The notes beneath the pieces were generated by a model, which ran no database searches, was not told the origin of the DNA, and was given only the letters and a program-made list of their open reading frames with translations. Shown here piece after piece: positions 1 to 64,000 of a DNA stretch of 64,000 nucleotides (positions are counted from its first letter, which is position 1; each line of letters begins with the position of its first letter). This stretch comes from Candidatus Sericytochromatia bacterium. Lineage in GTDB: Bacteria > Cyanobacteriota > Sericytochromatia > S15B-MN24 > VGJW01. Made by a program: the position numbers and the translations under genes. Location: positions 11,229 to 75,228 of the forward strand of contig JAYKHS010000027.1 of NCBI GenBank assembly GCA_035285865.1. The letters run 5' to 3'.

Positions 1-688
1 TACCCCCGAGGGAAACGGCGAAGGCCCCACGTCGGCGGAGTTCTTCCCGCTCCTCGGGGGTCCAGCCACCCTCGGGTCCCACGCAGAGCACCACGCCAAC
101 AGCCGAATTGACCCGTTCGGCCCAGGCCTGGAGACCCGCACCCTCGGGCGACGCGGTCTCGTCGGCCAGCAGCAGGCACCATCCATCGGGTACGGCCAAC
201 CGGTCCAGCGTGACGGGGTTCCGCAGCTCCATCAGGACGGCGCGCTCGCACTGCTCCGTCGCCTCGGCCACCAGGCGGGCCCAGCGCTGACGCTTGGCAC
301 CCTCCTGACCGGGACGAACCTGGCCGCGCGCCGTGATCAGCGGCTGCAGGACAGGCAGGCCCAACTCGACGACCTTCTCGAGCAACCACTCCTGCCGATC
401 ACCCTTGATGACGGCGCAGGCCAACACGGCGGGCCTCTGCCACTCAGGGGCGCTATCGGCTGCCGCCACCACCTCGACCACAACCTCCTTGTGGGTCGCG
501 GAGCGAATCACCGACTGCCACGCGGAACCAGCTCCATCGACCAGCACCAGGCCTTCCTCAGGGCCCATCCTCAAGACCCGGCCGATCTGGTGTGCGCGTT
601 CGGCACCCAGCACCACCCGCGCACCCGGACCGTCGATGGGCTGGACCTCGAGAAATCGCGGCAGCGGCCGGCGGGCGCCCCGGCTCAA
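1..688 (-). CDS. rsmE: 16S rRNA m3U1498 methyltransferase RsmE (3' end outside window)
   Basis: Read manually on the minus strand: TTG start at 688 overlapping the upstream TGA; contains HQIGRVLRM and the SPOUT motif VVLCVGPEGGWTPEE...AVSLGG. Confidence 0.9.
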   Translation of the reverse strand, partial: MSRGARRPLPRFLEVQPIDGPGARVVLGAERAHQIGRVLRMGPEEGLVLVDGAGSAWQSVIRSATHKEVVVEVVAAADSAPEWQRPAVLACAVIKGDRQEWLLEKVVELGLPVLQPLITARGQVRPGQEGAKRQRWARLVAEATEQCERAVLMELRNPVTLDRLAVPDGWCLLLADETASPEGAGLQAWAERVNSAVGVVLCVGPEGGWTPEEREELRRRGAFAVSLGG

Positions 689-2034
689 CGTCCGAGCACC
701 GCCGGGTTGAGCATGCCCGTGCCCGGCTTGGGGGCACTCTTGAGACGCGTCACCGTCACGCCGCCCGCACGCAGCAGATCCACTTCACCGTGGCCCTCGA
801 CCAGCACGACGGGTGCCAGCAGGTTCTTGCGGTTGACCCGCGTGACGCGACCATGCATCCCGTTGGAAAGCACCACTTCGGCATTCACGGGGTACGGGAC
901 GATGTATTTCAGGAAGGCTTTGACAATGCGGGCATCGAAGTGGGAGCCGGTGCCGTTGACGATGGTCTGGTAGACCAGGTCGGGCGGCAGGCCCTTCTTG
1001 TAGCAACGATCCGAAATCAAGGCATCGTAAAAGTCGACGATCGAGACGACTTGGCTCATCTCGGCGATCTGGTCGCCCTTGAGCCCCATGGGGTAGCCCT
1101 TGCCGTTGATCTTCTCGTGATGCTGGAACGCGCAGTTCTTGATGTCGTTGTTGGCCCACTGGTAGCTGCCGAGAATCATGATGCCGTTGGCCGGGTGCGT
1201 CGCCATGATGCGGAACTCTTCTTCCGTCAACTTGCTGGGCTTGTTCAGGATTTCTTCGGGCACCAGCGTCTTGCCGATATCGTGCAGCAGGGCCCCGATA
1301 CCCAGCATCCGGAGCTTCTCGAGCGGATACTTCATCGCAGTGCCCACGACGAGCGCCAGGCTCATGACGTTGGCCGAGTGCGTGTAGGTGTATTCGTCGT
1401 AAATCCGCAGGTCCACCAGGTTCTGGATGAGTTCGGGTTCCTCGACGATGCGGCGGATGGTTGTCTGGACGGCCTGATCCACGCTGCCGATGTCGATGCG
1501 CGAGGCGTGTCTGACCTGCTGGGTGATGGTCTTGACGACCGAAAGGTTACGCTGGAGCACCTCCTCGCGGATGCGCTGGGGCAGGCGCAGGGGCGTCGGC
1601 AACTTCATCCATGAGGGCATCGCCGGCTGCCCCTCGCCACGACCACGCACCTGAGCGACAGGGGGAGCCCCGATCGCCCGCGGGGCCACGGGTGGACGGC
1701 CAGCCGTGCGGGGCAGTCCCGCCGGGCGCGCGGAGGGGGGTGCGGGCACCACGGGCGTCGGGGGTACCGGACCTCTGCCCACCATGGGCGGCAAGGCATC
1801 GGGCCTGCGCGGCGATGTGGCCGATGCCTCGGGAGCAGGCTTCCGAACCGTGGGGGCCCCGGCGAGGTCCATGACCCGGATGCCCTCGATGTCCATCTTG
1901 CGCAGCAGGGCAAGGTGGCGCTCCGTCAACGTCGTGCCGATGTTCCAGACCATCTGCAGCGTGGCAGGATGGAAGACAGGCTCAGCCAACACCATGCCGG
2001 GCTGCAGATCGTGGACGGGCGTGCGGTTGTCCAT
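685..2034 (-). CDS. HD-GYP domain cyclic-dinucleotide phosphodiesterase with Pro-rich linker
   Basis: DEYTYTHSANV, LLHDIGK, HHEKINGKGYP and VDFYDALISDRCYK motifs. Confidence 0.9.
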   Translation of the reverse strand: MDNRTPVHDLQPGMVLAEPVFHPATLQMVWNIGTTLTERHLALLRKMDIEGIRVMDLAGAPTVRKPAPEASATSPRRPDALPPMVGRGPVPPTPVVPAPPSARPAGLPRTAGRPPVAPRAIGAPPVAQVRGRGEGQPAMPSWMKLPTPLRLPQRIREEVLQRNLSVVKTITQQVRHASRIDIGSVDQAVQTTIRRIVEEPELIQNLVDLRIYDEYTYTHSANVMSLALVVGTAMKYPLEKLRMLGIGALLHDIGKTLVPEEILNKPSKLTEEEFRIMATHPANGIMILGSYQWANNDIKNCAFQHHEKINGKGYPMGLKGDQIAEMSQVVSIVDFYDALISDRCYKKGLPPDLVYQTIVNGTGSHFDARIVKAFLKYIVPYPVNAEVVLSNGMHGRVTRVNRKNLLAPVVLVEGHGEVDLLRAGGVTVTRLKSAPKPGTGMLNPAVLGR

Positions 2035-2042
2035 GTCGCCCC

Positions 2043-3614
2043 TCAGCGCACCAGGGGTTCGCGCTCAGCCGGATCGGTCCACCGCATGAAACCGGCAAGG
2101 CCGGGATCCGCCCCCGCCACGGCCACGCCCAGCGCATGAGAAACCGCACGATAGGCGTCGTGGCCCTTCAAGCCCGTCCGCAACTGGACCACATACTGGG
2201 CCTGGGCCCAGTCCATCCGGAACAGCGTCCGGGTGCGCTGGGCGAAGGGCAGGGCGTAAACACCCATGCCGGGCGCGCGGCGCTCGATGGCGCGCGCCTC
2301 CTCGGCTGCCCGACCGGCAGCCTTGCGGATCCGGCCGATGTTCTCGGGGTCGGCGACGTGCACCGGCACGCAGGCTCCGGCGTCGAGGTCCGGGGGTGGC
2401 ACCAGATGCTCCCCGCGTCGATGGCGATGCATGTCGCGGAAACTGCCCCAATCCAGCGTCAGTTCGGCAACGTAGCGCTGCCCCACGCGCAGTTCGCGGG
2501 GCCAATCGTCATGGTTGCCACGATCGGCCAGGAGCTCGGCGAGCAGTTCCTTGCGGCGGCCAGCCCCGAGTCCTCTGGCCCAGGCAAGGACCTGGCGGTA
2601 GGAGCGACCGGGCACGGCCGCGTAGACGAGAGAGGCAAGGGCCTCTTCGTCGGCCTCGTGAGGCGGCAGCAAGTCAACCTCACCGGCAGCGCCCGCCGCC
2701 ACGGCGAGACCGTTCTCACGCCAAGCCGCCGCATCGCCGGCATGTCCCTGCGGGACGGCAGGAGCCGCGCACGCGTCGAGCGCCCGATCAAGGGTGGTGC
2801 ATTCGGCCTGTCCCAACGTCGCGGCGCGCGCACGCACACCGGCAGCCCAGGCGTGCGGGTGTGCATGACGGGCCAACGTAGGCGCCAGGGGCTGCGTGCC
2901 GGCAGCCTCGCCCGTCAATCGCGCCCAGGTGTCGTCCGGGGCCTCCCGGCATGCCTTGGCCAAGGCCTCGGCCAGCTGTCGGCACTCAAGCAGGGTGCTG
3001 GCCGCGAGTCGACCGATCAGGCGCTCGAGGGTGCGGACGCTCAAGACCAGCCCCACCCCAGTCGAGGCGGCCACAGGCAGCAGGTAGCGGGCGACATCGA
3101 AAGCCCGGGCCGCGAGGTTGCGCCCGTAAACATCGGGGGCCATGCCCTCCGGGCGGGGATGCTGGCGCTCAAGCGCGACACGCTCGGCCTCGAAGACCTC
3201 AAGGTAGGCGGCACGCAGACGCTCCCCGGCCGCGCGGACGGCTTCGCGAACCTCGGGGTCCTCAGCCGGGCAGACCAGCGGAACCCGGCTGAAGTCCTGA
3301 TAGCGGGTCGATCGGGCCTGCGCGTCAATCAGGCCGTCATGCAGCACTTCGGCGGCCGCAAGGTCCGAAAGGCCTTCGAGGCAGATGGCCAGATGCCCTA
3401 GGTCCGCGATGGAGGCGTGGCCGTAATCGAAGTAGAACTTCTCCCAGAACCGCTCGGCCGAGTGCGCATGCACCCACGTCAACGAGGCCTCGATGGGATC
3501 GGCCGACCTGCTGTATCGCGCCAAAGCATAGGCCTGCCGCTCCGGCGGAAGCGGTGGCAGAACGACGACGCGCCCCCCCTGGATCAGGGCAGGCGCGTCG
3601 ACGGGACCCGACAT
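2043..3614 (-). CDS. thyX: FAD-dependent thymidylate synthase, tandem ThyX-domain type
   Basis: YALARYSRS, FYFDYGHASIADL, RSTRY, FDVARYLLP in the N-terminal half; FRDMHRHR in the C-terminal half. Confidence 0.8.
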   Translation of the reverse strand: MSGPVDAPALIQGGRVVVLPPLPPERQAYALARYSRSADPIEASLTWVHAHSAERFWEKFYFDYGHASIADLGHLAICLEGLSDLAAAEVLHDGLIDAQARSTRYQDFSRVPLVCPAEDPEVREAVRAAGERLRAAYLEVFEAERVALERQHPRPEGMAPDVYGRNLAARAFDVARYLLPVAASTGVGLVLSVRTLERLIGRLAASTLLECRQLAEALAKACREAPDDTWARLTGEAAGTQPLAPTLARHAHPHAWAAGVRARAATLGQAECTTLDRALDACAAPAVPQGHAGDAAAWRENGLAVAAGAAGEVDLLPPHEADEEALASLVYAAVPGRSYRQVLAWARGLGAGRRKELLAELLADRGNHDDWPRELRVGQRYVAELTLDWGSFRDMHRHRRGEHLVPPPDLDAGACVPVHVADPENIGRIRKAAGRAAEEARAIERRAPGMGVYALPFAQRTRTLFRMDWAQAQYVVQLRTGLKGHDAYRAVSHALGVAVAGADPGLAGFMRWTDPAEREPLVR

Positions 3615-3632
3615 GGTCGCCGAGTTCCCGGA

Positions 3633-3863
3633 CTACTTCTTGGCGGCGACGGCCGTGGCGCCGGGCTTGAGGTTGTACTTCTTCATGAACCGCTCGACCC
3701 GACCCTCGGTGTCGACGATCTTCTGGGTGCCGGTGAAGAAGGGATGGCAAGCGGCGCAGATTTCCACGCGGATATGGCTGCGGGTGGACCCCGTCTCGAA
3801 GACATTGCCACACACGCAGGTCGCGTTGACGGTGTGGTACTCGGGGTGGATGTCAGGCTTCAT
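3633..3863 (-). CDS. rpmE: 50S ribosomal protein L31 (Zn-binding CxC/CxxC type)
   Basis: [10 protein letters not shown]...CVCGN...[12 protein letters not shown]...[10 protein letters not shown]. Confidence 0.97.
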
Positions 3864-3958
3864 GTAGACGCTCCAGCAAAAGGCACAGGAAGCCTCATCA
3901 TAGCCGGAGGAACGGGCAGCGGTCAACGGACCCCGGGGGCGATGGTAGGATGGGGGTC

Positions 3959-6598
<2,640 letters not shown>

Positions 6599-6610
6599 GC
6601 CATCGACACC

Positions 6611-7748
6611 ATGGGCTTTCCCGAATTCCGCAACGATCTCGTCTCCCTCCAGCAACGCATCGGCGAAGCCAGGAGGCATCTTTGACCCGGACCAACTGAG
6701 CAAGCGCGTCGCGCAACTCGAGGCCCAGGCATCGGACCCCGACTTCTGGAACGACTCCCGCACGGCCCAAGCCACGATGCAGGAACTGACGAACATGCGT
6801 CAGCAACTGGACCGGCTGCTGGGCTGGGAGCGCCTTGCGGATGACACGCACGTCCTGATCGAGATGGGCCAAGAAGCCGGAGATGACACGGTCCTGCCCG
6901 AGATCGAGGCCGGCGTAGCCAAACTGCGCGAAGGCCTCGACGCCTGGGAGGTCGAGCAACTGCTGGGTGGGGACTACGACAACCAGCCGGCCATCCTCGA
7001 GATCAGCGCAGGAGCCGGCGGCACCGACGCCCAGGACTGGGCCGAGATGCTTTTGCGCATGTACACCCGCTGGGCCGAGCGCAGCGGCTACAAGGTCGAA
7101 CTGCTCGACATGTCGCCGGGCGACGAAGCAGGCATCAAATCGGCCACGCTGACGGTGTCGGGCGCAGCCTACCCCTACGGCCGCCTGGCCGCGGAGAAGG
7201 GCGTCCACCGACTCGTCCGCATTTCGCCGTTCAATGCCCAGGCCAAGCGCCAGACGGCCTTCGCCCGGGTGGCGGTCACGCCCGAGATCCCCGAAAGCGA
7301 GCCCGTCGACATCAACCCCGTCGAGCTGCGCATCGACACCTACCGGTCCGGTGGCGCGGGCGGTCAGAACGTCAACAAGGTCGAGACGGCCGTCCGCATC
7401 ACGCACCTGCCGACGGGGATCGTCGTGGCATGCCAGAACGAGCGTTCCCAGCACCAGAACCGCGAGACAGCGATGCGCATCGTCAAGGCCAAGCTGCTCG
7501 AACGGCAGCGCGAGGAACACGAACAGAAGGTTGCGGGCCTCAAGGGCGCCCATACCGATGCGGCATGGGGCAACCAGATCCGCAGCTACGTGCTTCACCC
7601 CTACTCGATGGTCAAGGATCACCGGACGGGCTGCGAGACCGGCAACCCGGGACAGGTCCTGGACGGAGAGATCAACGACTTCATTGAGGCCTACCTGCGT
7701 GCCAAGGCCTCAGGCGACTGGCAGGACGCCGTCGCGCTTGAGGAGTAG
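6611..7748 (+). CDS. prfB: Peptide chain release factor 2, expressed via programmed +1 frameshift
   Basis: 24-codon ORF from ATG 6611 ends AGG AGG CAT CTT TGA C; the +1 frame continues DPDQL...DPDFWND and contains the SPF and GAGGQ motifs. Confidence 0.97.
6671..6686 (+). promoter_or_regulatory. RF2 autoregulatory +1 frameshift cassette (internal SD + CTT TGA C)
   Basis: AGGAGG at 6671-6676, 3-nt spacer, CTTTGAC at 6680-6686; canonical prfB arrangement. Confidence 0.95.
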
Positions 7749-7758
7749 GGTCGCCACC

Positions 7759-8778
7759 GTGTTCACGCCACAGAGCCTCGCCACCGTTCTGGACCGCATC
7801 GCGGGCACGCGGGTCATGGTCCTCGGAGATCCCATCGCCGACGAGTTCCTGGAAGGCCGCATCGATCGCATCAGCCGCGAGGCGCCGGTCCTGATCCTGC
7901 GCCACGCGCGGACGCGGCTCGTGCCGGGAGGCGCCGCCAACGCCGCGGCCAATATCGCGGCCTTGGCCGGCAAGGCCGAGATGGTCGGCGTGGTTGGTCA
8001 GGACGGCACGGGCGAGGGCCTTCGTGCCGAGTTGGACCGACTTGGCGTCGGAACCTCGGGCCTCGTGGTCGCGGACGACCGCCCCACCGTCACCAAGACG
8101 CGCATCTCGGCGACCTCCAACCAGTCCGTAACCCAGCAGATCGTGCGGGTCGACCGCCAGTCCGACGCTCCGCTGCCCGCCTCGATCTCAGGCGGCTTGC
8201 TGGAAGCCTACGCCCGCCTGCTGCCCGGTGTCGATGCCGTGCTGCTCTCCGAATACGGCAACGGCGTCCTCGCCCCCGAGATTCGCGAGCAGGCCCTCGC
8301 CTTGGCCAAGGCCGCCGGCAAGCCTGTCGTGGTGGATGCGCAAGGCGAACTGGCCCCCTACAAGGGTGTTGCGGCACTGACGCCTAACCAGCCCGAAGCC
8401 GAGGCCGTGGTCGGATTCGCCATCAAGGACGACGCCAGCCTGCAACGCGCCGGAGACCGCCTGCTGGCCGAGACGGACGCAGAGGCCGTCCTCATTACCC
8501 GCGGCGCGCTGGGCATCGCACTGTTCGAGCGCGGGCACCCCAGGGTCGACATCCCGGCCTTCAACCGCTCCGAGGTTTTCGACGTGACGGGGGCCGGCGA
8601 CACGGTGGTCGGCACGCTGACGCTCGCACGGGCCTCGGGCGCGACCTGGCGCGAAGCCACCATCCTCGCCAACCTTGCCGCCTCCCAGGTGGTCCGTCGC
8701 TTCGGCACGGCCACCACGTCCCCCGGGGAGCTGCTCGCTGCGCTGGGCTGGGCCGAAGGTCTGGAGGACCTCGCGTGA
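7759..8778 (+). CDS. rfaE1: D-glycero-D-manno-heptose-7-phosphate kinase (HldE N-terminal, PfkB family)
   Basis: [39 protein letters not shown] start at 7759. Confidence 0.9.
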
Positions 8779-9284
8779 TCGCCACCGACCTGGATGCGGC
8801 CAGGCGCCAGGTGGCGGTTTGGCGCGCGGCCGGTGACACCATCGTCTTCACCAACGGCTGCTTCGACATCCTGCACGCGGGCCACGTCCGCTACCTGAAC
8901 GCGGCGCGCGCCCTCGGCAATCGCCTTGTCGTGGGCCTCAACAGCGACGAGAGCGTCCGGGGCCTCAAGGGCCCCGAGCGCCCAATCAACCCGGAAACCG
9001 ACAGGGCCGAGGTCCTCGATGGCCTGCGCGCCGTCGATCTGGTCGTGACCTTCGCGACGGCGACGGCCACACCTGTCATAGAGGCCCTGTGCCCGCACGT
9101 CTACGCCAAGGGCGGCGACTACCGTCCCGAAACCTTGCCCGAGACCCCTGCGGTCCATGCCGGTGGCGGGCGCATCGCGCTGCTGCCGTTCCTCGAGGGC
9201 CGCTCGACCACGGGCCTGGTCCAACGCCTCGCCGCCTCGCCTGCCGTCTCCCGAACGACAGACGTCCCATCGCCCACGGAGTAG
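8775..9284 (+). CDS. rfaE2: Heptose-1-phosphate adenylyltransferase (HldE C-terminal domain)
   Basis: [40 protein letters not shown]. Confidence 0.93.
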
Positions 9285-9289
9285 TTGCC

Positions 9290-9808
9290 ATGTCCGAGAA
9301 CGCACCCCGCACCCGCCTGAATCCGCTCGACCTTACGGTCCTCGCCGTTCTGTTCGTCGCCCTGGGCGCCTTCGGGGCGGCCAAGGCCGGCAAGACCGGC
9401 ATCGCCGCGAAGGTCCGCGGCGAGACCATCGTCGAGATCGACTGCTTCATCCGCGGCTCCGTGGCGCATCCCGAGCGTCTGCTCAAGCCCGGCGACAAGA
9501 CCTTCATCACGCTGCGCAACGTGCCCTACAGCGCCGTCATGGTCTCGGCGGTGCAGGCCCGCCCCAAGGGCACGTCCGTCCCCTCGGCGGACGGACGCCG
9601 CGTCGTGTCGCTGCCCGATCCTTCCGAGCCCTTCGGCAAGGACATCGTGGTCACCATCCGCGAGAAGGCCATGCTGACGGATGACGGCGTCGTCTTCGGG
9701 GACAGCAAGGTCAAGGTCGGGACGCCCATCGAGATCGAGGGATTCGCCTATCGCCTGCGCGGCTCGATCGTAGATGTCCGCACCACGGGGGCCGCGGCGC
9801 AGCCGTGA
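9290..9808 (+). CDS. DUF4330-like membrane-anchored protein
   Basis: N-terminal NPLDL followed by a TM helix; C-terminal KVKVGTPIEIEGFAYRLRGSIVDV resembles my recollection of DUF4330. Confidence 0.6.
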   Translation: MSENAPRTRLNPLDLTVLAVLFVALGAFGAAKAGKTGIAAKVRGETIVEIDCFIRGSVAHPERLLKPGDKTFITLRNVPYSAVMVSAVQARPKGTSVPSADGRRVVSLPDPSEPFGKDIVVTIREKAMLTDDGVVFGDSKVKVGTPIEIEGFAYRLRGSIVDVRTTGAAAQP

Positions 9809-11133
9809 CGGACGCTCCGGCCATGGGCGTGCTTGCCGGCCTCGCCGAGCGGGTGCGCGACCGGCACGAACAACTCGTCGGACCCTGGGTCCCGACTTCG
9901 TGGATTGCCCGGCATGCCCCCGAGGTCACGCTTGGCGGCGCCAGCCTGCTGTTGCTGGCGTCCCCGTGGGTCAGCACCGGCACGAACGCAGCCCTCGTGC
10001 TGCTTCTGGCCCTGCTGGGCGGCTGCTGGGTGCTGGCAAGGCCCGGTGAAGTCTTCCCGCGCTCGGCGCTTGCGTGGCCTGTCGGCCTCTTCTTCGCCGC
10101 GTTGCTCGTCGCGACGCTGGGCTCCCCCTTCCTCGCGGCGTCCGTGAAGGGCCTCGCCAAGTTCGCCATCTACGGCCTCGCCTACATGGTCTTCCGCCGC
10201 GTCATGGCCCATGACCCCGGTGCCCGAGGGTTACTGGCCGTGGCGATGGTCGTGGCTGCTCTTGCCGAGGCGGCTTTCGGGCTCTACCAGTTCAAGATCA
10301 AGGTAGCCCCTTTGGCGACCTGGGAGGATGCCGAGTCCGAGTTGCACCTGACGCGGGTATACGGCAGCCTACGGAACCCCAACTTGATGGGGGCCTACCT
10401 CGCCGTGACGTGGCCTGCCGCCTTCGCCCTTGCTCTCGCTGCCCGCGGCCTGCCTCGCGTGATTGGCTGGACGACACTCCTCGCCATCCCGGCCTGCCTG
10501 TACGTGACCTACTCGCGCGGGGCCTACCTCGCACTCGCAAGCGAAGCCACCATCCTGGGAGGCGCGTGGCTGCTGGCCAACAGACGCCCGGGCGGTCTGC
10601 CCCGCGCCGTCTGGATCGGTCTCGCACTCGTCGGAACTGCTCTGGCCGGTTGGTTGCTGTGGACCTACGTGCCCACACTGCAGGCGCGCGTTGCGAGCAT
10701 GGTCAACGTCACGGGCGACTCGTCCAACGTGTTCCGCACCAATGTCTGGCGCGCCACGATCGCGCTCATCCGCGACAACTGGTGGCTGGGGGTCGGCATC
10801 GGCAACGATGCCTTCCGGCACGCCTATGCGCTGTACATGATCTCGGGTTTCGAGGCACTGGGAGCCTACAACATCTTCCTCGAATGGTGGGCAGAAGCCG
10901 GTGTCACCGGACTCTGCGCGTTCCTCGCGCTGCTCGTCGCCGTCGTTCGCCGACCGCGCCAGGTGCGTGCGGCGTGGCCCTGGGCGGCAGCCGTCACGGC
11001 AGCCGTCGTGGGCCTGTGCATCCATGGACTCGTTGACACCGTGTTCTTCCGGCCCTCCGTGCAGTTGGCCTTCTGGTGGTGGGTCGCCGTGGCTGCGGCC
11101 TGGCCCGAGCCCTTCGACGAGGTGCGCCCATGA
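9805..11133 (+). CDS. O-antigen ligase family membrane protein (IctB-like)
   Basis: Multiple TM helices; APLATWED, RVYGSLRNPNL, TYSRGA, DSSNVFRTNVW, GVGIGNDAF, ALGAYNIFLE. Confidence 0.8.
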   Translation: MTDAPAMGVLAGLAERVRDRHEQLVGPWVPTSWIARHAPEVTLGGASLLLLASPWVSTGTNAALVLLLALLGGCWVLARPGEVFPRSALAWPVGLFFAALLVATLGSPFLAASVKGLAKFAIYGLAYMVFRRVMAHDPGARGLLAVAMVVAALAEAAFGLYQFKIKVAPLATWEDAESELHLTRVYGSLRNPNLMGAYLAVTWPAAFALALAARGLPRVIGWTTLLAIPACLYVTYSRGAYLALASEATILGGAWLLANRRPGGLPRAVWIGLALVGTALAGWLLWTYVPTLQARVASMVNVTGDSSNVFRTNVWRATIALIRDNWWLGVGIGNDAFRHAYALYMISGFEALGAYNIFLEWWAEAGVTGLCAFLALLVAVVRRPRQVRAAWPWAAAVTAAVVGLCIHGLVDTVFFRPSVQLAFWWWVAVAAAWPEPFDEVRP

Positions 11134-12263
11134 CCGCGGCCATCGACCGGACCTCGGTCCAGCGCATCCTCCTCGTGCAGTTCGGCGGGATTGGCGACGT
11201 CCTGCTGGCGTTCCCGGCCCTGCAGTCCCTGCGTGAAGCCTATCCCCACGCCAGAATCACGCTGCTGGTCGAACCACGCGCCCAGGGCGTGCTGCAGTTC
11301 AACCCCGTCATCGACGAGGTGCTGACCTTCGCTGCCAAGGACGGACCGACCCTCGCCGCATTCTTCCGCCTCGTGGCCGAGTTGCGCGAACGTCGCTTCG
11401 ACCTGGCCATCGCCTCGGGCCGCCGCATGGTCATGCCCTTGCTGTTGCGCCTGACCGGGGCCCGCCTGCGGGGCGGCTATCAGGCCAATGCGCTCAGTTG
11501 GCTGCTGACCCATCCCGTAAAGCTCTACACCGCCCAATACGCCGCAGGCCTCTACCACGACATCGTCACGCCCTTCGTCGACGCCCCGGCACGACTACCG
11601 CAAGTGGTCGTGGCCCCGGACGACCAGACGTGGGCCGACGCGTTCCTGGCCCGCATGGGTCTCGCCGGCATGCCGTTCGTCCTGTTGCATCCCGGGTCCT
11701 CCCGGGTCGCAGTCCAACGCGGCATCCAGAAGACCTGGGATCCCCGCTCGTGGGGGGCACTGGCCCGCCTGCTGCTGGATCAGGGGCATCACGTGGTACT
11801 CGCGGGAGGTCCCGATGACGACATGGCCATCAAGACCATCATGGCCGACCTCGAAAAGCATCCCGCGGCCGCCGAACACCTGCCTGTCGTCGAGACGGCC
11901 CCGCTCGGGAAAGAGGCACCGGGCGCTCGACTGGTGCTCGCCTACGGACACACGCGCAGCCTCGGTCAGTTCGCCGCGATGGTGCGCCGGGCCAGGGCGC
12001 TCGTCGCCGTCGACTCGGCACCGATGCACATCGGCATCGGCACCGGCACGCCGACGGTCGGCCTCTTCGGGCCCACCGACCCGCAGAAGCTGATGCCGGC
12101 CGGCACCATCCACCAAGCCGTGCACGTCCAGGATCTGGCCTGCCGACCCTGCCTGTGGGACCGGCGCCGCACCACGTGCGAGGCCGTGACCTGCATGAAG
12201 TCCCTCTCCCTGGAGCAGGTGGCCGAGGCCACGCTCCGCATCCTGCCTCCATCGACACCATGA
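11130..12263 (+). CDS. Glycosyltransferase family 9 (heptosyltransferase-like)
   Basis: RILLVQFGGIGDVLL, LLHPGSS, VDSAPMHI, GLFGPTDP, CRPC; adjacent to the heptose-pathway genes. Confidence 0.9.
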   Translation: MTAAIDRTSVQRILLVQFGGIGDVLLAFPALQSLREAYPHARITLLVEPRAQGVLQFNPVIDEVLTFAAKDGPTLAAFFRLVAELRERRFDLAIASGRRMVMPLLLRLTGARLRGGYQANALSWLLTHPVKLYTAQYAAGLYHDIVTPFVDAPARLPQVVVAPDDQTWADAFLARMGLAGMPFVLLHPGSSRVAVQRGIQKTWDPRSWGALARLLLDQGHHVVLAGGPDDDMAIKTIMADLEKHPAAAEHLPVVETAPLGKEAPGARLVLAYGHTRSLGQFAAMVRRARALVAVDSAPMHIGIGTGTPTVGLFGPTDPQKLMPAGTIHQAVHVQDLACRPCLWDRRRTTCEAVTCMKSLSLEQVAEATLRILPPSTP

Positions 12264-12739
12264 CCACTCCGAAACCCGATCCTCTGGCCCAGGCGGCCGC
12301 GCATGTCATCCTGCCCTCGAGCGAGGCGGATGCCCGCTATGGCGAGGGTCGTCCCGGCCTGGAGGAGACGCTCGACGAATGGGCCCACCAGGCGAGATAC
12401 AACCTGACGGAGGCCTTCGGCGTGGCGTGGACGGGCTTGTCCGAGGGCACTGCCGAAAACCTCGAGACACTCGCCGACCACTGGCCCGAACGCCCCGATG
12501 ACGAGACACTGGCAGGGATGGCCTTGGAATGGGGCGCTCTGCTCGGTGAAGAACTGCAAGCCGATCTTGGCGGCCACTGGGTCCAGCGTGCGGATGCGAT
12601 GCACCACGCCATCCGCTTTCCCCGGCTGGCGTTGGACTTCCTGCCGATGCACGCCATTCTGGCTCGCTTCATCGTTGGCGACGGAGCCAATCTGCAGGCG
12701 ATCCAGGAAGACATCGTCCACCGATTAACCTCCAATTAA
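12260..12739 (+). CDS. Hypothetical protein
   Basis: ATG overlaps the previous stop (ATGA); plausible acidic protein with a WGALLGEEL...GGHW segment. Confidence 0.65.
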   Translation: MTTPKPDPLAQAAAHVILPSSEADARYGEGRPGLEETLDEWAHQARYNLTEAFGVAWTGLSEGTAENLETLADHWPERPDDETLAGMALEWGALLGEELQADLGGHWVQRADAMHHAIRFPRLALDFLPMHAILARFIVGDGANLQAIQEDIVHRLTSN

Positions 12740-12804
12740 ACAAGTTTTCAGCTTTCCTTGGCCATAACCATGCCAGAACCCCTCTCCACCCCCCGGAGCT
12801 CCAG

Positions 12805-13107
12805 ATGCGCAAGCTGCTGACCTTCGTCGAACCCTCGCTCGGCCTGACCTATCAGGACCTTTACGCCGAACTCGGCGACCACCTGGCCATGCACATCGAG
12901 GACACGATGCGCCGCTTCACACCCGACGAGGCTCCCAACGTGCTTCGCTATCACCGTCGTCAGGTCGAGCGCCGCCTCGAGGCCAGCCGCCTGGCGTCCC
13001 GCCTGGGCGTGGACGTAGCCGTCATCCACGCTTCCTGCACCTCCGAGGGGGCACGTCTCCTGCTCGAAGCCCTCGATGCGCGGGAAGCAGCACGCGCCGA
13101 AGCGTGA
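12805..13107 (+). CDS. Hypothetical protein (100 aa)
   Basis: GGAG upstream, typical GC3 bias, stop overlaps the next start; AT-rich stretch upstream. Confidence 0.65.
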   Translation: MRKLLTFVEPSLGLTYQDLYAELGDHLAMHIEDTMRRFTPDEAPNVLRYHRRQVERRLEASRLASRLGVDVAVIHASCTSEGARLLLEALDAREAARAEA

Positions 13108-14531
13108 GGTTTCTGCGGGAGGCCGTGCTTCCCTTGCTGCTGGCCCTGGTCCTTCTGGTCCAGGGCCTTCCGGCCTTGGGATCGACCTTCCAGCTTCGCA
13201 TCATCAAGGGCGAAACCCGATTCGAGATGGTCGCGGACATGCCCCGCTGGGTGCGCCGCGAGCCCTTGGCGGACGGATTGCGTTGGACCTTCACGGTCCG
13301 GACGCCCCATCAGTACCGCATCGACAAGATGCTGACGCGCGGCCCCGTCAGACTGGTGACGCTGTTCCACAAGGGGCGCACCCTGCTGGTGGACATCCAT
13401 TGGCGCTTCCCGATGCCCGAACTCGTGCCCACGGTGACGGAGCATGGCATCGCGTTCGTCATCCCGCGGGCGGTGACCCGCGGATCGACCATCGAACTGG
13501 CCCAAGGCCTCCAGTACCAGCGCATCTCGCGATGGACGGACGCTGGCCCCCTGACGATGCACTTCCTGCGGGCCCACCTCGGGCGAGTCACTGTCACTCC
13601 TGTTCCGGCCTATCGCTCGACGTTCCGCGGTCTCGACACCCTGTCCCGCATTGTCCAACGTCGCGGTGCTCTCGCCGGGGTCAACGGCAGCTTCTTTTCG
13701 CCGCGCGCACAGGCTCCCATCGGCCTGCTCTTCAGCCATGGGGAGATCCTGTCGGGTTCTTTCTTCAACCGCTCGGTCTTCGGCATCCGCCGCGACGGCA
13801 CCTGCTTCACCAGCCAGGCCAAGATGTTCGTGGCCATCGGCGACGACAGCGGCAAGGTCTGGACGGCCCAGGCCGTCAACCGTCCTGCCTTGAAGGGCGG
13901 TATCACGCTTTACACACCCCACTGGGGTCCCCGCACGGGAACCCGGCCCGACCCCAGCCGCCGCGAGTGGTCCATCTCGCGGGAAGGCGAGGTCCTCAAG
14001 GTCACGACCGGCAACTCCTTCATCCCCCGCGAGGGGCACGTCATCTCGGTGCAGGGCAAGGGCATCTACGAGATGCGCAATCGGCTGACGCAAGGCACCA
14101 GCGTGGTGGTCTACGCCAAGCTGGCCGGGCGTTTCGCGGGTGCGTGGCACGCCATCGCGGCGGGACCGACCCTGCTCGAGAACGGGCAGGTCCGGGTGAC
14201 GGCGCGAGAAGAGCGACTGCCGGCAGACATCGCCCGCGGACGGGCAGCACGAACCGCCGTCGGCTACATGGGTGGCCAGGAGATCCTGCTGGCTGCGGTC
14301 GATGACCGCAAGGGGCTGTCGGTCGGGATGACCCTGTATGAACTGGCCCGCCTGATGCGCGAAGCCGGCTGCAAGGACGCCGTGAACCTCGACGGCGGAC
14401 CTTCCACCACCATGGCCATTCGGCAACGCGTGATGAACAACCCGCGCGACGGCAAGGAACGCCCCATCCACAATGCGCTGCTCATCTACCCCCACGAAGC
14501 GGCACCCAGCGATGGTGACGCAATTCCTTGA
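13104..14531 (+). CDS. Secreted phosphodiester glycosidase (NAGPA/DUF2233) family protein
   Basis: Signal peptide; AGVNGSFF, AGPTLL, ARTAVG, AVNLDGGPSTTM, ERPIHNAL. Confidence 0.85.
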   Translation: MRFLREAVLPLLLALVLLVQGLPALGSTFQLRIIKGETRFEMVADMPRWVRREPLADGLRWTFTVRTPHQYRIDKMLTRGPVRLVTLFHKGRTLLVDIHWRFPMPELVPTVTEHGIAFVIPRAVTRGSTIELAQGLQYQRISRWTDAGPLTMHFLRAHLGRVTVTPVPAYRSTFRGLDTLSRIVQRRGALAGVNGSFFSPRAQAPIGLLFSHGEILSGSFFNRSVFGIRRDGTCFTSQAKMFVAIGDDSGKVWTAQAVNRPALKGGITLYTPHWGPRTGTRPDPSRREWSISREGEVLKVTTGNSFIPREGHVISVQGKGIYEMRNRLTQGTSVVVYAKLAGRFAGAWHAIAAGPTLLENGQVRVTAREERLPADIARGRAARTAVGYMGGQEILLAAVDDRKGLSVGMTLYELARLMREAGCKDAVNLDGGPSTTMAIRQRVMNNPRDGKERPIHNALLIYPHEAAPSDGDAIP

Positions 14532-14562
14532 GGACCGCGCGCCCGGATGCCACACTGGCCCC

Positions 14563-15372
14563 GTGCGTGAACCTGCCGAACTCGTGGCGCGCCTCTCCCG
14601 GCGCTGCGCCGTCTGGCCTTCCGCCCTCGTGGCCCTCTCCGGCGGGGTGGACAGCGCCGTGGTGCTAGCCATTGCCGCAAGTGTGCTGCCGGCCCGGGTC
14701 CACGCCGTCACCAGCCACGCTCCCTCCGTGGCCCCGGCCGAAGTCGCCGCGGCACGGTCCGTGGCCGAGCGCCTCGGGGTTACCCACCATCTGGTCGATC
14801 CCGGCGAGATGAACAACCCGGCCTATGTCGCAAACGATCGCCGGCGCTGCTTTCACTGCAAGGACGCCCTGTACGGCAGCCTGCGCAGACTTGCGGACGA
14901 GTTGGGTGTCAGCGTCGTGGCGAATGGCGTGCACGCCGACGACCCGGGTGACGACCGCCCGGGCCTTGAAGCCGCCGCCTTGCATGGAGTTGCCAGCCCA
15001 CTGCTCGACGAAGGCCTGACCAAAGACGAGGTCAGGGCCGTGGCCCGGCACCTGGGCCTGCCCGTCTGGAATCGCCCCGCAGATGCTTGCCTTGCCTCCC
15101 GCCTGCCTCACGGCACGAGCGTCACGCTCGAACGCCTGGACCGGGTCGGCCAGGCCGAGGCCGCCCTGGCGGCACTCGGGCTCTCGGGACACCGGGTGCG
15201 GGACCACGACGCACTCGCCCGCATCGAGGTCCTAGCGGAGGCCTTCGGCTGGGTGCTGGATCACCGGGAGGCAATTCATGCGGCCGTGGTCGCGGCAGGG
15301 TACCGGGACGTGACGTTGGACCTTGCCGGCTACCGGCCCATGGGCACACAAGCGGAGACGCGGCCTTCATGA
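14563..15372 (+). CDS. larE: ATP-dependent sacrificial sulfur transferase LarE
   Basis: PP-loop ALSGGVDSAV, RCFHCK, DDRPGLEAA, ACLASRLPHG; start uncertain. Confidence 0.9.
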   Translation: MREPAELVARLSRRCAVWPSALVALSGGVDSAVVLAIAASVLPARVHAVTSHAPSVAPAEVAAARSVAERLGVTHHLVDPGEMNNPAYVANDRRRCFHCKDALYGSLRRLADELGVSVVANGVHADDPGDDRPGLEAAALHGVASPLLDEGLTKDEVRAVARHLGLPVWNRPADACLASRLPHGTSVTLERLDRVGQAEAALAALGLSGHRVRDHDALARIEVLAEAFGWVLDHREAIHAAVVAAGYRDVTLDLAGYRPMGTQAETRPS

Positions 15373-16127
15373 GCCTCGACCGACGGCAGGTCACGGACCT
15401 GCTTAACGCCGTGGCAGAAGGCCGACTGGCTGTCCGTGACGCACTCGAGCACCTGGCGGTCATGCCGGTCCAACAGGCCGGTGATGCCCTGCTCGACACC
15501 CACCGTGCCCTCCGCACGGGATTTCCCGAAGTGGTTTACGGTGCCGGCAAGACACCCGCGCAAATCGAAGCCATCGTCGCGCGTCGGCTCGGCGACGGCC
15601 TGCCCTTGCTCGTGACCCGCATCGACGGCGGAATCGGCCGCGATCTGGCCTCACGCTATCCGGGCCTGGTGCATCGGGCCGAGACCGCCCTGTTGCATGG
15701 TCCGATGCCCGAAGCCCCCGCCCGAGGCCCCGTAGCCGTGGTTTCGGCCGGGACCTCGGATCTTCCGGTGGCGGAGGAAGCGGCCATCACGCTCGAACTG
15801 CACGGTGTCCGCGTGACTCGTGTGGCCGATGTCGGCGTGACGGGCCTGCACCGCGTGCTGGGCGCGCTGCCAGTCCTGCGCGAGGCCGTGGCGCTGGTCG
15901 TCGTGGCCGGCATGGAAGCTGCCTTGGCCTCGGTGGTCGCAGGCCTGGTCGCCCGCCCCGTCATTGCAGTGCCCACCAGCGTGGGTTATGGCGCCCACTT
16001 CGGCGGCCTCGCTGCGCTGCTGGGCATGCTGAACGCGTGCGCCCCGGGCGTCGGAGTCGTCAACATCGACAACGGCTTCGGGGCCGGCATGCTGGCCGCG
16101 ATGGTGGCCGACGGGTATCCGTTGTGA
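15369..16127 (+). CDS. larB: Nickel-pincer cofactor biosynthesis protein LarB
   Basis: DTHRALRTGFPEVVYGAGKT, SAGTSDLPVAEEA, VVAGMEAAL, VPTSVGYG, VVNIDNGFGA. Confidence 0.93.
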   Translation: MSLDRRQVTDLLNAVAEGRLAVRDALEHLAVMPVQQAGDALLDTHRALRTGFPEVVYGAGKTPAQIEAIVARRLGDGLPLLVTRIDGGIGRDLASRYPGLVHRAETALLHGPMPEAPARGPVAVVSAGTSDLPVAEEAAITLELHGVRVTRVADVGVTGLHRVLGALPVLREAVALVVVAGMEAALASVVAGLVARPVIAVPTSVGYGAHFGGLAALLGMLNACAPGVGVVNIDNGFGAGMLAAMVADGYPL

Positions 16128-17344
16128 AGATCGCCTACCTCGACGCGATGAACGGTGCCGCCGGCGACATGCTCGTGGCGGCAGCGATCGACGCCGGTGC
16201 GAATCTGGAAAAACTCCGAGCGGATCTGGAAGGACTCGGACTCGGGCCGATCGGGCTGCGCACGGAGCGCCGGCAAGAGCACGGGATGGTGGCCACGCGC
16301 TTCGTCGTGGAGGTACCGGACGCCCAACCCGAGCGTCATCTGCGCGACGTGCTGGCCATCCTGGTCCGGTCGGGCCTCGACCGCGCGCTCGTCGCACGCG
16401 CCTCGCGGGTCTTCCATCGTCTGGCCGTGGCCGAAGCACGCGTCCATGGCACCACCCCGGACGAGGTGCATTTCCATGAGGTCGGGGCAGTGGATGCCAT
16501 CGTGGATGTCGTGGCCTTTGTGCTGGCCCTCGACCAACTGGGCATCGAGAAACTGGTCTCCTCCCCGCTGCCCCTGGGGTCTGGAACCGTCACCTGCGCC
16601 CATGGCGTCATGCCGGTGCCCGTGCCTGCCGTCGTGGCCTTGCTCGAGGGCCTGCCCACCACGGACAATGGCGAGGAGGGCGAATTGGTCACGCCGACCG
16701 GTGCTGCCCTGCTCGCGACCCTTGCGGAAGACTGGGGCAGGCGACCTGCCATGCGCCTGCTGGCCAGCGGCACGGGGGCCGGCTCGCGCAGCGGTCGCCG
16801 TATCCCGAACGTCTGCCGCCTCCTCATCGGCGAGACGGACCCCGTGCCGGCCGCTCCCCCGGAACAGCCGGGGGCGGCAAGACCAGAGCGCGATGAGGAG
16901 CTTGCCGTGCTCGAGACCAACATCGACGACCAGAACCCCCAGTTCTACAGCCACCTGACGGAGCGACTTCTGGAAGCCGGTGCCATCGACGTGTTCATGT
17001 CGGCCATCGTGATGAAGCAGGGCCGGCCGGGCGTGAAGGTCACGGTCCTCGCCCCTCCGGCGTGCCGGCAGGCTTGCGAGGAACTGATCCTGACCGAGAC
17101 GACGTCCCTGGGTGTCCGCAGCTACACCGTCCGCCGCAGGGCGCTTGCCCGGGAGATCATGACGATCGAGACCGACTATGGCCCCATCCGCGTCAAGGTG
17201 GCCCGCCACCTCGGCCAAGTGGCCAGCGTCAGCCCCGAGTACCGGGACTGCGTAGCCGCGGCAAAGGCAAAAGCCATTCCCCTGAAGCAGGTCTGGCAGG
17301 CAACCCTCGCTAAGGCGCTCCAGCTGCCCGCCCTCGAAGGCTGA
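16124..17344 (+). CDS. larC: Nickel insertion protein LarC
   Basis: GAAGDML, VHFHEVGAVDAIVD, CAHGVMPVPVPA, ELVTPTGAA, ETNIDD, MKQGRPG, PEYRDC. Confidence 0.93.
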   Translation: MKIAYLDAMNGAAGDMLVAAAIDAGANLEKLRADLEGLGLGPIGLRTERRQEHGMVATRFVVEVPDAQPERHLRDVLAILVRSGLDRALVARASRVFHRLAVAEARVHGTTPDEVHFHEVGAVDAIVDVVAFVLALDQLGIEKLVSSPLPLGSGTVTCAHGVMPVPVPAVVALLEGLPTTDNGEEGELVTPTGAALLATLAEDWGRRPAMRLLASGTGAGSRSGRRIPNVCRLLIGETDPVPAAPPEQPGAARPERDEELAVLETNIDDQNPQFYSHLTERLLEAGAIDVFMSAIVMKQGRPGVKVTVLAPPACRQACEELILTETTSLGVRSYTVRRRALAREIMTIETDYGPIRVKVARHLGQVASVSPEYRDCVAAAKAKAIPLKQVWQATLAKALQLPALEG

Positions 17345-17404
17345 CCCGTCCGGCTGGCGCGTCCGGCTGGTGCGGTCGCTGCCCGCGCGGGTTATGATGC
17401 CGGC

Positions 17405-17929
17405 ATGGTCGAAATGAAGGTGTCCGGGATCATCCTCGAGCCGAAGTCCCGCAGCCCGATCGTCGTGCTCAAGGACATCGCCGAGAAGCGAGCCCTCCTC
17501 ATCTGGGTCGGCGAGCCCGAGGCCAACGCCATCCTGATGGGCCTCGAGCAAGTCGAGACTCCGCGTCCCCTCACGCACGACCTGTTCCTCGCCACGGTCA
17601 CCGAACTGGGCGCAACCTTGCGGGAAGTGGCCATCCTGGCGATGCGGGAAAAGACCTTCTTCGCGGAGCTCGTGCTCGAGACCCGACAAGGCGAGCACCG
17701 CATCGACGCCCGCCCCTCCGACGCCCTTGCCATGGCACTCCGCGCCGAGGCGCCCATCCGGGTGGCCGAGGAAGTCCTCGAGGAATCCGGAATCCCCATC
17801 CGGCAGGAAGGCGAGGAAGGTGCCCCGGCTGCACGCAAGGACGATGAGGACTTCCGACGCTTCCTCGAGAACGTCAAACCCAGCGACTTTTCGCGCCTGG
17901 GCGGGGGTGACCTGCCCGGCGAATCCTGA
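17405..17929 (+). CDS. Bifunctional nuclease (DUF151) family protein
   Basis: LIWVGEPEANAI, PRPLTHDL, IDARPSDALAMALR, FLENVKPSDF. Confidence 0.9.
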   Translation: MVEMKVSGIILEPKSRSPIVVLKDIAEKRALLIWVGEPEANAILMGLEQVETPRPLTHDLFLATVTELGATLREVAILAMREKTFFAELVLETRQGEHRIDARPSDALAMALRAEAPIRVAEEVLEESGIPIRQEGEEGAPAARKDDEDFRRFLENVKPSDFSRLGGGDLPGES

Positions 17930-17962
17930 GCCGGATGGCCGGGCGTGCGTCCCGGACAGGCT

Positions 17963-18598
17963 TCACGCGGTGACGGGCGTCTCGGGCAATCCAGACAACA
18001 CCGGCAGGATGCGCCCGCTCAACTCGCCGGCTTCCGTCCGCCAAGCCTCCGCGGCCGATTCTGCGGCAGCTCGGGCGGGCATCTCGACGGAATCCGTCAG
18101 CGCCTCCGTGACGACACCGACGAGACGCGCTGCGAGGCGCGCTTCACCCAGACACTGGGGATGTCCGTATCGCAGGACACGATCCACCAGCATCGCCAGT
18201 TCGACCCCGATTTCGAGCATCGCGAGAGGAAGGCGCGCCCATCCCTGCAAGGCCACATCGACGCAACTATGCCGGATGGAGACCTCTTCGGCGGTGGTGG
18301 ACGGAAGAACCAGCGCCTGGGATAGCCGCAACTGCGCCTGGGCGTCCTGATCAGCCAATGCAAGTAGACGGTCGCCTAGGGAACGGGCACGCTCGGCATC
18401 CCGATCCATCTCCTCGACCATCGCCTCGTAGCCGGGCTGCCGCGCCGTGGTCCTGGCCGAACGCGCCATCAGGGAGGCGGCGGATGCGAGCAGGAGGGCC
18501 GCGGTACCCGGCACCCCGGGCCCGTGGGGCTCGGCGATCTCGGCGATCACGTCGGCGGCTACGTGCTGGCGCAGCGGCAGGAAAACTGGAGCGTCCAC
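17963..18598 (-). CDS. Cyclodeaminase/cyclohydrolase (FTCD C-terminal) family protein, divergent
   Basis: All-helical ORF with LLALADQDAQA...LVLPSTTAEE...R...ALQG and YGHPQCLGEA; GTG start inferred from a TATCAT 6 nt upstream. Confidence 0.65.
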   Translation of the reverse strand: MDAPVFLPLRQHVAADVIAEIAEPHGPGVPGTAALLLASAASLMARSARTTARQPGYEAMVEEMDRDAERARSLGDRLLALADQDAQAQLRLSQALVLPSTTAEEVSIRHSCVDVALQGWARLPLAMLEIGVELAMLVDRVLRYGHPQCLGEARLAARLVGVVTEALTDSVEMPARAAAESAAEAWRTEAGELSGRILPVLSGLPETPVTA

Positions 18599-18763
18599 CT
18601 GCGCATGATAACCCGGCCCGCAGGCTCCTTGCCGATTGACGGGCCAAGGGGCATCATGGCGCATCCGCAGGTCGCGGAACCCGCAAGACCTGTGCGACGT
18701 CCCCTCATCGCATCCCCCGTCGGTGCAACGGCACCGGTCCAAGCAAGAGGAATCGTTCCCGAG

Positions 18764-19531
18764 ATGTCCCAGAAGAAGCTTTACGTCGCCGCCATCGTGG
18801 CGGGCACCGCCGCGCTGGCCGGTTGCGACCTGTCCGGTGGGCTGCCCAGCGGCACCATCGCGACGGCGACCCCCACTCCGGCGCCCAACGCTTCCGCGAC
18901 GCCGATCGCCTTCGCCGGTTTCCCCAGCAACGCCACCCTGACGGGTCGGGTCACCTTCAACGGCGGAGCGCCTGGCGTCATCGACCTCGAGTACAAGACC
19001 CCCGGCGGCAACCGCTCGCCGGTAACGGCCAAGACAGACGCCAACGGTTACTTTAGCTGGGACAATATCGCTGAAGGGACCGCTGTCCAAGTCATCTGGG
19101 ATGATGGCAACAAGTCTGCCGTGACTACGTCAGACTTTAACGTGCCGGGGATATTCGTCTCCGATGCTGTTCAGGCCAAAGCCAGCCCAGACAAAATGAA
19201 CCCAATGGTTAAGATGGACATCCAGTGGCAGCCTAATCCTTCACCGGCAATCGGCACGTCCGCCAATGGCACCTTCGGCTTCTCGGCAGTAATCGCAAAT
19301 CTCGACGCCAAATATCAAGTCTCGATTTTTGGCACCGACAAGAAGGCGAAGTTCACTGTAGACATCCCATCGGGTGCGACGAGCGTCAATCTCTCGGGGA
19401 ACTCAAACTATATTGGGTTGCCCACCGGCGACTACTTCTACCAGATTAAGTTCTTCAAGAATGATTCGTCTGCATCGTTCGGAGGGTCGAACTTCTACGG
19501 GTCTACCAAGTACATCCCCTTCAAGAAGTAG
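18764..19531 (+). CDS. Lipoprotein of unknown function, beta-rich
   Basis: MSQKKLYVAAIVAGTAALAG-C lipobox, Thr/Pro linker, beta-strand-like body. Confidence 0.8.
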   Translation: MSQKKLYVAAIVAGTAALAGCDLSGGLPSGTIATATPTPAPNASATPIAFAGFPSNATLTGRVTFNGGAPGVIDLEYKTPGGNRSPVTAKTDANGYFSWDNIAEGTAVQVIWDDGNKSAVTTSDFNVPGIFVSDAVQAKASPDKMNPMVKMDIQWQPNPSPAIGTSANGTFGFSAVIANLDAKYQVSIFGTDKKAKFTVDIPSGATSVNLSGNSNYIGLPTGDYFYQIKFFKNDSSASFGGSNFYGSTKYIPFKK

Positions 19532-19545
19532 TCCTGCCATCCCCC

Positions 19546-19576
19546 GCGGCCCCTCGCCCACAAGGCGGGGGGCCGT
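19546..19576 (+). terminator. GC-rich hairpin after the lipoprotein gene
   Basis: GCGGCCCCTCGCC-CACAA-GGCGGGGGGCCGT; no U-tract. Confidence 0.45.
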
Positions 19577-19597
19577 GGCTCTCGGACCCTGAACACC

Positions 19598-20380
19598 GTG
19601 CCCCCAATCAAGATAGCCACCTGGAACGTCAACGGCATCCGCGCCGTCACCCGCAACGGCTTCGCCGGCTGGCTGGCAACCGAGGCCCCGGACGTGCTGT
19701 GCCTTCAGGAGGTCCGGGCCCTGCCGGATCAGGTTCCTGCAGAGGCCACGGCCGAAGCAGGCTGGCATCGCACGTGGCACGCCGCCGAGCGCAAGGGGTA
19801 CAGCGGCGTGGCGACGTGGACGCGCACGCTCTGGCCGACCCACACGGGTCTCGGCGAAGCACGCTTCGACACCGAGGGCCGCGCCATCTGGACCGACCTG
19901 CCGGATGGCATCCGCCTGCTGAACGTGTATGTGCCCAATGGCGGCCGAGACCTTGAGCGCGTGCCCTACAAACTCGACTTCTACGCCGCCATGCTCGCCG
20001 AGATCCAGGCCGGCCATGCCCGTGGCGAACGCTTCATCATCTGCGGCGACTGGAACACGGCCCATCAGCCCATCGACCTCGCCAACCCGAAGGCCAACCA
20101 AGGCACGACAGGCTTCTTGCCCGAAGAGCGGGCGTGGGTGGACCGCTTCCTGACCGAGGGCGACCTCGTCGACCCGTTCCGAGACCGGCACCCCGGTGAG
20201 TCAGGCCACTACACATGGTGGAGCAACCGGCCCGGTGTCCGCGATCGGAACATCGGGTGGCGCATCGACTACTTCCTGGTCTCCCGGACGCTGGCCCCGC
20301 AGGTCCTCGACGTCGCGCACCGCCCCGACGTCAAGGGATCGGACCACTGTCCGGTGGTGTTGACCATCGGCCCAGGCTGA
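19598..20380 (+). CDS. xth: Exodeoxyribonuclease III
   Basis: KIATWNVNGIRA, LCLQE, KGYSGVA, NVYVPNG, GDWNTAH, YTWWS, GWRIDYF, GSDHCP. Confidence 0.95.
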   Translation: MPPIKIATWNVNGIRAVTRNGFAGWLATEAPDVLCLQEVRALPDQVPAEATAEAGWHRTWHAAERKGYSGVATWTRTLWPTHTGLGEARFDTEGRAIWTDLPDGIRLLNVYVPNGGRDLERVPYKLDFYAAMLAEIQAGHARGERFIICGDWNTAHQPIDLANPKANQGTTGFLPEERAWVDRFLTEGDLVDPFRDRHPGESGHYTWWSNRPGVRDRNIGWRIDYFLVSRTLAPQVLDVAHRPDVKGSDHCPVVLTIGPG

Positions 20381-21059
20381 CGCCGAGGTCCACGACTCGC
20401 GCCATGTCCGCAGGGCCCGTCACCTTGAGATTGGCGGGGTCTCCCGGAACCACCGCCACCCCGTGTCCGGCAAACTCGAGCAGCGACGCCTCGTCCGTGG
20501 GCGCGAACGCCAGGCCTTCGGCCTTGGCATAGGCCTGCCGCAACAGATCCGCCCGGACGATCTGGGGGGTCTGCACCTGCCACAGGTCCTCACGAGGCAC
20601 GGTGGCCGCGACCATGTCCGTGCCCGAATGAAGGCGCTTCACCGTATCGACCAGTGGACAACCGGGGATGGCCGCCCCCGTCTCGAGTGCGCGGGCAAGC
20701 ACGGCCGCGACAATCACCCCGGAAGCCAGGGGACGCGCCGCATCGTGCACCGCCAGCCAGTCCGCGCCTGCATCCAGGGCGGCAAGCATCCCGGAGCGCA
20801 CCGAATCTGCGCGCGTGGCCCCTCCGATGGCCCAAACCAAGGGCCACGGCCAATCCGCTTCCGCCAGCACCCCCTGAAGCGCCGGCTGGTCGTCGACCGC
20901 GTACACGACGACGACGCCCGCCACCATCGGCCACGTCGCGATGGCCTCCAAGGTCCGCACGAGCATGGGGCGACCAGCGAGCGGGGCCAGGGCCTTGTTG
21001 AACCCCAGCCCCATGCGCGTCCCCGAACCCGCGGCCGGCACGATGGCCCAGAGCCGCAT
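20331..21059 (-). CDS. ispD: 2-C-methyl-D-erythritol 4-phosphate cytidylyltransferase
   Basis: IVPAAGSGTRMG, GGATRADSV, VHDAARP, DTVK, VQTPQ, TDEASL, NLKVT. Confidence 0.95.
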   Translation of the reverse strand: MRLWAIVPAAGSGTRMGLGFNKALAPLAGRPMLVRTLEAIATWPMVAGVVVVYAVDDQPALQGVLAEADWPWPLVWAIGGATRADSVRSGMLAALDAGADWLAVHDAARPLASGVIVAAVLARALETGAAIPGCPLVDTVKRLHSGTDMVAATVPREDLWQVQTPQIVRADLLRQAYAKAEGLAFAPTDEASLLEFAGHGVAVVPGDPANLKVTGPADMARVVDLGVSLGRWSTPPDSGPIP

Positions 21060-21069
21060 CGCCCAGCCC

Positions 21070-21435
21070 CTACTCGGCCTTGGCTTCGCCCTTGGTGTCG
21101 GCCTTGACCTCGACCTCGATGCGGGTGACGGGCTCCTGGGGGGCCTGCTCACCGGAAGCCTGCCGTGCAGCCTGCTGCCAGAAGGCCATCAGATTCCGCG
21201 CACCCTCCTCGATCTGGCGGGTCGCCTCGGCAACCTGGCGATCGAAGGCGTCTTCCATCTCCTTCATCTTGGCCACGGTGGCCTCATCCTTGACCAGCCC
21301 GTGGACCGTCTCGCGCAGCACGCGTACGCCGACGCCCGCGGTCTCCCTCGCGGCGTCCGCGATGCGCTCGGCGCTCTCGCGGGTCGTCTGCGCCAGCTTT
21401 TCGGCGCTCTGCTTCAGTTCATCCATCTCGGCCAC
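21070..21435 (-). CDS. Small helical hypothetical protein (possibly phasin-like)
   Basis: Strong SD (GAGGAGGA) before GTG 21435; Ala/Glu/Lys-rich helical sequence. Confidence 0.7.
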   Translation of the reverse strand: MAEMDELKQSAEKLAQTTRESAERIADAARETAGVGVRVLRETVHGLVKDEATVAKMKEMEDAFDRQVAEATRQIEEGARNLMAFWQQAARQASGEQAPQEPVTRIEVEVKADTKGEAKAE

Positions 21436-21501
21436 GGGTCGTCCTCCTCGGTCGTCCCCCATCGGGACACCCACCACGTGTCCCAATGGTACACCCCGGC
21501 G

Positions 21502-22686
21502 TCAGACGGCGGCGCCCAGTTCCCGCCAGAATCCATCGCCCACGAGGCTGCCGCCCAGTTCCCAGGCCTGGGCGATCGTCACACCCATGTCCCCGAAGCC
21601 GGCACGGTCTCCGAGCGGACGCCCGGCCACGCCGGGCATGTGGGCGAGGACGGGGATGTACTCGCGCGTGTGATCGGTCGAAACATCCGTCGGGTCGTTG
21701 CCGTGGTCCGCGGTGATCATCAGCAGGTCCCCGTCGCGCAGGCGGGGAAGCAGGTCAGCCAGGTGGCGGTCGAAGGCCTCGAGGGCACCGGCCATGCCCT
21801 TGGGGTCGTTGCGGTGGCCATACATGCTGTCGAAGTCGACCAGGTTCGTGAAGACCAACGAGCCTTCCGGGGCCTCGGCCGCAAGGCGGATGGTCGCGTC
21901 CATCCCCTGGGCGTTGTCAGCCGTATGCACGGACTCGGCGACGCCAACACCCGCGAAGATGTCGTGAATCTTGCCCACGCCGATGACCTTGTGGCCCTTG
22001 GCACCCGCCAGATCCAGCACGGTGGGGCCGGGCGGCAGGACGGAGTAGTCATGGCGCCCCCCCTGGTTGCGGGCCCACTTGCCGGCGCTGCCCGTGAAGG
22101 GTCGTGCGATGACCCGGCCGACCCGCCACGGGCCGTCGAGGATCTCGCGTGCCTTGCGGCAGGCCTCCCAGAGCTCTTCCAGCGGGACCACGTCCTGATG
22201 GGCAGCCAGTTGGAACACCGAATCCCCCGAGGTGTAGAGGATCCACTTGCCAGTCCGCAGATGCTCCTCGGCCAACTCCGTCAGGATCTCGGTGCCCGAC
22301 GCGGGCTTGTTGCCCAGGATGCCGCGCCCGGTGGCCCGAACGAACGCATCGAGCACCTCGGGGGGGAAACCATTCGGAAAAGTGGGGAAAGAAAAGTCGA
22401 GAGGCAGGCCGCACATCTCCCAATGACCCGTCTGGGTGTCCTTGCCCGGCGAACGCTCGGCGAGACGGCCCCATGAGGCCAGAGGTGCGGAGACGGGGGC
22501 CACGCCGGCCACGGGCGTCACGTTGCCCATGCCCAGTCGCTGCAACGTGGGCAGGTTCAGGCCACCCACCACCCGAGCGGTATTGCCGAGCGTGTTGCTG
22601 CCCGTATCCCCGAAGGCCGGGGCATCCGGCAATTCGCCGACTCCCACCCCATCCAGCACGATCCAGAAGACACGTCCGAGCATCAC
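21502..22686 (-). CDS. deoB: Phosphopentomutase
   Basis: IVLDGVGVGELPDA, GKDTQTGHWE, YTSGDSVFQLAAH, NLVDFDSMYGHRND, TADHGNDPT, TDHTRE. Confidence 0.96.
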   Translation of the reverse strand: MMLGRVFWIVLDGVGVGELPDAPAFGDTGSNTLGNTARVVGGLNLPTLQRLGMGNVTPVAGVAPVSAPLASWGRLAERSPGKDTQTGHWEMCGLPLDFSFPTFPNGFPPEVLDAFVRATGRGILGNKPASGTEILTELAEEHLRTGKWILYTSGDSVFQLAAHQDVVPLEELWEACRKAREILDGPWRVGRVIARPFTGSAGKWARNQGGRHDYSVLPPGPTVLDLAGAKGHKVIGVGKIHDIFAGVGVAESVHTADNAQGMDATIRLAAEAPEGSLVFTNLVDFDSMYGHRNDPKGMAGALEAFDRHLADLLPRLRDGDLLMITADHGNDPTDVSTDHTREYIPVLAHMPGVAGRPLGDRAGFGDMGVTIAQAWELGGSLVGDGFWRELGAAV

Positions 22687-22692
22687 GCCCTC

Positions 22693-24012
22693 CTATCCGG
22701 GAAAACCGCCATGAATCGCGTGCACGAGCGGGGGCGGCGACGCCGGCCCCGTCCCGACCCTGTAGGCCTGTTCCACCGCAAGCCGTCCGGCTTCCAGGCG
22801 TCCATCGTCCGAAGCCAGCACCTCAGCCAACGGTTGCCCTGCCGCCACGACATCTCCGATCTTGGCCAGGAGGCGAACGCCGGCCCCGAGATCCAGCGTG
22901 TCTTCCTTGGTGCGACGACCGGCACCGAGGGCCACCACCGCATCGCCGATGCCTCGGGCATCGAGGTCCACGACAGTACCGGACGCCCTGGCGACCACCT
23001 GCGTGGCCAGAGGAGCGCAAGGCAGGCGGGTCGGATCGTCCACCAGCGCCACATCGCCGCCCTGGGCTTCGACCAGCGCCCGGAACCTCTGCTTGGCGGT
23101 CCCGTCGTCCAGCAGCGCAGCCAGACGTTGCCGGGCAGCAGCCGGATCCGCATCGAGCCCACCGGCGACGCAAAGTTGCGCGCCCAATTCGAGACACAGC
23201 GCCCGCAGGTCGGCAGGCCCCCCGCCCGACAGCGTCTCGATGGCCTCGGCCACCTCGAGGGCATTGCCCACGTTGGCCCCCAGAGGCTGGCCCATGGCAC
23301 TCACGACGCAGATCACCCGCTTGCCGAGTCGCTCGCCAACCTCCCGAAGCATCGAGGCCAGAGCCTCGGCCTCGGCCTCGGTCTCCATGAAGGCACCTCG
23401 GCCTGTCTTCACGTCCAGCAGGATGATGTCTGCGCCGGCAGCGATCTTCTTGGAGAGGATGCTGGCACAGATGAGGCCCGGACACTCGATGGTCGCCGTC
23501 ACGTCGCGCAGAGCGTAGAGGCGACCATCAGCAGGCGTCATGCCCGCAGACTGGCCGGCGACTGCCACACGCAGGCGACGCAGCTGTTCCTTGAACTGCA
23601 CGGGATCGATGGCCGTACGGAATGAGCCCAAGCTCTCCAGCTTGTCGATCGTCCCTCCCGTGTGGCCAAGGCCGCGGCCCGACAACTTGGCCACCGTGGC
23701 CCCCGCTGAGGCCACGAGCGGTGCCAGCACCAGCGTCACCTTGTCGCCGACGCCACCCGTGCTGTGCTTGTCCACCCGAGGCCCGGGCACATCCGAGAGG
23801 TCGAGGACCTCACCGGAGTGCGCCATGGCACGGGTCAGCGCGACGGTCTCGTCCAGTGTCAGACCCCGGCAGGTGCACGCCATCAGCCACGAAGCGACCT
23901 GATAATCCGGATACTCGGGAAGGTGGGCGACCAGGCCCTCGAGATCGGTGCGCGTCAGCTCCAGGCCATCCCGCTTGGCCCGGATCAGGGGCAGGATCTC
24001 AGGCTTGGGCAT
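22693..24012 (-). CDS. pdp: Pyrimidine-nucleoside/thymidine phosphorylase
   Basis: VDKHSTGGVGDK, KLSGRGLGHTGGTIDKLES, LYALRDVTAT, SILSKKIAAG. Confidence 0.95.
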   Translation of the reverse strand: MPKPEILPLIRAKRDGLELTRTDLEGLVAHLPEYPDYQVASWLMACTCRGLTLDETVALTRAMAHSGEVLDLSDVPGPRVDKHSTGGVGDKVTLVLAPLVASAGATVAKLSGRGLGHTGGTIDKLESLGSFRTAIDPVQFKEQLRRLRVAVAGQSAGMTPADGRLYALRDVTATIECPGLICASILSKKIAAGADIILLDVKTGRGAFMETEAEAEALASMLREVGERLGKRVICVVSAMGQPLGANVGNALEVAEAIETLSGGGPADLRALCLELGAQLCVAGGLDADPAAARQRLAALLDDGTAKQRFRALVEAQGGDVALVDDPTRLPCAPLATQVVARASGTVVDLDARGIGDAVVALGAGRRTKEDTLDLGAGVRLLAKIGDVVAAGQPLAEVLASDDGRLEAGRLAVEQAYRVGTGPASPPPLVHAIHGGFPG

Positions 24013-24868
24013 CGTGGCGCGTCTCCGGTGTCTCATCCGACGCAGGCGGTTCGTCCTTGCGCAGGGGGCGCACCTGAGGCTTCATGCCCGGCTTCAGGAG
24101 GGCGATGAAGCGCTCCTGCTGGTCCATGGCGTCCTGGGAGTCGGCAAGCTGTTCCCGCAGGTCTGCAGTCTGATGCTGGAGCGAGATGACCAGCGATCGC
24201 AAGTCATCGACCTCACGGGCCGTCGACAACGTCTGACTGGCCAGGACCTCGCCCAGCCCGTGACGCGCCTTGTCCAAAGCCTCCTCGGTCTGGGCCAGCC
24301 GCGCGATCGTCGTCTCGTAGCGCTGCATCAGGTCCTGCCACTGGCGCTCCTGGATGGCCACCTGCTGGTGAATCGCATCCAGTTCACCCGCCAGTCTACC
24401 GTTCTCGGCACGCAGCTTCCGGGCCTCGTCCTGCAGGGCAGCAAGTTCGCCGTCATCGCGCGCGGGGGCCACCGCCTCGACCGACGGCTTGCCCTGGCGT
24501 CTCAGGGCCGTCAATTCATCACGGACCTGTCGCCGTTCGAGCGACAGATCGTCGATTCGCGCCATCGCGTAATCCAACTGATTGCGCAGATTGATTTCGC
24601 GCCGCTGATGCAGGGCACGCAGACTCTCCACGTACTGACGCAGGCGGGTGACTTCGGTCGACGCATCCCGGTAACGCGCCGCCACATCGGCAAGCACCCG
24701 CCGCACCTGACCCAGCATCGACTGGCCAAGGCGCTGCCGCTCGTCCCGCAGCTTGCGGGCGTAGCCTTGCCAATAGTGGAGCTGCTGGTTGCGTTCCTCA
24801 ACCGTCTGGTTAAGTTTCTTGACGTACGCGACCAGCTTCTCGATTTGCTGCTCGTAACGGGTTGACAT
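23999..24868 (-). CDS. Coiled-coil hypothetical protein
   Basis: 289-aa heptad-rich helical ORF overlapping the pdp start. Confidence 0.75.
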   Translation of the reverse strand: MSTRYEQQIEKLVAYVKKLNQTVEERNQQLHYWQGYARKLRDERQRLGQSMLGQVRRVLADVAARYRDASTEVTRLRQYVESLRALHQRREINLRNQLDYAMARIDDLSLERRQVRDELTALRRQGKPSVEAVAPARDDGELAALQDEARKLRAENGRLAGELDAIHQQVAIQERQWQDLMQRYETTIARLAQTEEALDKARHGLGEVLASQTLSTAREVDDLRSLVISLQHQTADLREQLADSQDAMDQQERFIALLKPGMKPQVRPLRKDEPPASDETPETRHDAQA

Positions 24869-24988
24869 GCTTTATCTGGCGGCCGCCGTGGCTCCTCCTG
24901 GCGCGGGCATCGTACCCGTCTTCTCCTTGCAGGATAAGGCAGTTTCGAACTTCAGGCGGTGACGAGTTACCATCGCATCCCCCTTGTG

Positions 24989-24994
24989 TATAAT
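24989..24994 (+). promoter_or_regulatory. Putative sigma70-type -10 element
   Basis: Perfect TATAAT in a very GC-rich context, 23 nt upstream of the 25018 start. Confidence 0.5.
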
Positions 24995-25017
24995 TTCGGG
25001 GCGTGTGAGGGACCACC

Positions 25018-26013
25018 TTGAGCAAGGTCGTATTGTCGGGGGATCTGGGCATATTTCGCCTGGACCTGCTGATTCGCCTTCTTGAAGCCGTGAAGGCCAC
25101 CGCCGAAATCCAGATTGAAAGCCGCGAACGAGCCATTCTGGGTCTGGCGGGCGGACGCCTCGTCTTTGCGAGCACGGCGACCCTCCAAGGGTTTTCGGCG
25201 CTGCAGCAGATCGTGACGTGGCGGCAGGGCGGGTTCGGCGTCAGGACCGCGGACGCCCCGTCTACGCAGGCCGACTTCCAGAATTTCCAGGACAACGCGA
25301 GCATCTTTCGGCACCTGCAGGGCGTCATGGGCCGCGTGCAGGGCGGACCGCCCGGTGCTCCCCCGGCCGCCCCTCCCGGAGGCGGACAGCCCTCCTCGGG
25401 GCCGCCGGGTTCGCGTCCTGCGGCTGCGGCACCTGCCGCGACCGGCGGGGGTCTCGTGGCCGCCGGAACCCCGCAAGGCCAGGCTGCAGCCTCCAAGGGT
25501 CCCTTCAAGCCCAGTGCCGGAGCCGGTCCGTTGGCTCGGGTGCCTGAGCTGACGGACAAGGGCCGTGTCACCCTGCGTACCATCCAGACCAACTTCGCGA
25601 TGCGCGGCGTGCAGGTAGAAGGCGACAACTGGCGCTTCCTGGGCAAGGTAGACGGCCAACTGACCCTCTACCAGATCGGCCAGAGTGTCAGCGTCCTTGG
25701 CGAGAAGCTCCTCAAGCTGACCGCCGAAATGGAGCAGCAGGGCTTCCTGCGCTTCGTGGCGCGTGACGATGTCGCGGAACAGTTCAAGAGCCAGAAGTTC
25801 CGCTTGGGCGAGTACATGGTCGCCAAGGGCATCATCACGGAAGTGCAGCTCGAAGCCGCCCTGCGCAGGCAGTCCGAATTGGCGCGCAAGGGCCGGTACA
25901 TGTGGCTGGGCGAGATTCTGGTCGAAATGAACTACGCCCGGCCATCGCAGGTCCAGGATGCCATGGCCGTCCAGAAGCGCATCCAGCAACAGCAACAGCA
26001 GCAGCAGAGTTGA
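25018..26013 (+). CDS. DUF4388-like N-terminal domain fused to a C-terminal MshEN-like c-di-GMP-binding module
   Basis: LSGDLGIFRLDLLIRLL...WRQGGF at the N-terminus; RLGEYMVAKGIITEVQLEAALRRQ and WLGEILVEMNY...AMAVQ at the C-terminus; poly-Gln tail. Confidence 0.75.
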   Translation: MSKVVLSGDLGIFRLDLLIRLLEAVKATAEIQIESRERAILGLAGGRLVFASTATLQGFSALQQIVTWRQGGFGVRTADAPSTQADFQNFQDNASIFRHLQGVMGRVQGGPPGAPPAAPPGGGQPSSGPPGSRPAAAAPAATGGGLVAAGTPQGQAAASKGPFKPSAGAGPLARVPELTDKGRVTLRTIQTNFAMRGVQVEGDNWRFLGKVDGQLTLYQIGQSVSVLGEKLLKLTAEMEQQGFLRFVARDDVAEQFKSQKFRLGEYMVAKGIITEVQLEAALRRQSELARKGRYMWLGEILVEMNYARPSQVQDAMAVQKRIQQQQQQQQS

Positions 26014-28592
26014 TTCCGTCCGTCCACGGATATCCTCGTCCCGGCGCCGACGGCTATACGCCGATGATGCAGCAGGTGCTGGACATGAAACACCGGCATC
26101 CGGATTGCCTGCTCATGATTCGGATGGGCGACTTCTACGAGATGTTCTTCGGGGACGCCGAGCTGGCCACCCGGGACCTCGAGATCACCCTGACGGCGCG
26201 CGAGAGCGGCCCGCACCGCGTCCCAATGGCCGGCGTGCCCCATCACGCTTTGGACGGCTACCTCGGTCGTCTCGTGGCGAAGGGGCACCGAGTCGCCATC
26301 TGCGAGCAACTGGAAGACCCCAAACAGGCCAAGGGTCTCGTGAAGCGCGACATCACCCGCCTCGTCACCGCGGGCACCCTGCTGGAATCGGGCCAGTTGT
26401 CCGAACGACGGCACCACTGGCTGGTCGCCATCCGTCGCGGGAAGAAAGCCTGGGGGCTCGCCACCTGCGATGTCTCCACAGGTGCCTTCCGGGCAACGGA
26501 ACTGACCGATCCGGCCGCGGTACGCGAGGAGCTCGAACGCCTACAACCGGCTGAAGTCCTCTTGCCGGTGGCTCCGGCGCTCTGGGAAGCGCTTGCGTGG
26601 GGCCGGGGGCCCTTCGTGCTTACGCCCGACCGATGGGATGCCGACTGGCGCGCCGCCATGCCCGACGGGCCCGGCCTCACGCCACGCCCGGATGCCTGGT
26701 TCATCCCCGACCGCGGCGAGACCCGCATCCGCGACCAATTCGGCATCGCCAGCCTGGAAGGCTTCGGCCTGCGGGACCGCCCCGAGGCAGTCGGCGCGTG
26801 CGGGGCCATCCTCGCCTACCTCGAGGAAACTCGCCGAGGTTCCCTGCCGGCATTCCGCACCATCCAGTGGATGGACCGCTCTCGAACCATGGTCATCGAC
26901 GCACCGACCCAACGAAATCTCGAACTCATGGGGACGGCTCGGGACGGGCAGTTGCGTGGCTCGCTGCTGGACGCCCTCGATCAGACGGGTACGGCCATGG
27001 GCGCCCGCCTGATGCGCGAGTGGCTGCTGCATCCGTCGCTTGATCTCGCGATCATTGCCGAACGCCAGAGCATCATCGGCGAACTCGTCGGCCGCCCCGC
27101 CGTCCGCCAAGCCGTGACCAATCTGTTGGCCAAGGTCCGGGACGTGGAGCGCCTGACGAACCGTGCCGTCTCGGCGACGGCCCAGGCCCGGGACCTGGTG
27201 GCTCTGAAGGATTCGCTGCACGTGCTGCCCGCGCTCGCCCACGCGTTGGTCGGCGTGGCCTCGGAGGGTGCGCTGGCGCGCCTGGCCGTGGTCGATCCGG
27301 ACCTAGACGATCTGGCGGGCCGAATCGCCCACACGCTGGTGGACGCGCCGCCGTCCAGCCTGACGGAAGGCGGATTGATCCGCGCCGGCGTCGACACCGA
27401 CCTCGATCGCCTGCGGGAGATGGTGGCAGACAGCCACGGATGGCTGGGGCGCCTCGAACAACACGAGCGCGAGCGCACCGGCATCCGCAGCCTCAAGATC
27501 GGCCACAGCCGGACCTTCGGGTACTTCATCGAAGTCACGAACGCGCACCGCGAGGCCGTGCCCGAGGAGTATCAGCGCCGCCAGACCTTGGTCAATGCCG
27601 AGCGCTACATCACCCCTGAGCTCAAGGACCATGAGGGCGAGCTGCTGTCGGCGCAAGGCAGGGCCCACCAGCTCGAATACACGCGCTTTGCCGAGCTTCG
27701 CGACCGGGTCGCGGCCTCCTCGGGTCGGCTGCTGGGCCTCGCCTCAGACCTGGCTGCGCTCGACGTGCTTTCCAGTCTGGCCGAGCAGGCCGTGCGGCAC
27801 CAGTGGGTCCGCCCCAGCGTCGACGATGGGACGGACCTCATCCTGCAGGATGCCCGTCATCCGGTCCTCGAGCGCCTACTCCCGCCCGGAGCCTATGTAC
27901 CGAACGACCTGCACCTCGATACGGCAGACCAGCGCCTGCTCATCGTGACCGGCCCCAACATGAGCGGCAAGAGCACATGGATGCGACAGGCCGCGCTGGT
28001 GGTCGTGATGGCGCAGATGGGCTCGTGGGTTCCGGCACGCCGCGCCCGAATCGGTCTCGTGGACCGGGTCTTCACCCGGATCGGTGCCGTGGACGATCTG
28101 GCCACGGGGCAGTCGACCTTCATGGTGGAGATGAACGAGACTGCCGCCATCCTGAACCAGGCAGGCCCGCGCGCCCTGATCCTGCTGGACGAGATCGGAC
28201 GTGGCACCTCGACGCACGACGGCATCAGCATCGCGTGGGCAGTGGCCGAGGACCTTGCCGCGCGCGTGGGTGCACGGACGCTCTTCGCGACGCACTATCA
28301 CGAGCTCGTGGCTCTGGGGCGGACGCAGCAGGGCGTCCGCAGCTACAGGGTGCTCGTTCAGGAACAGGACGGGGGCATCGTCTTCCTGAGACGGGTGGTC
28401 CCGGGTGCAGCCGACCGCAGCTATGGCCTCGAGGTTGCCCGCCTCGCCGGACTGCCGCCGCAGGTGCTGGATCGCGCGCGCACGGTGCTCTCCGAGATCG
28501 AACGCCGCAATCGATTGTCGCTGTCGCTCAGACAGGCATCCCTGGAAGCCGGCACCGTGGACCAACTGGGGCTGTTCGGCTCCGGATCATGA
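26010..28592 (+). CDS. mutS: DNA mismatch repair protein MutS
   Basis: TPMMQQ, RMGDFYEMF, MAGVPHH, TGPNMSGKST, GQSTFMVEM, LDEIGRGTST, ATHYHEL, SYGLEVARLAG; TTG start overlapping the upstream stop. Confidence 0.97.
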   Translation: MIPSVHGYPRPGADGYTPMMQQVLDMKHRHPDCLLMIRMGDFYEMFFGDAELATRDLEITLTARESGPHRVPMAGVPHHALDGYLGRLVAKGHRVAICEQLEDPKQAKGLVKRDITRLVTAGTLLESGQLSERRHHWLVAIRRGKKAWGLATCDVSTGAFRATELTDPAAVREELERLQPAEVLLPVAPALWEALAWGRGPFVLTPDRWDADWRAAMPDGPGLTPRPDAWFIPDRGETRIRDQFGIASLEGFGLRDRPEAVGACGAILAYLEETRRGSLPAFRTIQWMDRSRTMVIDAPTQRNLELMGTARDGQLRGSLLDALDQTGTAMGARLMREWLLHPSLDLAIIAERQSIIGELVGRPAVRQAVTNLLAKVRDVERLTNRAVSATAQARDLVALKDSLHVLPALAHALVGVASEGALARLAVVDPDLDDLAGRIAHTLVDAPPSSLTEGGLIRAGVDTDLDRLREMVADSHGWLGRLEQHERERTGIRSLKIGHSRTFGYFIEVTNAHREAVPEEYQRRQTLVNAERYITPELKDHEGELLSAQGRAHQLEYTRFAELRDRVAASSGRLLGLASDLAALDVLSSLAEQAVRHQWVRPSVDDGTDLILQDARHPVLERLLPPGAYVPNDLHLDTADQRLLIVTGPNMSGKSTWMRQAALVVVMAQMGSWVPARRARIGLVDRVFTRIGAVDDLATGQSTFMVEMNETAAILNQAGPRALILLDEIGRGTSTHDGISIAWAVAEDLAARVGARTLFATHYHELVALGRTQQGVRSYRVLVQEQDGGIVFLRRVVPGAADRSYGLEVARLAGLPPQVLDRARTVLSEIERRNRLSLSLRQASLEAGTVDQLGLFGSGS

Positions 28593-28624
28593 AAAAAGGG
28601 TCCCGACCAGAATGGCCGGGACCC
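28592..28624 (-). terminator. Rho-independent terminator between convergent genes
   Basis: Minus strand GGGTCCCGGCCA-TTC-TGGTCGGGACCC followed by TTTTTT. Confidence 0.85.
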
Positions 28625-28637
28625 CGAGCAACTTGGT

Positions 28638-29252
28638 TCAGCGCGGCTGCTGCAGCTTCTGCAGAATGACGGCCAGCACCTCGGGCGTGGCGTATTCGTT
28701 GATGGCAAACTGCCCGTTGGCGGCGCGGTAGGTCTGGTGGAGGTTGTTGTCCATCTTGAAGCGCTGGACGGCCACGCCGAGGGGCTCGTCATAGGCTCCG
28801 GCCGCAGAGACCTGATAACCGAGGCGACCAAGCGCGGCACGAAGCTGGACCACGGCGTCCTGGTTGCCGGTGCCGGGGCCAAGCGTTCCGTTTCCGGCAT
28901 AGGTCCCGACCTCGGCACGGAAGGCATCGAGGTTGGCCTTGGTCGGATGAAGCTGATACTGGGCGGCAAGGGCCCGATCCTGAGGCGTCAGCGTGGTGGC
29001 AGCGTCATCCACCGGCTGTCCGAAGAGACGCTTCACGAAGTTGACGATGCCCCGGAACATGTTGCCGGCGACTTCCATCGCCTTGGCGAAGAAGCCCTGC
29101 AACACGACCATCGTGCCTCCTGCCGCGGCAGGTGCCTGAGGGGCAGGCGTGGCCGGCACTGCGACCGGAGCGACAACGGGAGGAGTCGGCGCTCCACCGG
29201 CGGCAACCTGGGCACGGAAGACCATCGGACGATGCGAAACGGAAGCAATCAT
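28638..29252 (-). CDS. Protein with C-terminal peptidoglycan-binding-like domain and an internal amphipathic helix
   Basis: LGPGTGNQDAVVQLRAALGRLGY...GAYDEPLGVAVQRFK matches the PG_binding_1 pattern; Pro/Ala-rich N-terminus without a signal peptide. Confidence 0.7.
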   Translation of the reverse strand: MIASVSHRPMVFRAQVAAGGAPTPPVVAPVAVPATPAPQAPAAAGGTMVVLQGFFAKAMEVAGNMFRGIVNFVKRLFGQPVDDAATTLTPQDRALAAQYQLHPTKANLDAFRAEVGTYAGNGTLGPGTGNQDAVVQLRAALGRLGYQVSAAGAYDEPLGVAVQRFKMDNNLHQTYRAANGQFAINEYATPEVLAVILQKLQQPR

Positions 29253-29348
29253 CTCGGAACCTCGGCTGCTTGGGGGGCGACACCCCTTCCATCGCCGCCG
29301 GCCTCACCCTTTCGGTAAAGGAAGCCTCAAGGAGGGCTGAAGCCTGAA

Positions 29349-30242
29349 CTAAGTCTCGGAGTCGAGACGACGCGCGAACCAGAGGCGGTCGACCCTCCGC
29401 GAAGTCACCTCGGCAGGGTCGAAAAGGGCCTCGACACCACGCACGCCCGCAACCGTAAGGAAGCGCAGGCGCTCCCGGCCCGCCGCACGCGCAGCCAGCT
29501 TGAAACGGTCGAGCAACGCGCCGGAGAGGCCAGTGGGCCGATGACGCAGACGCACTGCAATCTCGTAGAGCAACACGGTCTCGTCATCCTCGGACATCCC
29601 GAGAATGGCCGCCACGGGCTCATCGCCATGCCAGGCAACCGCCCCCAGCGCAGCGCCGTCACGGGCGTCATGCAGGGCGTGAAGCAGCCGCCGGCAGCGA
29701 TCAGGTGTCGGCCAGTCGGGGAAAGTCAGGTAGGCGCCGTTCAGGCTGCCGATGTTGACGGACGAGAGCATCGCGCCGACCCGTGCGAAGGTCGCGGGCT
29801 CAAGCGGACGCAGGACATAACCCTCCGGGACAGGACGGGGGATGGGTGCGGCCTGCGCCAGGTCGTATTCGTGGGCGACCCGCTGGTAAGCCCTGTAGCC
29901 CGGCGGTACCGCCATGCGCTCGAAGACAGGAGTGCCCGGCAGGCCGAGGATCGCCTCCTCGGGCACGAGAACGGCCGAGATGCCAGGTTGCCGAATCAGC
30001 TCCGGCAACCACGGGAGGCTGGTGGGTACCTCGAGGGCGCGCACGACCAGCATCGGACCGTGCCGATCGATGAGTGCGGCGGCATCGTCTTCGAGCCAGA
30101 TGCAGCCCGGTGCATCCCCGAAGCGACGAACCCCCGCCTCCATCCAGCGTGAGCCAAGCGGCTGCCCCATGCGGGCCGCACCTGCCTGCAGCACGCGCAG
30201 CACCTCCGGCGCATCGAAGAGGCCGGCGGACCTGAGTGCCAC
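29349..30242 (-). CDS. GNAT-family N-acyltransferase
   Basis: C-terminal LLYEIAVRLRHRPTGLSGALL resembles acyl-CoA-binding motif A; PEGYVLRPL precedes the domain; GTG start 3 nt after the upstream stop. Confidence 0.65.
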   Translation of the reverse strand: MALRSAGLFDAPEVLRVLQAGAARMGQPLGSRWMEAGVRRFGDAPGCIWLEDDAAALIDRHGPMLVVRALEVPTSLPWLPELIRQPGISAVLVPEEAILGLPGTPVFERMAVPPGYRAYQRVAHEYDLAQAAPIPRPVPEGYVLRPLEPATFARVGAMLSSVNIGSLNGAYLTFPDWPTPDRCRRLLHALHDARDGAALGAVAWHGDEPVAAILGMSEDDETVLLYEIAVRLRHRPTGLSGALLDRFKLAARAAGRERLRFLTVAGVRGVEALFDPAEVTSRRVDRLWFARRLDSET

Positions 30243-30245
30243 GAG

Positions 30246-31598
30246 TCAGTCCGCCGGGGGCGGCTCGAAGCCGTAACGGAGGATACCGTCGCGCTGATCG
30301 GCGTCCGGAGGAAAGAGGCGAGCCAAGGCCGGAACCTCTGCCACCATCTTGTGCGCCCCGAGCACGGCCGAAACGCGCCCGTCGAGGCGGCTCCAGACCG
30401 GCATCGACAGAATCCGGGCCGCCTGACCGACCGAACCCGAAACCAGTTCCTGCAGCAGGACACGCGCGACATGAGCATCGGCCCGCGCCTCGAACAGCAG
30501 GTCGGCCAGCGCGCTGGCGCGAATGCGCGCCTCGGTGTCGGTTGCAAGGAGTGTGGCGAGGGCTTCCCGCTCCTTCGCCCGAAACGGATCCGAGACATCC
30601 GGTATCCACGCCAGATCGTCGAAGAGCGGCCCCTCTGACTCCGCTGGTGCCTCGTCTGCTTCCACTGCAGATTCGCCTTGGGATGAGTCGAGGACGTCCT
30701 GATCGGCCTCATTCACCACGTTCACGACAGCCGATGCAGCCTCGGAAGGCTGGCCGGCCAGTGGAGGCATCCCATCGAGTCCCCCCAGCCCTCCCAACCC
30801 GGAAAGCCCGGGCAATGGATCCCCCAGACCAGGCAGCCCACTGCCGATACCGCCCAGGCCCCCGAGGCCGCCAAGCCCGCCCAGGCTACCGCCACCATCC
30901 AAGGACAAGGACGATTGCCCCTTGGGCTGGACCGATACTCCCTGCGTCGAGGCACCCGAACCAACGATCCCGCTCACATGGGCTGCGGCCGAGGAGCGGC
31001 CGGACTCCGCGGCTGCCTTGGGCAAGGCAGCCTGCGTCACCCTCCATGTCACGTCGTCCTCATTGGGCTGGTAAGGCACGTCGAGGACCTCTGCCAGCAG
31101 ACGATGTACCACGGCGAGCTCCATGAGATGGAAGCGCAGTGATGCCAGATCGGCAACGGCATCCGCCTTGCGGTACGCCACCTTTTCCTGCGGATCATCC
31201 ACCTGAATGCCATCCGCAAAATTGGTCTCCAGCGTCCGCAGGTCTTCGGTCATGTCCGCGACGCGCAGCAAGGCCTTGGTCTTCAGGTTCAGCTTCAACT
31301 CGATGCCGAGGTCCATGTGATGATGCCAGCGGACCAGTTCGGGCTGAGATGCATCGAGTGGATACGCCTCCTTCATGGCCCGAAATGAGGCGATCTCCTG
31401 TTCAAGCGTCCCGATGAACGCGTTCTGGGCCCCCATGGACTCCACGACTTTTTTCATCACGACGGCCTTGCGTCCTTCGGCCTTCTTGATGAGGACCTGA
31501 AGGTCCTGCCGACGGGCCTCGATGTAGGCTTCCTGCTCGCTCTCGGGCAAAGCCGAGAACTCCTCGACGGACATCAGGTTGGGAATGAGTTCGTTCAT
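30246..31598 (-). CDS. Hypothetical protein: helical N-domain, Gly/Leu repeat linker, acidic spacer, helical C-domain
   Basis: 450-aa ORF from MNELIPNL; no family recognised. Confidence 0.75.
   Translation of the reverse strand: MNELIPNLMSVEEFSALPESEQEAYIEARRQDLQVLIKKAEGRKAVVMKKVVESMGAQNAFIGTLEQEIASFRAMKEAYPLDASQPELVRWHHHMDLGIELKLNLKTKALLRVADMTEDLRTLETNFADGIQVDDPQEKVAYRKADAVADLASLRFHLMELAVVHRLLAEVLDVPYQPNEDDVTWRVTQAALPKAAAESGRSSAAAHVSGIVGSGASTQGVSVQPKGQSSLSLDGGGSLGGLGGLGGLGGIGSGLPGLGDPLPGLSGLGGLGGLDGMPPLAGQPSEAASAVVNVVNEADQDVLDSSQGESAVEADEAPAESEGPLFDDLAWIPDVSDPFRAKEREALATLLATDTEARIRASALADLLFEARADAHVARVLLQELVSGSVGQAARILSMPVWSRLDGRVSAVLGAHKMVAEVPALARLFPPDADQRDGILRYGFEPPPAD
30770..30900 (-). 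repeat. Imperfect GGL/PGL tripeptide repeat within CDS (coordinates approximate)
   Basis: GGGSLGGLGGLGGLGGIGSGLPGLGDPLPGLSGLGGLGGLDG. Confidence 0.8.
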
Positions 31599-31745
31599 GA
31601 CCGAAGGGCCTGCATCAGTACAGCGACGTAGCGACAAGGGATGCATACCCGCGCAGGTGGACGGTGTTCACAACAGGCGAACCGTGGAAGGCGATGCAGA
31701 CGCCCCGCATGCGCAAATGACACGCCAGCCCCCAAAAGATGGAAG

Positions 31746-31775
31746 GGCGGGGCACGCGCCGGACGTGGCCCCGCC
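31746..31775 (-). terminator. Hairpin downstream of small paralog A
   Basis: GGCGGGGC...GCCCCGCC stem (31746-31753 / 31768-31775). Confidence 0.6.
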
Positions 31776-31786
31776 ACGATCCCGGA

Positions 31787-32044
31787 TCAAGCGAACTGCG
31801 GCAGGAACCCGCCTGGAGCCGGCGGCTGCTGAGCCGCGGCGTTACGGGCCTGATCCTGCCGGGCCGTCATCTCCTCGACCTTGGCCGACATCTGCGAGAA
31901 AGCATCGAAGGCCCCTCCCAGCTGCTGGAAGATGCCCCCGATCTGCTGCATCTCAGGCACGAACTTGCCAATGGCGTCGAAGATGCCGCCGAGGCCCTGC
32001 ATGCCCTGTGAAATGCCACCGATGATGTTTGCGACCCCACCCTT
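31787..32044 (-). CDS. Small amphipathic paralog A; AAG at the position of the start codon (possible pseudogene or non-canonical start)
   Basis: Reads (K)GGVANIIGGISQGMQGLGGIFDAIGKFVPEMQQIGGIFQQLGGAFDAFSQMSAK..., colinear with paralogs B-D; SD GGAGG intact. Confidence 0.8.
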   Translation of the reverse strand, partial: KGGVANIIGGISQGMQGLGGIFDAIGKFVPEMQQIGGIFQQLGGAFDAFSQMSAKVEEMTARQDQARNAAAQQPPAPGGFLPQFA

Positions 32045-32135
32045 GTCCGTTTCCCCCTCCTGGATGACCAGACGGCCCCCCGACCGCCTTCAGCCAAGTT
32101 TTTCTTGTCGCTCCTGAAGGACCCGGCACATCTAC

Positions 32136-32142
32136 AATTCAC
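32136..32142 (-). promoter_or_regulatory. Conserved upstream motif GTGAATT of paralog A
   Basis: About 92 nt upstream of the start position, equivalent to the motifs of B-D. Confidence 0.55.
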
Positions 32143-32202
32143 GAGTCCTTCATCCCTTGCCGCAGGGCACGCGGGGTCGTGGCCTCCGCCAAGGATGGCA
32201 AA

Positions 32203-32232
32203 GCGGGGGCGGTCCATCCGGACCACCCCCGC
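32203..32232 (-). terminator. Hairpin downstream of small paralog B
   Basis: Plus strand GCGGGGGCGGTCC-ATCC-GGACCACCCCCGC; followed by TTT on the minus strand. Confidence 0.65.
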
Positions 32233-32248
32233 CAAAGCCAAGACCCAA

Positions 32249-32512
32249 TCAGGCCGCAGCTGGCTGCTGCGCCGGCAAGGCAATCGGCGGCTTTGCGGCA
32301 ACCTGCGCGTTGTTCTGCTGGTCACGCTCCTGGTTCATGGCATCCAGCTTGGCGGACATCTGCGCGAAGGCATCGAAAGCCCCGCTGACCTGCTTGAACA
32401 TGTCTCCGACCTGCTTCAGCTGCGGCACGAACTGACCGATGGCGTCGAAGATGCCACCGATGGCCTGGAGGCCCTGCTGAATCCCGCTTACGACGTTGGC
32501 GATACCACCCAT
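32249..32512 (-). CDS. Small amphipathic paralog B (87 aa)
   Basis: MGGIANVVSGIQQGLQAIGGIFDAIGQFVPQLKQVGDMFKQVSGAFDAFAQMSAKLDAMNQERDQQ...; G-rich SD upstream. Confidence 0.88.
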   Translation of the reverse strand: MGGIANVVSGIQQGLQAIGGIFDAIGQFVPQLKQVGDMFKQVSGAFDAFAQMSAKLDAMNQERDQQNNAQVAAKPPIALPAQQPAAA

Positions 32513-32600
32513 TGTCCTGTCCCCCCTTGCTCTCCGGCGCGCCCCCCGGCTGCACCGACCACAAGACGTTCATCATCGATGTCGAGGTATCGGACGCCAG

Positions 32601-32607
32601 ATTTCAC
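32601..32607 (-). promoter_or_regulatory. Conserved upstream motif GTGAAAT of paralog B
   Basis: About 89 nt upstream of ATG 32512. Confidence 0.6.
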
Positions 32608-32820
32608 GATTCATTGACCCCGCGGAGACAGAGGCGAAAAGGTACGCCGGGGTGCCCCGATCAGACCGGGCATCCACGCGCTGTCGGCCAAGCCGCCACC
32701 GATGAGCGTCTCCTTGTCCCAGCGCGATCTCAAGGCTCTTCACAACCGCCCGCATCAGGATTAGGCCTGGCTTGGCGAACGCCCCCGTGCCAACGGGACC
32801 AGACCCCGAAACGTGCAAGA

Positions 32821-32850
32821 GGCGGGCAGTGTCCTCGGACACCACCCGCC
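32821..32850 (-). terminator. Hairpin downstream of small paralog C
   Basis: Plus strand GGCGGGCAGTGTCC-TC-GGACACCACCCGCC. Confidence 0.6.
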
Positions 32851-32888
32851 CACTGACTACCGACCGGGTTTACCCGCGTCGCCAGAAA

Positions 32889-33263
32889 CTACTTGCCCAA
32901 GGCCTTCAGAATGGCGGAGGGGTCGGTGTTGCCACCTTTGAGGAGGTCGAGAACACCATTGACCTTGCCACTGGCTTCCTGCACTTGCTGCAGGCTGGAA
33001 AAGCCAGATTCCGCGAGCGGATTCGGCTTGGCCGGCGCCGTTGCGGGCTTTGTCGCCGCACTGAGCGCCGCATCTTTACCGCCCTCCTCACTGGCCGCCT
33101 TTTCGCCCATCTTGGCCATCACGTCGAAGGCACTGCTGGCCTGCTTGAACATGTCGCCGATCTGCTTGAACTGCGGCACGAACTGGCCGATGGCCTCAAA
33201 GACACCACCAATGGCCTTGATGCCCTGCTGGATACCACTGATGAGATTGGCAGCTCCACCCAT
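32889..33263 (-). CDS. Small amphipathic paralog C (124 aa, extended C-terminus)
   Basis: MGGAANLISGIQQGIKAIGGVFEAIGQFVPQFKQIGDMFKQASSAFD...; SD GAGGAG. Confidence 0.88.
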   Translation of the reverse strand: MGGAANLISGIQQGIKAIGGVFEAIGQFVPQFKQIGDMFKQASSAFDVMAKMGEKAASEEGGKDAALSAATKPATAPAKPNPLAESGFSSLQQVQEASGKVNGVLDLLKGGNTDPSAILKALGK

Positions 33264-33347
33264 GTTCCGGCTCTCCTCTAATCTTCGGGTGCACCCTGGG
33301 CACCGCCTCTGGTTACTTGTTGCCCGACTTCTGCACCTTTTCGCTAA

Positions 33348-33354
33348 ATTTCAC
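33348..33354 (-). promoter_or_regulatory. Conserved upstream motif GTGAAAT of paralog C
   Basis: About 85 nt upstream of ATG 33263. Confidence 0.6.
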
Positions 33355-33409
33355 ATCCGGCTAATCAGCCATCACGAAAATCAGACACAAGGTCCACCCC
33401 AAAGTCCGA

Positions 33410-33435
33410 CGGGGGTGGCCCCCCGACCACCCCCG
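33410..33435 (-). terminator. Hairpin downstream of small paralog D
   Basis: CGGGGGTGG...CCACCCCCG stem; similar to the 3' region of paralog B. Confidence 0.6.
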
Positions 33436-33458
33436 CCAAGCCTTGCGAGCGAAACCAA

Positions 33459-33725
33459 TCAGGCCGCTGCCGCTTGCGGTGCAAGCGCTTGCGGCTGAGG
33501 CGGCCTGGCAGCCACCTGGGCGTTATTCTGCTGATCCCGCTCCTGGTTCATCGCGTCCAGCTTCGCGGACATCTGAGCGAAGGCATCGAAAGCCCCGCTG
33601 GCCTGCTTGAACATGTCGCCGACCTGCTTGAGCTGCGGCACGAACTGGCCGATGGCGTCGAGCACGCCACCGATGGCCTGAAGGCCCTGCTGAATGCCGC
33701 TGACGACGTTTGCAATACCACCCAT
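33459..33725 (-). CDS. Small amphipathic paralog D (88 aa)
   Basis: 70 of the first 73 aa identical to paralog B (hand count); start set at MGGIANVV by homology. Confidence 0.88.
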   Translation of the reverse strand: MGGIANVVSGIQQGLQAIGGVLDAIGQFVPQLKQVGDMFKQASGAFDAFAQMSAKLDAMNQERDQQNNAQVAARPPQPQALAPQAAAA

Positions 33726-33817
33726 GGTCCGATTCCCCCGATACGTTTTCGGGACGCCCCCCGGGCCTCCCCACCCCACACTCGGGTCATCGCCTCGGTC
33801 CGCCGCGTGCGCGCAAG

Positions 33818-33824
33818 ATTTCAC
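33818..33824 (-). promoter_or_regulatory. Conserved upstream motif GTGAAAT of paralog D
   Basis: About 93 nt upstream of ATG 33725. Confidence 0.6.
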
Positions 33825-33850
33825 ATCGTCTTCATCCTGCTGCAGGAGAG

Positions 33851-35632
33851 TCAGGACAAGGGTGCCGGGTCGGCCAACCGACGTGCCAGCTCCTCCTCTG
33901 CCAGATTCGCGAAGTCCTTGAGCAATCGGACGTCCTCATCCGAAAACCTCCGGGGCTGGACGTGCATCAGGCAGAGGGTGCCGACCGCCCAGCCATCCGC
34001 ATCCCTGAGCGGCACGCCAGCATAGAAGCGAAGGCGCCTTTCGGTGTAGGCAGGATTGTCGCCATGCTGAGGATCCGCAGCCAAATCCTCGATGATCAGG
34101 GGATCCTCGCGCAAGATGGCGTGGGCACAGAGCGAGACGTCCCGAGCACACTCGGATGCCAGGTATGCCGAGGGCGTCTTGAACCACTGGCGATCCGAAT
34201 CGATCAGGCTCACGACGGCCACCGGGACGCCGAAGGCACGGCGCACGAGGCGTGTCAGCCTCTCGAAGCGCTCGTCGGCCGGCGTGTCGAGCAAGCCCAG
34301 CGCAGCCACGCCCTTCAAGCGCAGAACCTCCTGGTCCGGCAAAGGTGCTCGCGTCCAGCGAGGCTGCCGATGCATCATCCAGGCCTCGACGCGCGCACGC
34401 AGGTATTGCGTCGAGCAAGGCCACGTCACGACATCCAGCACGTGGTCACGATCCGTCTGCGTCAACCAGGCACGCTCCTGAGCCTCGGGAAGGATCACGA
34501 CACCCGGATGACCGGTCACGACGGGCCAGGCCGAAGGCGACACAATCCAGACAGCCCCGGCGTCAATCGTGCCGGACGGGACCGGAGCTTCACGACAGAT
34601 GATGCCGCATTGCCCGAGGACCGCCGCGACGACACTGCGTATCTCCGGCTCATCGACGGCGAGCACGACCTCCGGGGGGTGGGTCGGGGAAGACAAGCGC
34701 GAGCGGAGAACACGTCGAACCTCGACCGAAGGTGCTTCCGGTGCCTCCCCGGTCCGCTCGACCACGAGAGTGGCTCCCTCCGCTGCAGCCACGATCTCGC
34801 AGGTGGAACCCGACTGACGGGCCAGGTCCCTCGCGCGCCCCAACAGCGCGTCCACGCCGTCATCGGAGCGCATCGGGTCATGGTGGAACAGAGCCAGCTT
34901 ACCGACACCTGCGGCGACGGCCACATCCACGACGTACTCGACGGTACTGTGCCCCCAGCCCGCACGCCCTCCATACTCCTCCGCCAGGTACTGCGCATCG
35001 TGGATCAGCAAATCTGCTCCAGCCACGAAGGCCACGTGCCTCCGGTCTCCCGGGTGCACGAATCCGGCGGGCGATTCCGCAGGGACCGCCGTCGCATGCG
35101 CATGCGGCTCGTGATCCGTCGCGTAGACCAGCGAGGCGCCGCGACACTCGAGCCGGTAGGCCAGGGTCGCCGCGGGATGGTTGAGACTCATGGTCGACAC
35201 GGAAACATCATCGATGGTCAGTCGTTCCTCCCGAAGCTCGTGGAAGCGGATGCGAGAGCCGAGTTGGTCAAGGCTCACGGGAAAGTAGGCATATTCCATC
35301 TGGCCGGCGAGTACATCACGCAGTTCCTGGCCAAACCCGGCGGGCGCATAGACGTCCCAGGAGTTTCCATTCGCGAAAAGCGGAGCAAAGAAAGGAATCC
35401 CCTGGATGTGGTCCCAGTGCGTGTGTCCAATAAGGAGATGGCCCCTGATCGGGCCTTTTTGCTGAGCCAGCAAATGTTGACCAAGGCCGTGGAGACCCGT
35501 TCCGGCGTCCAGAATCAGCAAGGTTCCACCGTCGCTCATAACCTGCACGCAGGAGGTGTTGCCTCCGTAGCGAATGGTGGCAGCCCCCGGCTTGGCGATG
35601 GAGCCACGGGTGCCCCAGAACGTCACTTCCAA
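33851..35632 (-). CDS. MBL-fold metallo-hydrolase fused to a degenerate receiver-like region and a C-terminal GAF domain
   Basis: VTFWGTRGS, YGGNTSCV, LDAGTG, HTHWDHIQG, YATDHE, WGHST, FHHDP; GLLDTPADERFERLTRL...SLIDSDRQWFK...LRFYAGVPL. TTG start after AGGAG. Confidence 0.88.
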   Translation of the reverse strand: MEVTFWGTRGSIAKPGAATIRYGGNTSCVQVMSDGGTLLILDAGTGLHGLGQHLLAQQKGPIRGHLLIGHTHWDHIQGIPFFAPLFANGNSWDVYAPAGFGQELRDVLAGQMEYAYFPVSLDQLGSRIRFHELREERLTIDDVSVSTMSLNHPAATLAYRLECRGASLVYATDHEPHAHATAVPAESPAGFVHPGDRRHVAFVAGADLLIHDAQYLAEEYGGRAGWGHSTVEYVVDVAVAAGVGKLALFHHDPMRSDDGVDALLGRARDLARQSGSTCEIVAAAEGATLVVERTGEAPEAPSVEVRRVLRSRLSSPTHPPEVVLAVDEPEIRSVVAAVLGQCGIICREAPVPSGTIDAGAVWIVSPSAWPVVTGHPGVVILPEAQERAWLTQTDRDHVLDVVTWPCSTQYLRARVEAWMMHRQPRWTRAPLPDQEVLRLKGVAALGLLDTPADERFERLTRLVRRAFGVPVAVVSLIDSDRQWFKTPSAYLASECARDVSLCAHAILREDPLIIEDLAADPQHGDNPAYTERRLRFYAGVPLRDADGWAVGTLCLMHVQPRRFSDEDVRLLKDFANLAEEELARRLADPAPLS

Positions 35633-35788
35633 CTTGTCTCTCCTGCGTCGCCCACGGGTACCTTCCCAAGCTGCCGAGTCCATGCGCGGCGGTCAGCTGG
35701 CCCAGACCTGCAGGCATCATGCCACGTGCAGGCGCAAGGCTCTGTCACCCGAAAACCTGGCAAGGCACTCACCCCTGTACGGTCTGAC

Positions 35789-37336
35789 TCAAGGGGTCAA
35801 GCCGATCCCCGCGAAGCGGATGCCGGCAAGATCAGCCATGTCCCGCTTCCAAGTGGTCAGATCCCCTGCATTGAAGCGTTGCAGGTCATCGTGGCCGCAA
35901 GCACGCGCCATGACCTGCATCAAGGAGACGCTGGCCTCGAGGAAGCGCTGCAAACGCAGCCCGCCATTGGCAACGTCGAGTCGAGCACGCAGTTCGGGCT
36001 TCTGGGTCGCGATACCGGCAGGGCAGAGGTTCGTATGGCACATGCGGGCCCCCACGCAACCGATGGCCTGGATGGCAGCGTTTGCGAGGGCCACCCCATT
36101 GGCTCCGAGCGCCAACGCCTTGACGAAGTCAGCAGGTGTCCTGAGCCCACCGGTCACGATCAAGGTCACGTCTGTCGCCCCGCGACGATCAAGATGACGA
36201 CGCGCACGCGCCAGCGCCGGGATTGTCGGCACGGAAATGTTGTCCCGGAACAGCAGCGGTGCAGCCCCGGTCCCGCCGCCTCGGCCATCGAGGATGATGT
36301 AGTCCACCCCGACGTCGAGCGCGAAGTCGAGATCCGCCTCTATGTGGTTGGCCGAGAGCTTGAATCCCACGGGAATGCCCCCGGACCGCTCGCGCACGTG
36401 CGCTGCCATGGCCCGGAAATCCTCGACCGTCCTCAGGTCGGTGAACGTGGCGGGCGAAATGGCATCCTTGCCTTCCGGCACCCCGCGGACACCGGCAATC
36501 CTGCTGGTAACCTTCGCGCCGGGCAGATGCCCCCCTGTGCCGGTCTTGGCACCTTGTCCCCCCTTGAAGTGGAAGGCCTGCACGCGCCCGAGCACATCCT
36601 CGCGATAGCCGAACTGCGCGGAGCCCAGTTCGAAGAAGTAGCGACTGTTCGCCTCCTGCTCCTCAGGCAACATGCCCCCCTCGCCGGAGCAGATGCCCGT
36701 CCCGGCCAGTTCTGCACCCCGGGCAAGCGCGACCTTGGCCTCTTCGGACAACGATCCGAAGCTCATGTCGGAGACCAGCAACGGGATGGCGAGGCGCAAG
36801 GGCTTCTTTGCGCCGGGGCCGACGATGAGCTCCGTCGCGACCGGAACTTCATCCAGCAAGGGCTTGCGGGCGACCTGAGCAACGAGGATCTGGATATCCT
36901 GCCACGCCGGAAGCAGATGTCCGGGCACCCCCATGGCATCCACGGGACCGTGATGGCCCACCTTGGAGAGGCCGTGCAGGGACAGTTCGTGGATGAATGC
37001 CACGTGAGGTTCCTCAGGTGTCGGCTGAGCCACCGGAAGGGTGCCGGAAGGCGACGCTGCGGTGGCTGGTGGTGCTGAGGACGCAGTCGGCGGGATCCGG
37101 TTGTGGCTGCCGTCGCAAAAGGGTGGCGCACCGGTCTGCTTGCACATGCAAAGCCAGACCTCCTCGTCACGAGCAGCCGTGAAGGGAACAGGAACAATAC
37201 CCGTGCCCCGATGCGACCCGTCGCAGAACGGCTGGTCCTTGGAACGGCCGCACGCGCACCAGTAAAGCGTCTCACCGGCCTTGACGGGCACGGAAACAGG
37301 CTTCAGGCCAGCAACGACGGGCTTCGATTCGGACAT
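35789..37336 (-). CDS. FMN-binding glutamate synthase-family protein with two N-terminal CDGSH Fe-S domains
   Basis: WCACGRSKDQPFCDGSH and LCMCKQTGAPPFCDGSH; SDMSFGSLS, SGEGG, GQGAKTGTGGHLPG, DGRGGGTGAAP, CVGARMCHTNLCPAGIATQ. Confidence 0.92.
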   Translation of the reverse strand: MSESKPVVAGLKPVSVPVKAGETLYWCACGRSKDQPFCDGSHRGTGIVPVPFTAARDEEVWLCMCKQTGAPPFCDGSHNRIPPTASSAPPATAASPSGTLPVAQPTPEEPHVAFIHELSLHGLSKVGHHGPVDAMGVPGHLLPAWQDIQILVAQVARKPLLDEVPVATELIVGPGAKKPLRLAIPLLVSDMSFGSLSEEAKVALARGAELAGTGICSGEGGMLPEEQEANSRYFFELGSAQFGYREDVLGRVQAFHFKGGQGAKTGTGGHLPGAKVTSRIAGVRGVPEGKDAISPATFTDLRTVEDFRAMAAHVRERSGGIPVGFKLSANHIEADLDFALDVGVDYIILDGRGGGTGAAPLLFRDNISVPTIPALARARRHLDRRGATDVTLIVTGGLRTPADFVKALALGANGVALANAAIQAIGCVGARMCHTNLCPAGIATQKPELRARLDVANGGLRLQRFLEASVSLMQVMARACGHDDLQRFNAGDLTTWKRDMADLAGIRFAGIGLTP

Positions 37337-37547
37337 CCATCCCCCTTGCGGCAAAGCCGCGTGGCATCCCGTCACCACGAGCCACACCGGGCGGCCACGG
37401 GCGACGCTCAAGAGCCTACCGCAAAGAACATGCGACGGCCAAGGTGCGCGGAATCCACGCGGCCGAGGGACATCCATCCGGGCACTTGACGCCTGCCGAA
37501 CACCTCGCTAGCCTGCCTGACGTTTCCATCACCTGCAGGAGGCTCCC

Positions 37548-38009
37548 TTGAACAAGGCAATCATCGGTACCTGGCTGGCCGCGGCAATCGTCACATGCGC
37601 GGGCACCGCCGCACGCGCCTCCGGCCACGAGAAGCATCCGGCAAAGCACGATGCCGCGAAACATCAGGCGGCCAAGCACGATGCCGGCGCCAAGCACGCC
37701 GAGCCGGCGGTCTTCGCACACGGCATGCTCGTCGACCACCACGGCATGACGCTGTACACCTTCGATCCGGATGTGGCGAACTCGGGCAAGAGTGTCTGCA
37801 ACGACGGCTGCATCGCGGCCTGGCCTGCCCTGGTCGCCGGCAAGAACGACAAGGCCGTGGGCAAGTTCTCCGTGGTCACGCGCGACGACGGCTCGCATCA
37901 GTGGGCCTACGAGGGCAAGCCGCTCTACCTGTGGGTTCAGGACAAGAAGGCCGGTGACGTGACGGGCGACGGTTTCAACAAGATCTGGCACATCGTCAAG
38001 CAACACTGA
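37548..38009 (+). CDS. Secreted repeat protein (COG4315/Lipoprotein_15-like) with His-rich N-terminus
   Basis: Signal peptide; GMTLYTFDPD...CNDGCIAAWP...QWAYEGKPLYLW...GD. Confidence 0.85.
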   Translation: MNKAIIGTWLAAAIVTCAGTAARASGHEKHPAKHDAAKHQAAKHDAGAKHAEPAVFAHGMLVDHHGMTLYTFDPDVANSGKSVCNDGCIAAWPALVAGKNDKAVGKFSVVTRDDGSHQWAYEGKPLYLWVQDKKAGDVTGDGFNKIWHIVKQH

Positions 38010-38149
38010 ACCTGCCGCGAACCTCGGCCGGGACGACGTCGGAGAACTTCCGAACGTTGTCCCGGACTTTGTCCGGGTGCCTCGAAGATTTCATGAAAAT
38101 CTTGGCCACCGTCGGGCATGACTTCCTTGTCCTGATTCCGGAGTACCTC

Positions 38150-38929
38150 ATGAAGCGCATCAAGTGGCTGACCGCATCCCTGCTGGGCACCGCGCTCGCA
38201 GCGCCGGCCTCTGCGGAAGAAATGCCCGGCGTCCTGCCCGGCCTCGAGAAGGCCCCGCCGTTCGTCGCGGAGGTGGAGGTCCACAATGCCCAGGCCAAGG
38301 GAGTGGTCTATCGCCTGAACTACGTCCCCGGACGGATGCGCCTCGAATCGTTGTCCGGCACGCCGAACGGCGAACATCAGGTCATCATCAGCGACCTCGT
38401 GGGTCACGTCTCCTATGTGGAGGTCTTCGGATCGTGGTACCGGGTCCGTAACGACGCCCTTGGCATGGGTGGCCTGAGCTACGGCCAGACCGGCGGCTTC
38501 AGGAGCCGCAAATTGGGCCGCAAGACCGTCGAAGGCCGCCTTTGCGAAGGCACCGAACTGACGAGTCCCGACGGCCGCACCCGTGTCGAGCAGTGGCTCT
38601 GGAACAACATGCCGGTACTGGCCACCGTGCACCAGGCCTCAGGCGTGACCACGGCCAAGTATCGCTCGTTGACCGCGCAGCGGACCCCGGATTCCTGGTT
38701 CCAGGTCCCTGCCGGCGCGCGGGTCGAAGACCTGTCCATTCCGGGGGCACCCGGAGGCAGTGGGTCAGGAGGCATGTCGTCCATGCCAGCGATGCCGGCA
38801 ATGCCCCCGGGCTACGCGATGCCGCAGGGCATGCCCCAGGGCGGCGGCCAGGACATGGCCCAGCTCCAGAACATGCTCAGGCAATTGCAGCAGAACGCCA
38901 ACCCCGAGTACGTGGCACCCGTCGACTGA
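38150..38929 (+). CDS. Secreted protein, DUF4412/LolA-like beta fold suspected, with Met/Pro/Gly-rich tail
   Basis: Signal peptide ending APASA; KLGRKTVEGRLCE and PDSWFQVPAG patterns. Confidence 0.65.
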   Translation: MKRIKWLTASLLGTALAAPASAEEMPGVLPGLEKAPPFVAEVEVHNAQAKGVVYRLNYVPGRMRLESLSGTPNGEHQVIISDLVGHVSYVEVFGSWYRVRNDALGMGGLSYGQTGGFRSRKLGRKTVEGRLCEGTELTSPDGRTRVEQWLWNNMPVLATVHQASGVTTAKYRSLTAQRTPDSWFQVPAGARVEDLSIPGAPGGSGSGGMSSMPAMPAMPPGYAMPQGMPQGGGQDMAQLQNMLRQLQQNANPEYVAPVD

Positions 38930-38977
38930 TCGGCCCGGATGACAGCGGGGCCGCCTGCGGTTCATCATGGAGTCATC

Positions 38978-40123
38978 ATGGAAACTGCAGAGGCCGTCGT
39001 CGTCGGTGGGGGCATCATCGGGGCGAGCATCGCCTATCATCTGGCCGCCCGGGGCGTGGAGCGCGTCGTGCTGCTCGAGCGCGAGCAGCTTTTCGGGGCC
39101 GACTCCACCGGCAAGTGTGCGGGTGGCATCCGGGCGCAGTTCACCACGCCGGTCAACATCGCGCTGTCGCTGGCCAGTGTGCCGCGGTTCGTCGCCTTTG
39201 CCGAGGAAATGGGCGTTCCGGCCGTGTTCAACCAGGTCGGCTACATGTTCATGTCGACGACCGAGGACAACTGGCAGCGGATGCAGCAGAACGTTGCCCT
39301 GCAGCGCAGCCACGGGCTGGACGTCGGCCTGCTGACCCCGGATGAAGTGCGTGCGCGCGTGCCGCACCTGCGGATCGACGATTTGCTGGGGGCCACATGG
39401 TGTCCGACGGATGGCATTGCCGATCCCAACGACTTCCTGTTGGGTTACCTGAAGCGCGCCCGCGAGCTGGGCGTCCGCGTCGAGACCGAGCGCGGTGCGA
39501 CGGCATTGGACCTGAAGGCCGGCAAGGTCACGGGCATCCGCACCAGCAAGGGCAACATCGCGACCCCCCATGTCATCAACGCCACCGGGGCGTGGGCCGC
39601 TCAGGTCGGCAGGATGGTCGGACTGGATTTGCCCATCGTGCCCGTGCGCCGGCACATCACGACCACCGGTGCCCTCGACTGGATCTCCAGCCGCGATCCG
39701 ATGATGGTCGACAACGGCTCCGGGCTGTACATGCATCCCGAGGGGCAGGGCCTGCTGATGGGCATGGCGCGCCACGACGAGCCGCCGGCCTTCCGGACGG
39801 ATGTCGACGAGGACTTCGTGATGACCATCGTCGAGGCAGCCATCCATCGGATGCCCCGCCTCGAGGAAGCCTCCATCGCCACCTCGTGGGCCGGACTCTA
39901 TGAGGTCACGCCCGACCACCACCCCATCCTCGAGGCGCACGCCGAGGTGCCCGGACTGTTAACCTGCGCGGGCTTCAGCGGACACGGATTCATGCACGCC
40001 CCGGCCGCCGGCGAGATCGTCAGCAGGCTCGTCTTGGGAGAGGCTCCGGGCCTCGACATCACGCCCCTGCGTGCCGACCGGTTCAAGGACCCGGCCCTGA
40101 CGCACGAGGTCATGGTCATCTGA
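38978..40123 (+). CDS. FAD-dependent oxidoreductase (DAO/sarcosine oxidase beta-like)
   Basis: VVVGGGIIGASIAYHLA, STGKCAGGIR, WAGLYEVTPDHHPI, GFSGHGFMHAP. Confidence 0.9.
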   Translation: METAEAVVVGGGIIGASIAYHLAARGVERVVLLEREQLFGADSTGKCAGGIRAQFTTPVNIALSLASVPRFVAFAEEMGVPAVFNQVGYMFMSTTEDNWQRMQQNVALQRSHGLDVGLLTPDEVRARVPHLRIDDLLGATWCPTDGIADPNDFLLGYLKRARELGVRVETERGATALDLKAGKVTGIRTSKGNIATPHVINATGAWAAQVGRMVGLDLPIVPVRRHITTTGALDWISSRDPMMVDNGSGLYMHPEGQGLLMGMARHDEPPAFRTDVDEDFVMTIVEAAIHRMPRLEEASIATSWAGLYEVTPDHHPILEAHAEVPGLLTCAGFSGHGFMHAPAAGEIVSRLVLGEAPGLDITPLRADRFKDPALTHEVMVI

Positions 40124-40142
40124 CCCAGGGCGCCCGATCAAG

Positions 40143-40215
40143 AGCCCCCGACAGGAATCGAACCCGCAACCACGCGATTACAAATCGCGCGCTCTACCAG
40201 TTGAGCTACGGAGGC
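40143..40215 (-). tRNA. tRNA-Thr(TGT), CCA not encoded
   Basis: GCCTCCGTAGCTCAACTGGTAGAGCGCGCGATTTGTAATCGCGTGGTTGCGGGTTCGATTCCTGTCGGGGGCT folds as a cloverleaf with anticodon TGT. Confidence 0.96.
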
Positions 40216-40255
40216 GCCCTTCAGGTATAACCCGCGGCCGCCTCGGTGCCAAGGG

Positions 40256-40837
40256 TCAGGTCGGACGGACCGTCCGATTGACCGCCGCCATCAGGTCCAC
40301 GTCCGACGTACCCTCGACCCAGCGCACCACGGCGTCCTCTGCTCGGACCAGCGCGCCATCCAGCGCCTCCCGTTCGTCGCCCCGAAACCGCGACAACACC
40401 CAATCCGCCAGATCCCAGCCTTCCGGACGGGCACCCACACCGACCCTCAGACGCGCAACATCCTGCGTGGCCAGATGCCTGATGATGGACTGCAGGCCTT
40501 TCTGGCCGCCGGCCGAGCCCTGGCGCCGATACCGCAGCCCTCCCACGGGCAGATCGATGTCATCGGAGACCAGCAGGATGTCCTGAAGCGGAATCTTGTG
40601 GAAGGTCTGCAGGGCCTTGACCGACTCTCCGGAGAGATTCATGTAGGTCATCGGCCACAACAGCAGGACGCGCTCGCCGCCTGCACGCACGTCGGCGACC
40701 TCGCCCTTGAACCGGGCCTCGCGTCGCGGGATGCCGGAGAATCGGGCCGAGAGGCGATCCAGGACCATGAACCCGGCGTTGTGGCGGGTTTCCGCGTACT
40801 CGGCCCCAGGATTGCCCAGGCCGACGACCAGTTTCAT
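40256..40837 (-). CDS. pth: Peptidyl-tRNA hydrolase
   Basis: MKLVVGLGNPG, TRHNAGF, TYMNLSG, GSAGGQKGLQS, RLRVGVG. Confidence 0.96.
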   Translation of the reverse strand: MKLVVGLGNPGAEYAETRHNAGFMVLDRLSARFSGIPRREARFKGEVADVRAGGERVLLLWPMTYMNLSGESVKALQTFHKIPLQDILLVSDDIDLPVGGLRYRRQGSAGGQKGLQSIIRHLATQDVARLRVGVGARPEGWDLADWVLSRFRGDEREALDGALVRAEDAVVRWVEGTSDVDLMAAVNRTVRPT

Positions 40838-40844
40838 CTCCGAC

Positions 40845-41846
40845 CTACTCAAAGAGCATGGAGACCGACAGGTCCTCGTGGATGCGGTTGATGGCCTGGG
40901 CCAGCAGGTCCGCGACGGAGAGCACCGTGATCTTGTCCAGCTTGCGCGAGGGTTCGAGCGGGATGCTGTTCGTGATGGCCAGTTCGACGATGGGGGACTC
41001 TGCCAGGCGCTCGATGGCCGGGCCGGAAAGCAGGCCGTGGGTGGCGGCCGCATAGACCTCGGCAGCCCCTTCCCGGACCAGCAGGCGCGCCACCTCGGTC
41101 AGCGTCCCGGCCGTGTCGATCATGTCGTCGACGATGATGGCCGTCTTGTCCCGGACATCGCCGATGACGCTCATGACCTCGGCGATGTTGTGCTTAGGAC
41201 GACGCTTGTCGACGATGGCGATGGGCACGTCCAGCTTCTTGGCGTAGACCCGGGCCCGAGACACGCCGCCCACGTCCGGGGAGACGATGACCATCTCGCG
41301 GTCAGCCTTGCGCTTCTGTTCCATCCAGCGGGCCAGTACCGGCGTGGCGTAGAGGTGGTCCGAGTTGATGTCGAAGAACCCCTGGATCTGCGGGGCATGC
41401 AGGTCAAGACAGACCACCCTGCTTGCCCCCGCCGTCGTCAGCAGGTCCGCCACCAGCTTGGAGGTGATGGCCTCGCGTCCCTGGGCCTTGCGGTCCTGCC
41501 GGGCGTAGGCGAAGTAGGGAATGACGGCGATGACCTGGTGGACGCTGGCACGTTTGAAGGCATCGAGCAGGATGCACAGCTCGACAAGGTTGTAGTTGAC
41601 GGGATGGCAGATGGGCTGGACCAGGAAGACATCTGCGCCGCGGACCGACTCCTGGATCTGGACGTAGATCTCGCCGTCGGCGAAGTTGGCGATCTTGACG
41701 GGGCCTACGGGCAAGCCCAGGAGACTGGCGATCTCGGCCGCAAGGCCCGGGCTGGCCGACCCGGAGAAAATCTTGAGCGGGCGTCCCGTACCGGAGGCTG
41801 GCGTCTGCAGCGGGGTCGGGGTCGCGTCGAGGGCAGTCACGGTCAA
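40845..41846 (-). CDS. prs: Ribose-phosphate pyrophosphokinase
   Basis: FADGEI, PYFAYARQDRK, DLHAPQIQGFF, VSPDVGG, IVDDMIDTAGTL. Confidence 0.97.
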   Translation of the reverse strand: MTVTALDATPTPLQTPASGTGRPLKIFSGSASPGLAAEIASLLGLPVGPVKIANFADGEIYVQIQESVRGADVFLVQPICHPVNYNLVELCILLDAFKRASVHQVIAVIPYFAYARQDRKAQGREAITSKLVADLLTTAGASRVVCLDLHAPQIQGFFDINSDHLYATPVLARWMEQKRKADREMVIVSPDVGGVSRARVYAKKLDVPIAIVDKRRPKHNIAEVMSVIGDVRDKTAIIVDDMIDTAGTLTEVARLLVREGAAEVYAAATHGLLSGPAIERLAESPIVELAITNSIPLEPSRKLDKITVLSVADLLAQAINRIHEDLSVSMLFE

Positions 41847-43267
41847 GGGGTCCTCGTGGCGGGTCGGGACATGGCGTGTCGGCGGGCCACCCAGCCCTCC
41901 TTCACGACCTGCTGGGCACGCCCCAGAGCCAGGGCGCCCTCGGGCACATCGCGCGTCAGGGTGGAACCGGCGGCCGTGTAGGCACCGGCCCCGACGACGA
42001 GCGGCGCGACGAGCGTGTTGTTGGTGCCGATGAAGGCCCCGGCCCCGATGGTGGTGGGGTGCTTGCGCTCGCCGTCATAGTTGCACGTCACGGTGCCGCA
42101 GCCGATGTTGGCGGCAGCCCCGACGGTCGCGTCCCCGAGGTAGCTCAGGTGCGCGGCCTTGGCACCGTCCCCGAAGCGCACCTTCTTCATCTCGACGAAG
42201 TTGCCGATACGGGCCTCGGCACCCACCTGGACGCCATCCCGCATCCGGGCGTACGGGCCCACCTGGGTCCCGGCACCGATGACCGCATCGGCCAGGTCCG
42301 AGGAGCGCACGGCGACTCCGTCTCCCAGCTGCACGTCCTGAAGGCGGCTCTGGCTGCCGATGCGGCAACCGCGGCCAGTTGCCGATCGTCCGTAAATCTG
42401 GGTGAAGGGCTCGATCACGGTGTCGGGTCCGAGGCAGACCTCCGGACCCAGGTGCGTGGTGGCCGGGTCCTCGATGGTAACCTGTCGCTCGAGCCAGTAG
42501 GCCGCACGGCGCTGGCGCCAAAGCGCACCCGCGGCCACGAGCTCCGCGCGATTGTTGATGCCGACGGTCTGTGTCCAGTCGACGAGCGTATGGGTGGAAA
42601 CGCGTGCGCCGGCTCCGACCAAGGCCGCGATGGCGTCCGTCAGGTAGTACTCACCCTGGGCGTTTGCCGTCCCCAGAGTGTCGAGGGCGCGGGACAGCGC
42701 CGGCCACGAGGCAAGATACACGCCCACGTTGATCTCGGCGATGGCGCGCTCCTCGGGCGAGGCATCCTTGTGCTCGACGATGCGGGAGACCCGCCCGGAG
42801 TCGTCCCGCACGATCCGGCCAAGGCCGGTCGGGTCGGGCATCACGGCCGTCAGGAACGTCAATTCGGCCTGTTCCCGGGCGTGGGCCTCGAGCATGGCCT
42901 CGAGGGTCGCGGTCTCGAGCAACGGCACGTCGCCGTTGAGAATGAGCACGCTGCCACCAAAGCCTTCGAGTGCCGGACGCGCCTGCATCACGGCGTGGCC
43001 GGTACCCAGCTGGGGCTCCTGCAGCACCGGGGTCACGCCCGGCCAGCGGCGCCCCAGGTAGGCACGGACCTGATCCGAACCATGGCCCGTGATCACCACG
43101 GCCCGTTCAAGTCGGCCGGAGGTGCGCAGTTCGGCCAGTCGGGCAAGCACGAAACCCAGCAGGGGCTCGCCCGAGATTTCATGCAGCACCTTCGGGAGGT
43201 CGGAGGCCATGCGAGTGCCCTTGCCCGCAGCCATCACCAGGGCGACACAACCTGCGCTGGCTGTCAC
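41843..43267 (-). CDS. glmU: Bifunctional UDP-GlcNAc pyrophosphorylase / glucosamine-1-phosphate acetyltransferase
   Basis: MAAGKGTRMASDLPKVLH, QLGTGHAV, NAQGEYYLTD, IGNFVEMK, HLSYLGDA, CNYDG. Confidence 0.96.
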   Translation of the reverse strand: MTASAGCVALVMAAGKGTRMASDLPKVLHEISGEPLLGFVLARLAELRTSGRLERAVVITGHGSDQVRAYLGRRWPGVTPVLQEPQLGTGHAVMQARPALEGFGGSVLILNGDVPLLETATLEAMLEAHAREQAELTFLTAVMPDPTGLGRIVRDDSGRVSRIVEHKDASPEERAIAEINVGVYLASWPALSRALDTLGTANAQGEYYLTDAIAALVGAGARVSTHTLVDWTQTVGINNRAELVAAGALWRQRRAAYWLERQVTIEDPATTHLGPEVCLGPDTVIEPFTQIYGRSATGRGCRIGSQSRLQDVQLGDGVAVRSSDLADAVIGAGTQVGPYARMRDGVQVGAEARIGNFVEMKKVRFGDGAKAAHLSYLGDATVGAAANIGCGTVTCNYDGERKHPTTIGAGAFIGTNNTLVAPLVVGAGAYTAAGSTLTRDVPEGALALGRAQQVVKEGWVARRHAMSRPATRTP

Positions 43268-44376
43268 GGCCGTTCCCTCCTGCGCGGCTGATCGTACCAC
43301 GGCGCCACGTCGTCGCCCGTCGGCTCCCCGCCTTCATCCTCGGCCTCGCCAAGCTGGTCCCGCAGACGCTGGTTCGCGAGGCGCCGCGAATCGGCCCGTG
43401 CCTCGCCCGGCAAACGGACCAACCGGCGACCCTCGCCCTCCCGGGCGCCACCCGTCCACTTCGTGCCGGCCTCGACCTTGCGGGAGCTCTGCTGCCGCAG
43501 ACGCCACGCCTCCTCCAGCTCGTCGACGAAACGCAAATAGGAGGCCCTGCGGCTTTCCGACATCGCGCCCGAGGCGACGACCCGGCATCCCGGTTCGTTG
43601 CGGTGGCTGCATTTCGAGAGCGGACATCCGGCCGCGTGGGGCGCGGCCTCCGGGAAGACCCACGCCAGATCCTCGGGCGGCCAATCCGGCAAGGCGAGGT
43701 GGCTGTATCCCGGGGTGTCCGCGACGAGGCCCCCGTGCACCGAATGGAGGGACGCGAAGGTGGTGGTGTGCCGTCCCCGGCCCGAACGCTCGGAGACTTC
43801 GCCCTCCCGCAGAGCCAACCCCGGCGACAGGGCATTGACCAGTGCGCTCTTGCCGACACCCGACGGACCCGCCAGCACCGTGATGCGGCCCGAGAGCCAC
43901 ATCGGCAGCTCTCCCATCTCGTCCCGGCGCACCGAAACCGCCGTCGCGGCATAGCCTACGGAACGATAGTGCTCTACCCGTTCACGGGCCACGGCGTCGG
44001 GCACGAGGTCGGTCTTGGTCCACACAATCCTGGGCTCGAGCCCGCTCATGTGCACGAGGATGAGGAACCGGTCGAGGGTGCCAGGCTGGAACTCAGGTTC
44101 ATCCGAGGCCACGACCACCACGACCTGATCCACGTTGGCGACCGACGGCCGTCGCAGCGCATTGCGTCGCGGGGCCAGAGCCGAGATGACCGCAAGATCA
44201 TTGGCCGGGTCGAGTCCATCCAGGGTGACGGTATCCCCGATGAGAACAGCCCCCTGCTCCTTGCGCAGACGAGCCCGAACCTGGCATGCCCAGTCACGGT
44301 CCCCCGCGCGGACCCAGAAGACGTTGTTGACCCGGCGAACGACCGTGCCTTCCAGGGAGGGGGCAGCCCCGGCCAT
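43264..44376 (-). CDS. rsgA: Ribosome small subunit-dependent GTPase A
   Basis: RPSVANVD, TKTDL, GPSGVGKSAL, RGRHTT, DTPG, CPLSKCSHRNEPGC. Confidence 0.95.
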   Translation of the reverse strand: MAGAAPSLEGTVVRRVNNVFWVRAGDRDWACQVRARLRKEQGAVLIGDTVTLDGLDPANDLAVISALAPRRNALRRPSVANVDQVVVVVASDEPEFQPGTLDRFLILVHMSGLEPRIVWTKTDLVPDAVARERVEHYRSVGYAATAVSVRRDEMGELPMWLSGRITVLAGPSGVGKSALVNALSPGLALREGEVSERSGRGRHTTTFASLHSVHGGLVADTPGYSHLALPDWPPEDLAWVFPEAAPHAAGCPLSKCSHRNEPGCRVVASGAMSESRRASYLRFVDELEEAWRLRQQSSRKVEAGTKWTGGAREGEGRRLVRLPGEARADSRRLANQRLRDQLGEAEDEGGEPTGDDVAPWYDQPRRRERP

Positions 44377-45446
44377 CAGGCCTTCCCGGACTCCACGGGC
44401 TGTCCTTCCTCGTGGCGTCGCCGCAACTGGCCGCAGGCCCCGTCGATCTCGGCACCCCGCTCGCGACGCACCGTCGCCGGATGACCGGCCGCATCGAGGA
44501 CATCCCGGAACGCACGCACCCGCGCGGCTGGCGAGGTCCGGAAGACCGTGTCGGTTGCATTGAAGGGGATCAGATTGATGTGAACGGGAAGGTCGCCGAT
44601 CCAGCGCGACAAGGCCCGGGCCTGGTCGGGATGATCGTTGACGCCGTCGAGCAGCACGTACTCGACCGAAATCCGCCGTCCCGTGAGGTCGAAGTAATCG
44701 ACCATCGCCTCGCGCAGCTCCGCCAGTGGATACCGCTTGTTGATGGGGACAAGGCGATCCCGGAGCGCATCGTCCGGGGCATGCACCGAGACGGCGAGTG
44801 TCAGTTGCAGTTTCTCGGCGGCGAGGCGACGGATGCCGGGCACGATGCCGGACGTCGACAGCGTCAGGTGCCGCATGCCGATGCCGACGGACTTGTTGAG
44901 CAGATGGACGGCGGCCAGCGTCTCGTCGTAGTTGAGAAAGGGCTCGCCCATGCCCATGAAGACCACGTTGGTTATGCGATGGCCCGCCTCGACCTGCATC
45001 CGCAGCACCTGCTCGACCATGTCGCCGGCCGTGACGTTGCGTTGGAAGCCGGCGAGTCCCGTGGCGCAGAACGCGCAGCCCACGGCACACCCCACCTGCG
45101 TCGAGATGCAGGCCGTGACGCGCTCGGGGCCCTCGAGGCCGTCTCCATAGGGCATCAGGACCGACTCCAGGGTGCCGTCACGATGCCCGAACAGATACTT
45201 TCGCGTCCCGTCGCTGGCCTCGCGACGCTGCAAGAGCCTCAGGCGTCCAGCGTCGACGTGCCCCCCCAGCCACTCACGGAAGGCCGCCGGCAAGTCGCTC
45301 ATGCCCTCAGGGGCGAAGCAACCTTCCTTGAAGACCCAGCGCGCCAGTTGGCGGGCACGATAGGCAGGCTGACCGGCCGAGACCACGAGGGCCTCGAGGC
45401 GGTCGGCCGTCAGGCCGGGCAGGTGGGGACGTTCGGTCGGGGTCAA
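44376..45446 (-). CDS. rlmN: 23S rRNA/tRNA adenine C2 methyltransferase (radical SAM)
   Basis: DGTRKYL, CISTQVGCAVGCAFCATG, VFMGMGEP, EIDGACGQL; TTG start overlapping the rsmB stop. Confidence 0.95.
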   Translation of the reverse strand: MTPTERPHLPGLTADRLEALVVSAGQPAYRARQLARWVFKEGCFAPEGMSDLPAAFREWLGGHVDAGRLRLLQRREASDGTRKYLFGHRDGTLESVLMPYGDGLEGPERVTACISTQVGCAVGCAFCATGLAGFQRNVTAGDMVEQVLRMQVEAGHRITNVVFMGMGEPFLNYDETLAAVHLLNKSVGIGMRHLTLSTSGIVPGIRRLAAEKLQLTLAVSVHAPDDALRDRLVPINKRYPLAELREAMVDYFDLTGRRISVEYVLLDGVNDHPDQARALSRWIGDLPVHINLIPFNATDTVFRTSPAARVRAFRDVLDAAGHPATVRRERGAEIDGACGQLRRRHEEGQPVESGKA

Positions 45447-46840
45447 GGTTGGACGTGCTGGATACGGGCGAGGAAGAAGCCCTCCGTGCCGTGACGGTGG
45501 GGCATCAGGGTGATCATGCCACGCGCGGCCTCCTCCGACCACGCCGCTGGCAGCCACGGGCGCATGTCGGCCGCCCGCGCCCGAGGTTCCGACGCCAGAA
45601 AAGCCTCCACCACGCCCTCGTTCTCGGCGCGGGCAAGGGTGCAGGTCGCATAGACGAGGACGCCACCCGGCCGCAGCAGGGCGAAGGCCGTCCGCAGCAT
45701 CCGCGCCTGCAAACGCGCCAGTTCTTCCGTCCGTTCGGACGTCCAGCGCCAACGCAGGTCGGCCTTGCGGTACAGCGTGCCCAGTCCGGAACAGGGTGCA
45801 TCGAGCAGAACCCGGTCGCAGCCTCCGGCCACCAATCCGGCCTCCGCCAGCGCCACGGGATCAGCGGCATCCGCCTCGACGACTTGCGGCGTGCCCAGTT
45901 GCCAGCGCCGGACATTCTCGCGCAACCGCTCCAGGCGGGACCCGCGGAAATCCACGGCCACGACCGTCCCTTGGCCGGCGAGCCGATGGAGGATGTGCCC
46001 GGTCTTGCCTCCCGGCGCGGCCCCCAGGTCGGCAATCCGTTCTCCCGGCCGGGGGTCGAGCACGTGGGTCGCGAGCATGGCGGCGGGTCCCTGCACGGCC
46101 CATTGCCCCTCGGCGAAACCGGGCAGATCCGGCAAGCGTCCCGGCGAGGCCACCCTCAACTCCTCGGGCACGAGCGGCCCCGCTTCCGCCGCGACGCCGG
46201 CCTCGAGCATCCGGGCGACCAGCGCCTCGCGGTCGACGTGGACCCGCAGGGCAAAGGGCGTGGGCCGCTGCGCCGCGACCGCCAAGGCGAGTGCATCCGC
46301 TGGCCCGCGCTCGGCCCACCACAGCTCCACCAGCGCATCCGGCAGGGACAAGGCAGCGGCGACCCCGGCAGGATCCAAGGTGGCTGGGTCCGACGCCGCC
46401 ATCGCCGCGACGTGGCGACTCCAGGAACGCTCTTCCGAGCCAGCCAGGCGGCGCAAGACGGCATTCACCATGCGTGCGGCACCCTCATGGGCCACCAGCC
46501 GGGCCAGCTTCACCGACTCGGAGACCACGGCGTGGTCCGGCAGCCGGTCCATGGCCACCAGTTGGACGGCGCCCGTGCGCAGCACCTCCCGGACGGGCGC
46601 ATCCAGACGTTCCAGCGGTCGGTCGAGCAGGGGGGCGAGGAGGCCGTCAACGTAGCGCTCGAGCCGCGTCGTCTCCTGCAGTAGCGCCGTCAGGAACTCG
46701 CGGTCGCGGTCGGCCCAGCCTGCAGGCATGTCCTCGAGCAGGCGGTCGGGCCAGGCTCCGGACTCGGTCACGGCAAGGCGCTTGCGGACGGCCAGCCCCC
46801 GCGGGGAGGCCGGCAGGCGCCCTGCGCGTCCTCTGCCCAC
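45443..46840 (-). CDS. rsmB: 16S rRNA m5C967 methyltransferase RsmB/Sun
   Basis: NusB-like N-terminus (VNAVLRR), DLGAAPGGKT, LLDAPCSGLG, VYATCT, ENEGVV. Confidence 0.92.
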   Translation of the reverse strand: MGRGRAGRLPASPRGLAVRKRLAVTESGAWPDRLLEDMPAGWADRDREFLTALLQETTRLERYVDGLLAPLLDRPLERLDAPVREVLRTGAVQLVAMDRLPDHAVVSESVKLARLVAHEGAARMVNAVLRRLAGSEERSWSRHVAAMAASDPATLDPAGVAAALSLPDALVELWWAERGPADALALAVAAQRPTPFALRVHVDREALVARMLEAGVAAEAGPLVPEELRVASPGRLPDLPGFAEGQWAVQGPAAMLATHVLDPRPGERIADLGAAPGGKTGHILHRLAGQGTVVAVDFRGSRLERLRENVRRWQLGTPQVVEADAADPVALAEAGLVAGGCDRVLLDAPCSGLGTLYRKADLRWRWTSERTEELARLQARMLRTAFALLRPGGVLVYATCTLARAENEGVVEAFLASEPRARAADMRPWLPAAWSEEAARGMITLMPHRHGTEGFFLARIQHVQP

Positions 46841-46852
46841 GTCCCGAGAGTA

Positions 46853-47983
46853 TCACGGCGCAGGCACGATCCACCGCAGGCGCGGCGTCCCGAGATCGGC
46901 CACGAGCAGCCCGCCCTGCCACGCAATCAGGCCCGCCGGCCGGATGAAGCGCGCCTTGGCCGGCGGGCCGTCGTCCCCGGACGTTCCCGATTCACCCGTC
47001 CCCGCCAGCATCTGTCGCACGCCTCCGGCGGAGAGGTGCAGAATCCGGTGCGTTTCCCCGCTCGCCACGAGCATCCCGCCTGCGCCGTCCCCAAGCAGTG
47101 CGGAAGGCTCCGGGACGGCCTCCGCAAGCACGGTCCAGCGGCCCCCGGGCGTCAGCGAGAGGATGCGGCCGCTGCCGCCCTCACCCACCACCAGGTGGCC
47201 GTCCGCACGCATCAGCAACGACAGCGGACGATCGAGCGGCGTGCCTCGCGCCACGATGCCGGACTCCGCGGGCCCGGACTGCCCGGTTCCGGCAAGGACC
47301 TCGCCGCCACCGGCGGCATCCAGGCGAAACAGCCGATGCCCGAGGAAGTCCGCGACGAGCAAGCCCCCCGAGGCATCGACCGCCAGGCCTGCGGGGCCTT
47401 GCAGCATCGGCAGTCCGGCCGGCCAAGGGAGGGTCCCGAGCACGCCCGCACGATCCAGCGTGCGCAAGCGACCGTTGCCGTAATCCGCGATCACCTGACG
47501 GTCGCCCCAGACACAACCCGCGAAGGGAGTCCAGAGTTGCCCATCCGGCCCGGCGCCGCCATCCCCGGACCAGCCACGGGCACCCCAGCCGATGCGCCGA
47601 CGCAACAGGTCGTCCCCGAGCGACCAGACGGCGTGCCCACCGGCATCCGCGAGCCACGCCTCGCCATCGGCCAGCCAGAGGCCCGCCGGTGCCTGCAGGA
47701 CCGCAGGCAGGTCCGGGGTGCGGATGCGTCCTCCAGCGAGGCGCTCGACCCACGAGGCAGATCGCGGCGTCGGCTCGGGGGGGCGAGGGCCTGTGGACGA
47801 CGGATCGGCCACGCCCGAGTGGGCATCCACCGATCCTTGACCGACAGGGGCTTCCGGACGCGGCGCAGATGACGGTCCCGGAACCGGAACGGGGATCTGG
47901 ACGCATGCAACCAGCAGGCAGGCCATCACGCCCGAGGCCGGCGAGCATCTCCGGACACGGGCCCACGTCTCACGGAAGACCAT
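46853..47983 (-). CDS. NHL-repeat beta-propeller lipoprotein
   Basis: LLVAC lipobox; repeated PAGLAVD...LLVAD...R and LAGTG..G.SGD.GP motifs; start uncertain (47926 alternative). Confidence 0.78.
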   Translation of the reverse strand: MVFRETWARVRRCSPASGVMACLLVACVQIPVPVPGPSSAPRPEAPVGQGSVDAHSGVADPSSTGPRPPEPTPRSASWVERLAGGRIRTPDLPAVLQAPAGLWLADGEAWLADAGGHAVWSLGDDLLRRRIGWGARGWSGDGGAGPDGQLWTPFAGCVWGDRQVIADYGNGRLRTLDRAGVLGTLPWPAGLPMLQGPAGLAVDASGGLLVADFLGHRLFRLDAAGGGEVLAGTGQSGPAESGIVARGTPLDRPLSLLMRADGHLVVGEGGSGRILSLTPGGRWTVLAEAVPEPSALLGDGAGGMLVASGETHRILHLSAGGVRQMLAGTGESGTSGDDGPPAKARFIRPAGLIAWQGGLLVADLGTPRLRWIVPAP

Positions 47984-48048
47984 GCCACCAGCGTGCGCGT
48001 CACAAGCGCACGAGGAGATCTCGCTCGCGTGGCATGCCGATGAAGCCT

Positions 48049-49203
48049 TCAGGGCAAGCGGTCGAGGGCCAGGATGCCGGCTCCGAGGCCAGGATCTGCC
48101 GCCGGCCGCGTGGCCTGCCGGAGCAGGGACAGGATGCGCTCCCGCGGCGCACCCGGATGGCCCTCGAGGAGCATCGCCAGCGCACCGGACACGAAGGGGG
48201 CCGCCATCGACGTACCCGAGTCGACACCCCAGCGCCCGCCGGGCAGCGTGGACAGGATGCCCTCACCCGGCGCGGCCAGGGCCACGCCAGGGCCGTGGTT
48301 GGACCAGCGGCAGCGACGCCCCTCGCGGTCGACGGCAGCCACGCCGAGGATTCCTGGCGTGTTGGCGGGCTGGGTGACGGCCGCCCCTTCGTTGCCCGCC
48401 GAGGCCACGATCCACGCCCCCTGATCCGCAGCCCAGCGGGCAGCCCGTTCATAGAACGGACTCAAGCGCGTGTCGCGGGAGTTGAGCGACATGTTGACGA
48501 TGCTGGCCCCGCGCCGGACGGCCCACGCGAGGCCCTCCAAAGCCGCGGCATCGTGGCCGCGTCCCCGATCCATCACCTTGACCGGCAGGATGCGAATCCT
48601 CCAGCACAGGCCTGCCCCGCCGACTCCATCATCACCCGCGGCCCCGAGAATCCCCGCGACGTGCGTGCCATGCCCGTCACGGTCGGTCGTGTCCGCATCG
48701 TGGGCGAGGGTGTTCCATCCCGAGAGGACGCGACCGCGCAGTTCCGGATGGCCCGGATCGACGCCGGTATCCAGGATGGCGACGAGGCGATCGCCCCCAT
48801 CCCGGCCGCGGGCCCACGCCGAGCGGGCATCAAGGTGGCCGGGTGCCAACGCCCACTGACGATCCAGCAGGGGGTCGCCGGGCAGGTCCGGAGCGGCACC
48901 GACATCGGCTTGCCGGATCCACGAGGGTGCAGCCGCACGAACGCCCGGAAGGCGCTCGAGCCGAGCCAACAGAGGCTGCCATGTCCCGGGCGGAGTGGCC
49001 CAGAAGGCCATCGTGCCACCCATGTCCCAACTCCGCTGCGGCGAAGGCAGACCGGCCTGTCCCCGCCACGGATGATCGCTGCCGAGGGCCATCGCGACGA
49101 TACCGACAGGCTCGACGACGGGCTCCGGCCCTGCGGGCACGGATGCACCGCACGCCAGCAGCGTGGGCAGAAACCAGGAGAGCAGTCGGGCAGCACGGTT
49201 CAT
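48049..49203 (-). CDS. Subtilisin-like S8 serine peptidase, lipoprotein
   Basis: LLAC lipobox; catalytic motifs ILDTGVD, HGTHVAG, SGTSMAAP. Confidence 0.92.
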   Translation of the reverse strand: MNRAARLLSWFLPTLLACGASVPAGPEPVVEPVGIVAMALGSDHPWRGQAGLPSPQRSWDMGGTMAFWATPPGTWQPLLARLERLPGVRAAAPSWIRQADVGAAPDLPGDPLLDRQWALAPGHLDARSAWARGRDGGDRLVAILDTGVDPGHPELRGRVLSGWNTLAHDADTTDRDGHGTHVAGILGAAGDDGVGGAGLCWRIRILPVKVMDRGRGHDAAALEGLAWAVRRGASIVNMSLNSRDTRLSPFYERAARWAADQGAWIVASAGNEGAAVTQPANTPGILGVAAVDREGRRCRWSNHGPGVALAAPGEGILSTLPGGRWGVDSGTSMAAPFVSGALAMLLEGHPGAPRERILSLLRQATRPAADPGLGAGILALDRLP

Positions 49204-49308
49204 CGGCGCACCCCCGAACCGCACGCTGCCCGCGACCGGCAAGGAACTCCACGGCAGACCGGGCCGGAGAATTCGGCCCAAAGCCCTTCCCAAGTGGCGG
49301 AGAATCTG

Positions 49309-49341
49309 TTAGTTAAACGTTAGTCAGGGTCTCCTTAGTCA
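49309..49341. promoter_or_regulatory. Three TTAGT(T/C)A direct repeats in an AT-rich divergent intergenic region
   Basis: TTAGTTA at 49309, TTAGTCA at 49320, TTAGTCA at 49335. Confidence 0.55.
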
Positions 49342-49359
49342 GAAATTAACCTCTTCCCC

Positions 49360-50712
49360 ATGGCCTCCACTCAGCGTCCTCCGTCATCGCTTCGCCTGCT
49401 GGCACCCGGCCTCGCGCTGCTGGCCGCAGCCTGCGGCGTCCTTCCCGGCAAGAACCCCACGGTCGCGACCGGGGCCACCGTGGCGAGCAAGGCTGCGAAC
49501 GGGTTCCTCTGGGGCGTGTCCACGGCAGCCTATCAGTGGGAGGGCAACAACGACCGCACGCAGTGGTTGGCCTTCGAGCTGGCGGGCAAGACCGAGGAGC
49601 GTGCCGGGGCAGCCGCCGACGGCTGGACCCGCTACCGCGAGGACATCGGCCTGGCCCGCGGGATGGGCCTCTCCGCCTTCCGCACCAGCCTCGACTGGGG
49701 CCGCCTGGAACCGGAAGAGGGCCGCATCGATCCCGAGGCCGTTGCCCGCTATCACGACATGCTCACCGCGATTCGCGAGGCCGGGATGACGCCCATCGTG
49801 ACGCTGATGCACTTCAGCTATCCGAAGTGGCTCGAGGACCGCTACGGCGGTTGGGAGAACCGGAAATCGGTCTATGCTTTCGAGCGATTCGCCGGCTTCG
49901 TCGCCAGGGAGTTCGGGCGGGACATCGAGTGGTACCTGACGTTCAACGAGCCCAACGTCTTCCTGGGCGGCTCGTATGTCACGGGCGCCATCGCGCCCGG
50001 ACGCAAGGACGTCGGCCGTGGGCTGCTTGCCGCGCGGAACTTCGTGCTGGCGCATCAGGCCGCCTACAAGGCCATCCATGCATCCGACGCCATCGCTCGG
50101 GTCTCCTTCAACAACTATGCCGCGGCCTACAGCCTGTCGCTCAAGGCCCAGCCCGAACCCTCCACGGACATCCCCGAAGACCTCGGCAAGGACTGGATGT
50201 TCAATGCCCAGCGCCCGGTGGGCAACAAGGCGAAGTGGCTCGACTACGTGGCGCTAGACTACTATTGCCGCTGGCGCATCGGTCCCGGCTTCCAGATCAA
50301 GCCGGCATGGCAATGGGAGGTCTACCCCCAGGGCCTGCACCACGCCGTGAAGAACTACCACAAGTGGACGGGCCTGCCGGTGCTGGTGGCCGAGAACGGC
50401 TTCGCGACGGACGACCTGAAGCCCCGCGAGGACAGCTGGACCCGCGAAGCCTACCTGGTGCAGCACGTGGCCCAGTTGGAGAAGATCCGGGCCGAGGGCG
50501 TTCCCGTCCTCGGTTACGTCCATTGGTCGATCACCGACAACTGGGAGTGGGGTTCCTACAGGCCACGCTTCGGCCTGTACTCGGTCGACTGCCGCAACCG
50601 CGACTACCGGCGCGTGCCCACGGAATCCGTCGGTATCTACGCCCGCATCGCGGCTCAGGGCGGCACCGACGCGGCCATGCGGCAGCAGTTCCGGGGCCCA
50701 GCCGGGCTCTGA
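49360..50712 (+). CDS. Glycoside hydrolase family 1, lipoprotein
   Basis: LAAAC lipobox; FLWGVSTAAYQWEG, TFNEP, VAENG, HWSITDNWEWG. Confidence 0.92.
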   Translation: MASTQRPPSSLRLLAPGLALLAAACGVLPGKNPTVATGATVASKAANGFLWGVSTAAYQWEGNNDRTQWLAFELAGKTEERAGAAADGWTRYREDIGLARGMGLSAFRTSLDWGRLEPEEGRIDPEAVARYHDMLTAIREAGMTPIVTLMHFSYPKWLEDRYGGWENRKSVYAFERFAGFVAREFGRDIEWYLTFNEPNVFLGGSYVTGAIAPGRKDVGRGLLAARNFVLAHQAAYKAIHASDAIARVSFNNYAAAYSLSLKAQPEPSTDIPEDLGKDWMFNAQRPVGNKAKWLDYVALDYYCRWRIGPGFQIKPAWQWEVYPQGLHHAVKNYHKWTGLPVLVAENGFATDDLKPREDSWTREAYLVQHVAQLEKIRAEGVPVLGYVHWSITDNWEWGSYRPRFGLYSVDCRNRDYRRVPTESVGIYARIAAQGGTDAAMRQQFRGPAGL

Positions 50713-50783
50713 TCCCCCCCGAGGGACGGCGCGACAGGTTACAATGAAGGAAAGGGACCGGTCCCGGGTCCCCCCTTTTCAGG

Positions 50784-51896
50784 ATGTCGCGCGTGACCGA
50801 GACCGTGGCCGCACCGTTGCGGCATACTCCCCTGCACGATCGCCATGTGGCGCTGGGTGCCCGCATGGTGGGTTTCGGGGGCTGGGCGATGCCGGTCCAA
50901 TACAGCTCGATCATGGCCGAGCATCAGGCCGTCCGGGGCAATTGGGGCATCTTCGACGTCTCGCACATGGGCGAGTTCCGCGTCAGCGGCCCCGAGGCCC
51001 GCGAGTGGCTGTCGTGCCTCGTGCCCGCCAATCTGGAGGCGCTGGCCGTCGGGCACGCCGTCTACACGATGTTCACGCGTCCGACCGGCGGCGTCGTCGA
51101 TGACCTCATCATCTACCGGTTCCCGGACCACCTCCTTCTGGTGGTCAATGCGGCCAACCGCGACAAGGACTGGGCGTGGCTGCAGCGCCATCTGCCCGAA
51201 GCCAACGGGCAGGCGACCCTCGAGGACGTCTCGGATGCCTGGGCGCTCATCGCGGTGCAGGGTCCTGCAGCGGCCCGCGAGCTGTCGCGCCTGTCGGGAT
51301 CTGACCTGACAGGCGTCGGTTCCTTCGGCATCACGACGCTGCGGCTGGCTGACCTCGACTGCCCGGCCGGGCGGACGGGCTACACCGGCGAAGACGGGTT
51401 CGAAGTACTCGTTCCCGCCGATGCAGCCACCCGCGTCTGGGACCTGCTGATCGCCGAGGGGGCAGTGCCGTGCGGCCTCGGTGCTCGCGACACCCTGCGT
51501 CTCGAGGCCGGCCTTCCCCTGTATGGCCACGAGTGGGACGACGACACCACCCCGATCGAGGCCGGCTTCGGCTGGGCCGTGCGCAACCCGGGCCCGTACC
51601 TGGGCCGCGACGTGCACGTCCGCCAGAAGGGTGAAGGCGTCGTCCGGCGCCTGCGGGGTCTGGTCCTGACCGACCGGGCACCTGCGCGCGAGGGCTACGT
51701 GGTGGTGGACCAGGAGGGCACGGTCCTCGGCACGGTGGCCTCGGGCACCTTTTCCCCGACGCTGGGCCATCCTGTGGCCACGGCCTACCTGCCTGCGACC
51801 TTGCCCACGGGCCACGAAGTCTCCGTCCGCGTGCGTGACCGCCTCGTACCCGCCCGTGTCGTCGCCCTGCCGTTCTATCGCCGCCCTGCAACCTAG
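50784..51896 (+). CDS. gcvT: Glycine cleavage system aminomethyltransferase T
   Basis: FGGWAMPVQY, FDVSHMGE, RTGYTGEDGFE, GLGARDTLRLEAG. Confidence 0.96.
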   Translation: MSRVTETVAAPLRHTPLHDRHVALGARMVGFGGWAMPVQYSSIMAEHQAVRGNWGIFDVSHMGEFRVSGPEAREWLSCLVPANLEALAVGHAVYTMFTRPTGGVVDDLIIYRFPDHLLLVVNAANRDKDWAWLQRHLPEANGQATLEDVSDAWALIAVQGPAAARELSRLSGSDLTGVGSFGITTLRLADLDCPAGRTGYTGEDGFEVLVPADAATRVWDLLIAEGAVPCGLGARDTLRLEAGLPLYGHEWDDDTTPIEAGFGWAVRNPGPYLGRDVHVRQKGEGVVRRLRGLVLTDRAPAREGYVVVDQEGTVLGTVASGTFSPTLGHPVATAYLPATLPTGHEVSVRVRDRLVPARVVALPFYRRPAT

Positions 51897-51912
51897 CCCC
51901 TCGGAGGTCTCC

Positions 51913-52281
51913 ATGATCCGCTTCGCCACGTCCCACGAATACGCCCGCAAGGAAGGCGACCGCTACCGCGTGGGCATCACGCCGTTCGCCTCCGAGCAGT
52001 TGGGCGACGTGGTCTACGTCGAGTTGCCCAAGGTTGGCCGCACCTACGCTGCAGGCGAGGAGTTCGGCGTCGTCGAATCGGTCAAGGCCGTCTCGAGCCT
52101 CTACATGCCGGTCGCAGGCACGGTCGTCGAGGTCAACGACCCTGTCGTCCAGGATCCCGGCATCCTCAACTCCGACCCCATGGACCGCGGCTGGATGGTC
52201 GTCATCGAGACCTCCGACCCGTCCGCCTTCGACGCCCTGCTGACCGAAGAAGCCTATCAGGCCGAGATCGCGAGTCACTGA
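51913..52281 (+). CDS. gcvH: Glycine cleavage system H protein
   Basis: SHEY, LGDVVYVELP, lipoyl-Lys motif VESVKAVS; SD GGAGG. Confidence 0.96.
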   Translation: MIRFATSHEYARKEGDRYRVGITPFASEQLGDVVYVELPKVGRTYAAGEEFGVVESVKAVSSLYMPVAGTVVEVNDPVVQDPGILNSDPMDRGWMVVIETSDPSAFDALLTEEAYQAEIASH

Positions 52282-53669
52282 TGACCTACGCTTACCTCCC
52301 GCACACGCCGGCCGACCGGGCGGCCATGCTCGACAGCATCGGGGTTTCCTCGATGGATGCCTTGCTGAGCCACATCCCCAAAGCCCTGCGGGAGGTCCGC
52401 CTGGACCTGCCTCGGCCCCACGCCGAAGCCGAGATCCAGCAGCGCCTCGCGCGGCTCGCGGCCCGCAACGTGTCCGCCAGCCAGCAGGCCAGCTTCGTCG
52501 GGGCCGGGGTGACCCATCGCTACCGCCCCGCAGCCGTCGACCAGATTGCCTCGCGGTCCGAGTTCTACACCGCGTACACGCCCTACCAGCCCGAGGTCAG
52601 TCAGGGCACGCTTCAGGCCATCTTCGAGTTCCAGTCGATGATCTGCGAACTGACGGGCATGGACGTGGCCAACGCGTCGATGTACGACGGCTCGACAGCG
52701 GTCGCCGAGGCGGCCCTGATGGCCGTCCGCGTCACGAATCGTCCCCGCGTCCTGGTCTGCGGCTCGGTCCATCCCGAGTATGAGGCCGTCACACGCACCT
52801 ATGCACAGGGCCCCGGGCTCGTCATCGACAGCCTGCCGACCCGGGCGGACGCGACGGATGTCGCCGCCGTGAAGGCCGCGCTGACGCCGGACACGAGCGC
52901 GCTCATCGTCCAGGTGCCCGGCGTCCTCGGGACGGTCGCGGACCTCGCCGGCCTCGCCGACGTGGTGCATGCCGCGGGAGCCCTGCTGGTCGTGGTGGCT
53001 GATCCGATTGCCCTCGGCGTGCTCGAGGCCCCGGGCCGCTGGGGTGCCGACCTCGTGGTCGGAGAGGCGCAAGGACTCGGCAACGCGATGTCGCTCGGCG
53101 GGCCCCACGTGGGCTACATGGCGTGTCGTGATGCCCACGTCCGGCAGCTGCCCGGACGCATCTGCGGCATGTCGCAGGACGCCGAGGGCCGGCCCTGCTT
53201 CACGTTGACGCTGCAAACGCGCGAACAGCACATCCGCCGCGAAAAGGCCGCAAGCAACATCTGCACCAACCAGGCACTGAACGCACTGTTCAGCACGATC
53301 CACCTGGCCCTGCTGGGCCCGGAAGGCCTGCGCGACGTGGCCCGCACCTCGGCCCTGCGCGCCCATCACCTCGCCGACCGGCTGACCCGGTTGCCCGGTT
53401 GTCGTCTGGCGCATCCGGAAAGCCCGTTCCTGAGCGAGTTCGTGCTGACCTCGCCCGTGCCGGCCACGCAGTTGCGCGACGCCCTGCTTGCGCGCGGCAT
53501 CCTTGCCGGCCTGCCCCTCGACACGTGGTGGCCCGAACGTACCCATGACCTGCTCATCGCCGTGACCGAGATGAATGCCCCCGAAGAACTGGAGGCCCTC
53601 GTCGCCGGCATCGCCGCCGTCGTGTCCGCCCAGGGGGGCCAGCGCTCCCAGGAGGCCGTCCATGCCTGA
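52281..53669 (+). CDS. gcvPA: Glycine dehydrogenase subunit 1
   Basis: [38 protein letters not shown]. Confidence 0.96.
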
Positions 53670-55122
53670 GTTGCTCCAACCCGTCATCCTGGGAGAGGGC
53701 GCACCGGGACGCCGGGGCGTCGTGATTCCCGAGCCTGCCGTGGCCGCCCCCGAGCTGGCCGAGGTTCTGCCGGCTTCGATGCTGCGCCGCGAGGCCCCCG
53801 CCCTGCCGCAGCAGTCCGAGTTGGAGACCGTGCGCCACTATCTGCGCCTGTCGCAGCTCAACCACGCCATCGACAAGGGCTTCTATCCGCTCGGGTCATG
53901 CACGATGAAGTACAACCCCAAGGTCAACGAGTGGGCGGCCCGCCTGGACGGGATGGCCAACATCCACCCCTATCAACCGGAAAGCCAGTTGCAGGGTGCC
54001 CTCGAGATCATGCACGACCTGCAGCAGTGGCTCTGCGCCATCACGGGCCTCGAGCGCTGCAGCCTGCAGCCCGCGGCCGGGGCCCATGGCGAACTGACGG
54101 GCATCCTGATGATCAAGGCCTACCACCAGCATCGAGGCGATGCCCGCAGGACGCGGGTCCTCGTGCCGGACTCGGCCCACGGCACGAATCCGGCGACGGC
54201 GGCCGTCGCGGGCTTCGAGGTCGTCACCGTCGCCTCCGACGGCCGCGGCTTGGTCGACCTCGCAGACCTCAAGAGCAAGCTGGACGATCGTGTGGCGGCA
54301 TTGATGCTGACCAACCCCAACACGCTGGGCCTGTTCGAGGAAGACATCCTCGAAATCCAGGAGGCCGTGCACGCCGCCGGCGGCCTGCTGTACTACGACG
54401 GAGCCAACTTCAACGCGATCCTCGGTACGGTCCGTCCTGGCGACATGGGCTTCGACGTCGTGCACCTGAACCTGCACAAGACGTTCTCGACCCCGCACGG
54501 TGGCGGTGGCCCCGGGTCCGGGCCCGTCGTCGTGGGCAAGGCCCTCGAGCCGTTCCTGCCGGTGCCCATCGTGGTCCGCGATGCTTCGGGCACGTACCGA
54601 CTGGAGTCCGACAGGCCGCTCACCATCGGGCGGGTCAAGGCCTTCTTCGGGAACTTCGGGATGCACGTGCGTGCCTATGCCTACATCCTCGCGCACGGTG
54701 CCGAGGGCCTGGCACAGGTCAGCAGGGACGCCGTGCTCAACGCCAATTACCTGAAGGCCAACCTGAAGGAGGCCTTCGAGATGCCCCACGCCCAGCCGTG
54801 CATGCACGAGTTCGTCATGTCCGGCAGCCGCCAGAAGGCCAAAGGCTGCAACACGCTGCTGATGGGCAAGCGGCTGATCGACTTCGGGATCCACCCGCCG
54901 ACGATTTACTTCCCGCTGATCGTGCCCGAGGCCATGATGATCGAGCCGACCGAGACGGAGAGCAAGGAAACGCTGGATCGCTTCGTGACCGCCATGCACA
55001 CCATCGCCCGGGAAGTCGACGAAACCCCTGAGGTCGTGCAGCAGGCTCCCCACACCACGCCCATCAAGCGTGTGGATGAGGTCCTGGCAGCGCGCAAGCC
55101 GGTCCTGCGCTGGCGTCCCTGA
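53662..55122 (+). CDS. gcvPB: Glycine dehydrogenase subunit 2
   Basis: [49 protein letters not shown]. Confidence 0.96.
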
Positions 55123-55134
55123 CGCGGAGCCGAC

Positions 55135-56004
55135 TCAGCTCCAGAACTTCCACCAGGGCCGGCGCCGGGCGTCGGCTTCCTGGAGGGCCTGCACCACGCC
55201 CTCGACGAGTCCCAGTTCGGGCCCCGAACCGGGAGTATCATCCCCACGGTTCGCGAGCGCAGCCTCGAGGTCCAGCATCCGGCGTTGCAGGCTGCGCATC
55301 GAGTCGTCCATCGCGCGACGGGCCTTGCGGCCAACCTCCTGCTCCAACTCCGCCAACTGCTGCCGCAAGGCCTCGCCCCGAGCTGCATCCTCCTGTTCGT
55401 GCAGCTGGGCTTCTGCAAGACGGGCCTCTTCCAGTTCCTCGAGACGCCGCCGCAGGGTGTCGTAGGCCTCGGGCCCATCCCCGTCGGACACCTGCCCCAA
55501 CGTCCGGCGCACCTCGGCCAGCTGTTCCTCGAGCTTCGCCAGACGGCCCACACCCTCGGCGGCCATCTCCGTGACCTGTTCCGACAGGGCCTGCAAACGA
55601 GCCGGGTCCATCCCGGGCGCCTCGAGCAGGCCCCGGACGGCCTCCTGGGCGGCCGCAATCTGCTGGTATCGACCCTGAAGATCCTGCAAGGCCGCGTGCT
55701 GGCCGGCCAGCAGTTGTTCCATCGCATCCTGGCGTTGCACGATCCGGGACAGGACCTCCTCCAGGTCCGGCCGTGTCTCGACCTGGGGCGAAGAGGGCGC
55801 GAGCAGCATCCTGATTTCATCGAGGGTGCGCCCCTCCGCCACATAACCGGCCACCACGCGCAGGTTTTCGAGGTCGCGTTCGCCCAGCACACGCCGCCCT
55901 TGCCGGTCCTTGGCGAAGCGCAGGTTCAAGACGCGCTCCCACGCCCGGACCTCCGCTACGGAGACCCCGAGCGTCCGGGCTGCTTGGGCCACGCTCAACC
56001 TCAT
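55135..56004 (-). CDS. MerR-type HTH plus long coiled coil with C-terminal RRPWWKFWS
   Basis: SVAQAARTLGVSVAEVRAWE...GRR...GRTLDEIR, followed by heptad repeats. Confidence 0.78.
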   Translation of the reverse strand: MRLSVAQAARTLGVSVAEVRAWERVLNLRFAKDRQGRRVLGERDLENLRVVAGYVAEGRTLDEIRMLLAPSSPQVETRPDLEEVLSRIVQRQDAMEQLLAGQHAALQDLQGRYQQIAAAQEAVRGLLEAPGMDPARLQALSEQVTEMAAEGVGRLAKLEEQLAEVRRTLGQVSDGDGPEAYDTLRRRLEELEEARLAEAQLHEQEDAARGEALRQQLAELEQEVGRKARRAMDDSMRSLQRRMLDLEAALANRGDDTPGSGPELGLVEGVVQALQEADARRRPWWKFWS

Positions 56005-56018
56005 GCCATGATCCTAGC

Positions 56019-56777
56019 GTGACCGGACTCCCGTGGCGACTGCTCGCCGATGCGCCGGCCCCGGGCGCCTGGAACATGGCCGCGGACGAAGCGATGCTCG
56101 AGGCCATGGCCGCTGGCGTCGTCGGGCCGACGCTTCGGCTGTACGGCTGGGAACCGGCGTGCCTGAGCCTCGGTCGGAACCAGGCCCTGCCGAATGGCCT
56201 CGCGGAACGCGCCGCCCTCCTCGGAATCGATGTGGTGCGTCGCCCGACGGGAGGCCAGGCCGTGCTGCACGCGGCCGAGATCACCTATTCCGTGGTCACG
56301 GAGGCAGGCACGCGCGGCGTGCTCGGGGACTATCGCCATCTGAACGGCATCCTCGCCCGGGCCCTCGCGGAGGTCGGATTCCCTGCGGACCTGATCCGCA
56401 CCGAGGCCTCGGGCCAGCGTGGCGAGGCCAGCTGTTTCGCGAGGCCGGGCCGGGCCGACCTGGCGGTTGCGGGTCACAAGATCGGGGGCTCCGCCCAGGT
56501 CCGGCGCGGCGGCCTGCTGCTGCAGCACGGCAGCATCAAGCTGTGGCCTGCCTCCGTGCGCCTCGCGGACGTGCTCGGGCCGGGCACGCCCGAGCCCGTG
56601 GCCCTGTGGTCGAACGCTCCCCTCGAAGCCCCCGAGGCCTGCCGCAGCAGTCTCGAGCGCGCGCTTGCGCACGCTTTTGGCCTCGCTTGGCACCCGGAGG
56701 CCCGAACATCGTGGGAGCACGCGTGGATCGCGACCCATCGCCCACGCGAAGGCAGCCTCAGCGCAGCTGGAACCTGA
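56019..56777 (+). CDS. Lipoate-protein ligase A / octanoyltransferase LipM family
   Basis: NMAADEAML, TLRLYGW, SLGRNQ, VRRPTGGQAVLH, KIGGSAQ, LQHGSI; close to gcvH. Confidence 0.9.
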   Translation: MTGLPWRLLADAPAPGAWNMAADEAMLEAMAAGVVGPTLRLYGWEPACLSLGRNQALPNGLAERAALLGIDVVRRPTGGQAVLHAAEITYSVVTEAGTRGVLGDYRHLNGILARALAEVGFPADLIRTEASGQRGEASCFARPGRADLAVAGHKIGGSAQVRRGGLLLQHGSIKLWPASVRLADVLGPGTPEPVALWSNAPLEAPEACRSSLERALAHAFGLAWHPEARTSWEHAWIATHRPREGSLSAAGT

Positions 56778-57549
56778 CGGAGACATAGCCTTCCTGGTCC
56801 GGAGCTTCGCTGCCCAAGGGACTGAATCGCCAACGCTGGAAGGCCGCGAGCGCAGCCGCATCGAGCGCGCTGTCTCCAGACGAGCGCTGGATGCGCGCCG
56901 AGACGACCTCACCCGAGGCCGCGACCCGGATGATGGCGCGGACACTGCCCTCGGCAAGCCGGGCACGTGCCTCCTGCGGATAGTCCGGCTCAGGACGCTC
57001 CAGAACACGGCGACCGGCCAGGTCCCCGCGGGCGCCGCTCCCCGTCGACACGGAGCCACCGGGCGCACCGCCTGCCGTTCCCCCCGGAGGACCGTCGGGG
57101 GACTCGGGACCGTCCCCGGAACCTTGGGCTGCCGCCTCTGCCTGGCGACGACGCTCGCGTTCCCTTGCGAGCGCGAGGGCATCGACCTGCGGTTCGGGCT
57201 CGGGATAATCCGGGGCAGCCTTGGGGCGGGCGGGGGCTTGCCTGACTTCGGTGCGCCGTCGGACGACGGCCTCCGGTCGCGGTGCCGGGGCGTCGGCCGG
57301 CGCGGGCCGCTCGGCTGCAGGACGATCATTGACCGGCCCGGGCGCGGGCAGGCCCTGCACCGGGCGCGTCGTGTCCCCGGCCGGTCCCCCGAGATCCACC
57401 AGCGCCACCACCAGCGGCTCTGGCGTGGGCATGACCAGCGGAGCTTCGGGGCGAGGCCAGAAGAACAACCAGAAAAGCAGCAGGGCATGAACCAGCAGCG
57501 ACAGGCCCCATGCCTCGGGATCGGGACGCGCCTGCCGGCGCCGGGACAT
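56758..57549 (-). CDS. TonB-family energy transducer
   Basis: SLLVHALL TM motif, Pro-rich linker, C-terminal PDYPQEAR...EGSV...SSGDSALDAAAL...WRFSP. Confidence 0.88.
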   Translation of the reverse strand: MSRRRQARPDPEAWGLSLLVHALLLFWLFFWPRPEAPLVMPTPEPLVVALVDLGGPAGDTTRPVQGLPAPGPVNDRPAAERPAPADAPAPRPEAVVRRRTEVRQAPARPKAAPDYPEPEPQVDALALARERERRRQAEAAAQGSGDGPESPDGPPGGTAGGAPGGSVSTGSGARGDLAGRRVLERPEPDYPQEARARLAEGSVRAIIRVAASGEVVSARIQRSSGDSALDAAALAAFQRWRFSPLGSEAPDQEGYVSVRFQLR

Positions 57550-57560
57550 GGCGCGCACCC

Positions 57561-59294
57561 TCAAAAGCCCCGTGACGCGCCCAGAACCAGCAGGGCCGGG
57601 CGCATGTAGAATCCGGGTGCCGGTTCGCGCAAGGCCACGAGCGGCCACGAGGTGGCCCGGGCGAAGACCTCCCAGCGCGCACCGAGCGGCAGGCCAACCG
57701 TGCCTTCGACCCGGACGGCGGAACCGTCGGCCGCCAAACCCGAATCCAGGAGGTTGCCGGCGAGCTGATCGGTCTCCAGCAGCAGGTCAAGGCCGACAGC
57801 AAGGTCACCGGACCACCGGGAATCGTGCGCCAGCCTGACTTCCTGATGCCGCATGCCCGCGACGGGAAGGTCCTCGAAGGCCCACTCGACCTGCTGCGAA
57901 AGCGTCTCCCATGGCTGCCACTGCAGGGCAAGGCGCGCCTCGGTCCGCGGCTGCCAGCGTGCGTCCTGCTGCAGTTGCCAGAGGCCGCTACCCGCCTCGC
58001 GCCAGATGACCGGGTCGAGGACACGCGCCACGGAGGCCTCTCCACCCAGATGAAGCCCGGGCGTCAGGCGCCACGACAAGCCTGTTTCCAGGCGCGGCTC
58101 GACGCGCACGGGACGCAGATCGACCCGGGCCACCACGGGATCGCGCCGGCGCAACAGAGAGGCCAGGGTCGGCCAGTCGGCATGGGTCGAGAGCCCGGTC
58201 CAGAGCTGCAAGGGGCGATGCCACGCATCGGGAAGGCCCTCGATGCCCGGTTGGCGCGGTTGCCATGTCAGCCTGAGGGTCGGATCGAGATAGCTGGCCT
58301 GGCCCAGCTGCGTCAGGCCAAGTCCGGTCTCGAGTTCGAGATCCGGGACGGGCAACGGCCACGCCTCGGGCGACAGGCTGGCCCGCAGCAGCATGCCGTC
58401 CTGACCTGCCCCATCATCCCTGGCATGGGCCACCTGACCGACGGTCCAGCCGAAACGCACCGGCCGGTCGGGACTCCCGAGCGTGCCCGTCCGCGAACCC
58501 TCGAGCTGCCAACGAGCCTGGACTGTGCGGGTGTTCGTGGTCCCGGGCCACACGACGACCTGATTCCCGAGTTCGGCTCGGGAGAACGACAGCGTGGCGC
58601 CGGGCAGGGCCTCGTCCCAGCCGGCCGAGACCGCAACGACCTGGCGGGTGATGTCGCGCCGACCGACGCGTCGATGCGCGCCCTCGAGGGAGAGCTGGGC
58701 CCAGGCCCCGCGCTCGTGGGCGACGTGCTGGTCGAGGGCCAGAACGGACCAGCCGTCCGGGGCGTGCATCTCGAAGCGGCCATCGGTCAGCAACCGCAGC
58801 CCAGCCGCGGTCCACGCCGCTGCCCCGCCAATTCGACCCCGCCACGTCGCGGGGCCACCGACCAACGCATCGCCAAGGCCGAGCTCCAATTGACCCAGCG
58901 CCGGAACCAATTCCTCATCAAGCTCGGGCGCGAGGGCCGAGGATGCATCGAGGGGGACGGGCAAAGCCAGAGCCGACAGCGATCCGGACAAGGGACGAAC
59001 GGGAGGGGGAGGCTCGACCATGCCCGCCAGTTCAGGGTCCTCGAGGCGGACCTTCCGCCCGCGGGCCTGCGGCAGACGCAGCCTCCGGCCCGTGACGGTG
59101 ATGGGGGGCAGCTCCATCGGCAGGCGATCGACCTCCCGGCCGGCTGTGGCCGCCGAAGCACTGCCCTCGACGGCGACCGGGACGAGCACCTCGGCCGCAG
59201 CGGCCTGTCCAGGCACGGCGGGCAGCACGAGGGCGACCGCTCCGGCAAGGCGGATGGCATTCCTCAAGCAAGCAGGCATGGCGGAGCAGGTCAT
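57561..59294 (-). CDS. Putative outer-membrane beta-barrel, TonB-dependent-receptor-like
   Basis: Signal peptide; TonB-box-like PITVTGRR; alternating beta-strand pattern; C-terminal LGASRGF. Confidence 0.6.
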   Translation of the reverse strand: MTCSAMPACLRNAIRLAGAVALVLPAVPGQAAAAEVLVPVAVEGSASAATAGREVDRLPMELPPITVTGRRLRLPQARGRKVRLEDPELAGMVEPPPPVRPLSGSLSALALPVPLDASSALAPELDEELVPALGQLELGLGDALVGGPATWRGRIGGAAAWTAAGLRLLTDGRFEMHAPDGWSVLALDQHVAHERGAWAQLSLEGAHRRVGRRDITRQVVAVSAGWDEALPGATLSFSRAELGNQVVVWPGTTNTRTVQARWQLEGSRTGTLGSPDRPVRFGWTVGQVAHARDDGAGQDGMLLRASLSPEAWPLPVPDLELETGLGLTQLGQASYLDPTLRLTWQPRQPGIEGLPDAWHRPLQLWTGLSTHADWPTLASLLRRRDPVVARVDLRPVRVEPRLETGLSWRLTPGLHLGGEASVARVLDPVIWREAGSGLWQLQQDARWQPRTEARLALQWQPWETLSQQVEWAFEDLPVAGMRHQEVRLAHDSRWSGDLAVGLDLLLETDQLAGNLLDSGLAADGSAVRVEGTVGLPLGARWEVFARATSWPLVALREPAPGFYMRPALLVLGASRGF

Positions 59295-62242
59295 CGCTTC
59301 CCCTTGCCCGGCCGACGCACGAACTGCCGGATGAAGGCGAGACGGGCCTCGGCTTCGTTGCGCTGCGTGGCAGGGGCGAGCTTCTCGCCGGCAAGTGCCT
59401 TGTAGATACGCTCGGCGTCGTCCCAGCGGCCACGCGCTTCCAGCATCTGCCCGCGCAACAGGCGCGCCTGTGCCCGCCACGCCGAGAGTCCGGACCCCGG
59501 TGCCTTGGGCCACGCCCCATCCGCAAGCGGCTTGACGATCTCCTCGGCATCCTCGAACCGGGACTGACTGACGAGCGTCGACGCCAGCCAGTAACGGGCC
59601 TTCCAGTGCGCCTCGCCTTGCGGCAGACCACGCACCGCCACCCTGAGCGCGAAGGCCGCCTCGTCCAGATCCTGCCGACGCACCATGCGCTCGCCATAGG
59701 CCATCCAGGATGCGGCCCGCACGGCGATGTCGGCCGAGGCGTCCTGCATCCAGCGATCGAGCGTGTTCCGCTCGCGCTCCGGCAGGTCCAGCGCGGCAAG
59801 ATTCCGGCACAGGCGCTCCCAGAAGGGGTCCCGAGCTTCCTTATCCTGCGCGAGGATATCCTCGAGGCCGTCAGCCGCCCCCATGCGGTCTCCGGCCTTC
59901 TCGAGCGCCTCGATCCTGGCCATCCGGGTCCTCGCATCCTGATTCGGCAATCTCGCCCAGGTGGCGGCCGCCGCACGCCACTGCCCCGCAGCGGCGTGAC
60001 CCTCGGCCACCTGACGGAGCAGACCGTCGGCCCAAGGGCTGGCAGAGGCCACGCCCGTGAGCAGGGAACCGGCCCCCGCCCAGGCACCGGTCGCGATCTG
60101 GGCCTCGATGAGGGGCTTCCAGAGTTGGTCCTGATCCTCCGGCAGGCCCCGGGCCTCTGCAGCGAGGCGGCCATAATACGCGGCGGCCCTCTCGGCTTCA
60201 CCTGCCCTGCTCCAGGCCACGGCGGCCGCCAAACGGTCCCGACGCGTCTGCGCCGCATCTAGGGTGGGGTCATCGAGCAGCGCGTCCAGCACGGCTGCGG
60301 CCTCGGCCCAGCGTGCGGCCTTCTGCAACATCTCGGCCTGGTTGCGGCGCGCCAGCAGCCCACGCTCACCCCCCAATGCCACGCAAGCGCCATACTGGGC
60401 TGCCGCGGCCACCCAGTCACCCTCGTCCGCCATGGCCTCGGCAAGCCACCATGCAGCATCGGCGCCGCGCGCCGGGTCGGCGTCCGCGGCAATCTCGGCC
60501 AGCAAGGCACGTGCGGCGCCCGGACGGCCGGCATCGAGCAACAGCAGACCCAGGTGGTAACGGGCATCCCGACGCCGTCGGCCGTCGGCGAGGCGGCGCG
60601 AGGCCTCCTCGAAGGCACGGATGGCCAGGACATGGGCTTCGGTCTCGAGCCGAGCCCACGCGAGGCCATACCAGGCGTCGGCGACACGCGGCGATTCCGG
60701 ATGGTCGCGGACCAGCTCCTCGAACAACCTCGCGGCCTCTGCGTGTCGGTCGCTTCGGGATGCGGCCTCGGCCTGCCAGAACAGGGCCTCCGCGCGCAAC
60801 TTCGGATCGCCGACCTTGGCAAAGGCGGCCTCGGCGGCAGCCTCATCCCCTGCGCGCAGGTAGGCAAGACCCAGCTTGAAGACGACGGAGGCTCCCTTGC
60901 CGCCCAACAGCAGCAGCGCATCGGGACGACTGGCGAGGCGCTGGTAATTGACGATGGCCTCCGCCGTGCGTCCTTGACTGAGTTGTGCCTCGGCAAGGAG
61001 CCAGAGGGCCGCGGAAGCCATGCGTCCGCCGGGATGGTCCCGCACGATCGAGGCCGCGAGCGCGAGGGCGGCCCCCGTCTGGCCGCCGCGCAGCGCGAGA
61101 CCGGCCCGCTGGAAAAGCGCCTGCTCGGTCCAGGCCGCATCGCCGAGCGCCTCGACCTCCTGATAGCGGGCATCGGCCTCCTCGAGGCGCCCGAGATCCT
61201 GCAGCAGCCGACCCTCGAGATATCGCGCAGGAGCCTGCAGCACGCCGGCCCACGCTTCACGTCGATGGTCCTCGACGACGGCGAGGGCCTCCGCGCCGCG
61301 ACGCAAGCGCCATAGAGCCCAGGCTCGGCCCACCAGCGCCATGTCGCGAAGCGGACGTGACGGGGCGGCCTTGGCCCACGCCTCGGCGGCTCGCGCCCAG
61401 TCTTCTTCCCGTGCGGCCGCTTCCCCCTGCAACATGGCGAGGGTGGCCGCGACGTCGACACCGGGCAAATCCGGATAGCCCTCGGCCACATAACGGGCGA
61501 GCGCATCGGCGGCGGGGCCGGGGCGTCCGGTTCTCAGGTGGTGGTTCACGACCTCGAGTTGGGCCAATCCGCCCCTGCGAGAGCCCGGAGCGAGCCGCGC
61601 CACGTCCTGGAAGCGACCGAGCGCAAAGGCAACATGGCCGGTTGCCTTGGCCGCGAGACCCGAGAGCCACATGGCCTCGAGCAGGGCCGCAGCATGCGCG
61701 GTGTCGGCACCGACGCCGCGCGGAGCCTCCAACACGGGCCTGAGGACCTTGAGCGCCTCTGCGGGCTGGCCCGCCGCCACGCAAAGCCGGGCCAACTCAT
61801 TGCGGAGGGCTTCCGCACGCGCACCCTCGACGCCGGGCAGCAGGGCCTCGAGGCGCGCGCGCGCACGCGCGGGGCGTCCCGTGCGCAGATTCAGCCAGGC
61901 CAGCGCGGCAAGGGCCTCCGCGTAATAGGGGCTCTGCGCCGGCACGGACTCCCAGGCGGCGATCGCCGTTTCAAGCGCACCCGAGCGCATGGCACCTCGG
62001 GCGTTCCAGACCAGCGCCCGCTCCTCATCGGGTGTCTCGGGCGCGCCGGATCCTGCGCGCTGCGGCAGCCAAGCCCAGCCGCCACGACGTGCCAGACGCT
62101 CGGCGTCGAGGACGGTGCCCCGCGATCGTGCGAAGGCCGGACCCGCCCAAACGCCCAGAGACGCGACGGCGACGGAAAGGACAACCGACAGGGCAGCGGC
62201 CCTGCGACGCGCCGCCCCTGCTGGTCCGTGCACCATGGGCAT
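59291..62242 (-). CDS. Large exported tetratricopeptide-repeat protein
   Basis: Signal peptide ending GPAFA; many TPR units (EALFWQAEA, DAWYGLAWA, ARYHLG, ARYWLA). Confidence 0.85.
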   Translation of the reverse strand: MPMVHGPAGAARRRAAALSVVLSVAVASLGVWAGPAFARSRGTVLDAERLARRGGWAWLPQRAGSGAPETPDEERALVWNARGAMRSGALETAIAAWESVPAQSPYYAEALAALAWLNLRTGRPARARARLEALLPGVEGARAEALRNELARLCVAAGQPAEALKVLRPVLEAPRGVGADTAHAAALLEAMWLSGLAAKATGHVAFALGRFQDVARLAPGSRRGGLAQLEVVNHHLRTGRPGPAADALARYVAEGYPDLPGVDVAATLAMLQGEAAAREEDWARAAEAWAKAAPSRPLRDMALVGRAWALWRLRRGAEALAVVEDHRREAWAGVLQAPARYLEGRLLQDLGRLEEADARYQEVEALGDAAWTEQALFQRAGLALRGGQTGAALALAASIVRDHPGGRMASAALWLLAEAQLSQGRTAEAIVNYQRLASRPDALLLLGGKGASVVFKLGLAYLRAGDEAAAEAAFAKVGDPKLRAEALFWQAEAASRSDRHAEAARLFEELVRDHPESPRVADAWYGLAWARLETEAHVLAIRAFEEASRRLADGRRRRDARYHLGLLLLDAGRPGAARALLAEIAADADPARGADAAWWLAEAMADEGDWVAAAAQYGACVALGGERGLLARRNQAEMLQKAARWAEAAAVLDALLDDPTLDAAQTRRDRLAAAVAWSRAGEAERAAAYYGRLAAEARGLPEDQDQLWKPLIEAQIATGAWAGAGSLLTGVASASPWADGLLRQVAEGHAAAGQWRAAAATWARLPNQDARTRMARIEALEKAGDRMGAADGLEDILAQDKEARDPFWERLCRNLAALDLPERERNTLDRWMQDASADIAVRAASWMAYGERMVRRQDLDEAAFALRVAVRGLPQGEAHWKARYWLASTLVSQSRFEDAEEIVKPLADGAWPKAPGSGLSAWRAQARLLRGQMLEARGRWDDAERIYKALAGEKLAPATQRNEAEARLAFIRQFVRRPGKGKR

Positions 62243-62306
62243 GGTCCCATGGTGGCCAACGTCGGTCGCTACCGCAAGGCGACCGATCACACCCCGTGGA
62301 GGGAAG

Positions 62307-63605
62307 ATGCCCCGACTGCCGAGCATCGCGGCCTATCCCCCATTCGCGGCGGTCCTCGCCTTGTGCAGCCTGCCGGTGTTCCTCTGGCTGCCGACACTGT
62401 ACGGCAAGCTCGGCGTGGGCCTGGGTCTGATCGGCTTGGTGCTGCTGGGCGCACGCCTCGCGGATGCCGTGCTGGATCCTTGGATCGGGCGCGGCTGCGA
62501 CCAATGGCGCATCGGTCCCCGGGGGGTCCTCGCCATTGCCGCACCCTGCCTCGCCCTGTCCGTGGCCGCCCTCTTCCGGCCGCCGGCCGGCGTGCCGGTG
62601 CTGCCGTGGCTGGCGGGCAGCCTCGCGGCGTTCACCGTGGCTTTCAGCGCGGCCTCAATCGCCCATACCGCCCTGGCCATGGCCTGGGGAGCCGGACAGG
62701 CAGACGGGACCCGCCTCTGGACAATCCGTGAGGGCTTCGGGCTGGTGGGCACCCTCACGGCCACCATCCTGCCTCACGTCCTCGGTGGGGAAGGCCATCC
62801 CGAACAGGGGCTCGCCCTCATGGCGGCAGGCCTGCTGGTGGCGGTGCCCGTTCTCGCCCTGCCGGCGCTGTGGCTTCCGCATGACGACAGAACCGTGAGC
62901 CAGCGCGGGGATGCCGCTGAGGAACCGGGTGGTTGGCGCGCCACGCTGGCACCGCTTGCCGATCCCGTCTTCCGGAGACTTCTGGGTGTGTTCCTGGTCA
63001 ACGGCACCGCCAGTGCCCTGCCCGCGGCCACCGTCGTGTTCTACGTCAAGGACCGCCTCGGTGCCGGCAACCTGCTGCCGGTTTTCCTGATCCTCTACAT
63101 GCTGGCGGGCGCGGCCGGCATGCCCTGGTGGACGCGCCGAGCCGCCACCACGGGCCATCGACGCGCCTGGCAGGAGGCCATCCTGCTCGCGACCTGCGCC
63201 TTCGTCTGGGCGACGTTCCTCGGCGAAGGCCAGGTACTGGCCTATGGAGCCGTGTGCGTGGCCGCGGGTCTCGCACTCGGGGCAGAGGTCGCGCTGCCGC
63301 CGGCCATGGTGGCGAACGGCCTGACCCAAGGCGGGCGGGCGCATCTTGCGGGGCGAGCCTTCGGGCTCATGGGCACGGCCGGCAAGATCAATCTGGCGCT
63401 GGCCAGTGCCATAAGCCTGCCGTTGCTCGAATTCATGGGTTTCGTGACGGGGAAGGCCAACACCACGGCGGCCCTCGTGACGCTGGGCATCGTCTACGCC
63501 GGCCTGCCCTGCCTCCTGAAACTCTGGGCATGGCAACTGCTGGGCAAGGTCGGCGACGGGGCCCAATTGACCGGGCCCCCGGCGCAAGCGCCGGAGGCCC
63601 GATAA
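62307..63605 (+). CDS. MFS transporter (GPH/MFS_2-like)
   Basis: About 12 hydrophobic segments; ARLADAVLDPWIG motif. Confidence 0.85.
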   Translation: MPRLPSIAAYPPFAAVLALCSLPVFLWLPTLYGKLGVGLGLIGLVLLGARLADAVLDPWIGRGCDQWRIGPRGVLAIAAPCLALSVAALFRPPAGVPVLPWLAGSLAAFTVAFSAASIAHTALAMAWGAGQADGTRLWTIREGFGLVGTLTATILPHVLGGEGHPEQGLALMAAGLLVAVPVLALPALWLPHDDRTVSQRGDAAEEPGGWRATLAPLADPVFRRLLGVFLVNGTASALPAATVVFYVKDRLGAGNLLPVFLILYMLAGAAGMPWWTRRAATTGHRRAWQEAILLATCAFVWATFLGEGQVLAYGAVCVAAGLALGAEVALPPAMVANGLTQGGRAHLAGRAFGLMGTAGKINLALASAISLPLLEFMGFVTGKANTTAALVTLGIVYAGLPCLLKLWAWQLLGKVGDGAQLTGPPAQAPEAR

Positions 63606-63620
63606 GGAACGACGTCGGGA

Positions 63621-64000
63621 CTACTTGATCTCGACGGTGGCGCCTTCGGCCACGAGCTTGGTCTTGAGCTCTTCGGCCTCTTCCTTCTTGCACTTCTCCT
63701 TGATGGCCTTCGGAGCGGAATCGACCAGCTCCTTGGCTTCCTTGAGGCCCAGGCCGGTCAGCTCGCGCACGACCTTGAGCACCTGGATCTTCTTGTCGCC
63801 GGCGTTGGTGAGGATGACGTCGAACTCCGTCTTCTCTTCCTCGGCAGCGGGGGCAGCAGCGCCACCGACCGCAGCCACGGCCACGGGGGCAGCCGCGCTG
63901 ACGCCGAACTTCTCTTCCATCATCTTGACGAGGTCAGCAACCTCGAGCAGGGGCATGGCGCCGATCGCGTCGACGATCTCTTCCTTGGTAAGCGTAGGCA
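63621..64000 (-). CDS. rplL: 50S ribosomal protein L7/L12 (first base of the start codon lies outside the window)
   Basis: [20 protein letters not shown]...[10 protein letters not shown]...KTEFDVIL...[11 protein letters not shown]...GATVEIK. Confidence 0.98.

Follow-up and report, generated by a model that had tools for sequence, protein, structure and literature searches.

Introduction

The described systems closest to the locus reported here are the translocator or filament proteins of type III secretion with their chaperones, the phenol-soluble modulins and leaderless bacteriocins, and an atypical type III apparatus of Myxococcus. Phenol-soluble modulins and leaderless bacteriocins are 20–55 aa long and have a dedicated ABC exporter nearby. 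Class I type III chaperones have a mass of 15–20 kDa, and an acidic character (pI 4–5) is reported for them (PMC13466201). In the contact predation of Myxococcus, a needleless apparatus (T3SS*) that has neither needle nor translocon is reported to act together with Tad (Kil) pili (PMC12075869).

The host of the present locus belongs to Candidatus Sericytochromatia, a class of uncultured, non-photosynthetic relatives of cyanobacteria that forms their sister group, and near homologues carry that name. An earlier note on this DNA had singled out a tandem array of four small genes. We found that the limits of the array had been drawn too narrowly, as the conserved unit takes in two genes downstream, termed P and N. 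The small proteins, termed S, are the amplified small subunit of a cassette of three genes (S-P-N), which one order of Sericytochromatia has conserved throughout. No description of this cassette was seen among the papers found on Sericytochromatia and on the mechanism, with subscription papers and preprint supplements outside the scope of the search, and passages on Tanganyikabacteria (10.1101/834861) make no mention of secretion or flagella. What had been four orphan genes can now be described as a system of three genes that spans an order and comprises two new families and a putative enzyme–substrate pair open to testing.

The S-P-N cassette and its distribution

In the window (the whole stretch of 64,000 nucleotides that was analysed), the cassette lies on the minus strand in the order S, P, N. 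The array stands in front and is followed by P (30246–31598; 450 aa, pI 4.7), which has two conserved halves around a low-complexity insert, and by N (29349–30242), a tandem GNAT of 297 aa located 3 bp after P. N was present in 18 of the 47 genomes of the class and lay directly after P in all of them (18/18); an S gene stood before P in these genomes, although the contig ended within this region in two of them. Outside the genus, 23 S-linked P loci were examined; an intact S lay directly upstream in 22, and a contig end interrupts the remaining one. These 22 S proteins started with Met-Gly-Gly (MGG) in 21 cases and with MFG in one, and MGG starts occurred in 12 of the 2530 predicted proteins of the window's genome. 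The S protein starting with MFG adjoins an intact N, and one remote S homologue starts with MAG.

S proteins of other genera were 13–28% identical to the product of gene 3. An HMM built from 18 of these non-genus sequences placed the four window genes at ranks 1–4 of 2530 proteins, with E values of 2.8e-4 to 1.6e-3 against 0.057 for the protein that followed, so the homology of S across genera is more than positional. Single-sequence searches recovered the family in this genus alone (4 of 41 genomes). Run against 1.84 billion proteins, an S profile gave nine matches: five genus members, one true remote member (P0017) named Ca. Tanganyikabacteria, and three long proteins that were unrelated and were dropped. 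Within the class, an S profile matched 17 of the 47 genomes, all in one order. P-family genes were detected in 27 of 27 genomes of that order and in none of the 20 genomes of other orders. In a 301-genome sample of the phylum, with seven candidates scored per genome, the P family was not found outside the order, and a metagenome scan with one P protein gave no match.

In seven members of the order, all of one family and all with P-family genes, the queries used recovered no S and no N. Six S-P pairs had no adjoining N, and the MGG start persisted in such pairs; in one genome (G020), which is 93% complete and in about 730 contigs, three S-P pairs were present but N was not found. The completeness of another genome in the sample (G006) is 64%. 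In one genus the unit is doubled to S-P-S-P-N, in keeping with one P for each type of S. The cassette occupies one chromosomal site within the family and is conserved vertically across the order; because kin are not independent, the counts given here reflect inheritance of a unit and carry no statistical test. The tandem array is real, but its amplification is confined to the genus; in other genera the S genes, one to three in number, stand apart, and every one of them has a P of its own.

Four S genes with a conserved amphipathic core

Reading frames of four co-oriented paralogues, as the earlier note had described, were found on the minus strand: gene 1 (33459–33725; 88 aa, MGG start), gene 2 (32889–33263; 124 aa), gene 3 (32249–32512; 87 aa, a near copy of gene 1) and gene 4 (31787–32044; 85 codons, with AAG as its start codon). 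Gene 2 is of a long-tailed type with an extra C-terminal amphipathic stretch. The claimed core of about 55 residues, free of gaps and containing an invariant FVP, was seen in all four, and none contains Cys, Trp, Tyr or His, a composition found in 10 of the 223 predicted proteins of 70–130 aa in the genome. The amphipathic helical halves proposed on either side of the FVP proline also held up, both exceeding shuffled sequences (p 0 to 0.011; 1000 shuffles each), with a helix period near 100–104 degrees and a strong hydrophobic moment. No S sequence has a signal peptide, in line with what had been said of the four. Lengths across the family range from 63 to 156 aa, and the net charge of the window proteins is −1 to +1. 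Hydropathy over 19 residues was 1.76–1.96 in 6 of 30 S members and peaked at 1.0–1.1 in the four window proteins, which is below transmembrane strength.

Conservation in S is confined to the N-terminal half. Purifying selection acts on all four window genes (dN/dS 0.04–0.44), with values of 0.07 and 0.10 for gene 1 against two congeners and of 0.22 and 0.44 for gene 2. That the family had gone unrecognised agrees with our profile searches, in which no Pfam or NCBIfam family passed its cut-off for any of the 30 S members among the matches listed. A tblastn search revealed no further S copy in the genome.

The MGG start attributed to the shared core is present in gene 1 and missing from gene 4, where the first codon is AAG and the first in-frame ATG (32002) would give a protein of 71 aa without the MGG head. 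A recent loss of the start codon is the most likely explanation, because the orthologue begins with ATG in two congeners, the coding core is still under selection (dN/dS 0.04–0.07), and the same AAG recurs when the likely source run is assembled independently (0 differences over 29300–32372). A search for variants of this start in other metagenomes returned 61 pattern matches, of which 0 encode S. Misassembly of the array is unlikely, since the genes follow one another in the same order across contigs of the likely source run and across those of a second study, and two congeners carry the same array. The array is turning over, as its third copy has decayed in one genome (G001) and a fifth copy is present in another genome (G003).

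Regulation and expression of the S genes

Each S gene had been described as a separate expression unit with its own upstream region and 3′ hairpin, and the promoter and hairpin analysis bore this out. A direct-repeat box, TGAA-N7-TGAAAT, lies 98 bp before gene 1 (33818–33834), and corresponding boxes precede gene 2 (33348–33364), gene 3 (32601–32617) and gene 4 (32136–32152), all on the minus strand. Scored with a matrix derived from 11 S promoters that came from other genomes, these four ranked 1, 0, 6 and 17 of 1339 (counted from 0), ranks that are helped by shared genus ancestry. In the form TNAA-N7-TGAAAT, with some mismatches, the repeat occurred 90–100 bp upstream in all 12 genus copies examined, and its 11 bp period resembles that of OmpR/CtrA-type boxes. 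The matrix found 29 genome sites at a score of at least 12 versus 3 in shuffles. On the 3′ side, a hairpin with short U runs only lies downstream of every one of the four genes; G+C-rich hairpins were located on the minus strand after gene 1 (33408–33437; a terminator or mRNA stabiliser), gene 2 (32820–32851) and gene 3 (32202–32233).

The 19 box-sharing genes scanned included two encoding LysM-lytic transglycosylases, two peptidases, three EF-hand proteins, one OmpA-like protein and one DUF5995 protein, while ten had no family. A T-x-[PRK]-L motif, devised post hoc and a lead only, was seen in the N-termini of 5 of 30 box-sharing genes versus 46 of 1305. A link through a sigma-28-like promoter (GCAAG-N17-GATAA) was looked for and did not emerge, with the S genes at ranks 427–1027 of 1433.

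The suggestion of high dosage gained support from codon use: in their resemblance to ribosomal and flagellin genes, genes 1 and 3 are within the top 4%. P falls in the lower third by this measure, which is noisy for short genes. Given this difference in codon use and the strong hairpins that stand between the S genes and P, the output of S probably exceeds that of P by far. Contigs from one metatranscriptome cover genes 1 and 2 with 0 differences (33543–33712 and 32934–33084, respectively), gene 3 with 14 differences, and three other genes within 20 kb. Transcription of genes 1–3 thus received a positive sign, though a weak hint only, since contigs of one run cannot show level.

P, an acidic all-helical partner

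Members of the P family are 278–450 aa long. The S-linked ones are acidic, with a pI below 6 in 31 of 36 aligned sequences (median 5.1) versus 39% of same-sized proteins. The predicted model of a compact P orthologue (pLDDT 88.5) is all helix, with long helices (63, 39 and 31 residues); its N-terminal part is a long helical hairpin, and its C-terminal part is helical as well. For P, Pfam and NCBIfam gave no family over the cut-off, and no TPR family of Pfam matched. Sequence searches of solved structures gave nothing meaningful for S or P, and the ESM Atlas gave no usable match for P and S matches below 0.9. For the fold of P, there was no PDB match by Foldseek (E <0.001), no clear one by VIA-align and none in a viral library, with the C-terminal half barely covered in these comparisons.

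The top structural neighbours of P, over residues 8–160, were hairpins of BAR, I-BAR and ESCRT-III type (Z 8–10.5; best row Z 10.5, rmsd 3.6 over 144 residues). Such neighbours would suit a cassette that acts inside the cell, where S coats a storage granule, a vesicle or the inner membrane through an acyl anchor added by N and P forms a BAR- or PspA-like scaffold. The helix period and strong hydrophobic moment of S, as well as its high dosage, are also what a coat would call for. However, the Z values lie inside a helical-bundle background that reaches about 13 and concern residues 8–160 only, and the fusion of S to a LysM-like domain described below, together with the box common to cell-wall enzymes, points outward. 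We therefore hold an intracellular coat to be unlikely.

Our preferred reading is that P likely binds S as its dedicated chaperone. P members repeatedly stand behind small, often amplified helical genes, and the acidity of S-linked P, a feature also of class I type III chaperones (PMC13466201), favours this view. A well-supported sister clade in the P tree, with members in four genomes (G008, G009, G011 and G019), follows a different helical gene of 68–81 aa, which is doubled in G019. When these small proteins were compared with Pfam, 3 of 5 members had the type III needle subunit as their top family, with a best E of 1.1e-4 that stayed under the cut-off. A profile comparison of S with this needle-like family showed no similarity (probability 0.2%), so the two small partners are linked solely via P.

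N, a tandem GNAT acyltransferase

N has a GNAT fold: Pfam Acetyltransf_1 passed its cut-off, and the acetyl-CoA binding motif A is intact in the C-terminal domain. Among solved structures, the best sequence matches were RimI-type N-terminal acetyltransferases (E 2e-7), which cover the generic core only, and identity to solved chains was at most 21%. The predicted model, unreliable over its first 74 residues, matched tandem GNATs of many functions, PamZ among them (E 4e-8), and not N-myristoyltransferase. Since a near-invariant glycine start adjoins a RimI-like GNAT, we infer that N likely acylates S at the first glycine after removal of Met; a strict need of N for the glycine start is weakened by the MFG case and by the S-P pairs without N. 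A second N paralogue, observed in one genome (G005), follows a different MGG protein of 219 aa and has no P.

The Met-Gly start could also be read by a eukaryotic host. Injected effectors of plant pathogens with Met-Gly starts are myristoylated by the host, and S injected into algae or protists might be a substrate of host N-myristoyltransferase in the same way, with N acting on something else; the MGG starts of S-P pairs without N would then be accounted for. Host N-myristoyltransferases prefer a small residue at position 6, whereas S often has Lys or Asp there. S and N, moreover, co-occur closely, and no host is known. Of all the readings considered, this is the most improbable.

PamZ, a self-resistance acetyltransferase, brings in a further reading, in which S proteins are leaderless membrane-active toxins similar to phenol-soluble modulins or leaderless bacteriocins, released by some other route, with N acetylating them for self-protection and P serving as immunity protein or antidote. 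S is indeed amphipathic, leaderless and multi-copy, and the cognate pairing of S with P fits toxin–immunity logic. Such toxins sit poorly with proteins of 63–156 aa that are neutral to acidic (net −1 to +1), and no ABC exporter stood beside the cassette in the loci read. No phenol-soluble modulin or bacteriocin family appeared for the 30 S members among the matches listed. The vertical, order-wide conservation at one site within the family is unlike patchy toxin loci, and the needle-linked P clade would be left unexplained. We consider toxins unlikely, if ahead of an intracellular coat, and the stand-alone peptide of phenol-soluble-modulin type that the earlier note had put forward fits worse than a chaperoned subunit.

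Export of S and a second type III apparatus

In the fifth S copy of G003, an S head that scored better than 500 shuffles (E 7e-4) is fused to a LysM-like domain, which scored 19.2 bits, under the cut-off of 20.9. The closest match of this domain in the genome under study is a leaderless LysM-like protein (E 1e-18). LysM domains bind the cell wall and have no use in the cytoplasm, and the fusion therefore argues for export of S. The genome encodes one flagellum and a second type III export set, which comprises FlhA, FlhB, FliPQR, the ATPase FliI, FliJ, FliK, FliF, rod, hook and sigma-28, an inventory that leaves out a FliF-FliG fusion on contig C6. This second set is flagellum-like, with rod, hook and L/P ring genes. 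No second FlgK or FlgL appeared in the genome, which indicates a second hook without a flagellin-type junction. The S-LysM fusion and the second export set together lend indirect support to non-Sec secretion of S, one of the roles suggested earlier.

Neither promoters nor distribution tie S to the second apparatus, because the S box is absent from the second export operons (leaders at ranks 163–700 of 1339) and the second system is class-wide, whereas S and P were found in one order only. A co-distribution of P with the second FlhA was rejected, as the second system is found throughout the class. The cassette is not linked to the second export set in this genome; in G020, one S-P pair lies about 1 kb before FliH/FliI-like genes, recognised by their likeness to genes of G000.

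S might alternatively polymerise on the second apparatus into a surface filament or sheath, in the manner of Hrp pilin or EspA; P would then be its chaperone or cap, and N an enzyme that modifies the filament. An amplified, strongly expressed subunit with one P would be expected of a filament, the second hook lacks a flagellin-type junction, and the variable tails of S could be surface-exposed. HrpA pilin matched 2 of 30 S members (best E 0.008), but these matches are far under the cut-off, and S shows no similarity to the needle-like family. Needle subunits conserve the C-terminal helix, whereas S is conserved in its N-terminal half only. A filament accordingly seems to us improbable, more so than either a toxin or a coat.

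Proposed mechanism

The reading that we prefer, at a probability of roughly 40%, is that S is a leaderless membrane-inserting protein that is chaperoned by P, N-terminally acylated by N and exported by the second type III apparatus. S would be made in large excess, P would hold it soluble as a dedicated chaperone, and the tandem GNAT would acylate its first glycine. The second, flagellum-derived apparatus, the likely export route, would release S without a signal peptide. In the predicted form of a glycine-rich amphipathic hairpin, S would probably insert into a target membrane as a pore or a translocon-like layer.

A bolder version, which we regard as doubtful, holds that a duplicated flagellum gave rise to an independent injectisome of Sericytochromatia, in which rod and hook were kept and a needle-like filament was placed at the end. 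To the same doubtful degree, self-acylated Met-Gly-Gly hairpins would open the membranes of prey or host and one long-helix chaperone family would deliver both small types; the array would then be a fourfold amplified translocon gene, with no better odds.

If N acylates S, the locus would be a bacterial cassette in which the exported subunit is lipidated or capped, at the N-terminal glycine, by an enzyme encoded alongside it. If the second apparatus exports S, the cassette would supply the first candidates for the substrates, the chaperones and the membrane-opening parts of a flagellum-derived machine, as yet uncharacterised, in the cyanobacterial sister group, as well as a handle on the feeding of uncultured Sericytochromatia. 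S, P and N are all short, and tests in E. coli are possible without culturing the organism.

Comparison with known systems

Judged by profile and structure searches, S and P constitute two new protein families within the S-P-N cassette. Phenol-soluble modulins of beta type and leaderless bacteriocins share with S the tandem arrangement, the absence of a leader, amphipathic helices and high dosage. S differs in being longer and neutral, with tails or a LysM-like domain, and in having a large partner and a GNAT instead of an ABC exporter.

N shares with the tandem GNATs MAB_4324, VipF and PamZ, and with RimI, a two-domain GNAT fold of about 300 aa and the acetyl-CoA motif; it is at most 21% identical to the solved chains and, unlike them, is fixed behind S and P. 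The Myxococcus T3SS* with its Tad (Kil) partner resembles the present case in combining an atypical type III apparatus with Flp/Tad pilins in a bacterium that likely attacks cell walls. The difference is that needle-like and translocon-like candidates exist here, and predation by Sericytochromatia is putative.

A further comparison is with type III translocator or filament proteins and their adjacent chaperones (EspA/EspB with CesAB; translocators with class II chaperones). In both cases, a leaderless helical substrate adjoins an acidic helical partner, and the present genome has an export set of non-motility type, while the sister P clade follows needle-like genes. On the side of S, translocator profiles gave no match over the cut-off for the 30 members; SseD matched 2 of 30 (best E 0.015), and SseC was not among the 25 of 31 Pfam families listed. 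The needle profile PF09392 had no match in the genome. On the side of P, the pI of 4.7 agrees with the acidity of class I chaperones, but 278–450 aa departs from their 15–20 kDa, P being about twice the size of the known ones, and it has neither the class I fold nor that of an adjoining TPR (class II) chaperone, as it is built of long helices and not of 34-residue repeats. The S-P-N unit further includes an acyltransferase, and the flagellum-like export set is unlinked to it. With no profile match, other sizes and no TPR chaperone, S and P are not members of the translocator–chaperone family; by analogy, they appear to work as such a pair does.

Genomic surroundings of the cassette

Directly behind the tandem GNAT gene (N) of the cassette lies a gene for a leaderless protein of 204 aa with a peptidoglycan-binding domain (window 28638-29252). 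Across family f1, no more than a few kb separate this gene from the cassette, and the RNA run includes it. Upstream of the array of four small-protein genes (S) is a metallo-beta-lactamase-GAF gene (window 33851-35683). Since this gene and those up to ~38000 are missing at the equivalent position in G001 and G003, the segment represents a local insertion.

Genome-wide, promoters of the GCAAG-N17-GATAA type numbered ~55 sites in excess of shuffled sequences. Genes preceded by such sites include those for numerous lipoproteins, one for an Flp pilin and, at C31:2504, one for a SigF-like sigma factor.

Relatives of the cassette proteins

The genome encodes two additional members of the acidic helical partner (P) family (C23:4750-5634 and C31:4392-5138), both without a small gene upstream. 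In G015 and G017, paralogues of the C-terminal half of P adjoin the second FlhB. A T-G/Q-P/R-L motif, observed post hoc, recurs at the floppy ends of several P proteins and many leaderless hypothetical proteins, and is a possible export or docking signal.

Two S variants in G016 carry Cys-rich tails (L098:4676-4864 and L096 ~5090-5365), one of them with 7 Cys in 63 aa; all other members differ. In G008 (C175, locus L186), a protein of >700 aa combines a peptidase-like region with a following S-like amphipathic run and hydrophobic segments. It matches SseC weakly (E 0.035) and is possibly a self-translocating effector.

Second export set and needle-subunit-like genes

A complete, flagellum-derived second type III export set is present in the window's own genome (C26:109532-121515, C22:4145-10739, C5:42817-45548, C28:60040-61317 and C30:49698-51061) and occurs class-wide. 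Here it includes rod, hook and L/P ring genes and its own sigma-28; no second FlgK or FlgL was seen alongside it in this genome. Its FlhA forms a long branch in this order. Stand-alone paralogues of the FHIPEP cytoplasmic domain are numerous in the order and class; individual genomes among G010-G025 gave as many as 9 matches.

Needle-subunit-like genes of 68-85 aa, frequently multi-copy, were found at C5:36207-36452 (L160) in the window's own genome and at L104:4462-4704, L113 and L069:4933-5136. The distance between the C5 copy and the second FliH/FliI is 6-8 kb, and the codon use of this copy falls at the 99.6th percentile. For three of five needle-subunit-like proteins, PF09392 was the top match, under the cut-off.
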